Assembly (NCBI GenBank): GCA_963741255.1
Contig: CAVUHM010000013.1
Coordinates: forward strand, 50,584-114,583
DNA: 64,000 nt
Direction of reading: 5' to 3'
Source: an uncultured Gammaproteobacteria bacterium
GTDB lineage: Bacteria > Pseudomonadota > Gammaproteobacteria > Steroidobacterales > Rariloculaceae
Shown: positions 1 through 64,000 of the stretch, in pieces
Position numbering within the stretch: the stretch's first letter is position 1
Layout: each line of letters begins with the position of its first letter
The notes under the pieces: model-generated
The model's database searches: none
Told to the model about the DNA's origin: nothing
What the model saw: the letters and a program-made list of their open reading frames with translations, nothing else
Translations under genes and position numbers: made by a program

Positions 1-369
1 CACGAGCACGACGTCGGCGCTTTCGGCGCCGAACTGCGCGCCGAAGCTTCCCGCCGTCAGCGTCAGGAATGCCGGATTGCTCCATTCGCCGTTCGGCGAG
101 CGGATCGCAATCACGCCCCGGCCGCGGCGGCCGCCGAACAAAAAGCCGCCGCGAATCATGTCGGGGATCACCGCGATGCCGCGTGCGCGCTGCAGGATAT
201 CGGCTGGAATGCCGTTTTCCTGGTTGGTGGTGAATCCCTCGAGCACTCTCGCGGCATCGACGAATTTCGTGTCGTCGTTGCGCTGTGCGGAGGCGGACGA
301 AGCCAGCACCGTCACCAATGCGGCGAACCAGGTCGTGATCCAGGGACGAGTGAACGAATTGCGGCGCAT
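1..369 (-). CDS. Lipid-binding SYLF (Ysc84-like) domain protein, 3' end outside window
   Basis: Not in ORF track. Manual translation from ATG 369 gives a signal peptide, then GIPADILQRARGIAVIPDMIRGGFLFGGRRGRGV...WSNPAFLTLTAGSFGAQFGAESADVVLV, typical of SYLF. Confidence 0.85.
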   Translation of the reverse strand, partial: MRRNSFTRPWITTWFAALVTVLASSASAQRNDDTKFVDAARVLEGFTTNQENGIPADILQRARGIAVIPDMIRGGFLFGGRRGRGVIAIRSPNGEWSNPAFLTLTAGSFGAQFGAESADVVLV

Positions 370-433
370 GCGTTTCCTTGCCTGCGGCGATGCGAGCATC
401 TTAACCAATCTCGACGCGAGCGCCAGCGGCGTG

Positions 434-2365
434 TCAGAGCGTGATGTCGGGCGGCATGGGGCAGCCGAGCGAAGCCGCAATCAGACGGAACAGCTCGCGC
501 TCTTCGGTCGCGGTCACCGCATCCGCTTTGATTGCGGCCAGCACGGCACGCAGCACGCGCTCCTTCTCGCGCGGTCGGATCGCCGCGAGCGCTGCGAGTG
601 CCGCGTCGAGCGTGTCGAGAGTGCGGCTCGCGCTCGGCGGTTCGAACCGCGGATCGCCGGGCTCAGGCTGCCAGCCCGCCGCCGCGAGCCCGGCCGCGTA
701 CGCGGCTTGGGCACCCGCCGCGGTGTCGTGGCCGAATGCGGCGACGCTCTGCAGCAAGGAGCGCACCGCCGCACGCGGATCCACCTTCGGCGCGGTGCCG
801 CGCGGTGCGGCCTTCGTGCCCGGCGTATTCGAGAGATACGTCTCGACGAGCCGCAACAGCACGAAATCGAACAGTCGCGGCGTCCGTTCGAGCTCTTGAA
901 CCCGCTGCAGCAGTTCCGACACGTAGGAGAGTTGCTCGCTCGGGCGTTGGCGCAGCGTCGGCAATGCGAGCTCGAGCACGGGCAGGCGCAGGTCCGCGGG
1001 CGTCGCCGCGAGCTCCTCGCCAAGGCGCAGGCAGAGCCCGGCTCGTGTCGCTCCGAGCTGGCGTTCGATCAGCGCGAGCTGTTTGTCGCGCGTGCGCTCG
1101 TCCGGCGACAACGCGAGCGCTACGACGACCAGCAGGCTGCCGTCGCGCGAGCGCGTGGCCTCGTACACCTCGTCGGGTAGCGCGTCGCGCACGGCACGGC
1201 CGCCCGCGGGCGCCGCGATCTCGCCCGCGCGATCGAGCGGCGACGCGGCAGCGGCCGCGCTCACTGCGGCGAGCGGCGCGACCAGGTCGGCTGCGGGACC
1301 GGCAGCTCGGGCGGTGCCTTCGGCAAGCGCCTCTTCCGCCGCGGGCAAGTCGCGAGGATCGAAGTTGGGCTCGAGCGCGCGGATCCGCTCGAGCAGCGGC
1401 GGATGTGTCGCGAACCAACCAACGAACCGCCGCGTCCCACGCTCGAACAGCATGTGCGCGATCTCCTCGGTGTCGACGGACTCTATCCGCGCCGAGTAGC
1501 TGCCGATTTTCTTCAAGGCTCCGGCCAGGCCCTCGGGCTCGCGCGTGAATTGGACGGCCGACGCGTCCGCGAGACGCTCGCGGTTCCGCGACACGCCGGC
1601 TTTGATCAACCGCGACAACAGCACGCCGATGCCGCCGATGATCGTGAGCGCGAGGCCGATCGCGATCGCTGCCGCGACGCCGCCGTTGTTGCGGCCGCGG
1701 GACCTGCCCGCGAAGCGCACGCTGCGGAGCAGCCAGCGGCCCACGAGCGCCAGGACGAGGATGCCGAACGAGAGCCCGATCAGCTGCTGGTTCAAGCGCA
1801 TGTCGCCGTTCAAGACGTGGCTGAACTCGTGCGCGATCACGCCTTGCAGCTCGGCGCGCTCGAGCCGCTCGAGCGCCCCGCGCGTGACCGTGATCGCGGC
1901 GTCGGCCGGCGTGAGCCCGGCCGCGAATGCATTGATCCCGGACTCCTGCTCGAGCACGTAGATCTCTGGCACGGGCAGGCCGGACGCGAGCGCGATTTCC
2001 TCGACGACGTTCACGAGCCGCTTGTGCAGCGGGTCGCTGCCTTCGCGGTTCACCGGCACCGCGCCGAGCATCCGCGCGACTTGGCCCCCGCCGCGCGCAA
2101 GCGTCGCCGCGCGATACAGGCTCGCCAGAATCATCAGCGCAAGCGAGCCGACGGCGACCGTGATCACGAGCCCGCCGTGGCCTTCGAGCCACTCGCGCCA
2201 CGTCTCCGTGCCGAGGAATAGCGCGTTGTTCTCCGTATACATCCGCAACGCGATCGAGATGACCGCCGTCGTCGCGAGCGCGACCAACGCGAACGCAATC
2301 ATGAACACGCCGACGAGCACACGGCTCGTGCGGCGCGACTGCTCTTGGCGCGCGAAGAAGTTCAC
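434..2365 (-). CDS. M48 (HtpX-like) membrane zinc metalloprotease with long helical C-terminal extension
   Basis: INAFAAG and HEFSH (HExxH) motifs, ERLADASAVQFTR, FATHPPL, several TM segments; lies downstream of lemA. Confidence 0.9.
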   Translation of the reverse strand: MNFFARQEQSRRTSRVLVGVFMIAFALVALATTAVISIALRMYTENNALFLGTETWREWLEGHGGLVITVAVGSLALMILASLYRAATLARGGGQVARMLGAVPVNREGSDPLHKRLVNVVEEIALASGLPVPEIYVLEQESGINAFAAGLTPADAAITVTRGALERLERAELQGVIAHEFSHVLNGDMRLNQQLIGLSFGILVLALVGRWLLRSVRFAGRSRGRNNGGVAAAIAIGLALTIIGGIGVLLSRLIKAGVSRNRERLADASAVQFTREPEGLAGALKKIGSYSARIESVDTEEIAHMLFERGTRRFVGWFATHPPLLERIRALEPNFDPRDLPAAEEALAEGTARAAGPAADLVAPLAAVSAAAAASPLDRAGEIAAPAGGRAVRDALPDEVYEATRSRDGSLLVVVALALSPDERTRDKQLALIERQLGATRAGLCLRLGEELAATPADLRLPVLELALPTLRQRPSEQLSYVSELLQRVQELERTPRLFDFVLLRLVETYLSNTPGTKAAPRGTAPKVDPRAAVRSLLQSVAAFGHDTAAGAQAAYAAGLAAAGWQPEPGDPRFEPPSASRTLDTLDAALAALAAIRPREKERVLRAVLAAIKADAVTATEERELFRLIAASLGCPMPPDITL

Positions 2366-2390
2366 GGCGGTAGCCGGTGCGTGCGGGGCG

Positions 2391-2975
2391 CTAGAACGAG
2401 ACCTTCGGCACTGCGCGTTTCTCGGCTTGCTCGATCTCCAAGTACTCCGCCGTCTTGAAGCCGAAGTTATTCGCGAGCAGGTTGGCGGGGAAGCTCTGGC
2501 ACGCGTTGTTGTAGCTCAAGACTGCGTCGTTGAACGCCTGGCGTGCGAACGCGACCTTGTTCTCGGTCGAGGTCAGCTCCTCCTGGAGGTGCTGCATGTT
2601 TTGGTTCGCCTTCAAGTCGGGATAGGCTTCCGCGAGCGCGAAGAGGCGGCCCAGCGTGCCGGCGAGCGCCGTCTCGGCCGCTCCGAGTGCCTGGATCGCC
2701 GCCGGGTCTGAAGGGTCCGCCGCGGCCTTTTTCAGGCCTGCGGATGCGGCGTTGCGAGCGTTGATCACGGCCTCGAGCGTGCCTCGCTCGTGGGCCATGT
2801 AGCCTTTCACCGCCTCGACCAAGTTCGGGATCAGGTCGTAGCGGCGCGTGAGCTGAACGTCGATTTGCGAGAAAGCGTTACCCACGCGGTTGCGCGAGCT
2901 CACGAGATTGTTGTACATCGAGATGCCCCACAACACGATTGCTGCGAGGATCACGAGTGTGATGATCGTTCCCAC
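2391..2975 (-). CDS. lemA: LemA family protein
   Basis: N-terminal [44 protein letters not shown]; GTG start at 2975 with AGGAG SD. Confidence 0.93.
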
Positions 2976-3039
2976 GTGTAAGCTCCTAACCCGTTCGGAG
3001 CCTGCGAGAATACGCCGCCGGCGCGGTGTTCGCCATGGA

Positions 3040-4003
3040 ATGGCGGTGCTCGCCGGGCTCGCGATGCTCGTCGCGCTACCCGCGCGTGCGGGTTGGGTCG
3101 GCGAAGCGATCGATCTGATGGGCACGCGCTGCTCGGTCGAGCTGTGGGCCGATGACGAGGCGCGTGGCCGGGAGCTCGTGGCGGAGATACTCGCCGAGTA
3201 CCGGCGCATCGATTCCGCGATGAGCACGTATAAGCCCGACAGCGAGATCTCGCGCGTGAACGCGCGTGCGGCCGAGGCGCCGATGGTGATCGGCGAGGAG
3301 TTGTTCGGGATCGTCGAGCGCTCGCTCGAGCTTTCCGTCGCGAGCCACGGCGCGTTCGACATCACTTACGACAGCGTCGGTTACTTGTACGACTTCCGTG
3401 CGCATCAACGGCCGACCGACGAGCAGATCGCGGAGCGGCTCTCGGCCATCGACTATCGGCACGTCGTGCTCGATCGCGCGCGGCGCACGGTCTTTTTCAA
3501 GGCGCAGGGCGTGCGCATCAACCTCGGCGGCATCGCGAAGGGCTATGCCGTGGAGCGCGCCGCCGCGTTGCTGCGCGAACGCGGCGTCGAGCACGCGCTT
3601 TTGAACGCGGGCGGCGACACGCGCGTGATCGGCGATCGTCGCGGGCAGCCGTGGATAGTCGGGATACGACATCCGCGGCAAGCGGACGAGGTCGTGACGC
3701 GATTGCCGCTCGTCGACGAAGCGATCTCGACGTCGGGAGACTACGAGCGCTACTTCGAGGAGAACGGGCGCCGTTATCACCACATCATCAATCCCGCGAC
3801 CGGCCGACCGACCGAAGGCGTACTGACCGTAACCGTGATCGGTCCGGACGGCACCCTGACCGACGGGCTCGATACCGCGATCTTCGTGCTCGGCGCCGAA
3901 GAGGGGCTGAAGCTGATCGAGTCGTACCCCGACTACGAAACGATCATCGTCGACGCGGCGGGCAGAGGTTTCGTACTCGAAGGGCTTGATCGCGCCGCAG
4001 TGA
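3040..4003 (+). CDS. apbE: FAD:protein FMN transferase (ApbE/Ftp); probable indel near 3965
   Basis: [38 protein letters not shown] motifs. Frame-corrected end [11 protein letters not shown] at 4003 avoids overlapping the next gene. Confidence 0.9.
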
Positions 4004-4022
4004 GCCCACGCTCGACGTGCGC

Positions 4023-4724
4023 TCACGCGAGCTCGCGCCACCCGTTGCGGTCGATCGGCGTGACGACGGCGTTCTCCTCGGCGAAGAAGCGGCGCATTTT
4101 CATCGCCGCGCGTAGCTTCGCGGCGCGAACGTAGCTTTGATAGAACAAGTCTTTCAATGACTCGACGAGCACCGCCGCTTCGTCCGGCGTCACGGTCGGC
4201 GGCTCGCCCTCGTCGGCGAACAGAACCGTTTCCACTGTGTTCGCGGTCACCGAGTCGACGTCACAGACGCGCAGCGCTTCGGCGAGTGAGGCGCGCCAGC
4301 GTTGTCTCGCCGCGGGGTCCAGGGAGCGGAGTGCCGTCCGTGTCGTGCGGCGGCACATCGTCGCGAATGCGTTGAGCGCGCCGAGCGAGTAGCAGTCGAG
4401 AGTCTCGCGCAGCAGCTCCGCGATGGTGTCCGGCACGTAGCCGAAGTGAAAACGCTCGCGCGGGCGCTCCACCTCGACGAGGCTCGGCGCGAGCTCGATG
4501 CTATCGGAGCCAATCTCACGGACGGCCGCGCGCAGAAAGCGCGGCTCGTTGCAGTTCGCGCAGCGAAACACGAGGCCTGCGTTCTTTGGCCGCGTTTTCG
4601 CAAGGACTTCGAACGAGGGCGCCGCAGTGGGCAGGAGCTGCGCGTGAACGCCGCAGTGCGGGCATTCGCGCGTGATCGGCGCCGGGAGACTGAAGCCCTT
4701 GTTCTTGTTTACATAAATCGGCAC
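4023..4724 (-). CDS. Hypothetical protein: Zn-ribbon (CPHC...CANC) plus DUF4145/HEPN-like helical domain
   Basis: Two CxxC pairs; ELLRETLDCYSLGALNAFATMCRRT and VTPDEAAVLVESLKDLFYQSYV resemble the DUF4145 terminal helices. Confidence 0.65.
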   Translation of the reverse strand: MPIYVNKNKGFSLPAPITRECPHCGVHAQLLPTAAPSFEVLAKTRPKNAGLVFRCANCNEPRFLRAAVREIGSDSIELAPSLVEVERPRERFHFGYVPDTIAELLRETLDCYSLGALNAFATMCRRTTRTALRSLDPAARQRWRASLAEALRVCDVDSVTANTVETVLFADEGEPPTVTPDEAAVLVESLKDLFYQSYVRAAKLRAAMKMRRFFAEENAVVTPIDRNGWRELA

Positions 4725-4803
4725 GGGAGGGCCTTTCTTTTTGAGTGTAGCAGCAAATCCGCGTTCGGCTCGCGGAAGTTCGAAGGCCGCTGCTGCAAGG
4801 CAC

Positions 4804-6474
4804 TCAGCCGATCTTTTTGTAGCGTATCCGGTGGGGCTGATCGGCGTCGTCGCCCTTGCGCCTTCTCAAGTCCTCGGCGTAGTCGGCGTAGTTGCCCTGG
4901 AAGAACACGACTTCGCTGTTACCTTCGAACGCCAGGATGTGGGTCGCGATGCGATCCAAGAACCAACGATCGTGCGAGATCACGACGGCGCTGCCCGGGA
5001 AGTTCAGCAGCGCGTCCTCGAGCGCGCGCAGCGTCTCGACGTCGAGGTCGTTCGTCGGCTCGTCGAGCAGCAGCAGGTTGCCGCCGGAGCGGAGCAGCTT
5101 CGCCAGGTGCACGCGGTTGCGCTCGCCGCCCGACAAGAGGCCGACCTTCTTCTGCTGATCCGTGCCGCGGAAGTTGAAGCGGCCGACGTACGCGCGCGAC
5201 GGCGTCTCGTACGTGCCGATGCGCATGATGTCCTGACCGAAGCTGATCTCTTCCCACACCGTCTTGTCACCGTTCAAGCTGTCGCGGCTCTGATCGACGT
5301 AGGCGAGTTGCACCGAGTTGCCGGTGCGGATCGTTCCGGCGTCCGCCTTCTCCTGTCCGGCCATGATCCGAAACAACGTCGTCTTGCCGGCGCCGTTCGG
5401 GCCGATCACGCCGACGATACCGCCGGGCGGCAAGCTGAACGATAGATTCTCGAACAGCACGCGGTCGCCGAACGACTTGCCGATCTTGTCGGCCTCGATC
5501 ACGAGATCGCCGAGCCGCGGGCCGGGCGGAATGTAGATTTCGTTCGTCTCGTTACGCTCTTGGAACTCCTTCGACGTGAGCTCCTCGAAGCGCGCGAGCC
5601 GCGCCTTGGCCTTCGCGCGCCGCGCGCCGGGGTTCGTGCGGACCCACTCGAGCTCGGTCTTGATCGTGCGCTGCCGCGCCGCTTCCTGTTTTTCCTCGAG
5701 CTTGAGGCGCTGGTCCTTCTGCTCGAGCCACGAGCTGTAATTGCCTTGCCACGGGATGCCGTGGCCGCGGTCGAGCTCCAAGATCCAGCCGGCGACGTTG
5801 TCGAGGAAGTAGCGATCGTGCGTCACGGCGATAACCGTGCCGGGGAACTCCTTCAAGAACCGCTCGAGCCACGCGACGGATTCCGCATCGAGGTGATTCG
5901 TGGGCTCATCGAGCAGCAGCATGTCCGGGTTCGACAAGAGCAGTCGGCACAGCGCGACGCGGCGGCGCTCTCCGCCCGAAAGCGACTTCACGTTCGCGTC
6001 CCACGGCGGCAAGCGCAAAGCGTCGGCCGCGACCTCGAGCTTGCGCTCGATCTCCCAACCGCCGACCGCATCGATCTTGTCCTGCAGCTTGCCTTGTTCC
6101 TCGAGCAGGCGATTCATCTCGTCGTCTTCGAGCGGCTCGGCGAACTTGTCGCTGACCTCGTTGAAGCGTTTGATCAGGGCCAGCGTGTCCGCGACGCCTT
6201 CCTCGACGATGCCTTTGACGTTCTTGGCCGGATCGAGGTCGGGTTCCTGTTGCAGGAATCCGATCTTGATGCCGGGCTGCGGCCGCGCTTCGCCTTCGAA
6301 GTCTTGGTCGACGCCCGCCATGATTCGCAGCAGCGTGGACTTGCCAGAGCCGTTAACGCCCAGCACGCCGATCTTGGCGCCGGGGAAAAAGCTCAGGCTG
6401 ATATCGCGCAGGATGTAGCGTTTCGGCGGCACGACCTTGCCGACGCGATTCATCGTGAAAATGTACTGGGCCAT
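4804..6474 (-). CDS. ettA: Energy-dependent translational throttle protein EttA (ABC-F)
   Basis: [19 protein letters not shown] start; two ABC cassettes ([23 protein letters not shown]); C-terminal PHRIRYKK. Confidence 0.97.
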
Positions 6475-6546
6475 GGGTCTTGCAGTTGCGGGCGGGGCGA
6501 GGATTATCCGCGGCCGTGCCACGGCTCGGCAACTACACGAGCGGGG

Positions 6547-7320
6547 TCACTGCGCGTCGGGCGCGTCCGAGTCCGCTTCGGTCGGTGGTGCTGCCGTGCC
6601 CGCGAGCGCCGAGAGGATCTCCAGCGCCTGATCCTCGGAGACAGGGAAGAAGCGTCCGAGATCGCACCCGAGCACTCGCCGCGTCCCGCCCTCGGCGTAG
6701 GGGAAGATATGGTCTTGGTCGCAAACACGCGTGCTGAGCCCTGCGCCGACTGGACCCCCGATGCCCTGAGGGCCGATCACACCACGCGCTCCGGGGCTCG
6801 CGGGGGCGCCTGTGGCGGACGAGCTTTGGACGAAGAACTCACCGTCGCGTGCGAGTCCGGGGCACGCGGCCTCGAGAACGTTCAGAAAGGCGGCCCGGTC
6901 GCCGAGGAAGAAGATCACGGCGCCATCGTTGATGACGCCGGTCCGCTCGATCGTGGAGCCTTGCAGACATTCTCGGCTTTCGCCGGCAAGGTGCTCGGCC
7001 AAGCGCAGATTCGCGAGCGGTCCGACGCGCTCGGCGTAGAGATCGGTGATCACCTTGTGCTCGTCGACTGCGCTGTTGTTGCGTGCGACGAGCACCGACC
7101 GCACGGACGCTGGTGCCGCGTCGCCGCCGGCGGCCGCGAGGTCGGCCTTTAGACAATCCGTGTAACCGATGATGGCGTCCGAATAGCGGCGAACGTCGAG
7201 CAGGACGTTCGCGACGTCGTCACCAGTCTGTTCCGGTATTACGGCGATCGCAGGCAGGTCGCACGCGACCGCGTTCGAGCAGAGAAACAGGAAGCCGAAC
7301 GCGAAGCGGCTCGGTGTCAT
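6547..7320 (-). CDS. Secreted Cys-containing hypothetical protein with DUF6491-like C-terminal domain
   Basis: Signal peptide ending AVA-C; Cys pattern CLQ...FLNVLEAACPGL...RVCDQD...CDLGRF. Confidence 0.6.
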   Translation of the reverse strand: MTPSRFAFGFLFLCSNAVACDLPAIAVIPEQTGDDVANVLLDVRRYSDAIIGYTDCLKADLAAAGGDAAPASVRSVLVARNNSAVDEHKVITDLYAERVGPLANLRLAEHLAGESRECLQGSTIERTGVINDGAVIFFLGDRAAFLNVLEAACPGLARDGEFFVQSSSATGAPASPGARGVIGPQGIGGPVGAGLSTRVCDQDHIFPYAEGGTRRVLGCDLGRFFPVSEDQALEILSALAGTAAPPTEADSDAPDAQ

Positions 7321-7405
7321 GGGGCGCCTCTATTGTTCTTGTTGTCGCAACGGAACCGCGAGCTTACGGAGGATACGCCGAGTGAACGTGAGGCTCCACT
7401 GTCGG

Positions 7406-8539
7406 TCACTCGTCGATGCGCAATGGGGGATCGGTCGGGCGTCGTGACCACATTGCCGCGCTTTCGGGGTCGCACTCGTACGGATAGATCGGCGTGTCGT
7501 TCGGAGCGCGCGTGAGCTCGATTTGGCCCGTGTACGGTCTGGACATGTAGACGGGGTCCCACAGCCTGTACGTGTAGACCAACGTGCGCCCGTCATCGGT
7601 CACGGTGAAACGTTCGGTCAGCGTCTTTCGTTGTGAGGAGGGTAGGTCAGCTCCGCCGAGCGCTTCGTCGTGACCGAGGCCCCAGCGCGACGGCGGGAAA
7701 TCGTGGCTTTCCACCGTGAGGACGCCGTCGGCGATCCGCGCCTTCGCGCGGCCGAACCGGCCGCTCGCGTCGACGGCAACGCGCTCGCCGGCGAGCGGTA
7801 TCGTCCGCACGACGTTGTAAGCCTCGTTGCGCAGCGTCACACGTTCGTCGTCGAGTGTGAGCTCGAATAAGAAGAACGGCGCTAAGAACACGCTCGGAAC
7901 GTTCAGTGGTTCGCACGTATTCGCGGGCGATGCGCTGGGATCGAAATTTCGCCGCGCTGCCTCGCCGGCTTCATTCAAAACGAGCTTTGGGCTGTCCGTC
8001 GGAAAGTTCAGCAACGGCTGCTGCCAGCGGCCCTCGATGCCTGCGGTGCTCGGAGGTGAGGCCGGCACATCGTCTGCTGCAGTTTCGTCGCTCAGAGCCG
8101 CAGCGGCTCGTTGGATGCTCGGAGCGAACTTGCGGTCGGTGTTCATCATGATGAACTGATCGCCGAATGCATCGGTGACGCGCAATGCCTTCGCGAAACG
8201 GAAGCTCCGATCGCGATGCGGGAACGCGAGAATCGTAATGTCGTCACCGCGTGCGAACGTGTCGGGCTCAACGCCGAGCGTTTTCAACATCGGCGCGGAC
8301 TCCCACTCGATCTCCCAGCGGTTGTGCTTGGATTCGAGCGGCTCGTCGCCGTTCTCCTCGAACAGCTGCGCGTCGACGACGAAGGACGCGTGTGGGCTCC
8401 GCAGCTTGAAGTCGACGACGATACCGCGCAGCTCGATTTGCGTGTCGAGATCGAACATCGCGCCGGAATGATGGGCGTAGGTTTGGCAGCACCAGAAGGC
8501 GCCGATGCAAAGCGCGGCTCGAGCGGAACGTCGTCCCAA
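7406..8539 (-). CDS. Secreted DUF6152-family protein fused to a second uncharacterised domain
   Basis: Signal peptide then HHSGAMFD...LRGIVVDFKLRSPH...WEIE; TTG start with GGGGAG SD. Confidence 0.75.
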   Translation of the reverse strand: MGRRSARAALCIGAFWCCQTYAHHSGAMFDLDTQIELRGIVVDFKLRSPHASFVVDAQLFEENGDEPLESKHNRWEIEWESAPMLKTLGVEPDTFARGDDITILAFPHRDRSFRFAKALRVTDAFGDQFIMMNTDRKFAPSIQRAAAALSDETAADDVPASPPSTAGIEGRWQQPLLNFPTDSPKLVLNEAGEAARRNFDPSASPANTCEPLNVPSVFLAPFFLFELTLDDERVTLRNEAYNVVRTIPLAGERVAVDASGRFGRAKARIADGVLTVESHDFPPSRWGLGHDEALGGADLPSSQRKTLTERFTVTDDGRTLVYTYRLWDPVYMSRPYTGQIELTRAPNDTPIYPYECDPESAAMWSRRPTDPPLRIDE

Positions 8540-8565
8540 CGCTGTCTCCCCGGACGAACGGCGTC

Positions 8566-8637
8566 ACTATAGCCGGCGCCAGGGCGTTTGCTGATCTGTT
8601 GCCCCACTTTTCCCTTCGTTTTCCCCCGCGAATCCCA
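8566..8637 (-). promoter_or_regulatory. Putative activator-dependent promoter of DUF6152 gene (-10 TATAGT plus phased GGGA repeats)
   Basis: + strand ACTATA at 8566-8571; TCCC cores at 8611, 8622, 8633, with GCCC at 8601. Confidence 0.6.
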
Positions 8638-8725
8638 TACGGCTACGCTGCGGTGCCGGTTGGCTCGACAGCCTTGGGGAGCGCGGCTACGCTAGCGGCG
8701 CTCTGTTGCAGCGGGCCACGAGCGG

Positions 8726-11674
8726 ATGAGCGGGCGCAGCGATCGGATCCGTGAGTTGTACGAGGCGGCGCTGAAGCGGCCGATCGGAGAGCGGGCGGCG
8801 TTCGTCGCGGCGCAGACGAAAGACGATCGCGACTTGCGGCAGCGAGTCGAAGCGCTGCTCGCGGGGCAACACGACACGCAGATCGCGGGCTACGAATCGA
8901 GCGACGGCGACTCGGCGGTGCTCGCGACCGGCACGCGTGATCGGCCAGCTACCGGATCGACGGCCCGCTCGGCGCCGGCGGCATGGGCGTCGTGTACCGC
9001 GCGACGGACACGAAGCTGAACCGCCCGGCCGCGATCAAGGTGCTGCCCGAGAGTCTCGCGGACCCCGAAGCGCGGCGGCGCTTCCAGCGCGAAGCGCAGA
9101 TGGCGTCGTCGCTGAACCATCCGCACATCGTGACGGTGTACGACGCCGGCGAGTATCGCGAGCGGCAGTACCTGATCACCGAGTACGTGGACGGCGGCAC
9201 GTTGCGGCAGTGGGCGGGGCGGCCGCACGGCTGGCGGTCGATCGTCGAGCTCCTGATCGGCGTCGCGGACGCGGTCGCGGTCGGCGCACGAGGCCGGGAT
9301 CCTGCACCGCGACATCAAGCCGGAGAACATCCTGCTCGCGAAGAGCGGCTACGCGAAGCTGGCGGACTTCGGTCTTGCGAAGCTGCTGGAGACGGATCCG
9401 CTCGCGGACGATGCGTTCGCGGGAGTCAGGCTCGATCAACACAGCTCGCTGGTCGGCACGGCGGCGTACATGTCGCCGGAGCAGGCGCAGGGGCGGCCGC
9501 TGGATGCGCGCAGCGACGTGTACTCGTTCGGGTTGGTGCTGCACGAGCTGCTGTCGGGCGAGCGGCCATCGGCGACGCGCTCGCTGGAGCAGCGGCACGG
9601 AGCGGAGGCCGAGGCGCTCGCGCCGTTGCCGGCCGAGGTGCCGGCGGAGCTGCGCACGATCGTCGGCAAGGCGCTCGAGCCCGAGCCGGCCGATCGCTAT
9701 CAGACCATGCGCGAGCTCGTCGTCGATCTGCGCAGGCTCATGCGACGGTCCGGCATCGATGTCGATCCAGGCTCGTTGCCTGCCGACGGAGCCGTCGCGC
9801 TCGTGACCGCCGCTGCGGCGGCCGCGCGCGGCCACAGGAATCGGACGATCACGATCGTCGGTGTGCTTGGCGATGGCCGATGATCGCGGCCGGCGCGGGC
9901 TTCTATGCGCTTCGGCCGGCGCCGGTGAGCGCCATCGCCGTGCTGCCGTTCGAGAACGCGAGCGGTAACGACGACGACTCGCACATCAACGAAGGCCTCG
10001 GCACCGAGCTGCGCCGCCGGCTCATGGGGGTGCCGGGGTTGCGAGTGCAGGCGCGGTCGTCGTCTGTCAGCGTCGTCGAGCTCGGGCTCGACCCTCGTGC
10101 GATCGCGCAGCGACTCGATGTCGGCGTGACTCATCAACGGTTCACTGAGCCGGCGCGGCAACATGCTGAGCGTGCTCGTCGAAGCGTTCAACGCGGACGG
10201 TGAGCTTCTCGCGACCTGGAGCCACGACGGGGATGACGACGAGTTGCTGGCATTGGAGAACGAGATTGCGACGGACGTCTTGGCCTACTTCGCGCCGACC
10301 GCGGTCGCGACCGCGGTCGCGTCGACGCAGCAAAGCGAATCCGCACACGAGCTCGTGCTGCGCGGAACCGAGCTCGAGCAGCAAGTCCGGGACGATATCA
10401 CCGTCGATGAAGAGAAGCATCAAGCTGCGATCGATCTCTACCGGCGCGCGACGCTGGCAGATCCGAAGTCGATCGAGGCGCACAGCCGGCTCGCAGGCGC
10501 GCTCGTCTACATCGGTGACAGCGAGGCCGCAAGCTCGTCGTTGATCGCGGCGTTGGATCTGGTGAACTCCAATGTCCTAACGACGTCAGCGGAGCTCTCG
10601 GACCTGTACCTCACGTTTGCGCTCTATCTATTGCAGGTCGAGCGCCCCGGTATCGAGCAATGGTATCGGTCGGCGATTCAGGTGAATCCAAACAATGCCG
10701 ACGCGCAGGGGGCATTTGCGCAATGGCTCATGATTCACAATCAGTTCGCTGTTGCCGAGACGTATTTTGCTTACGCGCTCGAGCTCGACCCGGAGCGGTT
10801 GTCGCGCTACGTGGACTTCGCGTACTACTACACGATAGGGGAACGCATGGACCGCGCGCGCGAGCTCGGCGACGATATCCGCGAGCGGTTTCCGAACGCG
10901 CGCGGCGACTTGGCGTTGGCTCGGCTCTACGAAAACACCGGAGAGCTCGACATTGGCATCGCCTACGGTCTCAGGGCGTATCGAGCCGCACCGGAGGATC
11001 CCGACACCTTCGGCCAGGTGGCCGAATTGTACGCGCGGATCGGTCTATTCAATGAGGCCGAAGCATTCGACCCCGATTACGAGCTCAATCGGCTGTACTT
11101 TCGCGGTGAGTACCCACGTCTCGTCGACGCGGCCCAGGAGGCGATGATCGACCTTCCGTTTCAGGACAAGATTCGATTCATGCTCGCGTTCGCCTACAAC
11201 GCGGTCGACGATCCGCAGAACGCGATCTTTGTTCTAAAAACGGCCGGCATCCCGATCGAGCCTGGCTCGGAATTCCTGACCAGCGCCATCGACGAGGCCA
11301 TGACGACGTACATCGACGCGTTGCAGGCGGTCGACGCGAACAGCGCAGAGGCGCGCGAGCTCGCGACGAAAAAGGCAGGGGCCCTCGACCCCAGCCTCGA
11401 CCGATCGTGGTGGGTGCTGTCGTACCACAGCTGCACACAGGCCCAGCTCGGGAATCTCGACGAATCGCTCACACTGTTCGAGAGGATCAAAGAGAGCGAG
11501 GGGCTCGCCATATCCCCGTTTCTTCGGGACGCATTATGCTTTCGCCGGCTTGCCGCCAACCCGCGTTACGAAGCCGTACTCGATCACCTCGAGGAGCGCC
11601 AAGCGGGATTCCGTGCGAAATTGCCCGCGACGTTACAGGAATACGGCGTCGCCGACGTGCGACCCGCAAGATAG
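8726..11674 (+). CDS. Membrane Hanks-type Ser/Thr kinase with TolB-like and TPR domains (split by several indels)
   Basis: LGAGGMGVVY, AIKVL, HRDIKPENIL, DFG and GTAAYMSPE across frames; hydrophobic segment about 9850-9910; SAIAVLPFEN...GLRVQARSSS; TPR helices in ORF 10163-11674. Confidence 0.85.
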
Positions 11675-11691
11675 CGCGGAGAGCGGCGCCG

Positions 11692-12177
11692 TTATCCCGC
11701 TCGCAGCGTGCGGTGAATCACGCGCAGGAACTCCGTGAAGTCGTCGGCGCACGAAACGACGCGTTCGTAGGTCGCAGCCGCGACCTCCTTCTGGCCTTCG
11801 TCGGTCGCTATCGGCACATACTTCGTCGCGGTGCTAGCGATCTCCGCCGTCACGACTTCGCGGTCGTTGTACGCCGCTAAGACGACGTCGTATTTCGCTT
11901 CTGCAACTCGTCGCTGATCAGGTTCGCCGACTCGACGACACGCACGTGTGTGACCCGCGGCTTCGAGTCGCTCCGCAAGCGCTATCGCTTCGACATACAG
12001 CACGTTCGTTTCGATGCTCGGCACGACGAACAGCACGTTGCCGGGAAGCGGTGCTGTCTGCGCGCGATGCACGCCGCCGGCTCGGAATGGACTTTCGCCG
12101 CACGCGTGCGCGTCGAGCGCAACGAGTGAGAGAGGGAGGACGGCGCCGAACATCGACACGATTACCGCGACACGCAT
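11692..12177 (-). CDS. Secreted receiver-like (CheY-like) hypothetical protein, paralog A
   Basis: SD GAGGAG, ATG 12177; signal peptide ending AHA-CGES; NVLFVVPS...ERLEAAGH...KYDVVLAAYND; compensating indels about 11890-11945. Confidence 0.7.
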   Translation of the reverse strand: MRVAVIVSMFGAVLPLSLVALDAHACGESPFRAGGVHRAQTAPLPGNVLFVVPSIETNVLYVEAIALAERLEAAGHTRACRRVGEPDQRRVAEAKYDVVLAAYNDREVVTAEIASTATKYVPIATDEGQKEVAAATYERVVSCADDFTEFLRVIHRTLRAG

Positions 12178-12206
12178 CGTTCTCTCTCCTCTCGACGCAC
12201 GCCGGG

Positions 12207-12288
12207 ACACTAGCACGGCGAAGATTGGGCACGAGCGCCGACTACTGAATTTCCCGCGAAATCCCCGCCTTTTCCCCTGAGAATCCCC
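12207..12288 (-). promoter_or_regulatory. Putative activator-dependent promoter (extended -10 TGcTAGTGT plus four phased GGGA repeats)
   Basis: + strand ACACTAGCA at 12207-12215; TCCC cores at 12252, 12262, 12273, 12284. Confidence 0.65.
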
Positions 12289-12391
12289 TGTTAGTAGCCG
12301 GAGTGCGACCCTTATTGAGGCCGCACGCGGTCGGTGCCGCGTGCTTGGAGCGACGGCAGGGTCGCGGGTGTGTGGCCGAAGGGGCCGTGAG

Positions 12392-13348
12392 CTAGAACGG
12401 GCGTGAGAACGACACGCTCAACGCGTCGCGGAGCTCGAACACGTCCTCGGCCTGCACCATGCGGAGAACGGTGAAATTGATGACGTTTCGCTCGCCGAGC
12501 GACCAATCCACGCCGACGCCCATCGATCTTGTAGTTGTGCCGGATGATCTGGTCGTGGCGGTACCAGAGTTCGGATGCGAGTCCGGAGTTCTGCGGCGGT
12601 GAGATGCCGTCGCCGTTCTTCGAGGTGAGGAACACGTTCAGCGCAATGCGATCGTTGAAGAAGCGCACGGCGTCTGCGGTGACGCGCACCGCATCCGTGT
12701 CGACACCGAGCACGGAATCGGTCAACACGTAACCGGCTCGCAACGAGAAGAACCAGGGCAGGAACGGCGGGCGATATGCGAACGTCGAGCCGTACTCCAG
12801 CGTCTGCAGATTGCGCCCGACCGCGGAGGCTGCGAAGAACGGATAGTCGCTCGCCGGTATGCCATATTCGAGATAGGGCTCGACGATCACCTGCTGGTCG
12901 ACCAGGAGATAGCTTGCACCGAGACGCAGATCCTGGAAGAAGCCATGAAAGTGTCCGTCGTCGACGAACTCCGAGTCGTATTGCGGCGGCACGATGTTCA
13001 GCGGATTGTGCGACGGTCCGCCCTTCCACTCGCGGCTGATAAAAGGAAGGCCAGCGTTGACGGTCCAGCGGTCTTTGATTCGGTAGCTGACGGCGAAGTC
13101 GATCAGATGCGTCGTGATCGGTGCGGAGTTGATGACGTAGCCTTCACCCGTCAGGTTCTGCGCCTTCTGGTACTGATACGTGAAGGCCATCTGCCCGCGG
13201 GGCGCGGACGCTTGCAGCTCCTGCGCGTTCTGCGCGCGCGGTGCCGTCGTTTCGAACTCCTGCGCGTGCGCCGGCAGGAGCGGCCACGTCGACGCGCGGC
13301 CACGACGGCAACTGCGTGGAATACTGGTTTCGCCGCGAAGCGACGCAC
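12392..13348 (-). CDS. Putative outer-membrane beta-barrel protein with His/Asp-rich loops (indels near both ends)
   Basis: Signal peptide ending PAHA-QE; amphipathic strands (IDFAVSYRI, WFFSLRAGY, IALNVFL); frame-corrected C-terminus LSVSFSRPF* ending in Phe. Confidence 0.65.
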
Positions 13349-13365
13349 GGACGGGACTCTCTGAG

Positions 13366-13840
13366 CTACGAGGAAGCTTTCAGCGTGCGATGAATCACGC
13401 GCAGGAACTGCGTGAAGTCATCGTCGCGCGAGAGATAGCGCTCGTACGACTGCGCGGCGAGATCCTTCTGACCTTCCTCGGTCGCGACGGGCACGTACTT
13501 TGCGGTAGCGCCGGCGGTCTGCGCCGCGACGAGCTCACGATCGTTGTACGACGCCAGCACGATGTCGTACTTGCCGTTCTTCAATTCGTCGCTGATCAGA
13601 TTCGCGGTCTCGACGATGTGAACGTTGTGACCCGCGGCCGCGAGTCGATCCGCGAGCGCTCGTGCTTCTTCGCTCGGTGCAACGAGCAATACGTTGCCGG
13701 GAAGCGGCGCGGTCTGTGCGCGATACGCAGCACCGCGACCGACGCGGAACAAGCTCTCGCCGCACGCGTTGCGCATCGAACGTGACGAGCGAGCAGGAAG
13801 CGACGGCCCCGACCACCGAAACGATCACCGGGATACGCAT
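13366..13840 (-). CDS. Secreted receiver-like hypothetical protein, paralog B (indel near 13772)
   Basis: ATG 13840 with GGAG SD; ACGESLFRVGRG...PGNVLLVAPS...GHNVHIVE...KYDIVLASYND; clear DNA and protein similarity to 11692-12177. Confidence 0.72.
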
Positions 13841-13874
13841 GTTTTTCTCCATCCCAGCCCCGACTCCGTAGCCG

Positions 13875-13946
13875 AATCTAGCACAGCCTGTTGCCAATTA
13901 CGGATGGGCCAAGCCCATTCCCCCGGATTTCCCCCTGTTTTCCCCC
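13875..13946 (-). promoter_or_regulatory. Putative activator-dependent promoter (extended -10 TGcTAGATT plus three phased GGGGA repeats)
   Basis: + strand AATCTAGCA at 13875-13883; TCCC cores at 13919, 13930, 13941. Confidence 0.65.
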
Positions 13947-14064
13947 GGAAACCTCCGGCCGTAAACTGGACCGAGGAGTCAGAAAAACGGCCTCGGCATC
14001 ACCCTCGAGCTCTGCAGCTCGCTCGGCGCCGCGCGAGCGGTTCATGGTAGAACAGGAACGGAAT

Positions 14065-15010
14065 ATGTCGCACCCAGTGTTGCTGATCGCCGGGCCGGAG
14101 CTCGCCACGTACGGCTTTCCGCACGGCCATCCGTTCGGGCCGGACCGCTACGCCGCGTTCATGACCGAGCTCGAACGCTCCGAGTGTCGCGCCGACGCTC
14201 GAGCGCAAGCCGCCGCGGCTGGCCACTCGCGAGGAGCTGCTGCACTTTCACACGCCGGCGTACGTCGAGCGCGTCGCGGAGCTCTCCGAACGCGGCAGCG
14301 GGCTGCTCGATGCCGGCGATACGCCGGCGTTCCCCGGCGTGTACGAAGCGGCCGCGCACGTCGTCGGCGGCACGCTCGAGGCGCTCGCGGCGATTGTCGC
14401 GGGACCTACGCGCCGCGCATTCATCCCGATCGGCGGGCTGCATCACGCGACACGCGACAGCGCCGCGGGGTTCTGCGTGTTCAACGATTGCGGAGTCGCG
14501 ATCGAGGTGGCGCGGCGCTTGCACGGCATCCGTCGCGTCGCGTACGTCGACATCGACGCGCATCATGGCGACGGCGTGTTCTACGGCTTCGAGCAGGATC
14601 CGGATCTGCTGTTCGCCGACATGCACGAGGACGGTCGATTTCTGTATCCCGGTACCGGCAGCCGCAGCGAGACCGGCCGCGGGCCGGCCGTCGGAACGAA
14701 GCTGAACATCCCGTTGCCGCCCGGCGCCGACGACACGGCGTTCCACGCGGCATGGGACGAGATCGAAGCGTATCTCGACGCGGCCAAGCCGGAGCTGATC
14801 CTGCTCCAATGCGGCGCCGACTCGCTGGCCGGCGACCCGATCACGCACTTGCGCCTGACGGCCGAAGCGCACGCGCACGCGGCTCGCCGCCTCGGCGTGC
14901 TCGCCGACCGCTACGCGAACGGCCGCGTGCTCGGCATGGGCGGCGGCGGCTACAACCGCGCGAACCTCGCGCGCGCCTGGACGCGCGTCGTCGAAGAGCT
15001 CGCCGGGTAA
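14065..15010 (+). CDS. Zn-dependent deacetylase, HDAC/AcuC family (indel near 14200)
   Basis: [51 protein letters not shown] motifs. Confidence 0.9.
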
Positions 15011-15014
15011 CGCC

Positions 15015-15527
15015 GTGCATTGCCCCTTCTGCAACTTCGAAGACACCAAAGTCATCGACTCGCGCTTGGCGGGCGAGGGTCGTCAGGTTCGCCGTCGCCG
15101 CGAATGCCTGTCGTGCGGCGAACGCTTCACCACCTTCGAAGGCCCCGAGCTCGTGATGCCGTACGTCGTCAAACGCGACGATCGCCGCGAGCCGTTCGAC
15201 GTGAACAAGCTCCGCGGCGGCTTCCTGCACGCGTTGCAGAAACGCCCCGTCCAGACTGAGGACATCGAACGCAGCATCGAGCACATCGAGCACGCGCTAC
15301 AGACGTTCGGCGAGCGCGAGGTGTCGAGCCGCTTGATCGGCGACCTCGTGATGGAGGAGCTGCGGCGTCTCGACGAGGTCGCATACGTGCGGTTCGCGTC
15401 CGTGTATCGCAGCTTCCAAGACGTCACGGAGTTTCAGCAGGAGATCGAGCGCCTGCAGTCCCTGCCGAGCTTGCTCGAGAGCCGCGAGCAGATGTCGCTG
15501 CTGCCGGACGAGACCCGTAAGAAGTGA
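15015..15527 (+). CDS. nrdR: Transcriptional repressor NrdR
   Basis: MHCPFC...DSR...[20 protein letters not shown] cone, [13 protein letters not shown]. Confidence 0.97.
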
Positions 15528-15548
15528 AACAGCCACGGTAACAACGTC

Positions 15549-16676
15549 ATGGCCGACGCGATCGATCACGAGCACATGGCCGCCGCGCTGCACCTCGCCG
15601 CGAACGGCCTGTACGACACGAAGCCGAATCCGGCGGTCGGCTGCGTGCTCGTCAAAGACGGGCGCGTCGTCGGCACGGGTTGGACGGCGCCGGCCGGCGG
15701 GCCGCATGCGGAGCGCGTGGCGCTCGCCGCGGCCGGAGCGGCGGCTCGCGGCGCCACCGCTTACGTGACGCTCGAGCCGTGCTGCCACACCGGCCGCACG
15801 GGTCCGTGCTCGAAGGCGCTGATCGAGGCCGGCGTCGCGCGCGTCGTGTTCGCCGCGCACGATCCGAATCCCAGAGTCGACGGCGGCGGCGCGAGGGAGC
15901 TCGCGGCTGCGGGTATCGAGGTCGAGGGTGGCGTCATGGAGGACGCCGCGGAACCGTTGAATCGCGGCTTCTTCGCGCGGATGCGGCGCGGCCTGCCGTG
16001 GGTCCGCAGCAAGCTCGCGGTCAGTCTCGACGGCCGCACCGCGCTCGCGAACGGCGAAAGCCAATGGATCACGAGCTCGAGCGCGCGCGCGGACGTTCAT
16101 CGCTGGCGTGCACGCTCGAGCGCGGTGCTGACCGGAAGCGGCACGATCGTCGACGACGATCCGTCGCTCGATGCTCGCCGCGAAGAAGCCGGCATCGCGG
16201 CCGAGCTCGGCATCAAGCAGCCGTTGCGCGTGATCATCGACGCGGTGTTGAAGACGCCGCCGACCGCCAAGACGTTGTCGTTGCCGGGTGAGGTGATCGT
16301 GCTCACGACTCGGGATCTCGACTATCCGAAAGCGCGTGCGCTGACCGCAGCCGGTGCGCGTGTCGAAACGGTGAAGGGCAATGCCGAACACTGCGACTTG
16401 CACGCCGTGCTCGAGCGGTTGGCGGAGCTCGAGGTCAACGACGTGTGGGTCGAAGCGGGCGCGGGCTTGAACGGCGCATTGCTCGAAGCGGGCTTGATCG
16501 ACGAACTCATTATCTATATGGCACCGCGCTTGCTCGGCGATTCGGCGCGCGGAATGTTCACGTTGCCGGCCTTGGAGTCCCTGGCGGAGAGCCGGAACGT
16601 CGTGTTCGAGGATTTTTGCAAGGTGGGCGCCGACTTGCGGATCACGGCTCGGGTCAGTAGGGTGGCGGGCGCCTAG
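15549..16676 (+). CDS. ribD: Bifunctional pyrimidine deaminase/reductase RibD
   Basis: NPAVGCV, HAE, TLEPCCHTGRTGPC, SLDGRTA, WVEAG. Confidence 0.96.
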   Translation: MADAIDHEHMAAALHLAANGLYDTKPNPAVGCVLVKDGRVVGTGWTAPAGGPHAERVALAAAGAAARGATAYVTLEPCCHTGRTGPCSKALIEAGVARVVFAAHDPNPRVDGGGARELAAAGIEVEGGVMEDAAEPLNRGFFARMRRGLPWVRSKLAVSLDGRTALANGESQWITSSSARADVHRWRARSSAVLTGSGTIVDDDPSLDARREEAGIAAELGIKQPLRVIIDAVLKTPPTAKTLSLPGEVIVLTTRDLDYPKARALTAAGARVETVKGNAEHCDLHAVLERLAELEVNDVWVEAGAGLNGALLEAGLIDELIIYMAPRLLGDSARGMFTLPALESLAESRNVVFEDFCKVGADLRITARVSRVAGA

Positions 16677-16693
16677 GCCTCGCGGGGTAACGC

Positions 16694-17338
16694 GTGTTCT
16701 CAGGGTTGGTGAAAGGCGTCGGACGCGTGGCTACTCGCACCGATTCCGGTGGCGACCGCCGCTTCTCGATCGAGCTTGGCACCGCCGCGATCCCGCCGCT
16801 TGCCCTGGGCGGCAGCATTGCGGTCAACGGCGTCTGTCTCACGGCCGTCGCCGTGACGCCGCAAGGCTTCACGGCGGACGTGTCCGCGGAGACGCTGGCC
16901 GTCACGACCTTCGATAGCTTGCGTCCCGGCTCGCGCGTGAATCTCGAGCCGCCCCTCAAAGCCGGAGATCCGCTCGACGGCCATCTCGTGACCGGCCACG
17001 TCGATGGTGTCGGTAAGGTCGTCGAGATCGTACCGGTCGGCGGCTCGCAGCGACTCGTGATCGGCGTGCCCGCGGCGTTGTCGCGGTACATTGCCGCAAA
17101 GGGCTCCGTTGCCGTCGACGGCGTCAGTCTGACCGTGAATGCAGTTCGCGGCGCCGAGCTCGAGGTCAACGTGATCCCTCATACGCAAGCCGTTACCGTT
17201 ATCGGCGAGTACCGCGCCGGCACCGCTGTTAATATTGAGGTCGACATGTTGGCCCGCTATCTCGAGCGGCTCGTGCAAGCGGGCACGGAAAGCGGTCTCG
17301 ATCTCGCCACGCTGAGGAAACATGGCTACGCACGCTAG
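16694..17338 (+). CDS. ribE: Riboflavin synthase (alpha chain; ribC in E. coli nomenclature)
   Basis: MFSGLV, SIAVNGVCLT, GHLVTGHVDG, KGSVAVDGVSLTVN. Confidence 0.95.
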   Translation: MFSGLVKGVGRVATRTDSGGDRRFSIELGTAAIPPLALGGSIAVNGVCLTAVAVTPQGFTADVSAETLAVTTFDSLRPGSRVNLEPPLKAGDPLDGHLVTGHVDGVGKVVEIVPVGGSQRLVIGVPAALSRYIAAKGSVAVDGVSLTVNAVRGAELEVNVIPHTQAVTVIGEYRAGTAVNIEVDMLARYLERLVQAGTESGLDLATLRKHGYAR

Positions 17339-18488
17339 CACCGATAGCGCATTCGGCCTCGACACGATCGAGGACATCGTCGCGGCGATTCGCAACGGCC
17401 AAATGGTCGTGATCCTCGACGACGAGGATCGCGAGAACGAGGGCGACCTCGTGATGGCCGCGACGAAGGTTCGTGCCGAGGACGTCAACTTCATGGCGAA
17501 GTACGGCCGCGGCCTGATCTGCCTCACGTTGACACGCGAGCGCTGCGAGCAGCTGCGCCTGCCGTTGATGGTCAGCAACACGGACGTGCGACAGACCACG
17601 AACTTCACGATCTCGATCGAAGCGGCCGAAGGCGTGACGACGGGCATCTCGGCGCACGACCGCGCGCGAACGATTCAGGCCGCGGTCGAGGCAAATGCCT
17701 CGCCGAGAGACCTGCGGCAGCCGGGGCACATCTTTCCGTTGATGGCGCAACCCGGCGGGGTGCTGACGCGCGCGGGGCACACGGAAGCAGGCTGCGACCT
17801 AGCGCGGCTCGCCGGCGTCGAGCCCGCCGCCGTGATCGTCGAGATATTGAACGAGGACGGCGCGATGGCGCGGCGCGACGACTTGCTGCGGTTCGCGCGC
17901 CGGCACGACCTTCGCATCGGCACGATCGCCGACCTCATCGAATACCGGCTGCGCACCGAGCAATCCGTGGAAGTCATCAGCGAAGCCGACGTCGCGACCG
18001 AGTTCGGCGCGTTTAAGCTCGTGTGCTTCGAGGATCATGTGAATCGCGCAGTGCACTTGGCGCTCGTGCGCGGAAAGCTCGATTCCAAGACTCCGACGCT
18101 CGTCCGCGTGCACCGGCAGGACACGTTGAGCGACGTGCTCGGGCTCGCGGCGCCCACGCTGCACCGGCCACTCCGCGATGCGTTGCGCTTGATCGCGGAG
18201 CAGGGTCACGGCGTGGCAGTGATATTGCGGCCCGAGGAATCCGCCCGCGATCTCGTGCGTTCCGTGCAGTCGCTGTCGCAGCCGTCGGAGCCCGAGGTCG
18301 GCGTGTTGCGCGGGCGCAGCATGGATTTCCGCACGTTCGGAATCGGCGCGCAGATCCTGCGCGCCCTCGGCGTACGGCGCATGCGCGTGATCGGTGCGCC
18401 GAAACAGCTGCACGCGCTCTCAGGGTTCGGCCTCGAGGTCGTCGATTACGTCTCGGACGCCGGCGAACGGGAAGACGCGCATGGATGA
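17322..18488 (+). CDS. ribB: DHBP synthase fused to a degenerate GTP cyclohydrolase II-like domain (RibBX type)
   Basis: [10 protein letters not shown] and RAGHTEA in the RibB domain; C-terminal domain reads [15 protein letters not shown] and lacks the Zn-binding cysteines. Confidence 0.92.
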
Positions 18489-18960
18489 CCGGATCAAGAC
18501 CCTGGAAGGCGACTTCAATGCGCGGGGCCTACGTTTCGGCATCGTCGCGTCGCGCTTCAACGATTTCATCGTCGATCGGTTGCTCGACGCGGCCGTCGGC
18601 ACGTTGTTGAAGCACGGCGTCGCTCACAGCGACATCGAGGTCGTGCGTGTACCGGGCGCGTTCGAGACGCCGCTCGCGATCAAGAAGCTGGCCGCGAGCC
18701 GGCGGTATCAGGCCTTGATTGCGTTGGGCTGCGTGATACGCGGCGCTACGCCCCATTTCGACTACGTGGCCGGCGAAGCCAGCCGCGGCATTTCTCAAGT
18801 GAGCTTGGCGGAAGAAATTCCGATCGGATTCGGCATCCTGACCGTCGATACGATCGAGCAGGCCATCGAGCGAGCCGGAACGAAAGCGGGAAACAAAGGC
18901 GCCGACGCTGCGCTTGCGGCGATTCAAATGGCCACCGTGCTGCGCCAGCTGGAGCAGTAG
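18481..18960 (+). CDS. ribH: 6,7-dimethyl-8-ribityllumazine synthase
   Basis: [35 protein letters not shown]. Confidence 0.97.
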
Positions 18961-18962
18961 TT

Positions 18963-19407
18963 TTGGCCAGCAGCGCGCGAGCGCGTCATCTCGCCCGGGA
19001 GTTGCTCGTCAAAGCGCTCTATCAGTGGCAAATCGCCGGCCACGACGTCGCGGAGCTCTCGGCGCAATTCGCGGTGCTCCCAGACTTCGAGCGCTGCGAC
19101 CGCGACTTCTTCGCGGCGTTGCTGACCATCGTCATCGATGACTCGGCAGCGCTCGATGCGCTGATCGCGCGGCACGCCGCCCGTGGCCGTCGACCAGCTG
19201 GACGCCGTGGGCCACGCGATCCTGCTGTTAGGATTGGCCGAGCTCAAAGCTCGCAACGACGTCCCCACCAAGGTCGTGATCAACGAGGCCGTCGAGCTCG
19301 CGAAGCGCTACGGCACCACCGACAGCTACAAGTTCGTGAACGCCGTTCTCGACAAGACCTCGCGCGAGCTACGCGGTGAGCCCGCGGCTGCGCAGGGCAA
19401 GGCATGA
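18963..19407 (+). CDS. nusB: Transcription antitermination factor NusB (indel near 19185)
   Basis: RARHLARELLVKALYQW, then VPTKVVINEAVELAKRYG...FVNAVLD in a second frame; follows ribH. Confidence 0.92.
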
Positions 19408-20357
19408 TCGGCGAGTTCGAGATCATCGCGCGCTACTTCACGCGCGAGAGCCGCGACCCCGACGTCGTGCTCGGTGTTGGCGACGATGCGGCGGTACTCG
19501 CGATCGACGGACTCGCGGCCGTGACCGTCGACACTCTCGTGCCCGGAGTGCACTTTCCCGACGGCATGGCGCCGGAGCTGCTCGGCTACCGGCTCATGGC
19601 CGTGAACTTGAGCGATCTTGCGGCGATGGGCGCGGAGCCGCGGTGGTGCACACTCGCGCTGACGTTGCCGAAGGCGAACGAGGCTTGGCTCGAAGGTTTC
19701 AGCCGCGGCCTGTTCGAGCTCGCGGAGCGCTACGGCGTGAGCCTCGTCGGAGGCAATCTCACGCGCGGATCGTTGAACTTGACGCTACAACTCATCGGGC
19801 GCGTCGAGCGATCGCGGATGCTGACCCGCGGCGGCGGCCACGTCGGCGACGACGTCTACGTCACGGGCACGCTCGGCGATAGCTCGGCCGGTATCGCGCT
19901 GATCACAGAGCGTACGGCGGCGCCGGACGGCTCGGCGGCGGCAGCCTTGAAGCAGCGCTTCGAGCGGCCGGTGCCGCGCGTCGGGGCGGGCCTGGCGCTC
20001 GGCCCGCTCGCGACGGCCGCGATCGACATCTCGGATGGGTTGTTGGCGGACCTGGGCCACGTCTGCAACGCCAGCGGTTGCGGAGCGACGATCGACGTCG
20101 AGCGGGTGCCGTTGTCCGCGGAGCTGTTGTCGCTGTTTCCGCCGCGCGAAGCGCTCGCGCACGCGCTTGGCGGCGGCGACGACTACGAGCTGTTGTTCAC
20201 GGCTCCGCCCTCGCGGGCCGAGGAGATCGAGGCCGCGCTCGAGGCTTCGGGCACTCCGTTTCGCCGCATCGGCCAGCTCGTCGAAGGCGAAGGGGTCGTG
20301 TGCCGCCAAGACGGCGAGCCGTTCGTTCCGGCTGCACGTGGCTACCGCCACTTCTAG
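19404..20357 (+). CDS. thiL: Thiamine-monophosphate kinase
   Basis: GEFEII, GVGDDAAV, AVNLSDLAAMGA, DISDGL, GGDDYELLFT. Confidence 0.96.
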   Translation: MIGEFEIIARYFTRESRDPDVVLGVGDDAAVLAIDGLAAVTVDTLVPGVHFPDGMAPELLGYRLMAVNLSDLAAMGAEPRWCTLALTLPKANEAWLEGFSRGLFELAERYGVSLVGGNLTRGSLNLTLQLIGRVERSRMLTRGGGHVGDDVYVTGTLGDSSAGIALITERTAAPDGSAAAALKQRFERPVPRVGAGLALGPLATAAIDISDGLLADLGHVCNASGCGATIDVERVPLSAELLSLFPPREALAHALGGGDDYELLFTAPPSRAEEIEAALEASGTPFRRIGQLVEGEGVVCRQDGEPFVPAARGYRHF

Positions 20358-20375
20358 TCGTTCGATTGGAGCCGC

Positions 20376-20846
20376 GTGAGCGCGCTGCGCGATCCCGTGC
20401 ATTTTCTGGCCTTCGGTTTTGGCGCGGGCTTGTTGCCGCGTGCGCCAGGTACCTGGGGCAGCCTCGTCGGCCTCGTTGCGGCGTGGTGGCTGCTCGACCT
20501 GCCATGGCCGTGGCGGATCGGCGTCGTGGCCGCGGTGATCGGAGCCGGGATCTTCATCTGCGGCGAAAGCGCCCGCCGACTCGGCAAGCACGACGATCAA
20601 CGCATCGTTTTCGACGAGATTTCGGGCGTGCTGCTGACGGCCCTTGCAGTCACGGAAAGGAGCGTCGTTTCACTCGCGTTAGTGTTTGTATTTTTTAGGG
20701 TTTTCGACATCGTGAAGCCCTGGCCGATCCGCGATGTGGATCACAGTCTAAAAGGCGGCCTCGGAATTATGCTTGATGACCTAATTGCCGCCGCTTTCGC
20801 GGCTGCATGTGTATTAACGATTCGAGTAGTGTTGCCCACGATCTAG
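20376..20846 (+). CDS. pgpA: Phosphatidylglycerophosphatase A
   Basis: APGTWGS, IVFDE, FRVFDIVKPWPI, GGLGIMLDD. Confidence 0.95.
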   Translation: MSALRDPVHFLAFGFGAGLLPRAPGTWGSLVGLVAAWWLLDLPWPWRIGVVAAVIGAGIFICGESARRLGKHDDQRIVFDEISGVLLTALAVTERSVVSLALVFVFFRVFDIVKPWPIRDVDHSLKGGLGIMLDDLIAAAFAAACVLTIRVVLPTI

Positions 20847-20851
20847 TTGCC

Positions 20852-22172
20852 ATGGCTCAGGCCAACGCCCCAGCTCCCACCGAGAAGCGTGTCTCCCGCG
20901 ACGTGCCCGAGCGCATCGGCAAGTACGTGATCATCAATGAGGTTGGGCAGGGCAGCACCGGGCGCGTGTTCCTGTCCCACGACCCGTACTACGGCCGCGA
21001 CGTTGCGATCAAGCTCTACAACATCGAGAACGAGGAAGACGAGCAGAAGGCGCGCGTAACTCGGAAGATGTTCTTCAACGAGGCGCAGATGATGGGGCGC
21101 CTCCAGCACCCGAACATTCTGCCGATCTACGATGCCGGCGAAGAGAACGGCAGCTATTACGTCGTCACCGAGCACGTGCATGGCGCGCGCACGCTGAACG
21201 CGTATTGCCGGCCCGACAACCTGCTTCGGATCGACGACGTCGTCGAGATCTTGTTCAAGTGCGCGAAGGGTTTGCACTACGCGCACGGCCGCGGCGTGAT
21301 CCATCGCGACATCAAGCCCAGCAACATCATGCTCACGCTCGACAACGACGTGCGCATCATCGATTTCGGCATCGCGTTGATCAAAGACTCCGACGTCTCA
21401 CGGATCGAAGGAATTGCCGGCAGCCCGAGCTACATGTCGCCCGAGCAAGTTCAATCGGCCGAGATCACGCACAAGTCCGACATCTATTCCTTGGGCGCCG
21501 TCATGTACGAGCTCCTGACGGGCTACCGACCGTTCCGTGCGAACAGCCTGAGCAAGCTGCTGCACCAGATCGTGTATGCGACGCCGCCGCCGATCCACAC
21601 GCTGCGCGAGGGTATCCCCGAAGAGATCGAGAACGTCGTTACGACGGCGCTCTTGAAAGAACCTGAGCAGCGCTTCGGCAGCGCGATCGACTTCGCGGGC
21701 GCGCTGACGAAACTGCATCAGAAGCTGCGGAGCGAGTCCGATCGTCTCGATCGGCAGGAACAGTTCGACTTGCTTCGTAAGCTGCGCTTCTTCCACGACT
21801 TCTCGCACGCCGAGATTTGGGAAGTGCTGCGCGCGAGCGAATGGTGCACGTACCAGGCCAACGACGAGATCATTCGCGAGGGCGAGCTCGATGATCGGTT
21901 CTACATCATCGTGAATGGCTCCGTCAGCGTCGAATCCGGCCGCCGGCAGACCGGTGTGCTCGGCGATGGAGACTGCTTCGGCGAGGCGAGCTACGTTCGC
22001 GGGGCGCGCCGCACGGCGACGATCAAGGCGACGGGACCGTTGACGCTCGTGCCGCGTGAGCTCGACGCTGCTCGAGCAGTCGTCGTCGGCTTGCCAGTTG
22101 CGCTTCAACAAGGTCTTCCTGCGCTCGCTGATCGAGCGGCTCCAAGGAATCGCCACTCCGGCCGCCCCTTAA
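20852..22172 (+). CDS. Cytoplasmic Ser/Thr kinase with C-terminal cyclic-nucleotide-binding domain (indel near 22050)
   Basis: VAIK, HRDIKPSN, DFG, GSPSYMSPE; IIREGE...FYIIVNGSV...CFGE...RTATIKA; corrected end QLRFNKVFLRSLIERL...* at 22172. Confidence 0.88.
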
Positions 22173-22182
22173 GGCGCCGCGA

Positions 22183-22434
22183 TCAATCGTCCGTCGAAGG
22201 CGTGAACGGGCTCGGCTCGGCCGTCGCGGTTTTCTTCAGCAGAATCTCGACCTTTTGCTCCGCTTCCTGCAGCGCGGCCTGACATCGGCGCGTGAGCTTC
22301 ACTCCGTGCTCGAACTCCTTCAGCGCCTGCTCGAGCGGCAGGTCGCCGGCCTCGAGGCGCGTGACGAGCGCCTCGAGCTCTTCGAGCGATTTTTCGAGGC
22401 CGCCCAGGCCCAAGTTCTTGTCGGTCGCAGTCAT
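22183..22434 (-). CDS. xseB: Exodeoxyribonuclease VII small subunit
   Basis: EKSLEELEALVTRLEAGDLPLEQALKEFEHGVKL...AEQKV. Confidence 0.95.
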   Translation of the reverse strand: MTATDKNLGLGGLEKSLEELEALVTRLEAGDLPLEQALKEFEHGVKLTRRCQAALQEAEQKVEILLKKTATAEPSPFTPSTDD

Positions 22435-22500
22435 CGAAGTGGCAGCCATGGGGGAGGCGGCCACGGTACACAGCGTGCCGCGAAAGTTCAAACGTGCGAG

Positions 22501-22556
22501 TTGACAAGATTTCACCGCGCGGAATAGGCTGACCTCACGTTCTAGACAAAGTCTAA
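22501..22556 (+). promoter_or_regulatory. Sigma70 promoter and palindromic operator of rubrerythrin operon
   Basis: TTGACA (22501) - 18 nt - TAGGCT (22525); TAGAC-AAA-GTCTA at 22543-22555. Confidence 0.65.
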
Positions 22557-22617
22557 CAGCCGTCGCGGCCAGACTTCGGCGTCTGGTTCGAATCGAAAAG
22601 TCATTCGGAGAGCACTA

Positions 22618-23037
22618 ATGAAGTTGAAGGGCACCCAGACCGAGAAGAACTTGAAGGACGCGTTCGCCGGCGAGTCGCAGGCCAACCGTCGCTATCTGTA
22701 TTTCGCCGGTAAGGCGGACGTCGAAGGGTATAACGATGTTGCGGCAGTGTTCCGCTCCACGGCCGAAGGCGAGACCGGCCACGCGCACGGCCACCTCGAG
22801 TATCTCGAGGCCGTCGGCGACCCGGCTACGGGATTGCCGATCGGCGAGACGGGCAACAACCTGAAGGCTGCGATCGCCGGGGAGACTCACGAATACACCG
22901 ACATGTACCCCGGCATGGCCAAGGCGGCCCGCGGGGAAGGGTTCGAAGAGATCGCCGATTGGTTCGAGACGCTCGCGAAGGCCGAGCGCTCGCACGCGAA
23001 CCGCTTTCAGAAGGCGCTCGATACGCTCGGCAAGTAG
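22618..23037 (+). CDS. Short (aerobic-type) rubrerythrin
   Basis: [38 protein letters not shown] di-iron motifs; no rubredoxin domain. Confidence 0.93.
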
Positions 23038-23114
23038 CTGACGCGTTTTCTTGTCATTGCGCGGCGCGCCCGGACCTCGAGGTCCGGGCGGCGCCCTGAA
23101 GGCGAGCAACGTCC

Positions 23115-24461
23115 GTGACTGACACCAAACCGCCGCGCCGCGAAGGTAGCCTCGAGGCGCCGACGCGCCACGCGCTCGATTGGCATTCGGCTCAGTTCAC
23201 GGACGCGAGCGCACTCGAAACCGAGCTCGCGCGCGTGTTCGACATCTGCCACGGCTGCCGACGCTGCTTCAGCCTGTGCAACGCATTTCCGACGCTATTC
23301 GATGCCGTCGATGCGACGTCGAGCGGCGAGCTGCACGACGTTCCGAAGCAAGCGTACTGGCAGGTCGTCGAGCACTGCTATCTCTGCGACATGTGCTACA
23401 TGACGAAGTGCCCGTACGTGCCGCCGCACGAATGGAACGTCGATTTCCCGCACCTGATGCTGCGGGCGAAGCACAAGGCGTTCGAGGATGGCAAGGCCAC
23501 GGTGCGCGACAAGATCCTGAGCTCGACCGACGCGGTCGGCAGCCTCGCAGGGATCCCCGTCGTCGCCGAGATCGTGAATGCAGTCAACGAGTCGAGTCTC
23601 GGGCGCAAGCTTCTCGAGAAGACGCTCGGCGTCGACGTCGAAGCACCCGTGCCGAAGTATCACTCGCGGAGCGCCCGCAAGCGGTTGGCCAAGCACGTCG
23701 GCCGCACGGCACCGCCGAAGCCCGCCGGCGAAACCCAAGGCCGTGTCGCGGTGTTCGCGACCTGCTACGGCAATCGCAATCATCCGGGCCTCGTCGAGGA
23801 TCTCGTCGCGGTCTTCGAGCACAACGGCATCGGCGTCGCGTTGGTCGGCAGCGAGCGGTGTTGCGGCATGCCGAAGCTCGAGCTCGGCGATTTGAAATCG
23901 ATCGAGCGCCTGAAGGACGAGAACATCGACGTGCTGGACGCCTATGCCCGCGACGGCTGGGACTTGAGCGCCGTGATCCCTTCGTGCGTGCTGATGTTCA
24001 AGCAAGAGCTGCCGCTATTGTTTCCCGACGACGAGCGCGTGCGTCGCGTGGCCGAGGCCTTCTTCGATCCGTTCGAATATTTGATGCTGCGCCACCGCGA
24101 AGGATTGCTCTCGACCGAGTTCAAGACGAGCCTAGGCAAGGTCAGCTACCAGGTGCCGTGCCACCTGCGGGTGCAGAACATCGGCTTGAAGACGCGTGAC
24201 GTGTTGCAGCTCGTGCCCGACACGTCCGTTCACACGATCGAGCGTTGCTCCGGCCATGACGGCACTTATGGCGTCAAGAAGGAATATGCCGCGATTTCGC
24301 GCAAAATCGCACGGCCGGTCGCGCGCCAGGTCGATAACGCGGAGGCGCAGCACTTCACGAGCGATTGCCCGATGGCCGCCGAGCAGATAGCCACGGTTGC
24401 CGACGCCGACATCGAGCCTACGCACCCGATCCAGCTGCTGCGACGCGCCTACGGAATTTGA
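23115..24461 (+). CDS. Rubrerythrin-associated Fe-S oxidoreductase (GlpC/HdrD-like, CCG domains)
   Basis: CHGCRRCFSLC, CYLCDMCYMTKCP, RCCGMP, CSGHDG. Confidence 0.9.
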   Translation: MTDTKPPRREGSLEAPTRHALDWHSAQFTDASALETELARVFDICHGCRRCFSLCNAFPTLFDAVDATSSGELHDVPKQAYWQVVEHCYLCDMCYMTKCPYVPPHEWNVDFPHLMLRAKHKAFEDGKATVRDKILSSTDAVGSLAGIPVVAEIVNAVNESSLGRKLLEKTLGVDVEAPVPKYHSRSARKRLAKHVGRTAPPKPAGETQGRVAVFATCYGNRNHPGLVEDLVAVFEHNGIGVALVGSERCCGMPKLELGDLKSIERLKDENIDVLDAYARDGWDLSAVIPSCVLMFKQELPLLFPDDERVRRVAEAFFDPFEYLMLRHREGLLSTEFKTSLGKVSYQVPCHLRVQNIGLKTRDVLQLVPDTSVHTIERCSGHDGTYGVKKEYAAISRKIARPVARQVDNAEAQHFTSDCPMAAEQIATVADADIEPTHPIQLLRRAYGI

Positions 24462-24471
24462 CGGAGGGCTT

Positions 24472-25053
24472 ATGGACAAGCTTGCGGTCGCCGACCTCCT
24501 CACACTCGAGCAGTACCACAAGGAGCGGCCGCGCTTGCGAGCGGAGGTGCTCGCCCACAAGCGCCACCGCCAAGCGCCGCTGGGGCCGAATCTCACGCTG
24601 TATTTCGAGGACCGCGTCACGATGCGGTACCAGGTTCAGGAGATGCTGCGCGCCGAGCGGATCTTCGAGTCCGAGGCCATCGCCGAGGAGCTCGCCGCGT
24701 ACAACCCGCTGATTCCGGACGGCACGAATCTGAAGGCCACGATGATGCTCGAGTACCCGGACGTCGACGAACGCCGGCCCGCTCTCGAGCGCCTGCGCAG
24801 CGTCGAGAACGCCGTGTATCTCGAGGTCGGCACGCTCGGGCGCGTGTTCGCCTATGCCGACGAGGATCTCGAGCGCAGCGATGCTACCAAGACCTCGGCC
24901 GTGCATTTCTTGCGCTTCGAGCTCGACGCGGCCATGTGCGCGGCCTTGAAGGCCGGCACGCAGCTGAAGCTCGGCGTCGATCACGAGCACTATCGCCATG
25001 AGCTCGACGCGCCCGCCGAATTGCGAGCCGCGCTGACAGCGGACCTCGACTGA
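24472..25053 (+). CDS. DUF3501 family protein
   Basis: YQVQEMLRAERI, YNPLIPDG, KTSAVHFLRF; third gene of the rubrerythrin cluster; GGAGGG SD. Confidence 0.88.
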   Translation: MDKLAVADLLTLEQYHKERPRLRAEVLAHKRHRQAPLGPNLTLYFEDRVTMRYQVQEMLRAERIFESEAIAEELAAYNPLIPDGTNLKATMMLEYPDVDERRPALERLRSVENAVYLEVGTLGRVFAYADEDLERSDATKTSAVHFLRFELDAAMCAALKAGTQLKLGVDHEHYRHELDAPAELRAALTADLD

Positions 25054-25136
25054 TTGCCGCTTGTCGCGGACGTGCTCGGACGCGTTACAATCGCGCCGGC
25101 CTACGTGGGAACTCGGGTCTTGTGCTCGGGTGTTAG

Positions 25137-27059
<1,923 letters not shown>

Positions 27060-27062
27060 CAT

Positions 27063-29291
27063 ATGAAAGAACAAGAGCTGAACTTCGACGGCATCGAGCG
27101 CGTTCCGCTCGCCGTATTCACGGAAAAGGCGTACCTCGACTACTCGATGTACGTGATCCTCGATCGTGCGCTGCCGCACATCGGCGACGGCCTGAAACCG
27201 GTTCAACGCCGCATCATCTACGCCATGAGCGACCTCGGTCTCTCGGCGACGTCGAAGCCGAAGAAGTCCGCGCGCACCGTCGGCGACGTCATCGGCAAGT
27301 TCCATCCGCACGGCGACAGCGCGTGCTACGAAGCCATGGTCCACATGGCGCAGAGCTTCAGCTACCGCTATCCGATCGTCGACGGGCAAGGCAACTGGGG
27401 GTCGCAGGACGATCCGAAGTCGTTCGCGGCCATGCGCTACACCGAAGCGCGGCTCACGCGCTACGCGCAGGTGCTGCTGAACGAGCTCGAGCACGGCACC
27501 GTCGATTGGCAGCAGAACTTCGACGGCACGCTCTCGGAGCCGATGCTGCTGCCGGCGCAGCTGCCGAACCTGCTCTTGAACGGCACGAGCGGCATCGCCG
27601 TCGGCATGTCGACGGACGTGCCGCCGCACAATCTCAAGGAAGTCGCGACGGCCCTGCTTCGCCTGCTCGACGATCCCGACACGACGCTCGGCGAGCTCAT
27701 GAAGCACATCAAGGGCCCCGACTTCCCGACGGGCGGCGAGCTCGTGTCGAGCCGCTCGGACCTCGTGCAGATCTACAAGACGGGCAACGGGACGCTGCGG
27801 CTGCGCGCCCGCTATGAGATCGAAGACGACGACATCGTGATCACGGAGCTGCCGTTTCAAACGTCGGGCGCGAAGGTGCTCGAGCAGATCGCGGCGCAGA
27901 TGACGGCGAAGAAGCTGCCGATGGTCGAGGATCTGCGCGACGAGTCGGACCACGAAAATCCGACGCGGCTCGTGATCGCCGCAAAGTCGAAGGTCGACCT
28001 CACGGCGTTGATGAACCATCTGTTCGCGACGTCGGAGCTCGAGCGGACGGTCCGGGTCAACATCAACGTCATCGGCCTCGACGGCCGGCCCGCCGTCTAT
28101 GGTTTGAAAGGGCTGCTCGAGGAGTGGCTGAAGTTCCGCACGGCGACCGTCAAGCGCCGGCTCGAGCACCGCCTCGAGCGTGTCGCGCAGCGCTTGCACA
28201 TCTTGGACGGCCTGCTCGTCGCGTATCTGAACATCGACGAGGTCATCAAGATCATCCGCCGCGAGGACGAGCCCAAGCCCGTCCTCATGAAGCGCTTCAA
28301 GATCTCCGATGTGCAAGCCGAGGCGATCCTCGAGCTCAAGCTGCGTCACCTCGCGAAGCTCGAAGAGATGCAGATTCGCACGGAGCAGAAAGGTTTGTCG
28401 GAGGAGCGAGCGGATCTCGAAGGTACGCTGAAGTCGAAGGCGAAGCTCACGAAGCTGATGAAGGGGGAGATCGAGGAGCTAGCCGAGAAACATGGCGACA
28501 AACGCCGCACCGGCATCGTCGAGCGTGACGCCGCGCAAGCGATCGACGAGTCGGAGCTCGTCACTAGCGAGCCCGTCACCGTCGTTCTCTCCGAGCGCGG
28601 TTTCGCGCGCGCAGCGAAGGGTCACGACATCGACGTCATCGGGTTGTCATACAAGGCCGGCGACCAGTTCCTCGCGTCCGCACGCGGCAAGAGCAACCAG
28701 CTCGCTGTATTCATCGACAGCACGGGGCGCTCGTACAGCGTCGGCGCGCACACGCTGCCCTCGGCGCGAGGGCAAGGCGAGCCGCTCGCGGGCTTTTTCA
28801 ATCCGCCCGATGGCGCGAGCTTTCGCGGAGTGTTGATCGGCGCGCCGGAGGACAAGTGGGTCGTCGCGTCCTCGGCCGGCTACGGGTTCGTCGTGCAGCT
28901 CGCGGAGCTGTACGCGAACAAGAAGGCCGGCAAGGCGGCGCTCCGGGTGCCCGAGGGCGGCACGGTCGTACCCGCGTCGCCGGTCGGCGCGGACGGCACT
29001 CGACTAGCCGCAGTGTCGAGCGACGGCCGCTTGCTGATTTTCCCGCTCGCGGAGCTGCCGGAGCTCAGCAAGGGCAAGGGCAACAAGATCTTGTCGGTGC
29101 CGAAGAAGGACGCCGTGGACCTCCGCGCGATCTGCGTGCTGACGCCGGAGCAGTCGCTGCGTGTCGATTCGGGCGAGCGGCACATGACGATCAAGGCGGC
29201 CGAACTCGACCACTACGCGGGCGCGCGCGGCCATCGCGGCATGGCGCTGCCGCGCGGTTGGCGGACCGTGGATCGGCTCAGCGCCGAGTAG
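27063..29291 (+). CDS. parC: DNA topoisomerase IV subunit A
   Basis: [37 protein letters not shown] (catalytic Tyr). Confidence 0.97.
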
Positions 29292-31345
29292 AGACTACTT
29301 CCCCGAGCACGACCTCGGGCTCGTGGACGTAGTGGCCTTGCACGAAGGCCACGCCGAGCTGGAACAGCACGGCCATCGTGTTGGCGTCCTCGACGCGCTC
29401 GGCGATCGTCGGGATCCCGCGGCCGGTCGCCGAGTTGACGAAGATACGGACCTTGTCCTGTAGGGCTTGATCGGTCGAGATGCCCTGCATCAACGACCCG
29501 TCGATCTTGAGGAAGTCCATCGACGTTTGCGCGAGGACGCGTCCGGAATCGCGGCCGACGCCGAAGCTCTCGACTGCGAAACGGTGCCCGAGCTTGCGTA
29601 ATGCGTTCGCGAGCGCTTGAGTCTGCGTCAGGTATTGCGTCGCGTTCTCCTCGCTCACTTGGAAGCAGAGGTGATGCGGCGTAACGCCAGAGCTTTGGAC
29701 GGCTTTCTTCAGCCAGTCGAGCAGAGTTCGGTCGATCAACGACTCGGCGGATAGCTTGATGAATGCGCAGTCGAGCGGCGTCTTCGCGACGAAGTTCAGG
29801 CTCGCGCCGATGACCCAGCGGTCGATCGCTCGCATCAGGCGATTCCGCGCAGCGGCCGGCATGAACTCGGCGCCCGAAACCTCGTCGCCTTGGGCGTCGA
29901 TCATGCGCAGCACGGTGTCGTACATGATCTCCTGCTCGCCGCTCAGCGAAGCGATCGGCAGGTGAGCGAGCTTGAAACGATTCTCCATCAATGCCGACTT
30001 GATCTGCTGCACCCAGATCTCGTCGAAACGCTGCACGCGCGTGCTCTCGTCGGACGTCTGTTGCAGCACGACTTTATTGCCGCCCTGATCCCGGCCGAGC
30101 TGATTCGAGCGCTTCGCTTCGGCGATCAGCGCGTCCATTTGCGCTGTCGTCGGCCCGACTTCCGCGAGACCGATCGTGCAGGTGATCGGACAGCGTGTTG
30201 TGCGCGCTCTCGAAGACGCGTTGCGAGATCCGGGTCAACACGCTCTGCGCCCAGGCCTGAACGTCGCGCAGAGCGCCGCGCTCGAGGTACATCGTGAAGA
30301 TCTGCCCCCCGAAGCGACCGTAGACGTCGTTGGGCTGGGCGAGCTCGCGGAGCTGCTCCGCGATCTGCACGAGAACGTCCTCGCTCGAGAGCGGGCCGAT
30401 CTGCTCCTCGACCTCGCGAAACTTGTCGGGGCGTATGTACGCGAGCACGCGCACGCCGCCGCGCGCCGCCGAGTCGAGTCGATCCGTCAATACCTCGAGG
30501 AACCGGCGCCGATGATAGAAGCCCGTCGTCGCGTCCTTGTGGACCGCACGTTCGACGAGCTCCTCGGGCTCGCGCGTATCGCCCGGCGGGCGCGGCACGC
30601 TGAGCTTGACGCCGGGCTCGCCGTCGACCGAAGCGATCTCGAGCTGGAGCTCGATCGGCACCTTCGCGCCTTCGTTGGTCCGGGCCAACGCCTTGATCGA
30701 TTCGCCGGCCCATTGACCGCGGCCGCAAGCGACGAGCGCGCCTTTCAAGGCCGCCTGACTGGTGTTCTCGAAAAAGTCCATGAGCGGAGTGCCGACCAGG
30801 CCGTCGGTCTCGGGGTAGCCGAACAAGTCGGCCCACGCGCGATTCGCGTCCACGAGGATGCCCTCCTGCACGTGCGCGATCGCATCGACGGACCCGGCCA
30901 GGAATGCTTTGAGCTGTTTCTTGTACTGGTTCGCCGAGAGCAGCGTTTCGTTCAGCGCACGCTCGAGCCGGAACGATCGCAACTCACGCTCGGCGATGCT
31001 GCGTAGTCGCTCGATTTGTCCATGCGATACGAGGTCTTGTGCGCCGGCCAATAGGGCTTCGGCGATGTCGGTCTCGTCGGCGGCCTTGCTCACGACGACG
31101 AGCGGCACGGTGCCCCCGGCCTGCTGCTTGATCTTGGCGATCTCGCGGATCGGGGCCGGCAGGCTGTCGGGGAAGAAGCACAACAATTGCGGATCGTGAT
31201 CGTCGATCGCGCCGACGAGGGCTTCGAGCTTCGTGACCCAATGGCACCGCACCGGGTGCCCGCCGTCGCGTAGCGAGCGGTTGACGAGCTCGACGTCGTC
31301 TTCGCGACCGCTCAGCACGATCAGCGGTACCGGGGCTTGCGCCAT
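29278..31345 (-). CDS. FimX-like REC-PAS-GGDEF-EAL protein with degenerate domains (indels about 30140-30190)
   Basis: Degenerate REC ([13 protein letters not shown]), PAS ([13 protein letters not shown]), RFGGQIF in place of GGDEF, EAL-like domain ([20 protein letters not shown]). Confidence 0.82.
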
Positions 31346-31445
31346 CTTCTATATAAATCGTGTTGGCGGAACCCGCAGTGTAAGCAGCGTTCGGCGTCCT
31401 CAGACGGAAGTCGGTCACAATCGCAGCAATGCTTTCGCCGTCGGA

Positions 31446-32390
31446 TCAGGCGATCGAGGTTTTACTTAACTCCCCGGCGGTTTCGCGAACGAGCCGCGGC
31501 ACCAAGTAGCCGGGCAGCCGTCCGCGGAGCTCCGCGATCAGATTCTTACCGGTGTTCTCGTCGACTTCGTAGTGCGCTGCGCCCGCGACGCGATCGAGCA
31601 CGTGCAGGTAGTAGGGGAGAACGCCACACTCGAACAAGCGTTCGCTCAAGCGCGCCAGCGAATCGGCGTCGTCATTGACGCCCTTTAGCAACACCGCTTG
31701 GTTCAGCAGCGTGGCCAGCGGCCCGCGCAGCGCGGCGAGAGCGTGCTCGACGTCGAGGTCGAGCTCGTTCGCATGATTCGCGTGTAGGACGACGACGGTT
31801 CGGAACGGCGCGGCCGCCAGTATCCGCACGAGCTCGTCGTCGATTCGCTCGGGGACCACGACGGGGAAGCGCGTGTGAATCCGCACGGTGGCCAAGCCGG
31901 TATCGCCGAGCCGGACCAGGAGCTCGCGGAGGCGCCGGTTCGACAAGCTGAGCGGGTCTCCGCCGCTCAGGATCACCTCGCGTATGTCCGCAGCTTTTTC
32001 GAGCTCGGAGAGCGCGTGCGACCAATCCCCGCGCGCGGCGAGTTGCGTTGAATACGGAAAGTCGCGTCGAAAGCAGTAGCGGCAATGGATCGGGCAAGCT
32101 CCGCTCGCGATCAGTAGTGCCCGGCCCGCGTATTTCCGCAACAGTCCCTGATCTGCGAGTCCCTGTTCCCGCACCGGGTCCGAGGTGAAGCCTGGCGCCG
32201 CATCGAGCTCGCTGGCGGAAGGCCAGACCTGCCGCAGCAGCGGATCGTTGGCATCGCGTTTCCGCATCCGTGCGACGAAGCCCCTCGGCACGAGCAACGA
32301 AAACGACGTGGACGGCGCCGCAGCGAGTGCGGCTGCAGGTAGCTCGAGTAGCCGTAGTAATTCGGCCGGGTCGCGCACCGCGTTTCGCAC
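31446..32390 (-). CDS. epmB: EF-P beta-lysylation protein EpmB (KamA-like radical SAM); true start probably further upstream
   Basis: CPIHCRYCFRR, ILSGGDPL, PYYLHVLD, LPGYLVPRLVRE; divergent from efp. Confidence 0.94.
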   Translation of the reverse strand: MRNAVRDPAELLRLLELPAAALAAAPSTSFSLLVPRGFVARMRKRDANDPLLRQVWPSASELDAAPGFTSDPVREQGLADQGLLRKYAGRALLIASGACPIHCRYCFRRDFPYSTQLAARGDWSHALSELEKAADIREVILSGGDPLSLSNRRLRELLVRLGDTGLATVRIHTRFPVVVPERIDDELVRILAAAPFRTVVVLHANHANELDLDVEHALAALRGPLATLLNQAVLLKGVNDDADSLARLSERLFECGVLPYYLHVLDRVAGAAHYEVDENTGKNLIAELRGRLPGYLVPRLVRETAGELSKTSIA

Positions 32391-32559
32391 CGCTTCCTGC
32401 CACGACGGGCGAACGAGGGACTCTGCGGTCGCGCCGGCCGCGGCGACTTCGGGCGTGGCGCTTCGTGTCGAGTTGATCGGAGGCCCCTCTTCGTGGTTCG
32501 TGTTCCTACGAGCTTGAGAGTATGATCCCGCGCTCGGTTTTCAGGCAGACGGCAATCGC

Positions 32560-33126
32560 ATGGCAGTTTACAGCACGAACGAATTCCGGGGCGGAATGAA
32601 GATTCTGCTCGACGGCGATCCCTACGCGATTCTCGAGAACGAATACGTAAAGCCCGGCAAGGGTCAGGCGTTCAATCGTGTGAAGATCCGCAACCTGAAA
32701 ACCGGCCGCGTCACCGAGCGCACGTTCAAGTCCGGCGATACTGCCGAAGCGGCCGACGTCGTCGATCAGGACATGCAGTATCTCTACACCGACGGGCAGT
32801 TCTGGTACTTCATGGTGCCCGATACGTTCGAGCAAGTGACTGCCGGCGAGGCTGCCGTCGCGGATGCGAAGGACTGGATGAAGGAGCAGGAGACCTGCAT
32901 CGTCACGCTGTGGGACGGGGTGCCGCTTTACGTGTTGGCGCCGAAGCAGGTCGACCTGAAGATCGTCGAGACCGATCCCGGCGTGCGCGGCGATACGGCG
33001 ACGGGCGGCCAAAAGCCCGCGAAGCTCGAGACCGGCGCCGTCGTGCGCGTCCCTCTGTTCATCAACGAAGGCGAAGTGATTCGCGTCGACACGCGCTCGG
33101 GCGAGTACGTCTCGCGCGCGAAGTAA
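32560..33126 (+). CDS. efp: Elongation factor P
   Basis: KPGKGQAF (Lys34 type), [18 protein letters not shown]. Confidence 0.98.
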
Positions 33127-33135
33127 CCGTCCTCG

Positions 33136-34098
33136 TCAGTCTCCGTGCGCGAAGCTCATCGCCGACACCACGTCGGAGTGCTTCGTCGCGAGCGCGACGA
33201 GTCGATCGAAGCCGAGCGCAACGCCGGCACAGTCCGGTAAGCCGGCCTCGAGCGCCGCGAGAAACTGTTCGTCGAGCGGCGGCGCGGGTTTTTTTTCTAG
33301 GAGTCGCCGGGCCCGCTCCACCTCGAATCGACGCCGCTGCTCGCGCGCATCCGTGAGCTCGTGAAAGCCGTTCGCGAGCTCGATGCCGCCGCTGAACGCT
33401 TCGAACCTCGCCGCGACGGCCGGTGACCCGGGCTTCACTCGCGCGAGCGCCGCTTGGCTTGCCGGATAGTCGTAGACGAACGTCAGCGCCGCGGGATCGA
33501 AGCTCGCGACGACGCGCGTGGCGAACGCGAGGTCGAGCACGGCGTCGTGCGCGAGTCCCTGCGGCACATCGACGCCTTGCGCGGCGAGCCGCCGTTCGAT
33601 TTCCGGTGTCGCGGCGTCGGGTCCCGCGCCGAGGGCTGCGTGCAACGCATCCGCGTAGCGCACGCGAACGTTGCGAATGGAGGTACCGGGCACGGCCGTC
33701 GAGACCACGGCGTCGACGAGCTCGGCGACCTCGCCCATCAGCTTATTTTCATCCCACCCCACGCGATACCACTCGAGCATCGTGAACTCGGGTTGGTGCC
33801 AACGGCCGAGCTCGTCGTCGCGGAATACACGGCAGAGCTGATAGATGTCGCCGCTGCCGGCCGCGAGCAGCCGCTTCATCGCGAACTCGGGCGACGTCTG
33901 AAGGTAGTGCGGCGCCGAGCCGAGGCTCATCACCGTTGCGGCGACGCTCACTATCGCGGGATCCGTGACACCGGCCGGCGAGAGGGCCGGCGTTTCGACC
34001 TCGAGAACGCCGCGTTGCGCGAAAAACGCGCGGACGGTGGTCAGCATCGCCGCGCGTTGCCGCAAGGTTGCGAGGGGCGCGGACAGTCGGTACGGCAT
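33136..34098 (-). CDS. epmA: EF-P lysine aminoacylase EpmA
   Basis: LQTSPEFAMKRLL, HQPEFTMLEWYR, ELANGFHEL, GVALGFDRL. Confidence 0.95.
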   Translation of the reverse strand: MPYRLSAPLATLRQRAAMLTTVRAFFAQRGVLEVETPALSPAGVTDPAIVSVAATVMSLGSAPHYLQTSPEFAMKRLLAAGSGDIYQLCRVFRDDELGRWHQPEFTMLEWYRVGWDENKLMGEVAELVDAVVSTAVPGTSIRNVRVRYADALHAALGAGPDAATPEIERRLAAQGVDVPQGLAHDAVLDLAFATRVVASFDPAALTFVYDYPASQAALARVKPGSPAVAARFEAFSGGIELANGFHELTDAREQRRRFEVERARRLLEKKPAPPLDEQFLAALEAGLPDCAGVALGFDRLVALATKHSDVVSAMSFAHGD

Positions 34099-34102
34099 CC
34101 GA

Positions 34103-34951
34103 TCAGGACCGCGCGAGCGTACCGATCGCTTGACCCATGCGCACCGCGGTGCCGTTTTCGATCGACGACGCAAACGTGAACGCGCGCGCGCCGAGCAGCA
34201 CGATGACGGTCGAGCCCATGTTGAACCGCCCGATCTCGTCGCCGGCGCCGACGCGACGCGGTGGCTCCTCGTGCCACTCGCGCGGCGCGCCGCTGACGAT
34301 TTCCCCGCGCGTGAACGTGCTGATGCTCGAGACGTTCAGCGCACCGACGAACACGACGACCATCGGCCCGCGCTCGGTCTCGAACCAGCAGATCGCGCGC
34401 TCGTTGCGGCAAAAGAGGCGCGGAATAGCAGCGGCCGTCGCGCGGCTGACGCTGAAGCGAGCGCCGGGCACGTAGCGCGTTCGAGTCAAGGCTCCCGCCA
34501 ACGGTGCGTGGACGCGGTGATAGTTGTGCGGCGCGAGATAGATCGTGAAATACGTGCCGCCGCCGAGCGCGACGACGTCGGCGCCGGTCTCGCCGAGCAG
34601 CTCCGCGAGTGAGTAAGCGTGGCCCTTGGCCTGAAACAGACGATCGCCGTCGATCGATCCGTGCTCGGTCAGCACGCCATCGGCGGGAGCGACGAGAGCG
34701 CCCGGTGCTTGGTCGATCGCGCGCGCGCCGGCCGCGAGCTCGCGCGTGAAGAACTCGTTGAACGTCGCGTAGCTGTCGAGATCGGAGCTCGCGGCCTCGG
34801 TGAGATCGACGCGATAGGTGCGCGCGAACCATCGCAAGAGCGGACGTTTCAGCCACGGCCGCCGCGAGCGCGTGGCGCGGTACACGACCGCGGACATGGC
34901 GTTCTTCGGTAACAGGTGTTGCGTGAGCCACACCCAGGTCGGGGAGGTCAT
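34103..34951 (-). CDS. psd: Phosphatidylserine decarboxylase proenzyme
   Basis: FNEFFTR, YLAPHNYHRVH, RNER, GRFNMGST self-cleavage site. Confidence 0.95.
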   Translation of the reverse strand: MTSPTWVWLTQHLLPKNAMSAVVYRATRSRRPWLKRPLLRWFARTYRVDLTEAASSDLDSYATFNEFFTRELAAGARAIDQAPGALVAPADGVLTEHGSIDGDRLFQAKGHAYSLAELLGETGADVVALGGGTYFTIYLAPHNYHRVHAPLAGALTRTRYVPGARFSVSRATAAAIPRLFCRNERAICWFETERGPMVVVFVGALNVSSISTFTRGEIVSGAPREWHEEPPRRVGAGDEIGRFNMGSTVIVLLGARAFTFASSIENGTAVRMGQAIGTLARS

Positions 34952-35571
34952 GCGCCGGGAGGGGTGCCGACCTGATGGCGCCGACGTAGCTTAAGGAAAT
35001 CGGACGCGATGATCTTTGGGTCGTGGGGAGCCGTCGTCACGGCGATCCAATCGGCATTCGGATCGAGCACATAGATCGCGGAGTTGTGCACGACGTTGTA
35101 ATTCGACCCGCCATGCTCGTGCTTCTCCACCGCGACACCGAGCGCCGCCAGCAATGGCGCGAGGGCATCGTCCGGCGCCGTCACGCCCAAAAACTCGGAA
35201 TCGAAGTTGTCGAGATACCTGGCGATACGCTCGGGCGTATCGCGGTTCGGATCGACGCTGACGAACACGACGCGGGGCGCGAGGTTCGGAGCGCGGGCGA
35301 CGATCTCGGCCTTCGCGGTCGCCAAGACCTGCAAGGTCAGCGGACAGACGTCGGGGCAGTTCGTGAAGCCGAAGAAAAGCAGCGAGAAACCGCCTTCGAG
35401 GTCGCTCAAGCTCATGGCTTGACCGGTCTCGTCGACGAAGCTTACGTCGCCGAGCTCGCGCGGCGTGGGCAGCACGGTCGCAGTTTGCGGCGGCGCGCCG
35501 CGCTCGCCGCGCGGCAATAGGAACATCGCCGCGACGAGCACGACCAACGCGACGACGATGATTCGCAGCAT
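34948..35571 (-). CDS. SCO1/SenC family copper chaperone
   Basis: N-terminal TM, FFGFTNCPDVCP, VSVDPNRDTP, conserved His (VVHNS). Confidence 0.92.
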   Translation of the reverse strand: MLRIIVVALVVLVAAMFLLPRGERGAPPQTATVLPTPRELGDVSFVDETGQAMSLSDLEGGFSLLFFGFTNCPDVCPLTLQVLATAKAEIVARAPNLAPRVVFVSVDPNRDTPERIARYLDNFDSEFLGVTAPDDALAPLLAALGVAVEKHEHGGSNYNVVHNSAIYVLDPNADWIAVTTAPHDPKIIASDFLKLRRRHQVGTPPGA

Positions 35572-35674
35572 TCCGCCAAGCACGTGGCGATTATCGCACA
35601 CGCTGCGCGCGGGCATGGATGCCCGCGGTAGAGCAATGCAGGGAGCAATTGCCGAGGGTTATCATGCGCGCCGC

Positions 35675-36581
35675 ATGGACCTGACCGAGCTTTCGGAACG
35701 ACTGCGCGCGGCGCCGAATTGCGACGCTTGGATCGCCGTGGCCGCCGGGCTACTTCGACCAGCACGGCGTGGTCTTCGGACACGGGACCGACAACGCCAG
35801 CGACGAAGCGTATTGGCTGTTGCGGCATCTGACGGGCTGGGCCGACGTGGACTGGAACGCCCCGCCCGCGCCGGATACGAGCTCGCGCGCGATCGGGCTC
35901 GCGCGCCGCCGCGTCGAGGAACGCAAGCCGCTGGCCTATCTGCTCCGAGAAGCGTGGTTCGCGGGCCTGAAGTTCGGCGTCGACGAGCGCGTGCTCGTCC
36001 CGCGCTCGCCGCTCGCGGAGGTCCTCGAGCGCGGCTTCGAGCCGTGGTGCACGCTGAATCCCGGCGACCGCGTGCTCGACATCGGCACCGGCAGCGGTTG
36101 CATCGCGATTGCCGCGGCTCACTATTGTCCCGATGCCCTCGTGGATGCGACCGACGTCTCGCGCGCCGCGCTCGCGGTGGCCGCGGAGAACGTAGCGCTG
36201 CACGGCGTCGCAGCACGCGTGCGGCTTTTCGAAACAGACTTGTTCCCACCCGGCACCGAGCAGTACCGCGTGATCGTCTCGAACCCGCCGTACGTGCCGG
36301 AGGCGGAAATCGCCGCCCTGCCGCCCGAGTACCGTCACGAGCCCGAGATCGGGCTCGCGAGCGGCCCGACGGGTTTCGCTGCCGCCGAGCGGATCCTGCG
36401 CGGCGCCGCTGAACGGCTCACGTCCGAAGGCGTGCTGTTCCTCGAGGTCGGAGCCGGCGGCAAGGCGTTTGCCGCGGCCCACGCCGGGTTGCCGTTGATC
36501 GCGCTCGAGTTCGAGCGTGGCGGGGACGGGGTTTTCGTCGTGACGGCTGCCGAGATTCGGGAATTCCTTCGCACCACCTAA
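35675..36581 (+). CDS. prmB: Ribosomal protein uL3 glutamine methyltransferase (indel near 35750)
   Basis: FGHGTDNASDEA, VDERVLVPRSPLAE, DIGTGSGC, NPPY; directly upstream of aroC. Confidence 0.92.
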
Positions 36582-36655
36582 GCGCGCATCATTGGCACAA
36601 TGACGGCGCGCGATGAGCGGCTGAGCGCGGCCGCGAGCGCGAATCGGACGGAAAC

Positions 36656-37760
36656 ATGGCTGGCGACACTTACGGACGTTTGTTCACGGTCACGACCTTC
36701 GGCGAGAGCCATGGGCCCGCTTTGGGCTGCGTCGTCGACGGCTGCCCGCCGGGGCTCGCCTTGACGGAAGCCGACATACAGAAGGATCTCGATCGCCGCC
36801 GCCCCGGCCGCTCGCGACACGTGACGCAACGACAAGAGCCGGATCAGATCAAGATCTTGTCGGGCGTCTTCGAGGGGCAGACGACTGGCACTGCAATTGG
36901 CTTATTGATCGAGAACGTCGATCAGCGCAGCGGCGACTACTCGAAGATCAAGGACTCGTTTCGGCCCGGGCATGCCGACTACACGTATCAACAGAAATAT
37001 GGAATCCGCGATTACCGCGGCGGTGGTCGCTCGTCCGCGCGCGAGACTGCGATGCGCGTGGCCGCGGGTGCGATCGCGCGAAAGTACCTCGCCGAACGCC
37101 TCGGCCTGAAGATTCGCGGTTACCTTGCCGAGATCGGGCCGTTCAAGCTGCGCGCGCTCGACCTCGATCACGTCGATGACAACCCATTCTTCTGCGCGGA
37201 TCCCGACAAGCTGCAACAGCTCGAAGTGTTCATGGACGAGCTTCGCGCAGCGGGCGATTCGATCGGCGCTCGCATCAACGTGATTGCCTCGGGAGTGCCG
37301 GTCGGGCTCGGCGAACCCGTGTTCGACAAGCTCGATGGCGAGATCGCAAAGGCGCTGATGAGCATCAACGCGGTCAAAGGCGTCGAGTTCGGCGACGGCT
37401 TCGAGTGCGTGCGGCAACGCGGCAGCGAGCATCGCGACGAGATGACGCCGGACGGCTTCAAGAAGAACTCATCCGGCGGGACGCTGGGTGGGATCTCGAG
37501 CGGCCAGGACATTCTCGTCAGCATCGCGTTGAAGCCGACGTCGAGCATCCAAGAAGCCGGGCGCGACCGTCGACAAAGAGGGGCGCGCCACCGAGATCGT
37601 CACGACGGGGCGTCACGATCCGTGCGTCGGGCTGCGCGCCACGCCGATCGCCGAGGCGATGCTCGCGCTGACGTTGATGGATCATTACCTGCGCCATCGC
37701 GCCCAGAACATGGACGTGCGTTCGGCGGTACCGGTGCTCGGCGCTCGCCAGCAGTCGTAA
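36656..37760 (+). CDS. aroC: Chorismate synthase (indel near 37555)
   Basis: [22 protein letters not shown]; GRHDPCVG...EAM in the shifted frame; stop at 37760. Confidence 0.96.
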
Positions 37761-38080
37761 CGCGGCTCCCCGCGCCCGCGGCCTGCGCCGCGCTCGCGCG
37801 GCCGTCTCCGAGGCGAGTATTATGGTAAGTGGGGCGCCGGGCCAAAGCCCGGATAACGCGAATTCGGAAAGTCGAACGAGAATCACAGTCCAGGTGGGTG
37901 CAAATTGTTAAATTCGCGGCCGGATGTTTCTGGCCGCGCGCTTCATTTCCATGGGCTTTAGGGCGGCCAGTCGACTTTGGTAAAACGATTTTACGTAAGG
38001 TATTGTTCGGTCAGTGATCGTGAGGCTTGCGCCGTTGAAGGGCGGGCGCCGATGGACGGCCGAGTAGCTAGGGAGATTGC

Positions 38081-41000
38081 ATGAGAGCACGGGCACGTTG
38101 GGCCATCGCGCCACTGCTGGCCGCTCCCACAGGGGCATGGGCGTTGGGGCTCGGGGACATCGAGCTCAGGTCGGCGCTGAATCAGCCTTTCCGGGCCGAC
38201 ATCGCATTGTCGGCCACCTCGGATGAATTGCAGAGCCTGCGAATCTCGCTCGCGGGCGCCGACACGTTCGAAAAGTACGGTCTCGATCGCCCGGCTTTCC
38301 TCAGCGCATTCACGTTCCGCGTCGCCACGAACAGTGCCGGCCGAAACGTCATCGAAGTCTCTTCATCGACGTCCGTTGCGGAGCCGTTCGTCACGTTGCT
38401 CGTCGAAGCGACCTGGCCGCGCGGCCGCACGTTGCGCGAGTACACGGTGTTGCTCGACCCGCCGGTGCTGTTGCCGGCTCCGGCGGCCCCGCCGGCAGTG
38501 CAACCCGCCGAGACGAGGACGTCGGGCGGCGCCGGGGGCGGGCAAATCGATCGCCCGGCCCGGACTACCTCACCGGCCCCGACGCCGGAACCCGCCGCAC
38601 CTGCGCGACCCGTGTCTCCGCCGGCCGCGAACGAGCCTGCGCCGGGACCCGTGTCGAATGCGACTTCTTCGTCGTCGGCGCCGCGCCCGCGAGCCGTCGC
38701 TCCGGGCGGCACGTATGGCCCCGTGCAACGGGCCGAGACGCTCTGGGCGATCGCCGAGCGGGCCCGTCCTGCGGACGTCACGATCAATCAGATGATGATC
38801 GCGATCTACCAGGCGAACGCCGCGGCGTTCGGCGGCAACATCAATGTGCTGCGAGCCGGCGCGACGTTGCGGATTCCCGATACCGCGGACCTTTCGACGC
38901 TGACGCGCATCGCGGCCAACGCCGAAGTCCAGCGTCAGACCGACGAGTGGCCGAATCGGCCGCGCCGGGGGCCAGCTGCGTCTCTTGCCGACCGACACGC
39001 CGGTGACGGTGGCACGCAACAGCGAGCCTGCACCGGCGCCCGCGCCGGTCCGCGACGCGGCCCCGCCACCGCGTTCGACCAGTACGGATGCAGCTGCCGC
39101 AGCGGCTGCTGCCTCCGCAGCGGCCGACGCCGAGGAGAGCCGTCGTCTGCTCGAGCTCCGCAACGCGGAGCTGCAGAACCTTCAGCAGCAGGCTGCCGCC
39201 GTCGACGAAACCGAAGTCGCGCCAGAGGACGCGGAGGCTGCGTCGCCCGGTGTCGATCTCGAGAGTGTTTGCCGACGAGGAGCCGGAGGCCGCCGTCGAT
39301 GACGAGCCGGCCGTAACGCCCGCACCGGCGCCCGCGCGGACGCCGGCGGAGCCGGTCGCGAGCGAGCCGTCGCTCGTGTCGCAAGTCATCGACTGGGTGT
39401 TGTCGCCGGTGGTGTTGATTGTGGTCGGCGTCGCGTTGCTGCTCACCGTCGCACTGTGGTTCGTGCGTCGGCGTCGTCAGGAAAACCGAGGACGTGACAC
39501 GGGTCGCTGGGAGGCGCTCGAGTCCGAGATCGACGAGGATCCGCAGATGCGCGACGCCACGGAGCGCATGCGCCGGCAGTTGCCGGAAGAGACGATCGTC
39601 GTCGAGGAGCAGCACGCAGAATCGGTGCGGCCCCGCGCCGAGCCGAGGAGCCGTCTGCGCGCCGCGCCGCGGCCGCTCGCGCCGAGCTGCTCGCCGCCGC
39701 ACGCGCTGCAGCGCCGGCGGACGAGACGTTGTCGAGCCAGACCGTCATCAATCTCGATCAGGCCGACGCGTCGCCGAAGCCGATTTCCACGTCGCCTACG
39801 GCCTCTACGATCAGGCCGCCGAGCTCGTGCAGAAGGCGAGCGAGGCCTCGCCGGATCGTCGCGACCTGAAGCTCAAGCTGCTCGAAGTCTTCTTCGTGTG
39901 GGGCAACAAGGACGCCTTCTTGAAGGCCGCGCAAGGTCTGCGCTGCGAGATCGGGCAGACCGACGACGCGGATTGGGACAAGGTCGTGATCATGGGCCGC
40001 CAGATCTGCCCCGACGAACGGCTGTTCACCGAAGCCACGACGGGCGGTGGGCGCGTCGACGTCGATCTCGAGGCCGGCGATTCGCCGCTCGATCTCGCAT
40101 TCGACGACGCTGCGTCGGCCGACGTCGACGCCGCGGCGAATCGGCGCGGCGCTCGACTTCCATCTCGAAACCTCGGACGAGCGACCCGCTCCGAGGCCGG
40201 CCGCCAAGCCTTCGAAGGCCGCGCCGCCGCGCGACGACATCGCTCGACATCGGCTCCAAGACAGCAGCCGGTCTCGAGGCCGCGCTGTTCGCGCCGATGG
40301 GCGACGATGACGACGACGACCGGGCTCGCACGAGCCCGGACGTCGCAGATGCACTCGCGGTGACGCAGGAGTCGCCGACGATCGAGCGTCCTGGCGCCAG
40401 CGATTGGGCTACGGTCGAGAGCACCGCGCTGCATTCTTCCGACGCGCCGACCGTCGAGACGCCGACGATCGAAAGCCCGGCTGCAGGACTTCCGCGACGG
40501 GCGTGACGAAGACGCTCGCGATCCCGCGGCGCAACGAGTCGCCGACCGTCGAGCAGCCCGCCCTCAGCGCGGCGCCGGCCGAGTATACGGCCGAGATCGA
40601 TCTCGACGACCTCGGGCTCGACGTCAAGGACATCGAAGGTCTGCCCGGCGATCTCGGCGATCTGCCGATGGCCGCCGGCAGTGAGACCGATACTCGCGAG
40701 CAAAAGGCGCTGCGAGACGACGATTCATTGCTGTCCGCGACCGGCGTCACGAAGGTGCTCCACGAGGACGATGACGATTGACCTCGAGCGCCACGTCCGT
40801 GATGGAGGATCAGGACGCGACCATGCTCGCTCCCGGATTCGACGAAGGCACGAGCACGATGACGGGCACGGAGGTGCTCGACAGTCGACTCCGGGTCGAC
40901 GACGAAACCGGCAACACGTCGCTGGTGCGGTCGCTGCGTCCCTCGAAGGACTCGGTCGATCTCGATCTCGCCGATCTGACGGCAGCTCTGCACGGCGCCG

Positions 41001-41307
41001 ATACGGTCGAGCAGCCCGAGGCTCGCAGTTCTCGCGGGACGTGTTCGGCGGCGGCGCGACGCCGCTCGATCTCGACATCGGCAGCGACTCCGCGGTCGCC
41101 GACGACGACCCGACGGGTACCGAGGAGGCGAGCCCGCTCGATCCGCAGACGATGACGGAGGTCGGCACGAAGCTCGACCTCGCGCGCGCGTATATCGACA
41201 TGGGCGACCCCGAAGGTGCGCGCAGCATCCTCGAGGAAGTGCTCGACGAAGGCGATTCGAATCAACGCCGCGAGGCGCAAGGGTTGATCGACGTGTTGAG
41301 CGCGTAG
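38081..41307 (+). CDS. fimV: FimV/HubP polar landmark protein (multiple indels)
   Basis: [26 protein letters not shown], LysM-like ETLWAIA, TM about 39390-39470, acidic tail, [25 protein letters not shown]. Confidence 0.9.
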
Positions 41308-41368
41308 CGCGAGTCTTACCCGGCTGACGCACGGCCGCCTCATGGCGGCCGTTGCGTTTGTGGCCTGG

Positions 41369-42180
41369 GTGGACGCTGACAGGCTATGCCGACGAATCGC
41401 ACTGGGACTCGAGTACGACGGCACCGATTTCGTCGGTTGGCAGATCCAGCCGAACGGGCGCAGCGTCGAGGGCGTGCTCGCGAACGCCGCCAGCTTCGTT
41501 GCCGGCGAACCCGTGATCGTGCATGGCTCCGGACGCACCGACGCCGGCGTGCACGCGCTGCAGCAGGTCGCACATTTCGACACGCGAGTGAACGCGGACG
41601 CCACGCCAGTGGCTGCTCGGCATCAACTCGAATCTGCCGCCCGATGTCGCGGCTCGTTGGGTCGCAAGAAGTGCCGACCGATTTCGACGCGCGCCGCTCG
41701 GCCGTGAGCCGCCGTTATCGTTACACGATCCTGCAGCAAGCCCACACGGCCGGCGCTGCAGCAGGCAACGCGTCTGGTGGCTGCGCGAGCCACTCGATTG
41801 CGCTGCGATGACGGCCGCTGCGGACGCCTGGCTCGGCGAGCACGACTTCTCGTCGTTTCGAGCGGCGGGTTGCCAGGCACGTCGCCGAATGCGTCGGCTG
41901 ATGGCCGTGCGGATCGCGGAGCGGCGGCACGGCCGGACGTGCTCGTGACATTCGAGTTCACGGCGAATGCGTTTCTGCAACACATGGTGCGAAATTTCGT
42001 CGGCACGCTGGTCGCCGATCGGGCGTGGCACGCTGCCGCCCAGCCGATGCCGCCGCGATTCTCGCGCGCCGCGACCGTACGCGAGGCCGGCGTAACGGCG
42101 CCGCCAGCGGGTCTTGCAGCTCGTCGAGGTGGTCTATCCGCTCGCACTACGGCGTGCCGCGGTACGCCGACGAGCCGTGA
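41369..42180 (+). CDS. truA: tRNA pseudouridine(38-40) synthase TruA (multiple indels)
   Basis: [45 protein letters not shown] across frames. Confidence 0.9.
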
Positions 42181-42236
42181 TGCAAGGCCGGTGCTTTCGG
42201 CTATCATTCGACGGTCGCGAGGTCAGCGGGTGGCGT

Positions 42237-43098
42237 ATGAGCTGGTTCGATAAATTGATGCCGTCGCGGATCCGCACCGAGAAGCGCAAGCACTCGGTGC
42301 CGGAGGGGCTGTGGGTCAAGTGCGCGGGTTGCGCCGCGCAGCTGTATCGCGCCGAGCTGAACCGCAATCTGCACGTGTGCCCGAAGTGCGGACACCACCT
42401 GCGCATCGGCGCTCGCGAGCGCCTCGAGATGTTCCTCGATTCCGAGTCCGGTTACGAGCTCGCCGCCAATCTCGAGCCTCAGGACCCGCTGCGCTTCAAG
42501 GACAGCAAGCGCTATCGCGAGCGCTTGAATCTCGCGCAGCGCGAAACAGACGAGCGCGATGCGCTCGTGGTCATGGCCGGCACGCTGAAGGGCATGCCGG
42601 TCGTGGCGGCCGCGTTCGAGTTTCGGTTCATCTCGGGGTCGATGGGCTCCGTCGTCGGCGAGCGGTTCGTGCGCGGGGTCGCGTATTGCATCCAGCACCG
42701 GCGCCCGCTCGTCTGCTTCTCCGCGAGCGGCGGCGCACGCATGCAGGAAGGCGCTGTACTCGCTGCTGCAAATGGCGAAGACCAGCTCGGCGCTGGCGCA
42801 GCTCGCGGCCGACAAGTTGCCGTACGTTTCCGTGATGACCGACCCGACCACGGGCGGTGTGTCGGCGAGCCTCGCGCTGCTCGGCGACATCAACATCGCG
42901 GAGCCAGGCGCGCTGATCTGTTTCGCCGGGCCGCGCGTGATCGAGCAGACGACCGGCGAGACGCTACCCGAAGGGTTCCAGCGGGCCGAGTTCCTGCTCG
43001 AAAAAGGCGCGATCGACATGATTCTCGATCGTCGCCAGGCGCGCGATCAGATCGCGGCGCTGCTCGCGAAGCTCAGCTCCAGGCCGGCGCTGTCCTGA
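42237..43098 (+). CDS. accD: Acetyl-CoA carboxylase carboxyltransferase beta subunit (indel near 42750)
   Basis: [50 protein letters not shown]. Confidence 0.95.
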
Positions 43099-43114
43099 GT
43101 CTCGAGGCTCGCCT

Positions 43115-44458
43115 GTGACGACGTCGCCGCGGCGCGGCTACACGCTCGAGCGTTGGCTCGCGTGGTTCGAGACGCTGCATCCGAAGCGCATCGATCTGAC
43201 GCCTCGATCGGCTCACGGCCGTGCTCGACGAGCTCGAGCTCAAGCCGCCGTCGTTCAAGGTCATCACGGTTGCGGGCACGAACGGCAAGGGTTCGTGCGT
43301 CGCGATGCTCGAGAGCATCTACTGGCACGCCGGCTTCGACGTCGGCACGTTCACGTCGCCGCACCTCTGGCGGTTCAACGAGCGGATCCGCTTCAACGGC
43401 GTCGACGCATCGGACCGGAGCTCATCACGGTGTTCGAGCACGATCGATGTCGACGCTCGGGCCGATCACGCTGTCATATTTCGAGGCATCGTTCGTCGCA
43501 GCGCTCGATCTCTTCACGCGCCGCAAGCTCGACGTCGTCGTCCTCGAGGTCGGCATGGGCGGGCGGCTCGACGCGACGAACACGGTCGACACCGACTGCG
43601 CGCTGATCGTCAGCATCGACCTCGATCACCGGGAGTTCCTCGGCGAGACGCGCGAGGCGATCGGCCGCGAGAAGGCCGGCATCGTGCGGCGCGGCAAGCC
43701 CGTCGTGATCGGCGATCGCGCCGTTCCACAGAGCGTGCTGGACCACGTTGCGGCCGGAGGGCGCGATGCCGCACGTGATCGGCAGGGACTTCGATCTCGC
43801 TCGGCCGGCGCGGGCTGGCGCCGCGCACGCGACACGGACACGGCGCCGACGCTGCCGCTGCCGCCGTTCGGCGGCGAGGAGCAATTCGCCAACGCGGCGG
43901 TCTGCGCCGCAGTCGTCGAGCTGCCTTGGCGGTTCGTTGCCGGTTGCCGATTCGGCACTTGCGGCCGGCATCGCGCACGCGTACTTGCGCGGGCGGCTCG
44001 AGCGCATGATCGTCGATGGAGTCGAGTGGGTGTTCGACGTCGGGCACAACCCCGCCGCGGCGGCGCAACTCGCGCGCTTCGCTCGGCCGGCTGCCGCGGG
44101 CGCGGAGCACGTGGGTCGTCTTCGCCGCGATGCGCGACAAGGACCTCGCCGGAGTCGTCGCAGCCGTTCGTGGCGCGTGGCGGACGGTTGGTTCGTCGCG
44201 CAGGCGAGCAACGATCGCGGCGCGACCGGCGAGGAGCTCGCGGTACCTGCTCGCGAGCCTCGAAGCGCGCGGCGTCGTCGTGGCGAGCAGCGTCGACGGC
44301 CGCGGTCGAACGCGCACGCGCGGCCGCGGCGCAGTCCTACGGATCGCGTCGTCGTCTACGGCTCGTTCGTCACCGTAGGCGCCGCGACCGAAGCGCTTCG
44401 GCTATACTGCGCAGCCTCCCCATTGGTTGACCGACCCGCCACATGGATCAGGGTTTGA
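43115..44458 (+). CDS. folC: Folylpolyglutamate/dihydrofolate synthase (multiple indels)
   Basis: [40 protein letters not shown] across frames. Confidence 0.9.
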
Positions 44459-45108
44459 AGGAACGACTCGTCGGCGCCGCGGTACTCGTCGCGATCGGTG
44501 TGTGGCTGATCCCCTGGGTGCTCGACGGCCCCGAAGCCCCTCTCGAAACGACCGCGAACTCGCTGCAGTTGCCGGCCGCGGAAGAGCCGATGCCGATGCG
44601 GACGCAGACGCTGAAGCTCGGCGATGAAGGCGAGCGCGCGGCCGAGCACAGCGACGCCCGCGACGCCGCCGCAGGCCGAGCCGGCCGCGCCTCGCCGAAC
44701 GACGCTCCGGCCGCCACTCCCGAGACGACGTTCGCCACGACCGCGCCGGCGCCGCCGCGGCCCCGGAGCCGACGCCGATCGACGACGCGCGCCCGAGCCG
44801 ACTCCCGCCGCTGGATCCAGGCCCGCGGCCGTCACACCGCCGAAGCCCGCCGCGACCGCGGCCGGCGGACGGCAAGTGGATCGTGCAGCTCGGCGCGTTC
44901 GGCGAGGAAGCCAATGCGCGGCCGCATCGCGCAGCGCGCGAGCACGTTCGGCTACAAGGCCGACGTGTCGAGCTATCGCGCCAATGGCCGCACGCTGTAC
45001 CGCGTCCGCGTCGGCTCGGCTACGAGCCGCGGGCAGGCCGACGCCACGGCTTCGGCATTGCGCGCGCACGGCCTCAGCGATGCCAAAGTGCGTGGCCGCG
45101 GAACTTAA
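44443..45108 (+). CDS. dedD: SPOR-domain cell division protein, DedD-like (multiple indels)
   Basis: [24 protein letters not shown] anchor; WIVQLGAF and LYRVRVG SPOR motifs; between folC and cvpA. Confidence 0.82.
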   Translation: MDQGLKERLVGAAVLVAIGVWLIPWVLDGPEAPLETTANSLQLPAAEEPMPMRTQTLKLGDEGERAAEHSDARDAAAGRAGRASPNDAPAATPETTFATTAPAPPRPRSRRRSTTRARADSRRWIQARGRHTAEARRDRGRRTASGSCSSARSARKPMRGRIAQRASTFGYKADVSSYRANGRTLYRVRVGSATSRGQADATASALRAHGLSDAKVRGRGT

Positions 45109-45115
45109 GTCACCG

Positions 45116-45665
45116 ATGACATCAGCCGACTACGTCATGCTGCTTTCTGATTCTGTCCTCGGCGCCGTCGGGCTGTGGCGCGGTTTCACGACCGAGGCGA
45201 TGTCGCTGGCGACGCTGCTCGCCGCGCTCGTGCTCGCGTGGCTGTTCGGCGGCGTGGTCGAGCCACTGCTCGGCGACTGGTCGATTCGGCGGTCGAGGTT
45301 CGGCTCTGGGCCGCGCGCGTCGTCGTCTTTGTCACGGTGCTCGTGATCGGTGGCCTCTTCTCGTGGCTTGCGCGAAAATTCGTCGCGCACTCGGGCCTGA
45401 GCGGGCTCGATCGGCGCTCGGCGCGGGCGTTCGGCCTCGCTGCGCGCCGCGGTGTTCATCGGGCTCGCCGTCATCGTGATGGAGTTCGTCGGGCTGGCAG
45501 CAGGAACCGTGGTGGCAGGAGGCGCAGTCTGAGGCCTTACGCCGAGCGAGCGGCCGGCGCCGTGAAGTATTACGCGGAGCTCGGTATTCGCGTATGCAGG
45601 ATGCAGGTGCGGCCCGCAGCCCGTGACGGTCAGGTTGGTCAGCGTCGTGGCGTCTTCAGCTTAGG
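45116..45665 (+). CDS. cvpA: CvpA family membrane protein (indels; end approximate)
   Basis: GLWRGFTTEAMSL and SGLSGLDR motifs; upstream of purF. Confidence 0.8.
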
Positions 45666-45674
45666 TAGCGACAC

Positions 45675-47208
45675 ATGTGTGGATTGGTCGGAATCGTCGG
45701 TCATGAGCCCGTCAATCAGTCGCTCTATGACGCGCTGACCGTGCTGCAGCATCGCGGCCAGGACGCCGCCGGCATCATGACCGACGACGGCGGACGGCTG
45801 CGGGTTCGCAAGGGCAACGGCTTGGTCCGCGACGTGTTCCTCGAACGGCACATGCTGAAGCTCGCGGGCAACATGGGCCTCGGCCACGTGCGCTACCCGA
45901 CGGCCGGCAGCGCGAGCTCTGTCCGAAGCGCAGCCGTTCTACGTGAACTCGCCGTACGGCATCTGCCTCGCGCACAACGGCAACCTCGTGAACGTCGACG
46001 AGCTCAAACGCCTCGTCGAGCAACACGATCACCGCCACCTGAACACGAACTCCGACTCCGAGGTCCTGCTGAACGTGTTCGCGCACGAGCTCGGCAAGCA
46101 CGCGGCGAGCGGCGTGAACCCGCAACAGATCCTCGACGCCGTCGAGGCGCTGTACAAGCGCTGCTCCGGCGGCTACGCCGTCGTCGCGATGATCATCGGC
46201 TACGGCATCGTGGCGTTCCGCGACCCGCACGGCATCCGCCCGCTCGTGCTCGGCATTCGCGAGACGCCGAACGGCGTCGAGCACATGGTGGCGTCCGAGA
46301 GCGTGGCGCTCGACGCCGTCGGCTTCGAGCTCGAGCGCGACATCCTGCCGGGCGAGGCGGTGTTCATCGACAAGCGCGGCTACCTGCACAGCCGCCAGAC
46401 TTCGGCTCGCAAGCGGCTACACGCCCGTGCATCTTCGAGTTCGTGTACTTCGCGCGCCCGGACTCGATCATCGACAACCTGTCGGTCTACAAAGCGCGCC
46501 TGCGCATGGGCGAGAAGCTCGCCGACAAGATCCTGCGCGAGCGCCCCGACCACGACATCGACGTCGTGATCCCGATTCCGGACACGTCGCGCACGGCCGC
46601 CATGCAGGTGGCCATTGGCCTCGGCGTGAAGTACCGCGAGGGGTTCATCAAGAACCGCTACATCGGTCGCACGTTCATCATGCCCGAGCAGTCGGCGCGC
46701 AAGGCGTCGGTGCGCAAGAAGCTGAACGCGATCGGTCTCGAGTTCGCGGGCAAGAACGTGCATGCTCGTCGACGACTCCGTCGTGCGCGGCACGACGTCG
46801 CAGCAGATCATCGACATGGCGCGCGAGGCCGGCGCGAAGAAGGTCTATTTCGCCTCGGCCGCGCCGCCCGTGCGTTACCCGAACGTCTACGGCATCGACA
46901 TGCCGGCCGCCGGCGAGCTCGTCGCGGCGGGTCGCACCGTCGAGCAGGTGCAGCGCAAGATCGGCGCCGATTGGCTCGTGTATCAGGATCTCGACGATCT
47001 CGTCGCGGCGGTGCGGCACGAGAAGGCCGGCATCGACGGCTTCGACACCTCGTGCTTCTCGGGCGAGTACGTCACGGGCGACGTGAGCCGCGCCTATCTC
47101 GACGCGCTCGAGATCATCCGCTCGAACTCGGCGAAGGCGCGGCGCGACGCGAAGGTGCGTGCCGAGGAGCTCGACGACGACACGATGCAGGTGGCGAGCG
47201 GGCTGTGA
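45675..47208 (+). CDS. purF: Amidophosphoribosyltransferase (indels about 45925, 46410, 46760)
   Basis: [46 protein letters not shown]. Confidence 0.95.
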
Positions 47209-47216
47209 CGTGAGCC

Positions 47217-48444
47217 TTGCGCTTCCTGATCATCGATGACGACGCGGACTACCGGCAGCTGCTGCGCTATCACCTCGAGGTCGAGTGGCCGGATGCGGTC
47301 ATCGACGAGCATCAGCCGAGCTCCGGCGGGCCGCTCGCGGACGAGCTTCGCCCTGACCGGACGTCGACCTCGTCCTGCTCGGCCATCCCGTCGCGCGGCC
47401 GAGACGGCCTCAGTTCCTCGAGCGGCTCTGTGCAGGCGCGCGCGACTGTCCGCCGGTGCTGCTGTTCGCCGCCGAGAGCGACGAGTTTCTCGCCGTCGAC
47501 GCGCTGAAGGCCGGCGCCGCGAATTTCTTCCCGAAGGACCGCGTCAAGCACCAGCGGCTGATCGAGGTCGTGCGCGGCGAGCTCAAGGTCGAGCGCCTCG
47601 ACGCCGACGGGCGAGCTGCTCGCGAACCACAAAGCGCTGAACGGCGCGCTCGAAGCGCCGCGTCGTGGCGAAGCTCTACTGCGGGCGACCTGTCGTCGGT
47701 TTATCTCGCGGAAGGCGAGAGTGGCGGCGACCGCGTCGCGCTCAAGGTGCTGCGCCACGTGCCCGACGCGGGCGGCGGCCGGCTGTTCGACCGTTTCCTG
47801 CAGGAGTACGAGGTCATCGCGCGCGTGCACCATGCCGAACGTCGTGCGGATCTTCGATCTCGGCGTCGCCGACGATCACGCGTACATCGCGATGGAGTAT
47901 CTTGGCGCCGGCAGCCTGGCGGCGCGATTGCGAAAGGCGCTCGAGCCGGCGACGGCGGTCGACTACGCGCGACAGATCGCCGGTGCGTTGCATGCGATCC
48001 ACGGCGCCGGGGTCCTGCACCGCGATTTGAAACCCGGCAACATCATGTTCCGCGACGACGGCAGCCTCGCGTTGATCGACTTCGGGCTCGCGAAGGAGAT
48101 GCGGTTGACACGCCGCGATCACGGGCGCGGGCCAGATCTTCGGCACGCCTTATTACATGAGCCCCGAGCAGGGTCACGCGGAGCCGACGGACGAGCGCAG
48201 CGACCTGTATAGCGTGGGGTGCATCCTCTACGAGATGCTGACGGGCCAGCGGCCGTTCACGGCCAGCTCGCCGATGGGCGTGATCTATCGTCACGCTCAC
48301 GCGCCGCGGCCGCGCCTGAGCCTCGCGCTGACGCACTTTCAGCCGATGCTCGATCGGCTGCTCGCCGTCGATCGTTTCGATCGCTACCAGTCCGCCGGCG
48401 AGCTCGTCGCGGCGCTCGGCGCGGTCGCGTCGGCCGCACGCTGA
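47217..48444 (+). CDS. Pseudo-receiver domain fused to Ser/Thr kinase (multiple indels)
   Basis: [27 protein letters not shown]; [28 protein letters not shown]. Confidence 0.8.
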
Positions 48445-48452
48445 GGCGCACA

Positions 48453-49183
48453 TCAGTCGAGCGTTTCGAGCCTGAAACCCGCGGCGTCCCAGCGCACGAT
48501 GCGCGGCGGCTCGTGCCAGGCGCCGAGCACGATGCGTGCGGCCGGGCGGCCGTCGAGCATGAAAGCGGTGGACCGCGGGCCGATGCGTGTGGCCGTGCAA
48601 CAGCAGCCGGACGTCGAACTCGCGCATCGTGCGCTCGACGGTCGCCTGATTCACGTCCATGACGTACTCGTCCTTCGCCGCGATCTCGGTCGTCGCTCAT
48701 GCTGCCGCAGGTCTTCCGCGATCTTGCGCCGCTCCGCCAGCGGTTTAGCGAGGAAATCGCGCTGCCACTCGGCGCTAGCGCAGCTGCGCGCGCAGAGTCA
48801 TGTAGCGCGTGTCGTCGCTGCAGAGGAGATCGCCGTGCGTGAGAAGCACGGGCTCGCCGAACGGCTCGATGCGCTCGTAGTCGTCCGAGCAACCGGCAAC
48901 CGGTCGCGGCACAGAAACCGTGCGCCGAGCAGGAAGTCGCGATTGCCGTGCATGACCGCGCACGGCACGCCGGTGCGCGTGAGCCGCGCGCAGCGCGTCG
49001 ACGATCGGCGTCAGACACGGGTCGTCGTCGTCGTCGCCGATCCACGCTTCGAACAGATCGCCGAGGATGTAGAGCTCGCGGAGCAGTCCCGCGCCTCTGC
49101 GTCCATGAAGCTCGACGAACCGGCGAATCGCCTCCGCGTCTCCCGCATCGAAGATGCAGGTCGGAGATGAACAGAGCGGTCAT
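48453..49183 (-). CDS. lpxH: UDP-2,3-diacylglucosamine diphosphatase (multiple indels)
   Basis: ALFISDLHL, ILGDLFEAWIGDD, HGNRDFL, HGDLLCSDD, LHGHTHRP. Confidence 0.9.
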
Positions 49184-49188
49184 CGACG

Positions 49189-49770
49189 CTACTCGAGAGC
49201 TCGATGCGCTCGATGAGGATCGGCTCGACGGGAACGTTGCGATCGAACGGGCCGCCGCCGGCCGTCGGCCGGTGGCCGATGTCGTCGACGACTTCCATGC
49301 CTTCGACGACCTCGACCGAACACCGCGTAGCCCCAGCGCGTCGGCCGCGGGTTCAGGTCGATGTTGTCGGCCAGGTTGACGTAGAACTGGCTCGTCGCGG
49401 AATGCGGCTCGGTGGTGCGCGCGAACGCGACCGTGCCGCGCAGATTGCTCAAGCCGTTGCCGGACTCGTTGACGACGTTCTCGGTGACGGTCTTCTGCTG
49501 TCATGTCGTGTCGTCGTAGCCGCCCGCTTGCGCGATGAACCCGGCGACGACGCGGTGAAAGACCGTGCCGGAATAGAACCCGGCTTCACGTACTTCAGGA
49601 ACGCTTCGACGGTCCTCGGTGCGCGCCCGCGGTCGAGCTCGATCACGAAGTTGCCGGCGGTCGTGACGACACGGACGCGCGGGTGCAGCGGCGACGGCCG
49701 ACGTCGTCCTGGGCCGCGCCGAGCGTCGGCACAGCAAGGCCAGGCAGAGCAACAAGCTGGCTAGACGCAT
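49189..49770 (-). CDS. Exported cyclophilin-type peptidyl-prolyl isomerase (indels)
   Basis: Signal peptide; FYSGTVFHRVVAGFIAQAGG, NESGNGLSNLRGTVAFART, ATSQFYVN, WGYAVFG. Confidence 0.88.
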
Positions 49771-49811
49771 CGGGGTTTCCTTCAGTGACGTTCGGCGCTT
49801 CGAGTCTGATT

Positions 49812-50741
49812 CTAACGCGCGCGCAGCTCGGCGGCCTTGACGGTGTTGGCCATCAGCATCGCGATCGTCAGCGGCCCCACGCCGCCCGGCACCGGCGTCA
49901 GCGCTCCGGCCGTGGCCGCGACGTCGGGATGCACGTCGCCGACGAGCACGGAGCCGCGCTTCTTGAACACTTCGAGGCGCTCGGGGTACGCGGCGAAGAT
50001 GCGCTTGGCCTCTTCGGCGTTCGTCACGGAGTTGATGCCGACGTCGATCACGACTGCGCCGGGTTTCACGAAATCGCGTCGTGACGAACGCGGGGCGGCC
50101 GATCGCGGCGACGAGGATGTCGGCCGTGCGCGCCATGCGCCGGCAGGTCGCGCGTGCGCGAGTGACAGATCGTGACGGTCGCGTTCTTGTGCAGCAACAG
50201 CGCGGCCATCGGCTTGCCGACGATGTCGGAACGGCCGATCACGACGGCGTGCTTGCCCTCGATCGGGGTCTTCGTGCGCACGAGCAGCTCGATGACGCCG
50301 GCCGGCGTGCACGGCGCGAATCCGTCGCGGTTCTGTATGACGCGGCCCGCCGAGATCGGGCTGAAGCCGTCGACGTCCTTGCCGGGGTCGATCGTGTCGA
50401 ACACGCGCTGCTCGGCGTCCGTGCCGAGCGATTTCGGTAGCGGCGACTGGACGAGGATGCCGTCGACGCTGCGTGTCCTTGTTGAACCGTTCGACGACGC
50501 CGAGCAACGTCGCGAGCGAGGTCGAGCTCGGCAGGCGCTCGAGGTGCACGCCCATGCCGGCGTCCTCGGCGGTCTTGAGCTTGTTGCGCACGTAGACCTC
50601 CGACGCCGGATCGTCGCCGACGAGCACGATCGCGAGCGCGGGCGGTCGGCCGAGCTTCGCCCGAACGTTGGCGACACGACCGGTGAGCTCGTCGCGGATT
50701 TGTTGGCCGACGGCTTTGCCGTCGAGAAGCGTGGCGGTCAC
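49812..50741 (-). CDS. folD: Methylenetetrahydrofolate dehydrogenase/cyclohydrolase (compensating indels)
   Basis: [44 protein letters not shown]. Confidence 0.94.
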
Positions 50742-50915
50742 GACAATTTCTACCTGAAGCGCGGGGACGCGGATTCTCGCACGAGCTTCTTTGGCCGCTC
50801 AAGGCGCCGCCATGGACGGCGGCGTGCCGCAAATGCAGGAGCAATTTGCGGCCTCGAGCCGCCCCGCTCGTTTGCGGTCAAGGGCTCACGCGCATAAGAT
50901 GCCGAGCGGTAGCAG

Positions 50916-50992
50916 CGGGGCATGGCGCAGCCTGGTAGCGCATCTGCTTTGGGAGCAGAGGGTCGCAGGTTCAAATCCTGCTGCCCCGACCA
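50916..50992 (+). tRNA. tRNA-Pro(TGG)
   Basis: Cloverleaf; anticodon arm tctgc-TTTGGGA-gcaga; T-loop TTCAAAT; encoded CCA. Confidence 0.96.
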
Positions 50993-51012
50993 AAACCCTC
51001 GATAAGAACGTT

Positions 51013-51088
51013 GCGCCCGTAGCTCAAGGGATAGAGCACCGGCCTTCTAAGCCGGGGGTTGCAGGTTCGAATCCTGCCGGGCGCGCCA
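51013..51088 (+). tRNA. tRNA-Arg(TCT)
   Basis: Anticodon arm ccggc-CTTCTAA-gccgg; GTTCGAATC; CCA. Confidence 0.96.
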
Positions 51089-51118
51089 TGACTCGATGCG
51101 ATAGAATGACAAGACGCT

Positions 51119-51195
51119 GGTGGACGTAGCTCAGTTGGTAGAGCCCCGGATTGTGATTCCGGCCGTCGTGGGTTCGAGTCCCATCGTCCACCCCA
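51119..51195 (+). tRNA. tRNA-His(GTG)
   Basis: Anticodon arm ccgga-TTGTGAT-tccgg; G-1 present; CCA. Confidence 0.96.
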
Positions 51196-51220
51196 CTTTC
51201 CGGCTGAGCGCAAGATCACC

Positions 51221-51296
51221 GGGCCGTTAGCTCAATTGGTAGAGCAGTGGACTCTTAATCCATTGGTTGTAGGTTCGAGTCCTACACGGCCCACCA
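51221..51296 (+). tRNA. tRNA-Lys(CTT)
   Basis: Anticodon arm gtgga-CTCTTAA-tccat; GTTCGAGTC; CCA. Confidence 0.96.
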
Positions 51297-51310
51297 CTCG
51301 GCCGGCTCGC

Positions 51311-52386
51311 ATGCGCGTAGCGATCCATTTCCCGAAGCTCGATCTATACAGCGGCACCGCCAGCTGATCAGGATGCAGGCGCGCGGGCTCGAGAGGCGCC
51401 GGGGCGCAAGTTCGAGTCGTGGCCGAGCGGGGTGCGCTGCGTTTCTTCCTGCGCGACCGGTATTCGAGACCACGCGTGCTTCGGCGGGCGCGCTCGCGTC
51501 GCGCCACGTGGCTCGGACGAGATCGTCGTCGATCATGGCCTCGGCATAGCGAACGCGGACGTCGTGTTCGTGCACAACCTCGCGACCGCGGCCAATCGTT
51601 ACCTGTCGCACGCGGATCACGAGCGTGCGGACGCGGAGCGCGCGTTCCTCGCTCGCCTGCGCACGAGCACGCCGATCGTCGCGAACTCGGCGCTCGTGAA
51701 AGCGGCGCTCGTCGAGGATATAGGGTTGCCGGCCGCGCGCGTCGTCGTTCACGAGCCCGGGCTATCAGAGCGCGCGGTTTCGCGCGGAGCTACGGCCGGC
51801 ATTGCGCGCGCGTGCGCGGCGTGCCCTCGGCGTCGATCTCGACACGCGGCTCGTCGGTTTCGTTACGTCGGGCGACTTCCACAAGCGGGGGCTCGACTTG
51901 TTCCTCGCGACGGCCGAGCGCATCGCGCAGGTGAGTCCGGACGTCCGCTTCCTCGTCGTCGGAGCGCGGCGGTTACCGGACGAAGCCGCTCGGCATCCTC
52001 TCGTTCTGTCGGGCCGCCTTTTCTATCGACCCAAGAACCACGATCCGGAGCGGTGGATGGCCGCGCTCGACCTGTTCGTCTACATGGCCCGCTATGAAGA
52101 ATTCGGCATGGTGTTGCTCGAGTCGCTCGCGCTCGGCGTGCCTTCGCTGACGTCGCGACGCGTGGGTGCGGCCGAGTGTCTGCCACCCGCCTACGCGCGT
52201 TGGGTTGCTGCGGAGCCCAACGTCGATTGGTTCGCGGAAGCCACGCTGCGCCTGCTCGCGGACGAGGGCGCCCGTGCGGCGCTCGCGCTCGCCGGCATCG
52301 AGCACGCGCCGCGATATTCGGACGATGAATACGCGCGTGCGGCGGCGAGCACGATTCTCAGAAGCGGCGGCTCAGGTAAACGCTGA
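51311..52386 (+). CDS. Glycosyltransferase family 4 (GT-B); indels in 5' half
   Basis: MRVAIHFP start; IVANSALVK, SGDFHKRGL, ARYEEFGMVLLESLALGVP (E-x7-E motif). Confidence 0.82.
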
Positions 52387-52906
52387 TGCCGGTAAGGTCG
52401 TAGAAGTTGTCTTGGCTTCCGCCCTGAGGATCCGTCGGCAGCACGTTGTCGCGCGCGATCTTGTCGCCGTAGCGCAGGTCGATGCCGAGATCCCACTTGG
52501 CGACGAGCTGCTTGAATTGCACGCCGCCGCCCAAGTAGTAGCCGTAGGCAGGCGTCCCGAGCGATAGCCGCGCGGCGCCGAAGAACGCGTCGAACCCCAG
52601 CCGCTCCGAAACGTTGAAGCGATAGTCGACCAGCCGCAGCGCGAGCAGCAGCTCCGAGTCCACGTCGTCGAGCTCGAGCCGGACCCCGATGTCGTTGCCT
52701 CCGCTCAACCGTCGCTGCACGCCGATGCCGACATGAACGCTGCTGCTCTCTGTGTCGATCGTCGCCTCTTGGTTCGCGACCGTGGCCTCGAGCTCGGACG
52801 CGCTGGCGCCGATGTCGATGAACGCCTCGGCTGCCGCATCCGGCGCGGCAATCGTCAGGGTCAGCGCAGCGATCAACAGCGCGGCGGTGCGGAGGGAGTG
52901 CAGCAT
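52358..52906 (-). CDS. Small outer-membrane beta-barrel protein
   Basis: Signal peptide, alternating amphipathic strands, C-terminal SVYLSRRF; 11 bp after wzi. Confidence 0.7.
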   Translation of the reverse strand: MLHSLRTAALLIAALTLTIAAPDAAAEAFIDIGASASELEATVANQEATIDTESSSVHVGIGVQRRLSGGNDIGVRLELDDVDSELLLALRLVDYRFNVSERLGFDAFFGAARLSLGTPAYGYYLGGGVQFKQLVAKWDLGIDLRYGDKIARDNVLPTDPQGGSQDNFYDLTGISVYLSRRF

Positions 52907-52917
52907 CGTGCGTGGCC

Positions 52918-54312
52918 TCAGAATCGAATGAATGCGCTAACGTGGCTGAACGACTCGCCGAAGCTGTCGCGTCCCGTGTTCACCTCGGCGCCCCAGAATA
53001 GTTGTCGCCATGGCCGGCTGTATCGCAGCTCGAAATCGTAGGCACCTTCATAGGCGCGCGTGGCGTAGTTCTCGTTGTCGAGCGCGCGATAGGTCGCCTC
53101 GATAGTGCCCCCGATCCCAAGGCCGTAACCCGCGCGCACCATGTAGCTGCGCGCGCCGATGCCGTCGCCCGTGACGCGCCAGTCGCCGCCCCAATGCCCA
53201 ATCACGTTTCCATGGTTGCGGAGCCCGTCTTGATAGATGTGGTGGACGTACCAGCCGTTCTGCCACTCGCTGATCTCGACCGTCAACGCGAGCCGGTTGC
53301 TCATGAGGCTCGGCAAGTCGACGCCGGCGGACAGCGCGACGTTGCCGATCCTCGCATTGTTCGTCGTCGACGTGTCCTCGCCGGCATATTCGAAATACAC
53401 CGCGACCGGTGTGCGCCCGGGAATGATGTAGCGCGTGCTCAGCGAGGCAACTTGATTGCCGAATTCCGTTTCGGTGCCGGTATTGTCGGACGACGGATCG
53501 AAAAACGCTTCGAGCAGGTCGCCGAACGAGTCCGGACGCTCACCGCCGCCATACTGCATGATCCTATTGATGCCGATCGACCAGCCGGTGACTGGCTCGA
53601 TCGAGAGGTGCAGACCCGCCAGAAGCGGATTGCCCGAGGTCGGCACTCCGCCATGAATGATGTTGCTCGATTCACTGAGCTCGCCGATGAACGCTTCATA
53701 GCGCAGCTTGAAGCGCGTCAATGGTGCGTAGCTCGAGATCGTCGCCGACGGCATCGTCTGCGCTTCGGTGCTGAGGAGCATCGCGCTATCGGTTAGCGGC
53801 GAGAGCCAGTGGTCGCGGTACCCCAAGTCGATCTGCAAATATTGGGTGCCGAAGCTGATCATCGAGCCGGTCGGCGTGGACTCGCCTTCGTAGGCAACGA
53901 AGCCGCCGGAGACGATGAAATGGTCGGCCGGCTGCCAATACACCGCGGCGTTCGCCTCGTAGTAGCTGTTCGTGTCCATGCCGTGGCGGTTTGGCAGCGC
54001 GGTTGCCGCGCCCGAGTGGGCCCCGACGCTCAAGCTCGCGTAGTTGATGCCGGCCGTGCGCGTCAGGCTCGTGAGATAGCGACGCACCTCCGCGCACAAC
54101 ACGGCATCGCGCTCGCACGCGCGAGGCAGTGCGTCGAGCACCGTCGCCGCGGCGATCGGGCGCGTCAGCACGGGTTGGTCGGCGAGAATCAACAGCCGCT
54201 CGATCTTTCGCTCGATCTCGGGATGCAGATTCAACGGCAAATACGGACTGACGCCGCGCGCGTGCGCAGTGCCGAACAGAGCCAAGGCCAAGAGGCAGAC
54301 TCGCGCCACCAT
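52918..54312 (-). CDS. Capsule assembly Wzi-family outer-membrane protein
   Basis: GYRDHWLSPLTDSAMLLSTEA, RIMQYGGGERP, GNQVAS, YFEYAGED; C-terminal Phe. Confidence 0.82.
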   Translation of the reverse strand: MVARVCLLALALFGTAHARGVSPYLPLNLHPEIERKIERLLILADQPVLTRPIAAATVLDALPRACERDAVLCAEVRRYLTSLTRTAGINYASLSVGAHSGAATALPNRHGMDTNSYYEANAAVYWQPADHFIVSGGFVAYEGESTPTGSMISFGTQYLQIDLGYRDHWLSPLTDSAMLLSTEAQTMPSATISSYAPLTRFKLRYEAFIGELSESSNIIHGGVPTSGNPLLAGLHLSIEPVTGWSIGINRIMQYGGGERPDSFGDLLEAFFDPSSDNTGTETEFGNQVASLSTRYIIPGRTPVAVYFEYAGEDTSTTNNARIGNVALSAGVDLPSLMSNRLALTVEISEWQNGWYVHHIYQDGLRNHGNVIGHWGGDWRVTGDGIGARSYMVRAGYGLGIGGTIEATYRALDNENYATRAYEGAYDFELRYSRPWRQLFWGAEVNTGRDSFGESFSHVSAFIRF

Positions 54313-54346
54313 CTCCCCGCAGTTACGATGGACGGAAGGGACGTGC

Positions 54347-54790
54347 ATGATATCGTCAAGATTCCGCGGGCGCGATTCGCTGCTGTTCGTGTACGGCACA
54401 CTACGTCCGTTCGTCGACATTCCGATGACTCGCTGGCTCAAGGGTGTTGCGACACACGCCGGTCCGGCGTCGATCCGGGGCCGCCTTTACGACTTGGGGC
54501 CCTATCCGGGTCTGCGTCCGGCACGCCGTCGGCAAGAACGGGTCAGCGGAGACGTGTATCGGGTCAGCGCGAAGGTGCTGCTCGTGCTCGATCGCTACGA
54601 GGCGGGCGTCGGCACCGGAGCGCCGCGATTCGTTCGGCGGCGATGCGAGCTCATTCGACGTCACGCCCGTTCGTCGCTCGCGTGGGTATACGTGTACGAC
54701 CGCATCGTGCGTCCGCGCGCGCGGATCGCAAGCGGCGACTATCGCGCCGCATTAAGTTCAAGGTCGCAGATCGGCGACCCGAAAAGGTAA
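54347..54790 (+). CDS. Gamma-glutamylcyclotransferase (GGCT/AIG2-like) family protein
   Basis: LLFVYGTLR, GRLYDLGPYPGL, LDRYE, AWVYVY, IASGDY. Confidence 0.85.
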   Translation: MISSRFRGRDSLLFVYGTLRPFVDIPMTRWLKGVATHAGPASIRGRLYDLGPYPGLRPARRRQERVSGDVYRVSAKVLLVLDRYEAGVGTGAPRFVRRRCELIRRHARSSLAWVYVYDRIVRPRARIASGDYRAALSSRSQIGDPKR

Positions 54791-55023
54791 GTCGCCACAA
54801 ACGCGCCCAAGGTCGCGGCGAGACAGCGATCGCGCGAAATTGTTGCATCGCATAACGACCCTGATCGCGATTCCTTGTCGCGGCGCGCCGACGCGCTCGC
54901 CCCAGCATCTCCACCGATCTCGATCGTCGTTACTCTTCCGTGTCGGTGAACAGGGACGGTTCGAGGCGTCGCTGTTCGGCGTCAAGCGCGCCGGAATCGC
55001 GGCCTGCCTAGCTTTCGGCGTTG

Positions 55024-55039
55024 TGGCACGGAACTTGGA
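55024..55039 (+). promoter_or_regulatory. Probable sigma54 (-24/-12) promoter of the Ig-repeat gene
   Basis: TGGCACG-gaac-TTGGA versus consensus TGGCACG-N4-TTGCW; one mismatch at -12; about 35 bp before the GTG start. Confidence 0.55.
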
Positions 55040-55074
55040 ACTCGTCGCGCGTCTTTCAGTGGGGCGGGTTCAGG

Positions 55075-56843
55075 GTGACAAGAAAGTCTCGGCGGGTTCG
55101 TGGGGCCGCGATCGTGGCGCTCGGCGCAGCGCTCGGCGCGTGCGGGGGAGAGGACGAAACGGCGGACGCCGCCAACGGTAACCGTGCGCCGACGATCGCC
55201 GGAGCGCCGTCGACGACGGCGAATCAAGGAGCCGCGTACTCGTTCACGCCGACGGCGGCGGACGCCGACGGCGACGCGCTGATCTTCGGCGTCGAAGCCA
55301 AGCCGGCGTGGCTGGCGTTCGACACCGCGACGGGCCGGCTCTCCGGCACGCCCGGCGCGGCGAATGTCGGTGTGCATCGCGGCGTCGTCGTCTTCGTGTC
55401 TGACGGTGCGGCGCAAACGCTGTTGCCGGCCTTCGACGTCACTGTCGCGGCATCGGGCCCGGCGAATCGTGCGCCGACGATCGCGGGCACGCCGCCTACC
55501 TCGGTCATGATGAACAGCGCGTACGCTTTCACGCCGACCGCGAGTGATCCGGATGGCAACGCGCTGACGTTCGCTATCGCGAATCGCCCGGCTTGGGCCA
55601 CGTTCGACGCACAGACGGGCCGCCTGTCGGGCACGCCCGCGGCGATCGGCACGTTCGCGAACGTCTCGATCTCCGTCAGCGATGGCACCATGACGACCGC
55701 GCTGCCCATGTTCACGGTCGCGGTGACGGCGCCTCCGGGGCCCGGCAATCGCGCGCCGCAGATCTCGGGCACGCCGCCGACCGCGGCAACGCAGGGCATG
55801 GCGTATGTTTTTCAGCCCACGGCGACTGACGCCGACGGCAACGCGTTGACGTTCACGATCGCGAATCGGCCGGCGTGGGCGACGTTCAACGCGAACACGG
55901 GCGCGCTCCAAGGCACGCCGAGTGCGGCGCACGTGGGCACGTTCAACAACATCTCGATCAGAGTCAGCGACGGCACGGCGACCGCGACGCTGCCGGCGTT
56001 CTCGATCGCGGTTGGGGCCGCCAACGCGCCGCCCACGATTTCCGGCGCGCCACCGACGAGCGCGACGGTCGACACGCAGTACACGTTCACGCCGACCGCG
56101 GCCGATCCGAACGGCAACCCTCTGACGTTCAGCATCTCGAACCGGCCGTCGTGGGCGACGTTCTCGACGAGCACGGGGCGCTTGCAGGGAACGCCCACGA
56201 GCGCGAACGTCGGCAACTTCGGCAACATCATGATCTCCGTCAGCGATGGTCAGCTCACGGCGCAGCTGCCGGCCTTCTCGATCGCGGTCAGTCAGCCGCC
56301 GAATCGCGCACCGACGATCAGCGGAGCTCCGCCGACGGCGATCGTGCCCGGCACGCAGTACACGTTCACACCGACCGCGAGCGACCCCGACGGCAACGCG
56401 CTTTCGTTCAGCATCGCGAACCGCCCGGCGTGGGCTTCGTTCGATTCGGCGACCGGGCGGCTGCAGGGCACTCCGGTTTCTGGCGACGTGGGCACGACGA
56501 CCGGCGTCGTAATCACCGTCAGCGACGGCACGCTCACGGCCGTCGCTGCCCGCGTTCAGCGTGACCGTTCAAGCCGTGGCGAACGGCTCCGCGACGCTGA
56601 GCTGGACGCCGCCGACGATGAACACGGACGGCTCACCGCTCACGAACCTGTCCGGCTACAAGATCTACTGGGGCACCGCGCTCGGTACGTACCCCAACTC
56701 GGTCACCCTGAGCAACGCGGGGCTCACGAGCTACGTCGTCGACAACCTCGTGCCCGGCACGTGGTACTTCGTCGCGACGGCCCTGAATAGCGGTGGCGTC
56801 GAGAGCACGTTCTCCTCAGCCGGCGAGCAAGACGATCCAGTGA
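55075..56843 (+). CDS. Lipoprotein with five putative Ig (He_PIG/cadherin-like) repeats and a C-terminal FN3 domain (indels about 56545, 56820)
   Basis: Lipobox LGA-C; repeated NRAPTISG..Y.FTPTA.D.DGN.LTF.I.NRP.WA.F...TG.L.GTP..ISVSDG; FN3-like LSWTPP...GYKIYWG...GTWYFVATA. Confidence 0.85.
55180..56570 (+). repeat. Five intragenic repeats of about 280 bp encoding the Ig-like domains
   Basis: Repeat starts near 55180, 55465, 55747, 56023, 56302; diverged at DNA level. Confidence 0.85.
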
Positions 56844-56870
56844 GCTTCGGGCTGCGGGCTATAATGCCGC

Positions 56871-59013
56871 GTGCGTCATGCCGCCCTACTGCCACTGCTC
56901 TTGAGCTCGCTCGCGATGGCCGCGCCTCCGGCAACGGAACGACGCCCGTTCGTCCACGTCCAGCACGGTCAACGTGTCGACGATCCTTACCATTGGCTCG
57001 AGGGCAGCGCGGCGCCGGAGCTGACCACGCCCGACCTTGAGCTCGACGCCGCGGTCGCGCGCTGGACCGACGACCAGAACGCGTACTCGCGAGGCGTGCT
57101 CGACGCATTGCCCGGGCGGGCCGCCGTCAGCGCCGAGCTCGAGCAGCTACTGTCGCTCGACGCGTACGGTATTCCGCGCGAGGCCGGGGAGTGGTTGTTC
57201 TACTCGCGTCGCCGCGGCTCCGAAGCCCAACCCGTGCTCTACGTGCAGCGCGGCGTCGATGCCGAGCCGCGCGAGCTACTGAACGTGAACCGCCTGGACG
57301 CGAGCGGCCAGCTCGCGCTCGCGTGGTATCAGCCGAGCCGCGATGGGACCCACGTCGCGTTCGGCACCTACCGCGCCGGCGACGAGAACACGCGCGCTCG
57401 CGTGCTCGAGACGGCGACCGGGCGTTGGCTCGACGACGAGATCACGGGCCGCGTGGATCCCGTGGACTGGCTTGCCGACGGGCAACACTTCGTCGTCCGC
57501 AGCCTTTCGGACGCAGGCAATCCTTATTCGGGCCAAATCACGCTGCATCGACTCGGCCGCCCGGCCGGCGAAGATCCCGTGTTGTTCGCGCAGTATAAGG
57601 AGGGCCCGCTCGCGACCACCTGGGGCCCATCGCCTATCGTCGACGAGCACGGCCGCTGGCTCGTCATCTCCTATTACACGGGCACGGATTCGAACGACCT
57701 GTGGTTCTACGACCTCGAGCGATGGCGCGCCACCGGAGAGCTCGTGCGCCGCGACCTCATCGTCGGCCAGGACGCGCTGACGCTCGGCTTCATCGAAGGC
57801 GATACGTTGTACGCGCTCACGACGCTCGGCGCATCGAACAAGCGCGTCGTGGCATTCGATTTGGCATCGCGAACAGCCGCAGAACCATCGCGAGCTGATC
57901 GCCGCCCGTCCCGACACCGTGATCGTCGGCATCGCTCCGGCCGCAGACCGGATTGTCGTCGACACGCTGGCCGACGCGCAGAGTCGGATCGAGATTTTCG
58001 ATCGCGCTGGGCGGCCGCAGGGCCAGGTCGAGTTGCCGGGAATCGGCAGTGCCGGCATCGTCACGAGCTCGCGGCAAACGATCGCGTGGCTGCAATTCGA
58101 GAACTTCGCCGAGCCCGCGTCGTTGCATCGTGTCGACCTCACGAACGGCAGCGCCACGCTCTGGAAACGGACCGAGCTCGGTACCTTGGGCGAAGAGCCA
58201 GCGCTCGTCGTCGAGCAGGTCAGCTACCACTCTGCCGACGGAACAGACGTGCCGATGTTCCTCGTGCATCGCAGTGACCTACGCCGCGACGGCACGAATC
58301 CGACCGTGCTTTACGGGTACGGTGGCTTCGACATCTCGCTGACGCCGGCATTTCTCGCGGCTTGGCGCCCGTGGCTCGTGCGCGGCGGCGTTTACGCCGT
58401 CGCGAACTTGCGTGGAGGCGGTGAGCGAGGCGCCGACTGGCATCGCGCCGGCATGCTCGAGAACAAGCAGAACGTGTTCGACGATTTCTACGCTGCTGCC
58501 GAGTGGTTGATCGAGCGCGGCTACACGAGCCATGAACGGCTCGGCATTCGTGGCGGGTCGAACGGCGGTCTGCTGACCGGCGTCGCGATCACACAAAGGC
58601 CCGAGCTCGCGTCTGCGGCCATCGTCGCCGTGCCACTTCTGGACATGCTGCGCTACCAACACTTTTTGATGGCGCGTTACTGGGTGCCCGAGTACGGCAG
58701 CTCCGAGGATCCCGATCAGTACGAGTTCTTGCGAGCGTACTCGCCGTATCAGAACGTCGTGCCGGGGACGCATTACCCTGCCGTGTTGCTGACGGCCGGC
58801 GAGAACGACAGCCGGGTGCACCCGCTGCACGCCCGGAAGATGACGGCCGCCCTGCAGGCCGCGACTGCGAGTGACCAGGACGAAAGGCCGGTGCTGCTGC
58901 GCGTCGACCGCGACGTCGGCCATGGCCCCGGCAAGCCGCTGTCGCTGCGAATTCGCGACGCGGCGGACGAGGTTTTGTTCATGGGCCGCCAGCTGGGCTT
59001 GGAGATTCGCTGA
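56871..59013 (+). CDS. Exported prolyl oligopeptidase, S9A (indel near 57880)
   Basis: DPYHWLE, YGYGGF, NLRGGGE, GGSNGG (catalytic Ser), NDSRVHP, GHG. Confidence 0.92.
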
Positions 59014-59056
59014 GCCGGGCCCGTCTATAATGCTGGGCTCACGGATCGCCGTCGGG

Positions 59057-59141
<85 letters not shown>

Positions 59142-59171
59142 ATTCAGTGCGAAGACGGATCGGAAACAGGA

Positions 59172-60494
59172 ATGAACGCAGTAAATTCAAGAAATTACGA
59201 GGTCTCGCTCGAGACCGCGGCTGGGCTGGAGCGCCGTATGACGGTGCGGGTGCCGACGGCCGAGATCGAACGGGCAATCGCGGCGCGGCTCGCGCAGGTC
59301 GGCAAGACCGCTAAGCTCAAGGGCTTCCGCCCGGGCAAGGTGCCGCAGAAGGTCGTTCGGCAGTACTACGGCCGCAGGTTCGCGAAGAGGTCATGACGGA
59401 CGTGATCCGTACGACTTATTCGCGTGCGATCGCCGAGCAGAACTTGAACCCGGCGGGCGGTCCCCAGCATCGAGCCGCTGGCAGGCGGCGACGGCGCGCG
59501 AGCACTTCGCATATCGCGCTACGTTCGAGGTCTATCCGGAGATCAAGCTCCAGCCGCTCGAGAACCTCGCGATCGAGGTCCCGAACGTGGCGATCGAGGA
59601 CGGCGGACGTCGATGCCATGATCGAGAAGCTCCGCGCTCAACGCGCGACCTGGAAGCCCGTCGAGCGCAAGGCGGCAGAGGGCGACCGCGTCGGCGTCGA
59701 TTTCGCCGGCACCGTCGACGGCGAGCCGTTCGAGGGCGGGCAGGGCAAGAACATCTCCGATCGTGATCGGCTCGGGCCAGGTGCTCGAGGACTTCGACCG
59801 CGCGTTGAACGGGCGTCGCGGCCGGCGAGAGCACGACCGCGACGGTCGTGTTCCCGCAGGACTATCCGGCCAAGAACCTCGCCGGCAAGACGGCTGAGTT
59901 CGCGATCAACGTGCTGCGCGTCGAGGAGCGGCGAGCTGCCGGAGCTCGACGACGAGTTCGCGAGCAGCTTCGGCTTGGCCGGCGGAGCCGGGTCGTTGCG
60001 CGGCGAAGTCCGCAACAACATGGAGCGCGAGCTGAAGGAGCGCCTGCGCGCCGAGACGAAGACGCGCGCGTTCGACGCTCTGATCGCGCGAATCAGCGTG
60101 ACAGTGCCGCGCGCGCTCGTCGACCAGGAGATCGGTAGCCTGCAGGCCGACGCGCTGCGCCAGACGGGCAGCACGGCCATCAGCACAGGCGCCGCCGCGC
60201 GAGCGCTTCGAGGCCCTCGCACAACGCCGCGTGACGGTCGGGTTGCTGGTTCAGGAACTGCTTGCAGGCATCACAAGATCAAGGTCGAGCAGACCACGGG
60301 TCGAGCAGCGCATCAAGGAGCTCGCTGCGCCGTACGAGAAGCCGGAGGAGGCCGCGCAGTTCTATCGCAGCGATCGTGCCATGATGGCTCAGGTCGAGGC
60401 GTCGGTGCTCGAGGATCAGGTCGTCGATTTCTTGCTATCGCGTGCGACCTGCGCAACGAAGGATTTGAGCTTCAAGGAATTCATGGGCGCGTAG
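59172..60494 (+). CDS. tig: Trigger factor (multiple indels)
   Basis: GLERRMTV, KGFRPGKVP, VDFAGTVDGEPFEGG, VFPQDY, LEDQVVDFLL. Confidence 0.92.
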
Positions 60495-60522
60495 ACGCGT
60501 CCGCAGAGTGAGGAGCAGAGCC

Positions 60523-61141
60523 GTGGATACGAGAGCGTTGAATTTGGTGCCGATCGTGGTCGAGCAGACCGCTCGCGGGCGAGCGGTCGTACGACATCTA
60601 CTCGCGACTGCTGAAGGACCGCATCGTGTTCATCGTCGGCCCGATCGACGACTACATGGCGAACGTGGTCGTCGCGCAGCTGCTGTTTCTCGAGTCCGAG
60701 AATCCGGACAAGGAGATCAGCCTCTACATCAACTCGCCGGGCGGCATCGTGACCGCGGGCTTGTCGATCTACGACACGATGCAGTTCATCAAGCCCGACG
60801 TCAGCACGATCTGCCTCGGCCAGGCCGCGAGCATGGGCTCGTTGCTGCTCGCGGGCGGCGCCAAGGGCAAGCGCTACTGCTTGCCGCACTCGCGCATCAT
60901 GATTCACCAGCCGAGCGGCGGCTTCCAAGGTCAGGCCACCGACATCGACATTCACGCGCGCGAGATTTTGTCACTGCGCGAGCGGTTGAACGCAATCATG
61001 GTCAAGCACACGGGTCAAACGATCGAGCGCATCGAGCACGATATGGAACGTGATCGCTTCATGGAGGCTCAGACGGCCGTGGAGTACGGCATCATCGACA
61101 ACGTTCTCGCCAAGCGACCTGCCACGATTCCGAGAGCTTGA
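60523..61141 (+). CDS. clpP: ATP-dependent Clp protease proteolytic subunit (indel near 60580)
   Basis: [37 protein letters not shown]. Confidence 0.96.
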
Positions 61142-61262
61142 TCGCGTTGCGAGAATTGCGTGATCTGCGTCGCAAGAATTGCGAAGCGCCTGCTTTGCAG
61201 AGCGCGATTCGAAGTGCTATAAGCTCCGGAAACAGGGCTGCCGGGCGTGAGGGACCGTGACC

Positions 61263-62555
61263 ATGAGCGATGATTCGCGCAGCAAGGGCGACGACGGGAA
61301 ACTCCTGTATTGCTCGTTCTGCGGCAAGAGTCAGCACGAGGTGCGCAAGCTCATCGCGGGTCCCTCGGTCTTCATCTGCGACGAGTGCGTCGAGCTCTGC
61401 AACGACATCATTCGCGAGGAGCTCGACGAGCGAGCCGAGCGCGGCCGCGACAAGCTGCCGAAGCCGCAGGAGATCAAGGCGGTCCTCGACGAGTACGTGA
61501 TCGGCCAGCAGACCGCGAAGAAGGTCCTCGCCGTGGCGGTGTACAACCACTACAAGCGGCTCGAGACGCGCGCCCGCGACAAGGGCGGCAAGGCTGACAT
61601 CGAGCTCGCGAAGAGCAACATTTTGTTGATCGGCCCCACGGGTTGCGGCAAGACGCTGCTCGCCGAAACTCTCGCGCGTCTGTTGAATGTCCCGTTCACG
61701 ATCGCCGACGCCACGACGCTGACCGAAGCCGGTTACGTCGGCGAGGACGTCGAGAACATCATTCAGAAGCTTCTGCAGAAGTGCGAGTACGACGTCGAGA
61801 AGGCGCAGACCGGTATCGTCTACATCGACGAGATCGACAAGATCTCTCGCAAGTCGGACAACCCGTCGATCACGCGCGACGTGTCGGGTGAGGGCGTGCA
61901 GCAGGCGTTGTTGAAGCTGATCGAAGGCACGATCGCGTCGGTTCCGCCGCAAGGCGGTCGCAAGCATCCGCAGCAGGAGTTCTTGCAGGTCGACACTTCG
62001 AACATCTTGTTCATCTGCGGCGGTGCGTTCTCGGGCCTCGACAAGATCGTGTTGAACCGCTCGAAGAAGAGTGGCATCGGCTTCGTCGCGGAGGTGCGCC
62101 CGCCCGACGGCGGCCAGCACATCAACGACTTGCTCGGTGACGTCGAGCCGGAGGATCTGATCAAGTACGGTTTGATTCCGGAGTTCGTCGGCCGCCTGCC
62201 CGTCGTGGCCACGCTCGAGGAGCTCGACGAGGAAGCGCTGATCGAGATCCTGACCGAGCCGCGCAACGCTTTGACGAAGCAGTACGCGAAGCTGTTCGAC
62301 ATGGAAGGCGTCGAGCTCGAGTTCCGCGAGGACGCGTTGCGCGCGATCGCCAAGAAAGCCATGCAGCGCAAGACCGGCGCGCGCGGCCTGCGAACGATCC
62401 TGGAGAACGTGCTGCTCGACACCATGTACGATCTGCCGTCGATGACGAACGCGACGAAGGTCGTGGTGGACGATGCCGTGGTGACGGGCGAGACCAAGCC
62501 CTACATCATTTACGAAGCGGACGAGCCCGCGGCCGTAGGAGACGAACGTCGCTAA
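61263..62555 (+). CDS. clpX: Clp protease ATP-binding subunit ClpX
   Basis: CSFCGK Zn finger, [23 protein letters not shown] loop. Confidence 0.98.
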
Positions 62556-62669
62556 GCGCAGCGCCTCGCCGCACGGGGCGTTTGCCCATCGTCCCGTCGA
62601 GCGATGCCAGGTCGCTCATCCCACCAGCGTCCCGGTTGAGTCGGGCCCGGATTCGCGAGATCTAAATCC

Positions 62670-64000
<1,331 letters not shown>

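Follow-up and report, generated by a model that had tools for sequence, protein, structure and literature searches.

Rows of 11-bp GGGA repeats in register with -10 elements as candidate operators of a kinase-linked winged helix-FHA regulator

Three minus-strand rows of G-rich direct repeats, phased at one helical turn, precede -10 elements in a single gene module of the window, by which we mean the whole 64,000-nucleotide stretch of DNA that was analysed. We propose that these rows are probably the sites of a small regulator combining a winged helix with an FHA domain (wHTH-FHA), which would be coupled to a Ser/Thr kinase, repress its own gene and activate promoters devoid of a -35 element. 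Binding, the direction of regulation and the link of the rows to the kinase are what we infer from the arrangement of sites and genes described below, as is the activation of the module by one shared factor that the original prediction had envisaged.

Phased rows and their promoters in the window

The rows had been predicted to have a unit spacing of 10-11 bp, and a minus-strand scan for GGGA-N6-7-GGGA-N6-7-GGGA matches them exactly, at 8611-8636, 12252-12287 and 13919-13944 (Table 1), the middle interval being two overlapping pattern matches that were counted as four units. The triple pattern was not seen in 100 dinucleotide-preserving shuffles. It occurs four times in the 2,664,743-base source assembly of the window (hereafter G000, from a soil bacterium and 64% complete), with every match inside sites 1-3, and triples of any other spacing class number 0-1 each over the whole assembly. 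Such rows are thus rare and not expected by chance, and the candidate regulon consists, in G000, of no more than these three sites within one module of 5.4 kb and is not a genome-wide set. A scoring matrix that excludes G000 and is based on relatives alone (12 rows, 36 units) ranks site 3 first, site 1 second and site 2 third in the genome (scores of 35.1, 26.7 and 25.0), followed by a next-best score of 19.4; the lower-scoring matches all lie within open frames of at least 120 aa. Tandem repetition at 10-11 bp, the period of an OmpR/PhoB-type operator, is found in all three window rows, and the rows from relatives' loci are spaced 11/11 in seven of eight cases and 11/11/12 in the remaining one. 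The unit consensus across rows is (G)GGGA(A/W)NNNNN, an 11-bp direct repeat.

Table 1. Genes, repeat rows and -10 elements of the window module (positions are those of the window)
Feature	Position	Strand	Remarks
DUF6152x gene, 377 aa	7406..8539	-	Pfam PF19649, 8.9e-13
-10-like hexamer TATAGT, DUF6152x gene	8566..8571	-	cores 40/51/62 bp upstream
Site 1	8600..8636	-	three GGGA units, spacing 11, 11 bp, and GGGGC as a degenerate fourth; TCCC cores start at 8611/8622/8633
Hanks-type Ser/Thr kinase, TPR-rich C-terminal part	8726..11674	+	Pkinase 2.2e-12, TPR families
RecL2, exported receiver-fold protein	11692..12177	-	60% identical to RecL3 (paralogues)
Extended -10 TGCTAGTGT, RecL2	12207..12215	-	cores 40/50/61/72 bp upstream of hexamer TAGTGT (12207-12212)
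Site 2	12252..12287	-	four GGGA units, spacing 11, 11, 10 bp; TCCC cores start at 12252/12262/12273/12284
Putative outer-membrane beta-barrel gene	12392..13348	-	assembly frameshift near 12526
RecL3, exported, CheY-like receiver fold	13366..13840	-	one assembly frameshift near 13772
Extended -10 TGCTAGATT, RecL3	13875..13883	-	cores 39/50/61 bp upstream of hexamer TAGATT (13875-13880)
Site 3	13919..13944	-	three GGGGGA units, spacing 11, 11 bp; TCCC cores start at 13919/13930/13941

At sites 1, 2 and 3, distances of 40, 40 and 39 bp, respectively, separate the nearest core from the -10 element (upstream edge); remeasurement returned the values first given, and row and spacer distances are accurate to about 1 bp in view of assembly insertions. 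Compared with the short-read contigs of close relatives, the G000 assembly carries single-base insertions, one of which, at 13886, falls in the site-3 spacer, so that the 39-bp distance could be 38. A sigma-70 consensus scan of positions 7300-14300 gave no promoter with a -35 element, in agreement with the earlier remark that no obvious TTGACA is present. The extended -10 of RecL3 is kept in RecL homologues, and TGnTAnnnT is retained at the same place before homologous genes of other genera.

The fixed distance to the -10 element extends to a lattice of 11 bp in 16 further or related promoters. In target promoters the cores occupy a single lattice at 28/39/50/61/72 bp before the -10 element, and the distance between core and -10 is 5-7 modulo 11 in all eight genus promoters tested, viz., the three window sites and the kinase promoters of the related genomes G015, G008 (two), G002 and G012. 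The same lattice is present in each of the eight metagenome RecL promoters with a forward row (8 of the 70 loci having enough upstream sequence); genus and metagenome promoters come from related genomes and are not independent samples. One metagenome contig (L169) contains the site-3 promoter together with a RecL that is 96% identical. Site 1 occupies the divergent region between the DUF6152x and kinase genes, where the row points to DUF6152x in G000 and to the kinase in G015, so that the kinase gene, too, may be served by it. A row of four units in G008 is inverted and lies about 47 bp from the RecL -10 element. No row was seen at the RecL homologues examined outside the genus, nor at those of G015 and of G008 contig 4.

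The DUF6152x protein has a signal-peptide-like N-terminus (by eye), the DUF6152 domain and a conserved extension of about 260 aa, and its orthologues in G002, G008, G012 and G015 are 51-57% identical over the full length. A search for literature on DUF6152, covering main texts only and subscription journals thinly, found nothing. The kinase, which was aligned to a 979 aa orthologue, appears to have broken frames because of assembly insertions: one base is absent from the short-read contigs at each of 8935, 8949, 9282 and 10128. Judged by eye, it spans the membrane and has its TPR part outside the cytoplasm. The RecL proteins had been described as exported and receiver-like. Their predicted CheY-like alpha/beta receiver fold is borne out by a model with a pLDDT of 81, for which Foldseek finds the receiver domains of BfmR, PA1611, KdpE and PmrA (TMq 0.62-0.69, E-values of at least 4e-4), while their export is read by eye from a signal-peptide-like N-terminus. 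No receiver family of Pfam or NCBIfam matches RecL, and its invariant D66 sits before strand 3 rather than after it (position by eye). The putative barrel gene, placed 3' of RecL3, probably forms one operon with it; its product has a weak Pfam match only (Phenol_MetA_deg, E 0.1), and a barrel homologue lies 3' of RecL in 62 of 80 metagenome loci.

A candidate binder in related modules

The modules of G002, G008, G012 and G015 hold DUF6152x, kinase, RecL and barrel genes in orders rearranged between genomes, and with them a gene for a wHTH-FHA protein. This takes the place of the wHTH-TPR partner that had been anticipated. The protein has 216-222 aa, with an OmpR-type winged helix and an FHA domain (Pfam Trans_reg_C 8e-18, FHA 2e-16); in the 216 aa form these occupy residues 21-95 and 128-191, respectively, and there is no other Pfam domain. 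No NCBIfam model exceeds its cut-off for this protein, and its closest solved relatives are the FHA domain of EmbR (PDB identifier 2fez, 2.9e-16) and the DNA-binding domains of CadC, PcoR and PhoB. The gene is present in 12 of the 22 other genomes of the genus, and at least 1130 clusters (50% identity) match the wHTH-FHA profile at E<=1e-30, so that the family, if real as a regulator, would be a large unstudied one with a ready-made operator model. Our literature searches, which took in main texts only, with thin coverage of subscription journals, found no published account of a regulator uniting Trans_reg_C and FHA; those on FHA, OmpR and EmbR with direct repeats yielded nothing beyond SARP, EmbR and general reviews.

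The gene was not found in the 64% complete assembly of G000, so the data for this genome do not contain the proposed binder. The best tblastn match there covers 84 aa of another winged-helix gene at 50%. The window contig has no Trans_reg_C match and no wHTH-FHA remnant even at E<=50, which agrees with the initial view that the regulator is encoded outside this module; elsewhere, G000 has 15 Trans_reg_C genes. By gene linkage only, the wHTH-FHA protein appears to be paired with a Hanks-type Ser/Thr kinase: in 43 of 80 loci a gene for such a kinase is no more than 3 kb away, often starting 30-60 bp past the wHTH-FHA stop codon.

All 12 genus orthologues have a three-unit G-rich row between their own -10 element and the start codon. 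In seven of these rows all three cores are exactly GGGA and stand 11 +/- 1 bp apart, and the other five are degenerate versions, as judged by eye. Where the own promoter has a clear TGnTAnnnT, the cores stand at +17/+28/+39 or +18/+29/+40 in six of seven cases; the promoter in G012 keeps +17, but an insertion precedes its units 2 and 3. The regulator gene of G002 is truncated and still has its own row. Beyond the genus, among 80 homologue loci assigned to Steroidobacteraceae and Acidobacteriota by record titles, three or more GGGA cores spaced 10-12 bp apart occur upstream of 16 homologues compared with 6 of 8696 control windows, and allowing degenerate cores raises the counts to 34 of 80 and 39 of 8696. 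The row is on the coding strand at 34 of the 80 loci and reversed at none. The period is retained in distant homologues, whose cores include TTGG and GGC. At two metagenome loci (L176 and L178) the wHTH-FHA gene is divergent from a RecL gene whose product is 79% identical to the window RecL, and each of the two genes has a row of its own. The own-gene rows lie in the transcribed leader and end 8-36 nt before the start codon, an arrangement that leaves room for a role of this row at the RNA level.

Proposed mechanism and competing explanations

We envisage that the Ser/Thr kinase senses an envelope signal and that the FHA domain of the regulator either reads a phosphothreonine of the kinase or becomes phosphorylated in the way that PknH phosphorylates EmbR. 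Either event would alter how winged helices occupy the three or four 11-bp units of a site, each unit taking one protomer and all protomers lying on the same side of the DNA helix. At the regulator's own promoter a row at +17/+28/+39 from the start of the -10 element would cover the transcription start, suggesting autorepression. The target promoters have an extended -10 and no -35 element, and there the bound regulator would recruit RNA polymerase. Its targets in G000 would be the DUF6152x gene, both genes for exported receiver-fold proteins and, through the operon, the barrel gene, with the divergent kinase gene as a possible further one. Two features sit awkwardly with the wHTH-FHA reading: three units per row are odd for a family that is usually dimeric, and the variable orientation of rows does not suit a directional activator bound head to tail.

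Another protein that recognises phased G-rich repeats could bind the rows instead, either MraZ or some other winged-helix protein of OmpR type, for example the CadC-like wHTH encoded on contig 16; we regard this as unlikely, though it deserves consideration. MraZ binds a series of direct repeats in its own promoter, according to passages of PMC8475190. Outside G000, two of the three matches to threefold GGGAWW among 40 relatives are mraZ operators, which read GTGGGAAAAAGTGGGAAAAAATGGGATT and come directly after TTGACA..TATAGT and before an MraZ-like gene, and the mraZ promoter of G000 itself has GTGGAGAAAAGTGGGCGGAAATGGGCC with a 10-11 bp period at the same position after the -10 element. The 15 other Trans_reg_C genes of G000, taken with the missing wHTH-FHA gene, also favour a different binder. 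However, MraZ cores are TGG(G/A) and those of the rows GGGGA, the G000 mraZ operator is not among the best 25 triple sites of the row matrix, and no row lies near the contig-16 gene. MraZ would, moreover, leave unexplained that rows track wHTH-FHA genes across two phyla, always in coding orientation. That same coding-strand placement in transcribed leaders, with a last unit that could overlap the ribosome-binding site, is what might be expected if the rows worked through nucleic-acid structure or RNA, as G-quadruplexes or as GGA sites for a CsrA-like protein in long leaders. We give this little credence. Sites 2 and 3 match the canonical four-tract G-quadruplex motif, defined by four runs of at least three G separated by loops of 1-7 nt, but site 1 does not, and with 4 of 11 rows fitting, the motif is not a conserved property; the TTGG and GGC cores of distant homologues are incapable of forming quadruplexes and yet retain the period. 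Opposite row orientations in one orthologous intergenic region, and the lack of any Rfam match at E<=1, also argue against it. The rows of the window and of the kinase promoters are upstream of, and in register with, conserved -10 (and -35) elements, which indicates action on DNA at initiation.

Intrinsic DNA shape offers very little as an alternative, in our judgement. Several units read GGGGAAAA at 11-bp phasing, and phased A-tracts after GGGG, acting as bent or UP-element-like DNA, might boost weak promoters that lack a -35 element with no specific factor involved. The conserved part of the unit in the row matrix is GGGGA and not the A-tract, though, and most rows have a single run of at least four A (the window sites have 2, 1 and 1 such runs, the eight rows from relatives 0-1); curvature also fails to account for rows downstream of the -10 element of the regulator gene. 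We find it scarcely credible that the rows are functionless remains of duplicated promoters or of a shuffled module. The paralogy of RecL2 and RecL3, the rearrangement of the module among genomes and the row at the truncated regulator gene of G002 would all suit such an origin. Against it, sites 2 and 3 retain their units and -10 elements despite diverged spacers, the gene after site 1 is not homologous to the RecL genes, and the register to the -10 element holds in 16 of 16 promoters. At site 1, moreover, the contig of a relative has, among the 30 of 41 differences listed, 14 substitutions in the spacer (8572-8597) and none in 8598-8643.

On a broader scale, we see about an even chance that a widespread bacterial Ser/Thr-kinase signalling pair acts on DNA through the two-domain wHTH-FHA protein, which would repress its own gene from a row after the -10 element and activate, from rows 28-72 bp before it, promoters of exported envelope proteins that lack a -35 element. 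Such a pair would resemble a two-component system, with phosphothreonine reading in place of a receiver domain, and its operator would be three 11-bp GGGGA units in one helical register with the -10 element. To our knowledge, a route from a Hanks-type Ser/Thr kinase to specific promoters is known in few cases, for example EmbR and AfsR. With sequence as its sole source, the present analysis of uncultured Steroidobacteraceae and Acidobacteriota from soil gives a candidate family of kinase-linked regulators, for which it predicts the operator, the targets and a rule of position on an 11-bp lattice relative to the -10 element. The model lends itself to direct tests with short DNA probes and the purified regulator, a protein of some 220 aa; if it is true, kinase targets would become predictable in many metagenome-assembled genomes.

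Comparison with known systems

The original prediction had likened the rows to direct repeats of winged-helix activators, naming both OmpR/PhoB and SARP. The OmpR-type likeness stands, given that related modules encode such a protein with rows on its own promoter. OmpR-family proteins bind direct-repeat units of 11 nt, and the same PHO/GlnR-type boxes may activate or repress according to position, as stated in parts of PMC6988585. The Streptomyces PhoP PHO boxes and GlnR boxes likewise consist of units repeated directly once per helical turn, each having a conserved core some 5-7 nt long, and the candidate binder shares the Trans_reg_C winged helix of the OmpR/PhoB family. It differs from that family in having an FHA domain and no receiver domain. 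Three units with a GGGGA core, rather than pairs, are the norm in the rows, and these, unlike the operators of that family, keep to a fixed 11-bp lattice at 28-72 bp before the -10 element.

The SARP likeness did not hold. SARP boxes, such as those of AfsR, are direct repeats 11 or 22 bp apart in promoters with a poor -35 element, and their 3' repeat is 8 bp from the -10 element, overlapping the -35 (excerpts of PMC10936776). The nearest core of the rows lies 39-40 bp from the -10 element in the window and 27-50 bp in relatives, and on the placement given in those excerpts we reject the rows as SARP boxes. The EmbR/PknH system of Mycobacterium tuberculosis, in which phosphorylation by PknH enhances promoter binding by EmbR (PMC6213207, seen in part), resembles the present one in its winged helix, FHA domain and partner Hanks-type kinase. 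EmbR, however, belongs to the SARPs and carries, between winged helix and FHA, a bacterial transcriptional activation domain; the wHTH-FHA protein consists of two domains only, and the absence of the activation domain by Pfam rules it out as an EmbR-like SARP-FHA. It also differs from EmbR in its occurrence in Gammaproteobacteria and Acidobacteriota and in the repeat operator defined here.

MraZ boxes come close in layout: three G-rich units, repeated directly every 10-11 bp, stand just after the -10 element of their own gene, an arrangement equal to that on wHTH-FHA genes. The boxes differ in their (G)TGG(G/A) core, in a binder of different fold and in their location at the head of the dcw cluster, and in G000 mraZ and its operator are on contig 8. 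The window rows, with GGGGA cores and unrelated downstream genes, and with the mraZ operator outside the top 25 matrix sites, do not fit the pattern of MraZ boxes.

GGGA rows, their rarity and their register

Three intergenic regions of the window each carry a row, that is, phased GGGA units in tandem (see table), with cores exactly where the original prediction had placed them. From the upstream edges of TATAGT (site 1), TAGTGT (site 2) and TAGATT (site 3) to the closest core the intervals are 40, 40 and 39 bp, good to about 1 bp given a length difference at 13886 in the site-3 spacer, and a sigma-70 consensus scan of 7300-14300 found no promoter with a -35; both the predicted spacing to the -10 and the absence of an obvious -35 are thus confirmed. 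The pattern GGGA-N6-7-GGGA-N6-7-GGGA gives four matches, which correspond to the three sites, as against none in 100 dinucleotide-preserving shuffles. Over the whole assembly of the source organism (G000, GCA_963741255.1; 2,664,743 bases in 16 contigs, 64% complete; the window occupies 50584-114583 of contig 13) the GGGA triple occurs at the three window sites only, and triples at other spacing classes number 0-1 each. In a MAFFT alignment of the three window promoters, which misplaces the site-3 -10 and was used solely for comparing units with spacers, the units align and the spacers do not. A looser pattern of three GGGA cores has a background of ~1-3 matches per genome in 60 family genomes, with fewer for the reversed control, and is by itself not diagnostic.

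Features of the window and mraZ-promoter repeats (L numbers are extracted loci or metagenome contigs)
Feature	Position	Strand	Description
Site 1	8611-8636	minus	three GGGA units and a degenerate GGGGC unit, intergenic
Site 2	12252-12287	minus	four GGGA units, intergenic
Site 3	13919-13944	minus	three GGGA units, intergenic
ABC-F type ATPase gene	4804-6522		other flank of the module
DUF6152-domain gene (DUF6152x)	7406-8539	minus	377 aa; PF19649, 8.9e-13
Ser/Thr kinase gene with TPR repeats	8726-11674	plus	divergent from DUF6152x, site 1 between
RecL2	11692-12177		exported receiver-fold protein
RecL3	13366-13840		exported receiver-fold protein
ribD-like (deaminase + RibD_C) and ribBA-like (DHBP synthase + GTP cyclohydrolase II) genes	15549-18488		riboflavin synthesis, adjoin the module
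mraZ-promoter repeats	G000 contig 8, ~130760-130800 (L008 ~1445-1485); L001 ~1500-1526; L002 minus

A position matrix was derived from relatives' rows (12 rows, 36 units), G000 being left out, and the complete assembly was searched with it on either strand for the top-scoring sets of three units 10-12 bp apart. The window sites score 35.1, 26.7 and 25.0 and rank 1, 2 and 3 in the assembly. The next match scores 19.4; this match, further lower ones and four two-unit matches all lie within open frames of at least 120 aa. With the window sites ranked top and the lower matches confined to frames, the site set in the assembled genome consists of these three only. A motif scan of the genome, as proposed for checking a regulon but here with the relatives' matrix, places the three sites foremost, and the candidate regulon in the assembled part comprises nothing beyond them. 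Single GTCGGGGC / GTCCGGGGA words are seen downstream of the -10 at sites 3 and 1 (13845-13870, 8540-8560), each ahead of another GGGA whose spacing is not 11 bp.

Homologues of RecL are present in 10 of 151 genomes of the order and 5 of 23 of the genus, both counts including G000, and in these the extended -10 (TGTGCTAGATT, TGCTATAGT, TGCTAGTAAT) is kept in place while other upstream sequence differs; the -10 elements look real by this comparison. In one genome of the same family (G041, locus L013), GGCGATCC-like units ~9-10 bp apart are found upstream of a RecL homologue, and this tandem repeat, at ~80-130 nt of the upstream stretch, stands where GGGA rows would be.

Rows likewise stand ahead of the kinase promoters of G015, G008 (two contigs), G002 and G012, and some of the relatives' kinase promoters have a good TTGGCK-17/18-TATGCT pair. 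Counted from the last letter of the core up to the first -10 base, the register is 28, 39/40, 50/51, 61/62 or 72 in all eight promoters (three from the window and five from relatives), equivalent to 5-7 modulo 11; one far-upstream four-unit row of G008 is out of register. Of 70 metagenome RecL loci whose upstream sequence reaches 250 nt or more, eight have a forward row, and its cores lie at 39/40, 50/51, 61/62 and 72/73 bp in 8/8, though two of the metagenome loci (L171 and L172) look like one sequence from two samples. For example, L169 encodes a RecL 96% identical to RecL3 of the window and has the same promoter, and L176 and L178, with RecL 79% identical to that of the window, have the gene for the candidate regulator described below divergent from RecL and a row for each of the two genes. 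A further 9/70 loci have a reversed row alone, which is the operator of a divergent regulator or kinase gene.

A winged helix-FHA gene associated with the rows

The modules of four other genomes of the genus (G002, G008, G012 and G015, labelled uncultured Gammaproteobacteria or Steroidobacteraceae, soil) contain an extra gene, termed here wHTH-FHA, whose product of 216-222 aa has a Trans_reg_C winged helix (8e-18) and an FHA domain (2e-16). None of the NCBIfam models passes its cut-off on this protein; among solved structures it comes nearest to the FHA domain of EmbR (2fez, 2.9e-16) and to the DNA-binding domains of CadC, PcoR and PhoB. The gene is found in 12 of the 22 other genus genomes, and in all 12 a three-unit G-rich row lies downstream of an extended -10 and ahead of the start codon. 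In seven, all three cores are exact GGGA, spaced 11 +/- 1 bp; by eye, the rows of the other five are degenerate, with one variant core in G006 and G020, an insertion in G012 and GGGC/GGC cores in G010 and G011. Cores are positioned at +17/+28/+39 (or +18/+29/+40) from the first -10 base in six of the seven promoters with a clear TGnTAnnnT, and the promoter of G012 keeps +17, after which the insertion follows. The row thus placed spans the expected transcription start. The GTCGGGGC / GTCCGGGGA words of the window resemble the first unit of this operator. Covariation of the recognition helix with core variants (GGGGA versus GGGCA in G010 and G011) is not evident by eye. In G002, a shortened copy of the gene (L031, 8254-8540), with ~60 codons before a stop, keeps its own row and is directly followed by a second row and a kinase gene; the module of G002 appears duplicated and partly decayed.

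A scan of one genome per species gave 80 wHTH-FHA loci, labelled Steroidobacteraceae, other Proteobacteria, Vicinamibacterales and Thermoanaerobaculia. With the relatives not being independent samples, at least three GGGA cores at 10-12 bp were present in 16 of the 80 upstream regions (110 nt) versus 6 of the 8696 windows drawn from these loci as controls, and with the degenerate core [GT]GG[GA] in 34 versus 39. All rows on these genes are on the coding strand (34/80; reversed 0/80) and end 8-36 nt 5' of the start codon. In 43 of the 80 loci a Ser/Thr kinase gene is found no more than 3 kb away, its start often 30-60 bp past the wHTH-FHA stop codon. At E<=1e-30, the wHTH-FHA profile retrieves at least 1130 cluster representatives (50% identity), mostly of 210-230 aa.

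Genes of the module

Sites 2 and 3 precede the RecL genes, paralogues with 60% identity that encode small proteins with signal-peptide-like N-termini. RecL matched no sequence family, including any receiver family, but its model, from a 15-sequence alignment, has a CheY-like fold (pLDDT 81) and compares to the receiver domains of BfmR, PA1611, KdpE and PmrA with TMq 0.62-0.69. The motif ACGESLFRVG, directly after the signal-peptide-like part, is nearly invariant in the RecL alignment, and, by eye, no aspartate occupies the place after strand 3 where the phospho-acceptor usually lies. A putative outer-membrane barrel gene (Pfam E 0.1 at best) lies 3' of RecL3, and a barrel gene follows RecL in 62 of 80 metagenome loci. 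In the DUF6152 protein, His-His would by eye come first after predicted signal-peptide cleavage (AYA|HHS in the window protein, AHA|HHS in G008), a start reminiscent of N-terminal histidine metal sites, and the protein has a conserved C-terminal extension of ~260 aa outside the Pfam coverage.

Short-read contigs of close relatives, used for the indel check alone, omit single bases at 8935, 8949, 9282, 10128, 12526 and 13772, with further single-base length differences at 13886 and 13982. The indel positions coincide with the places where the kinase, barrel and RecL3 frames appear to shift; as the short-read contigs lack those bases, we take the frame breaks for assembly insertions and not decay. 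The assembly thus seems to carry indel errors, and the broken frames would not mark pseudogenes. A tblastx comparison of the window flanks with the relatives' loci gave nothing but low-identity noise outside 7400-13900 and established no synteny beyond the module, so the position of the module differs between genomes.

Candidate mechanism, alternatives and known systems

Winged helices of the OmpR family bind 11-nt direct-repeat units, one protomer each, and can activate or repress according to position (PMC6988585). Phosphorylation by PknH of EmbR, which combines a winged helix with an FHA domain, strengthens promoter binding (PMC6213207). For rows whose sequence, rarity, conservation, register and gene linkage are directly established, the most likely reading, by analogy, is a kinase-controlled wHTH-FHA acting through them. 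The kinase of the module, membrane-spanning by eye, would control wHTH-FHA via its FHA domain, and the wHTH-FHA protein would occupy the GGGGA units. A row over the transcription start of the wHTH-FHA gene would then repress its own gene, and rows on the 28-72 bp lattice upstream of an extended -10 without a -35 would recruit RNA polymerase. By eye, the window targets all have export signals, which fits a cell-envelope response.

Some observations count against this mechanism. Row orientation is not fixed: in the same place between DUF6152x and the kinase gene the row points toward DUF6152x in the window and toward the kinase in G015, and in G008 an inverted row stands ~47 bp ahead of the -10 of RecL. 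Rows are absent from many RecL promoters, and three units are unusual for a dimer-forming family. The wHTH-FHA gene was not found in the G000 assembly, which, as 36% of the genome is missing, does not show that the organism lacks it; a search of contig 13 for a remnant at E<=50 gave nothing convincing (best E 0.06 over 30 aa). The best tblastn match in G000 (50% over 84 aa) is another winged-helix gene at position 13053 of contig 16, CadC-like and continuing into a different C-terminal part. Contig 13 has no match to Trans_reg_C, which agrees with the original prediction of an activator encoded outside the module; that reading is partly supported and becomes more specific with wHTH-FHA as the candidate.

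Binding of the rows by MraZ or another protein was considered because GGGAWW repeated three times in 40 relatives is found in three genomes besides G000, two of the three matches being mraZ operators. The mraZ operators of this order have a period and layout like those of the rows. In the mraZ promoters, three G-rich direct repeats with a 10-11 bp period (GTGGAGAAAAGTGGGCGGAAATGGGCC in G000, GTGGGAAAAAGTGGGAAAAAATGGGATT in a relative) stand right after TTGACA..TATAGT; judged by sequence, these are probably MraZ boxes, and their layout is identical to that of the rows on wHTH-FHA genes. However, the mraZ operators have TGG(G/A) cores, the 25 best sites under the row-derived matrix do not include the mraZ operator of G000, and MraZ does not explain rows that track wHTH-FHA genes across phyla, so we regard this explanation as unlikely. 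An action of the rows at the RNA level or as a G-quadruplex is quite improbable: the quadruplex motif fits only 4 of 11 rows, the window rows lie 5' of the -10 and in register with it, and an Rfam scan of 7300-14300 (E<=1) gave no match. That the rows represent bent DNA is very improbable, most having one A-tract only, and it is hardly credible that they are a duplication remnant, in that units, -10 and register are kept while the spacers diverge.

In a search of main texts that covered few subscription journals, we found no published description of a two-domain wHTH-FHA regulator or of a GGGGA-row operator. A reading of the rows as SARP boxes was rejected, since the SARP box requires its 3' repeat 8 bp from the -10 (PMC10936776) and the gap here is 27-40 bp. 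The wHTH-FHA protein is not a member of the EmbR family, because it has no activation domain. For the kinase-linked regulators, a large family that has gone unstudied, the rows provide an operator model that can be tested. In this model, rows and wHTH-FHA would work in the manner of an OmpR/PhoB-type direct-repeat operator and of the EmbR-PknH pair.
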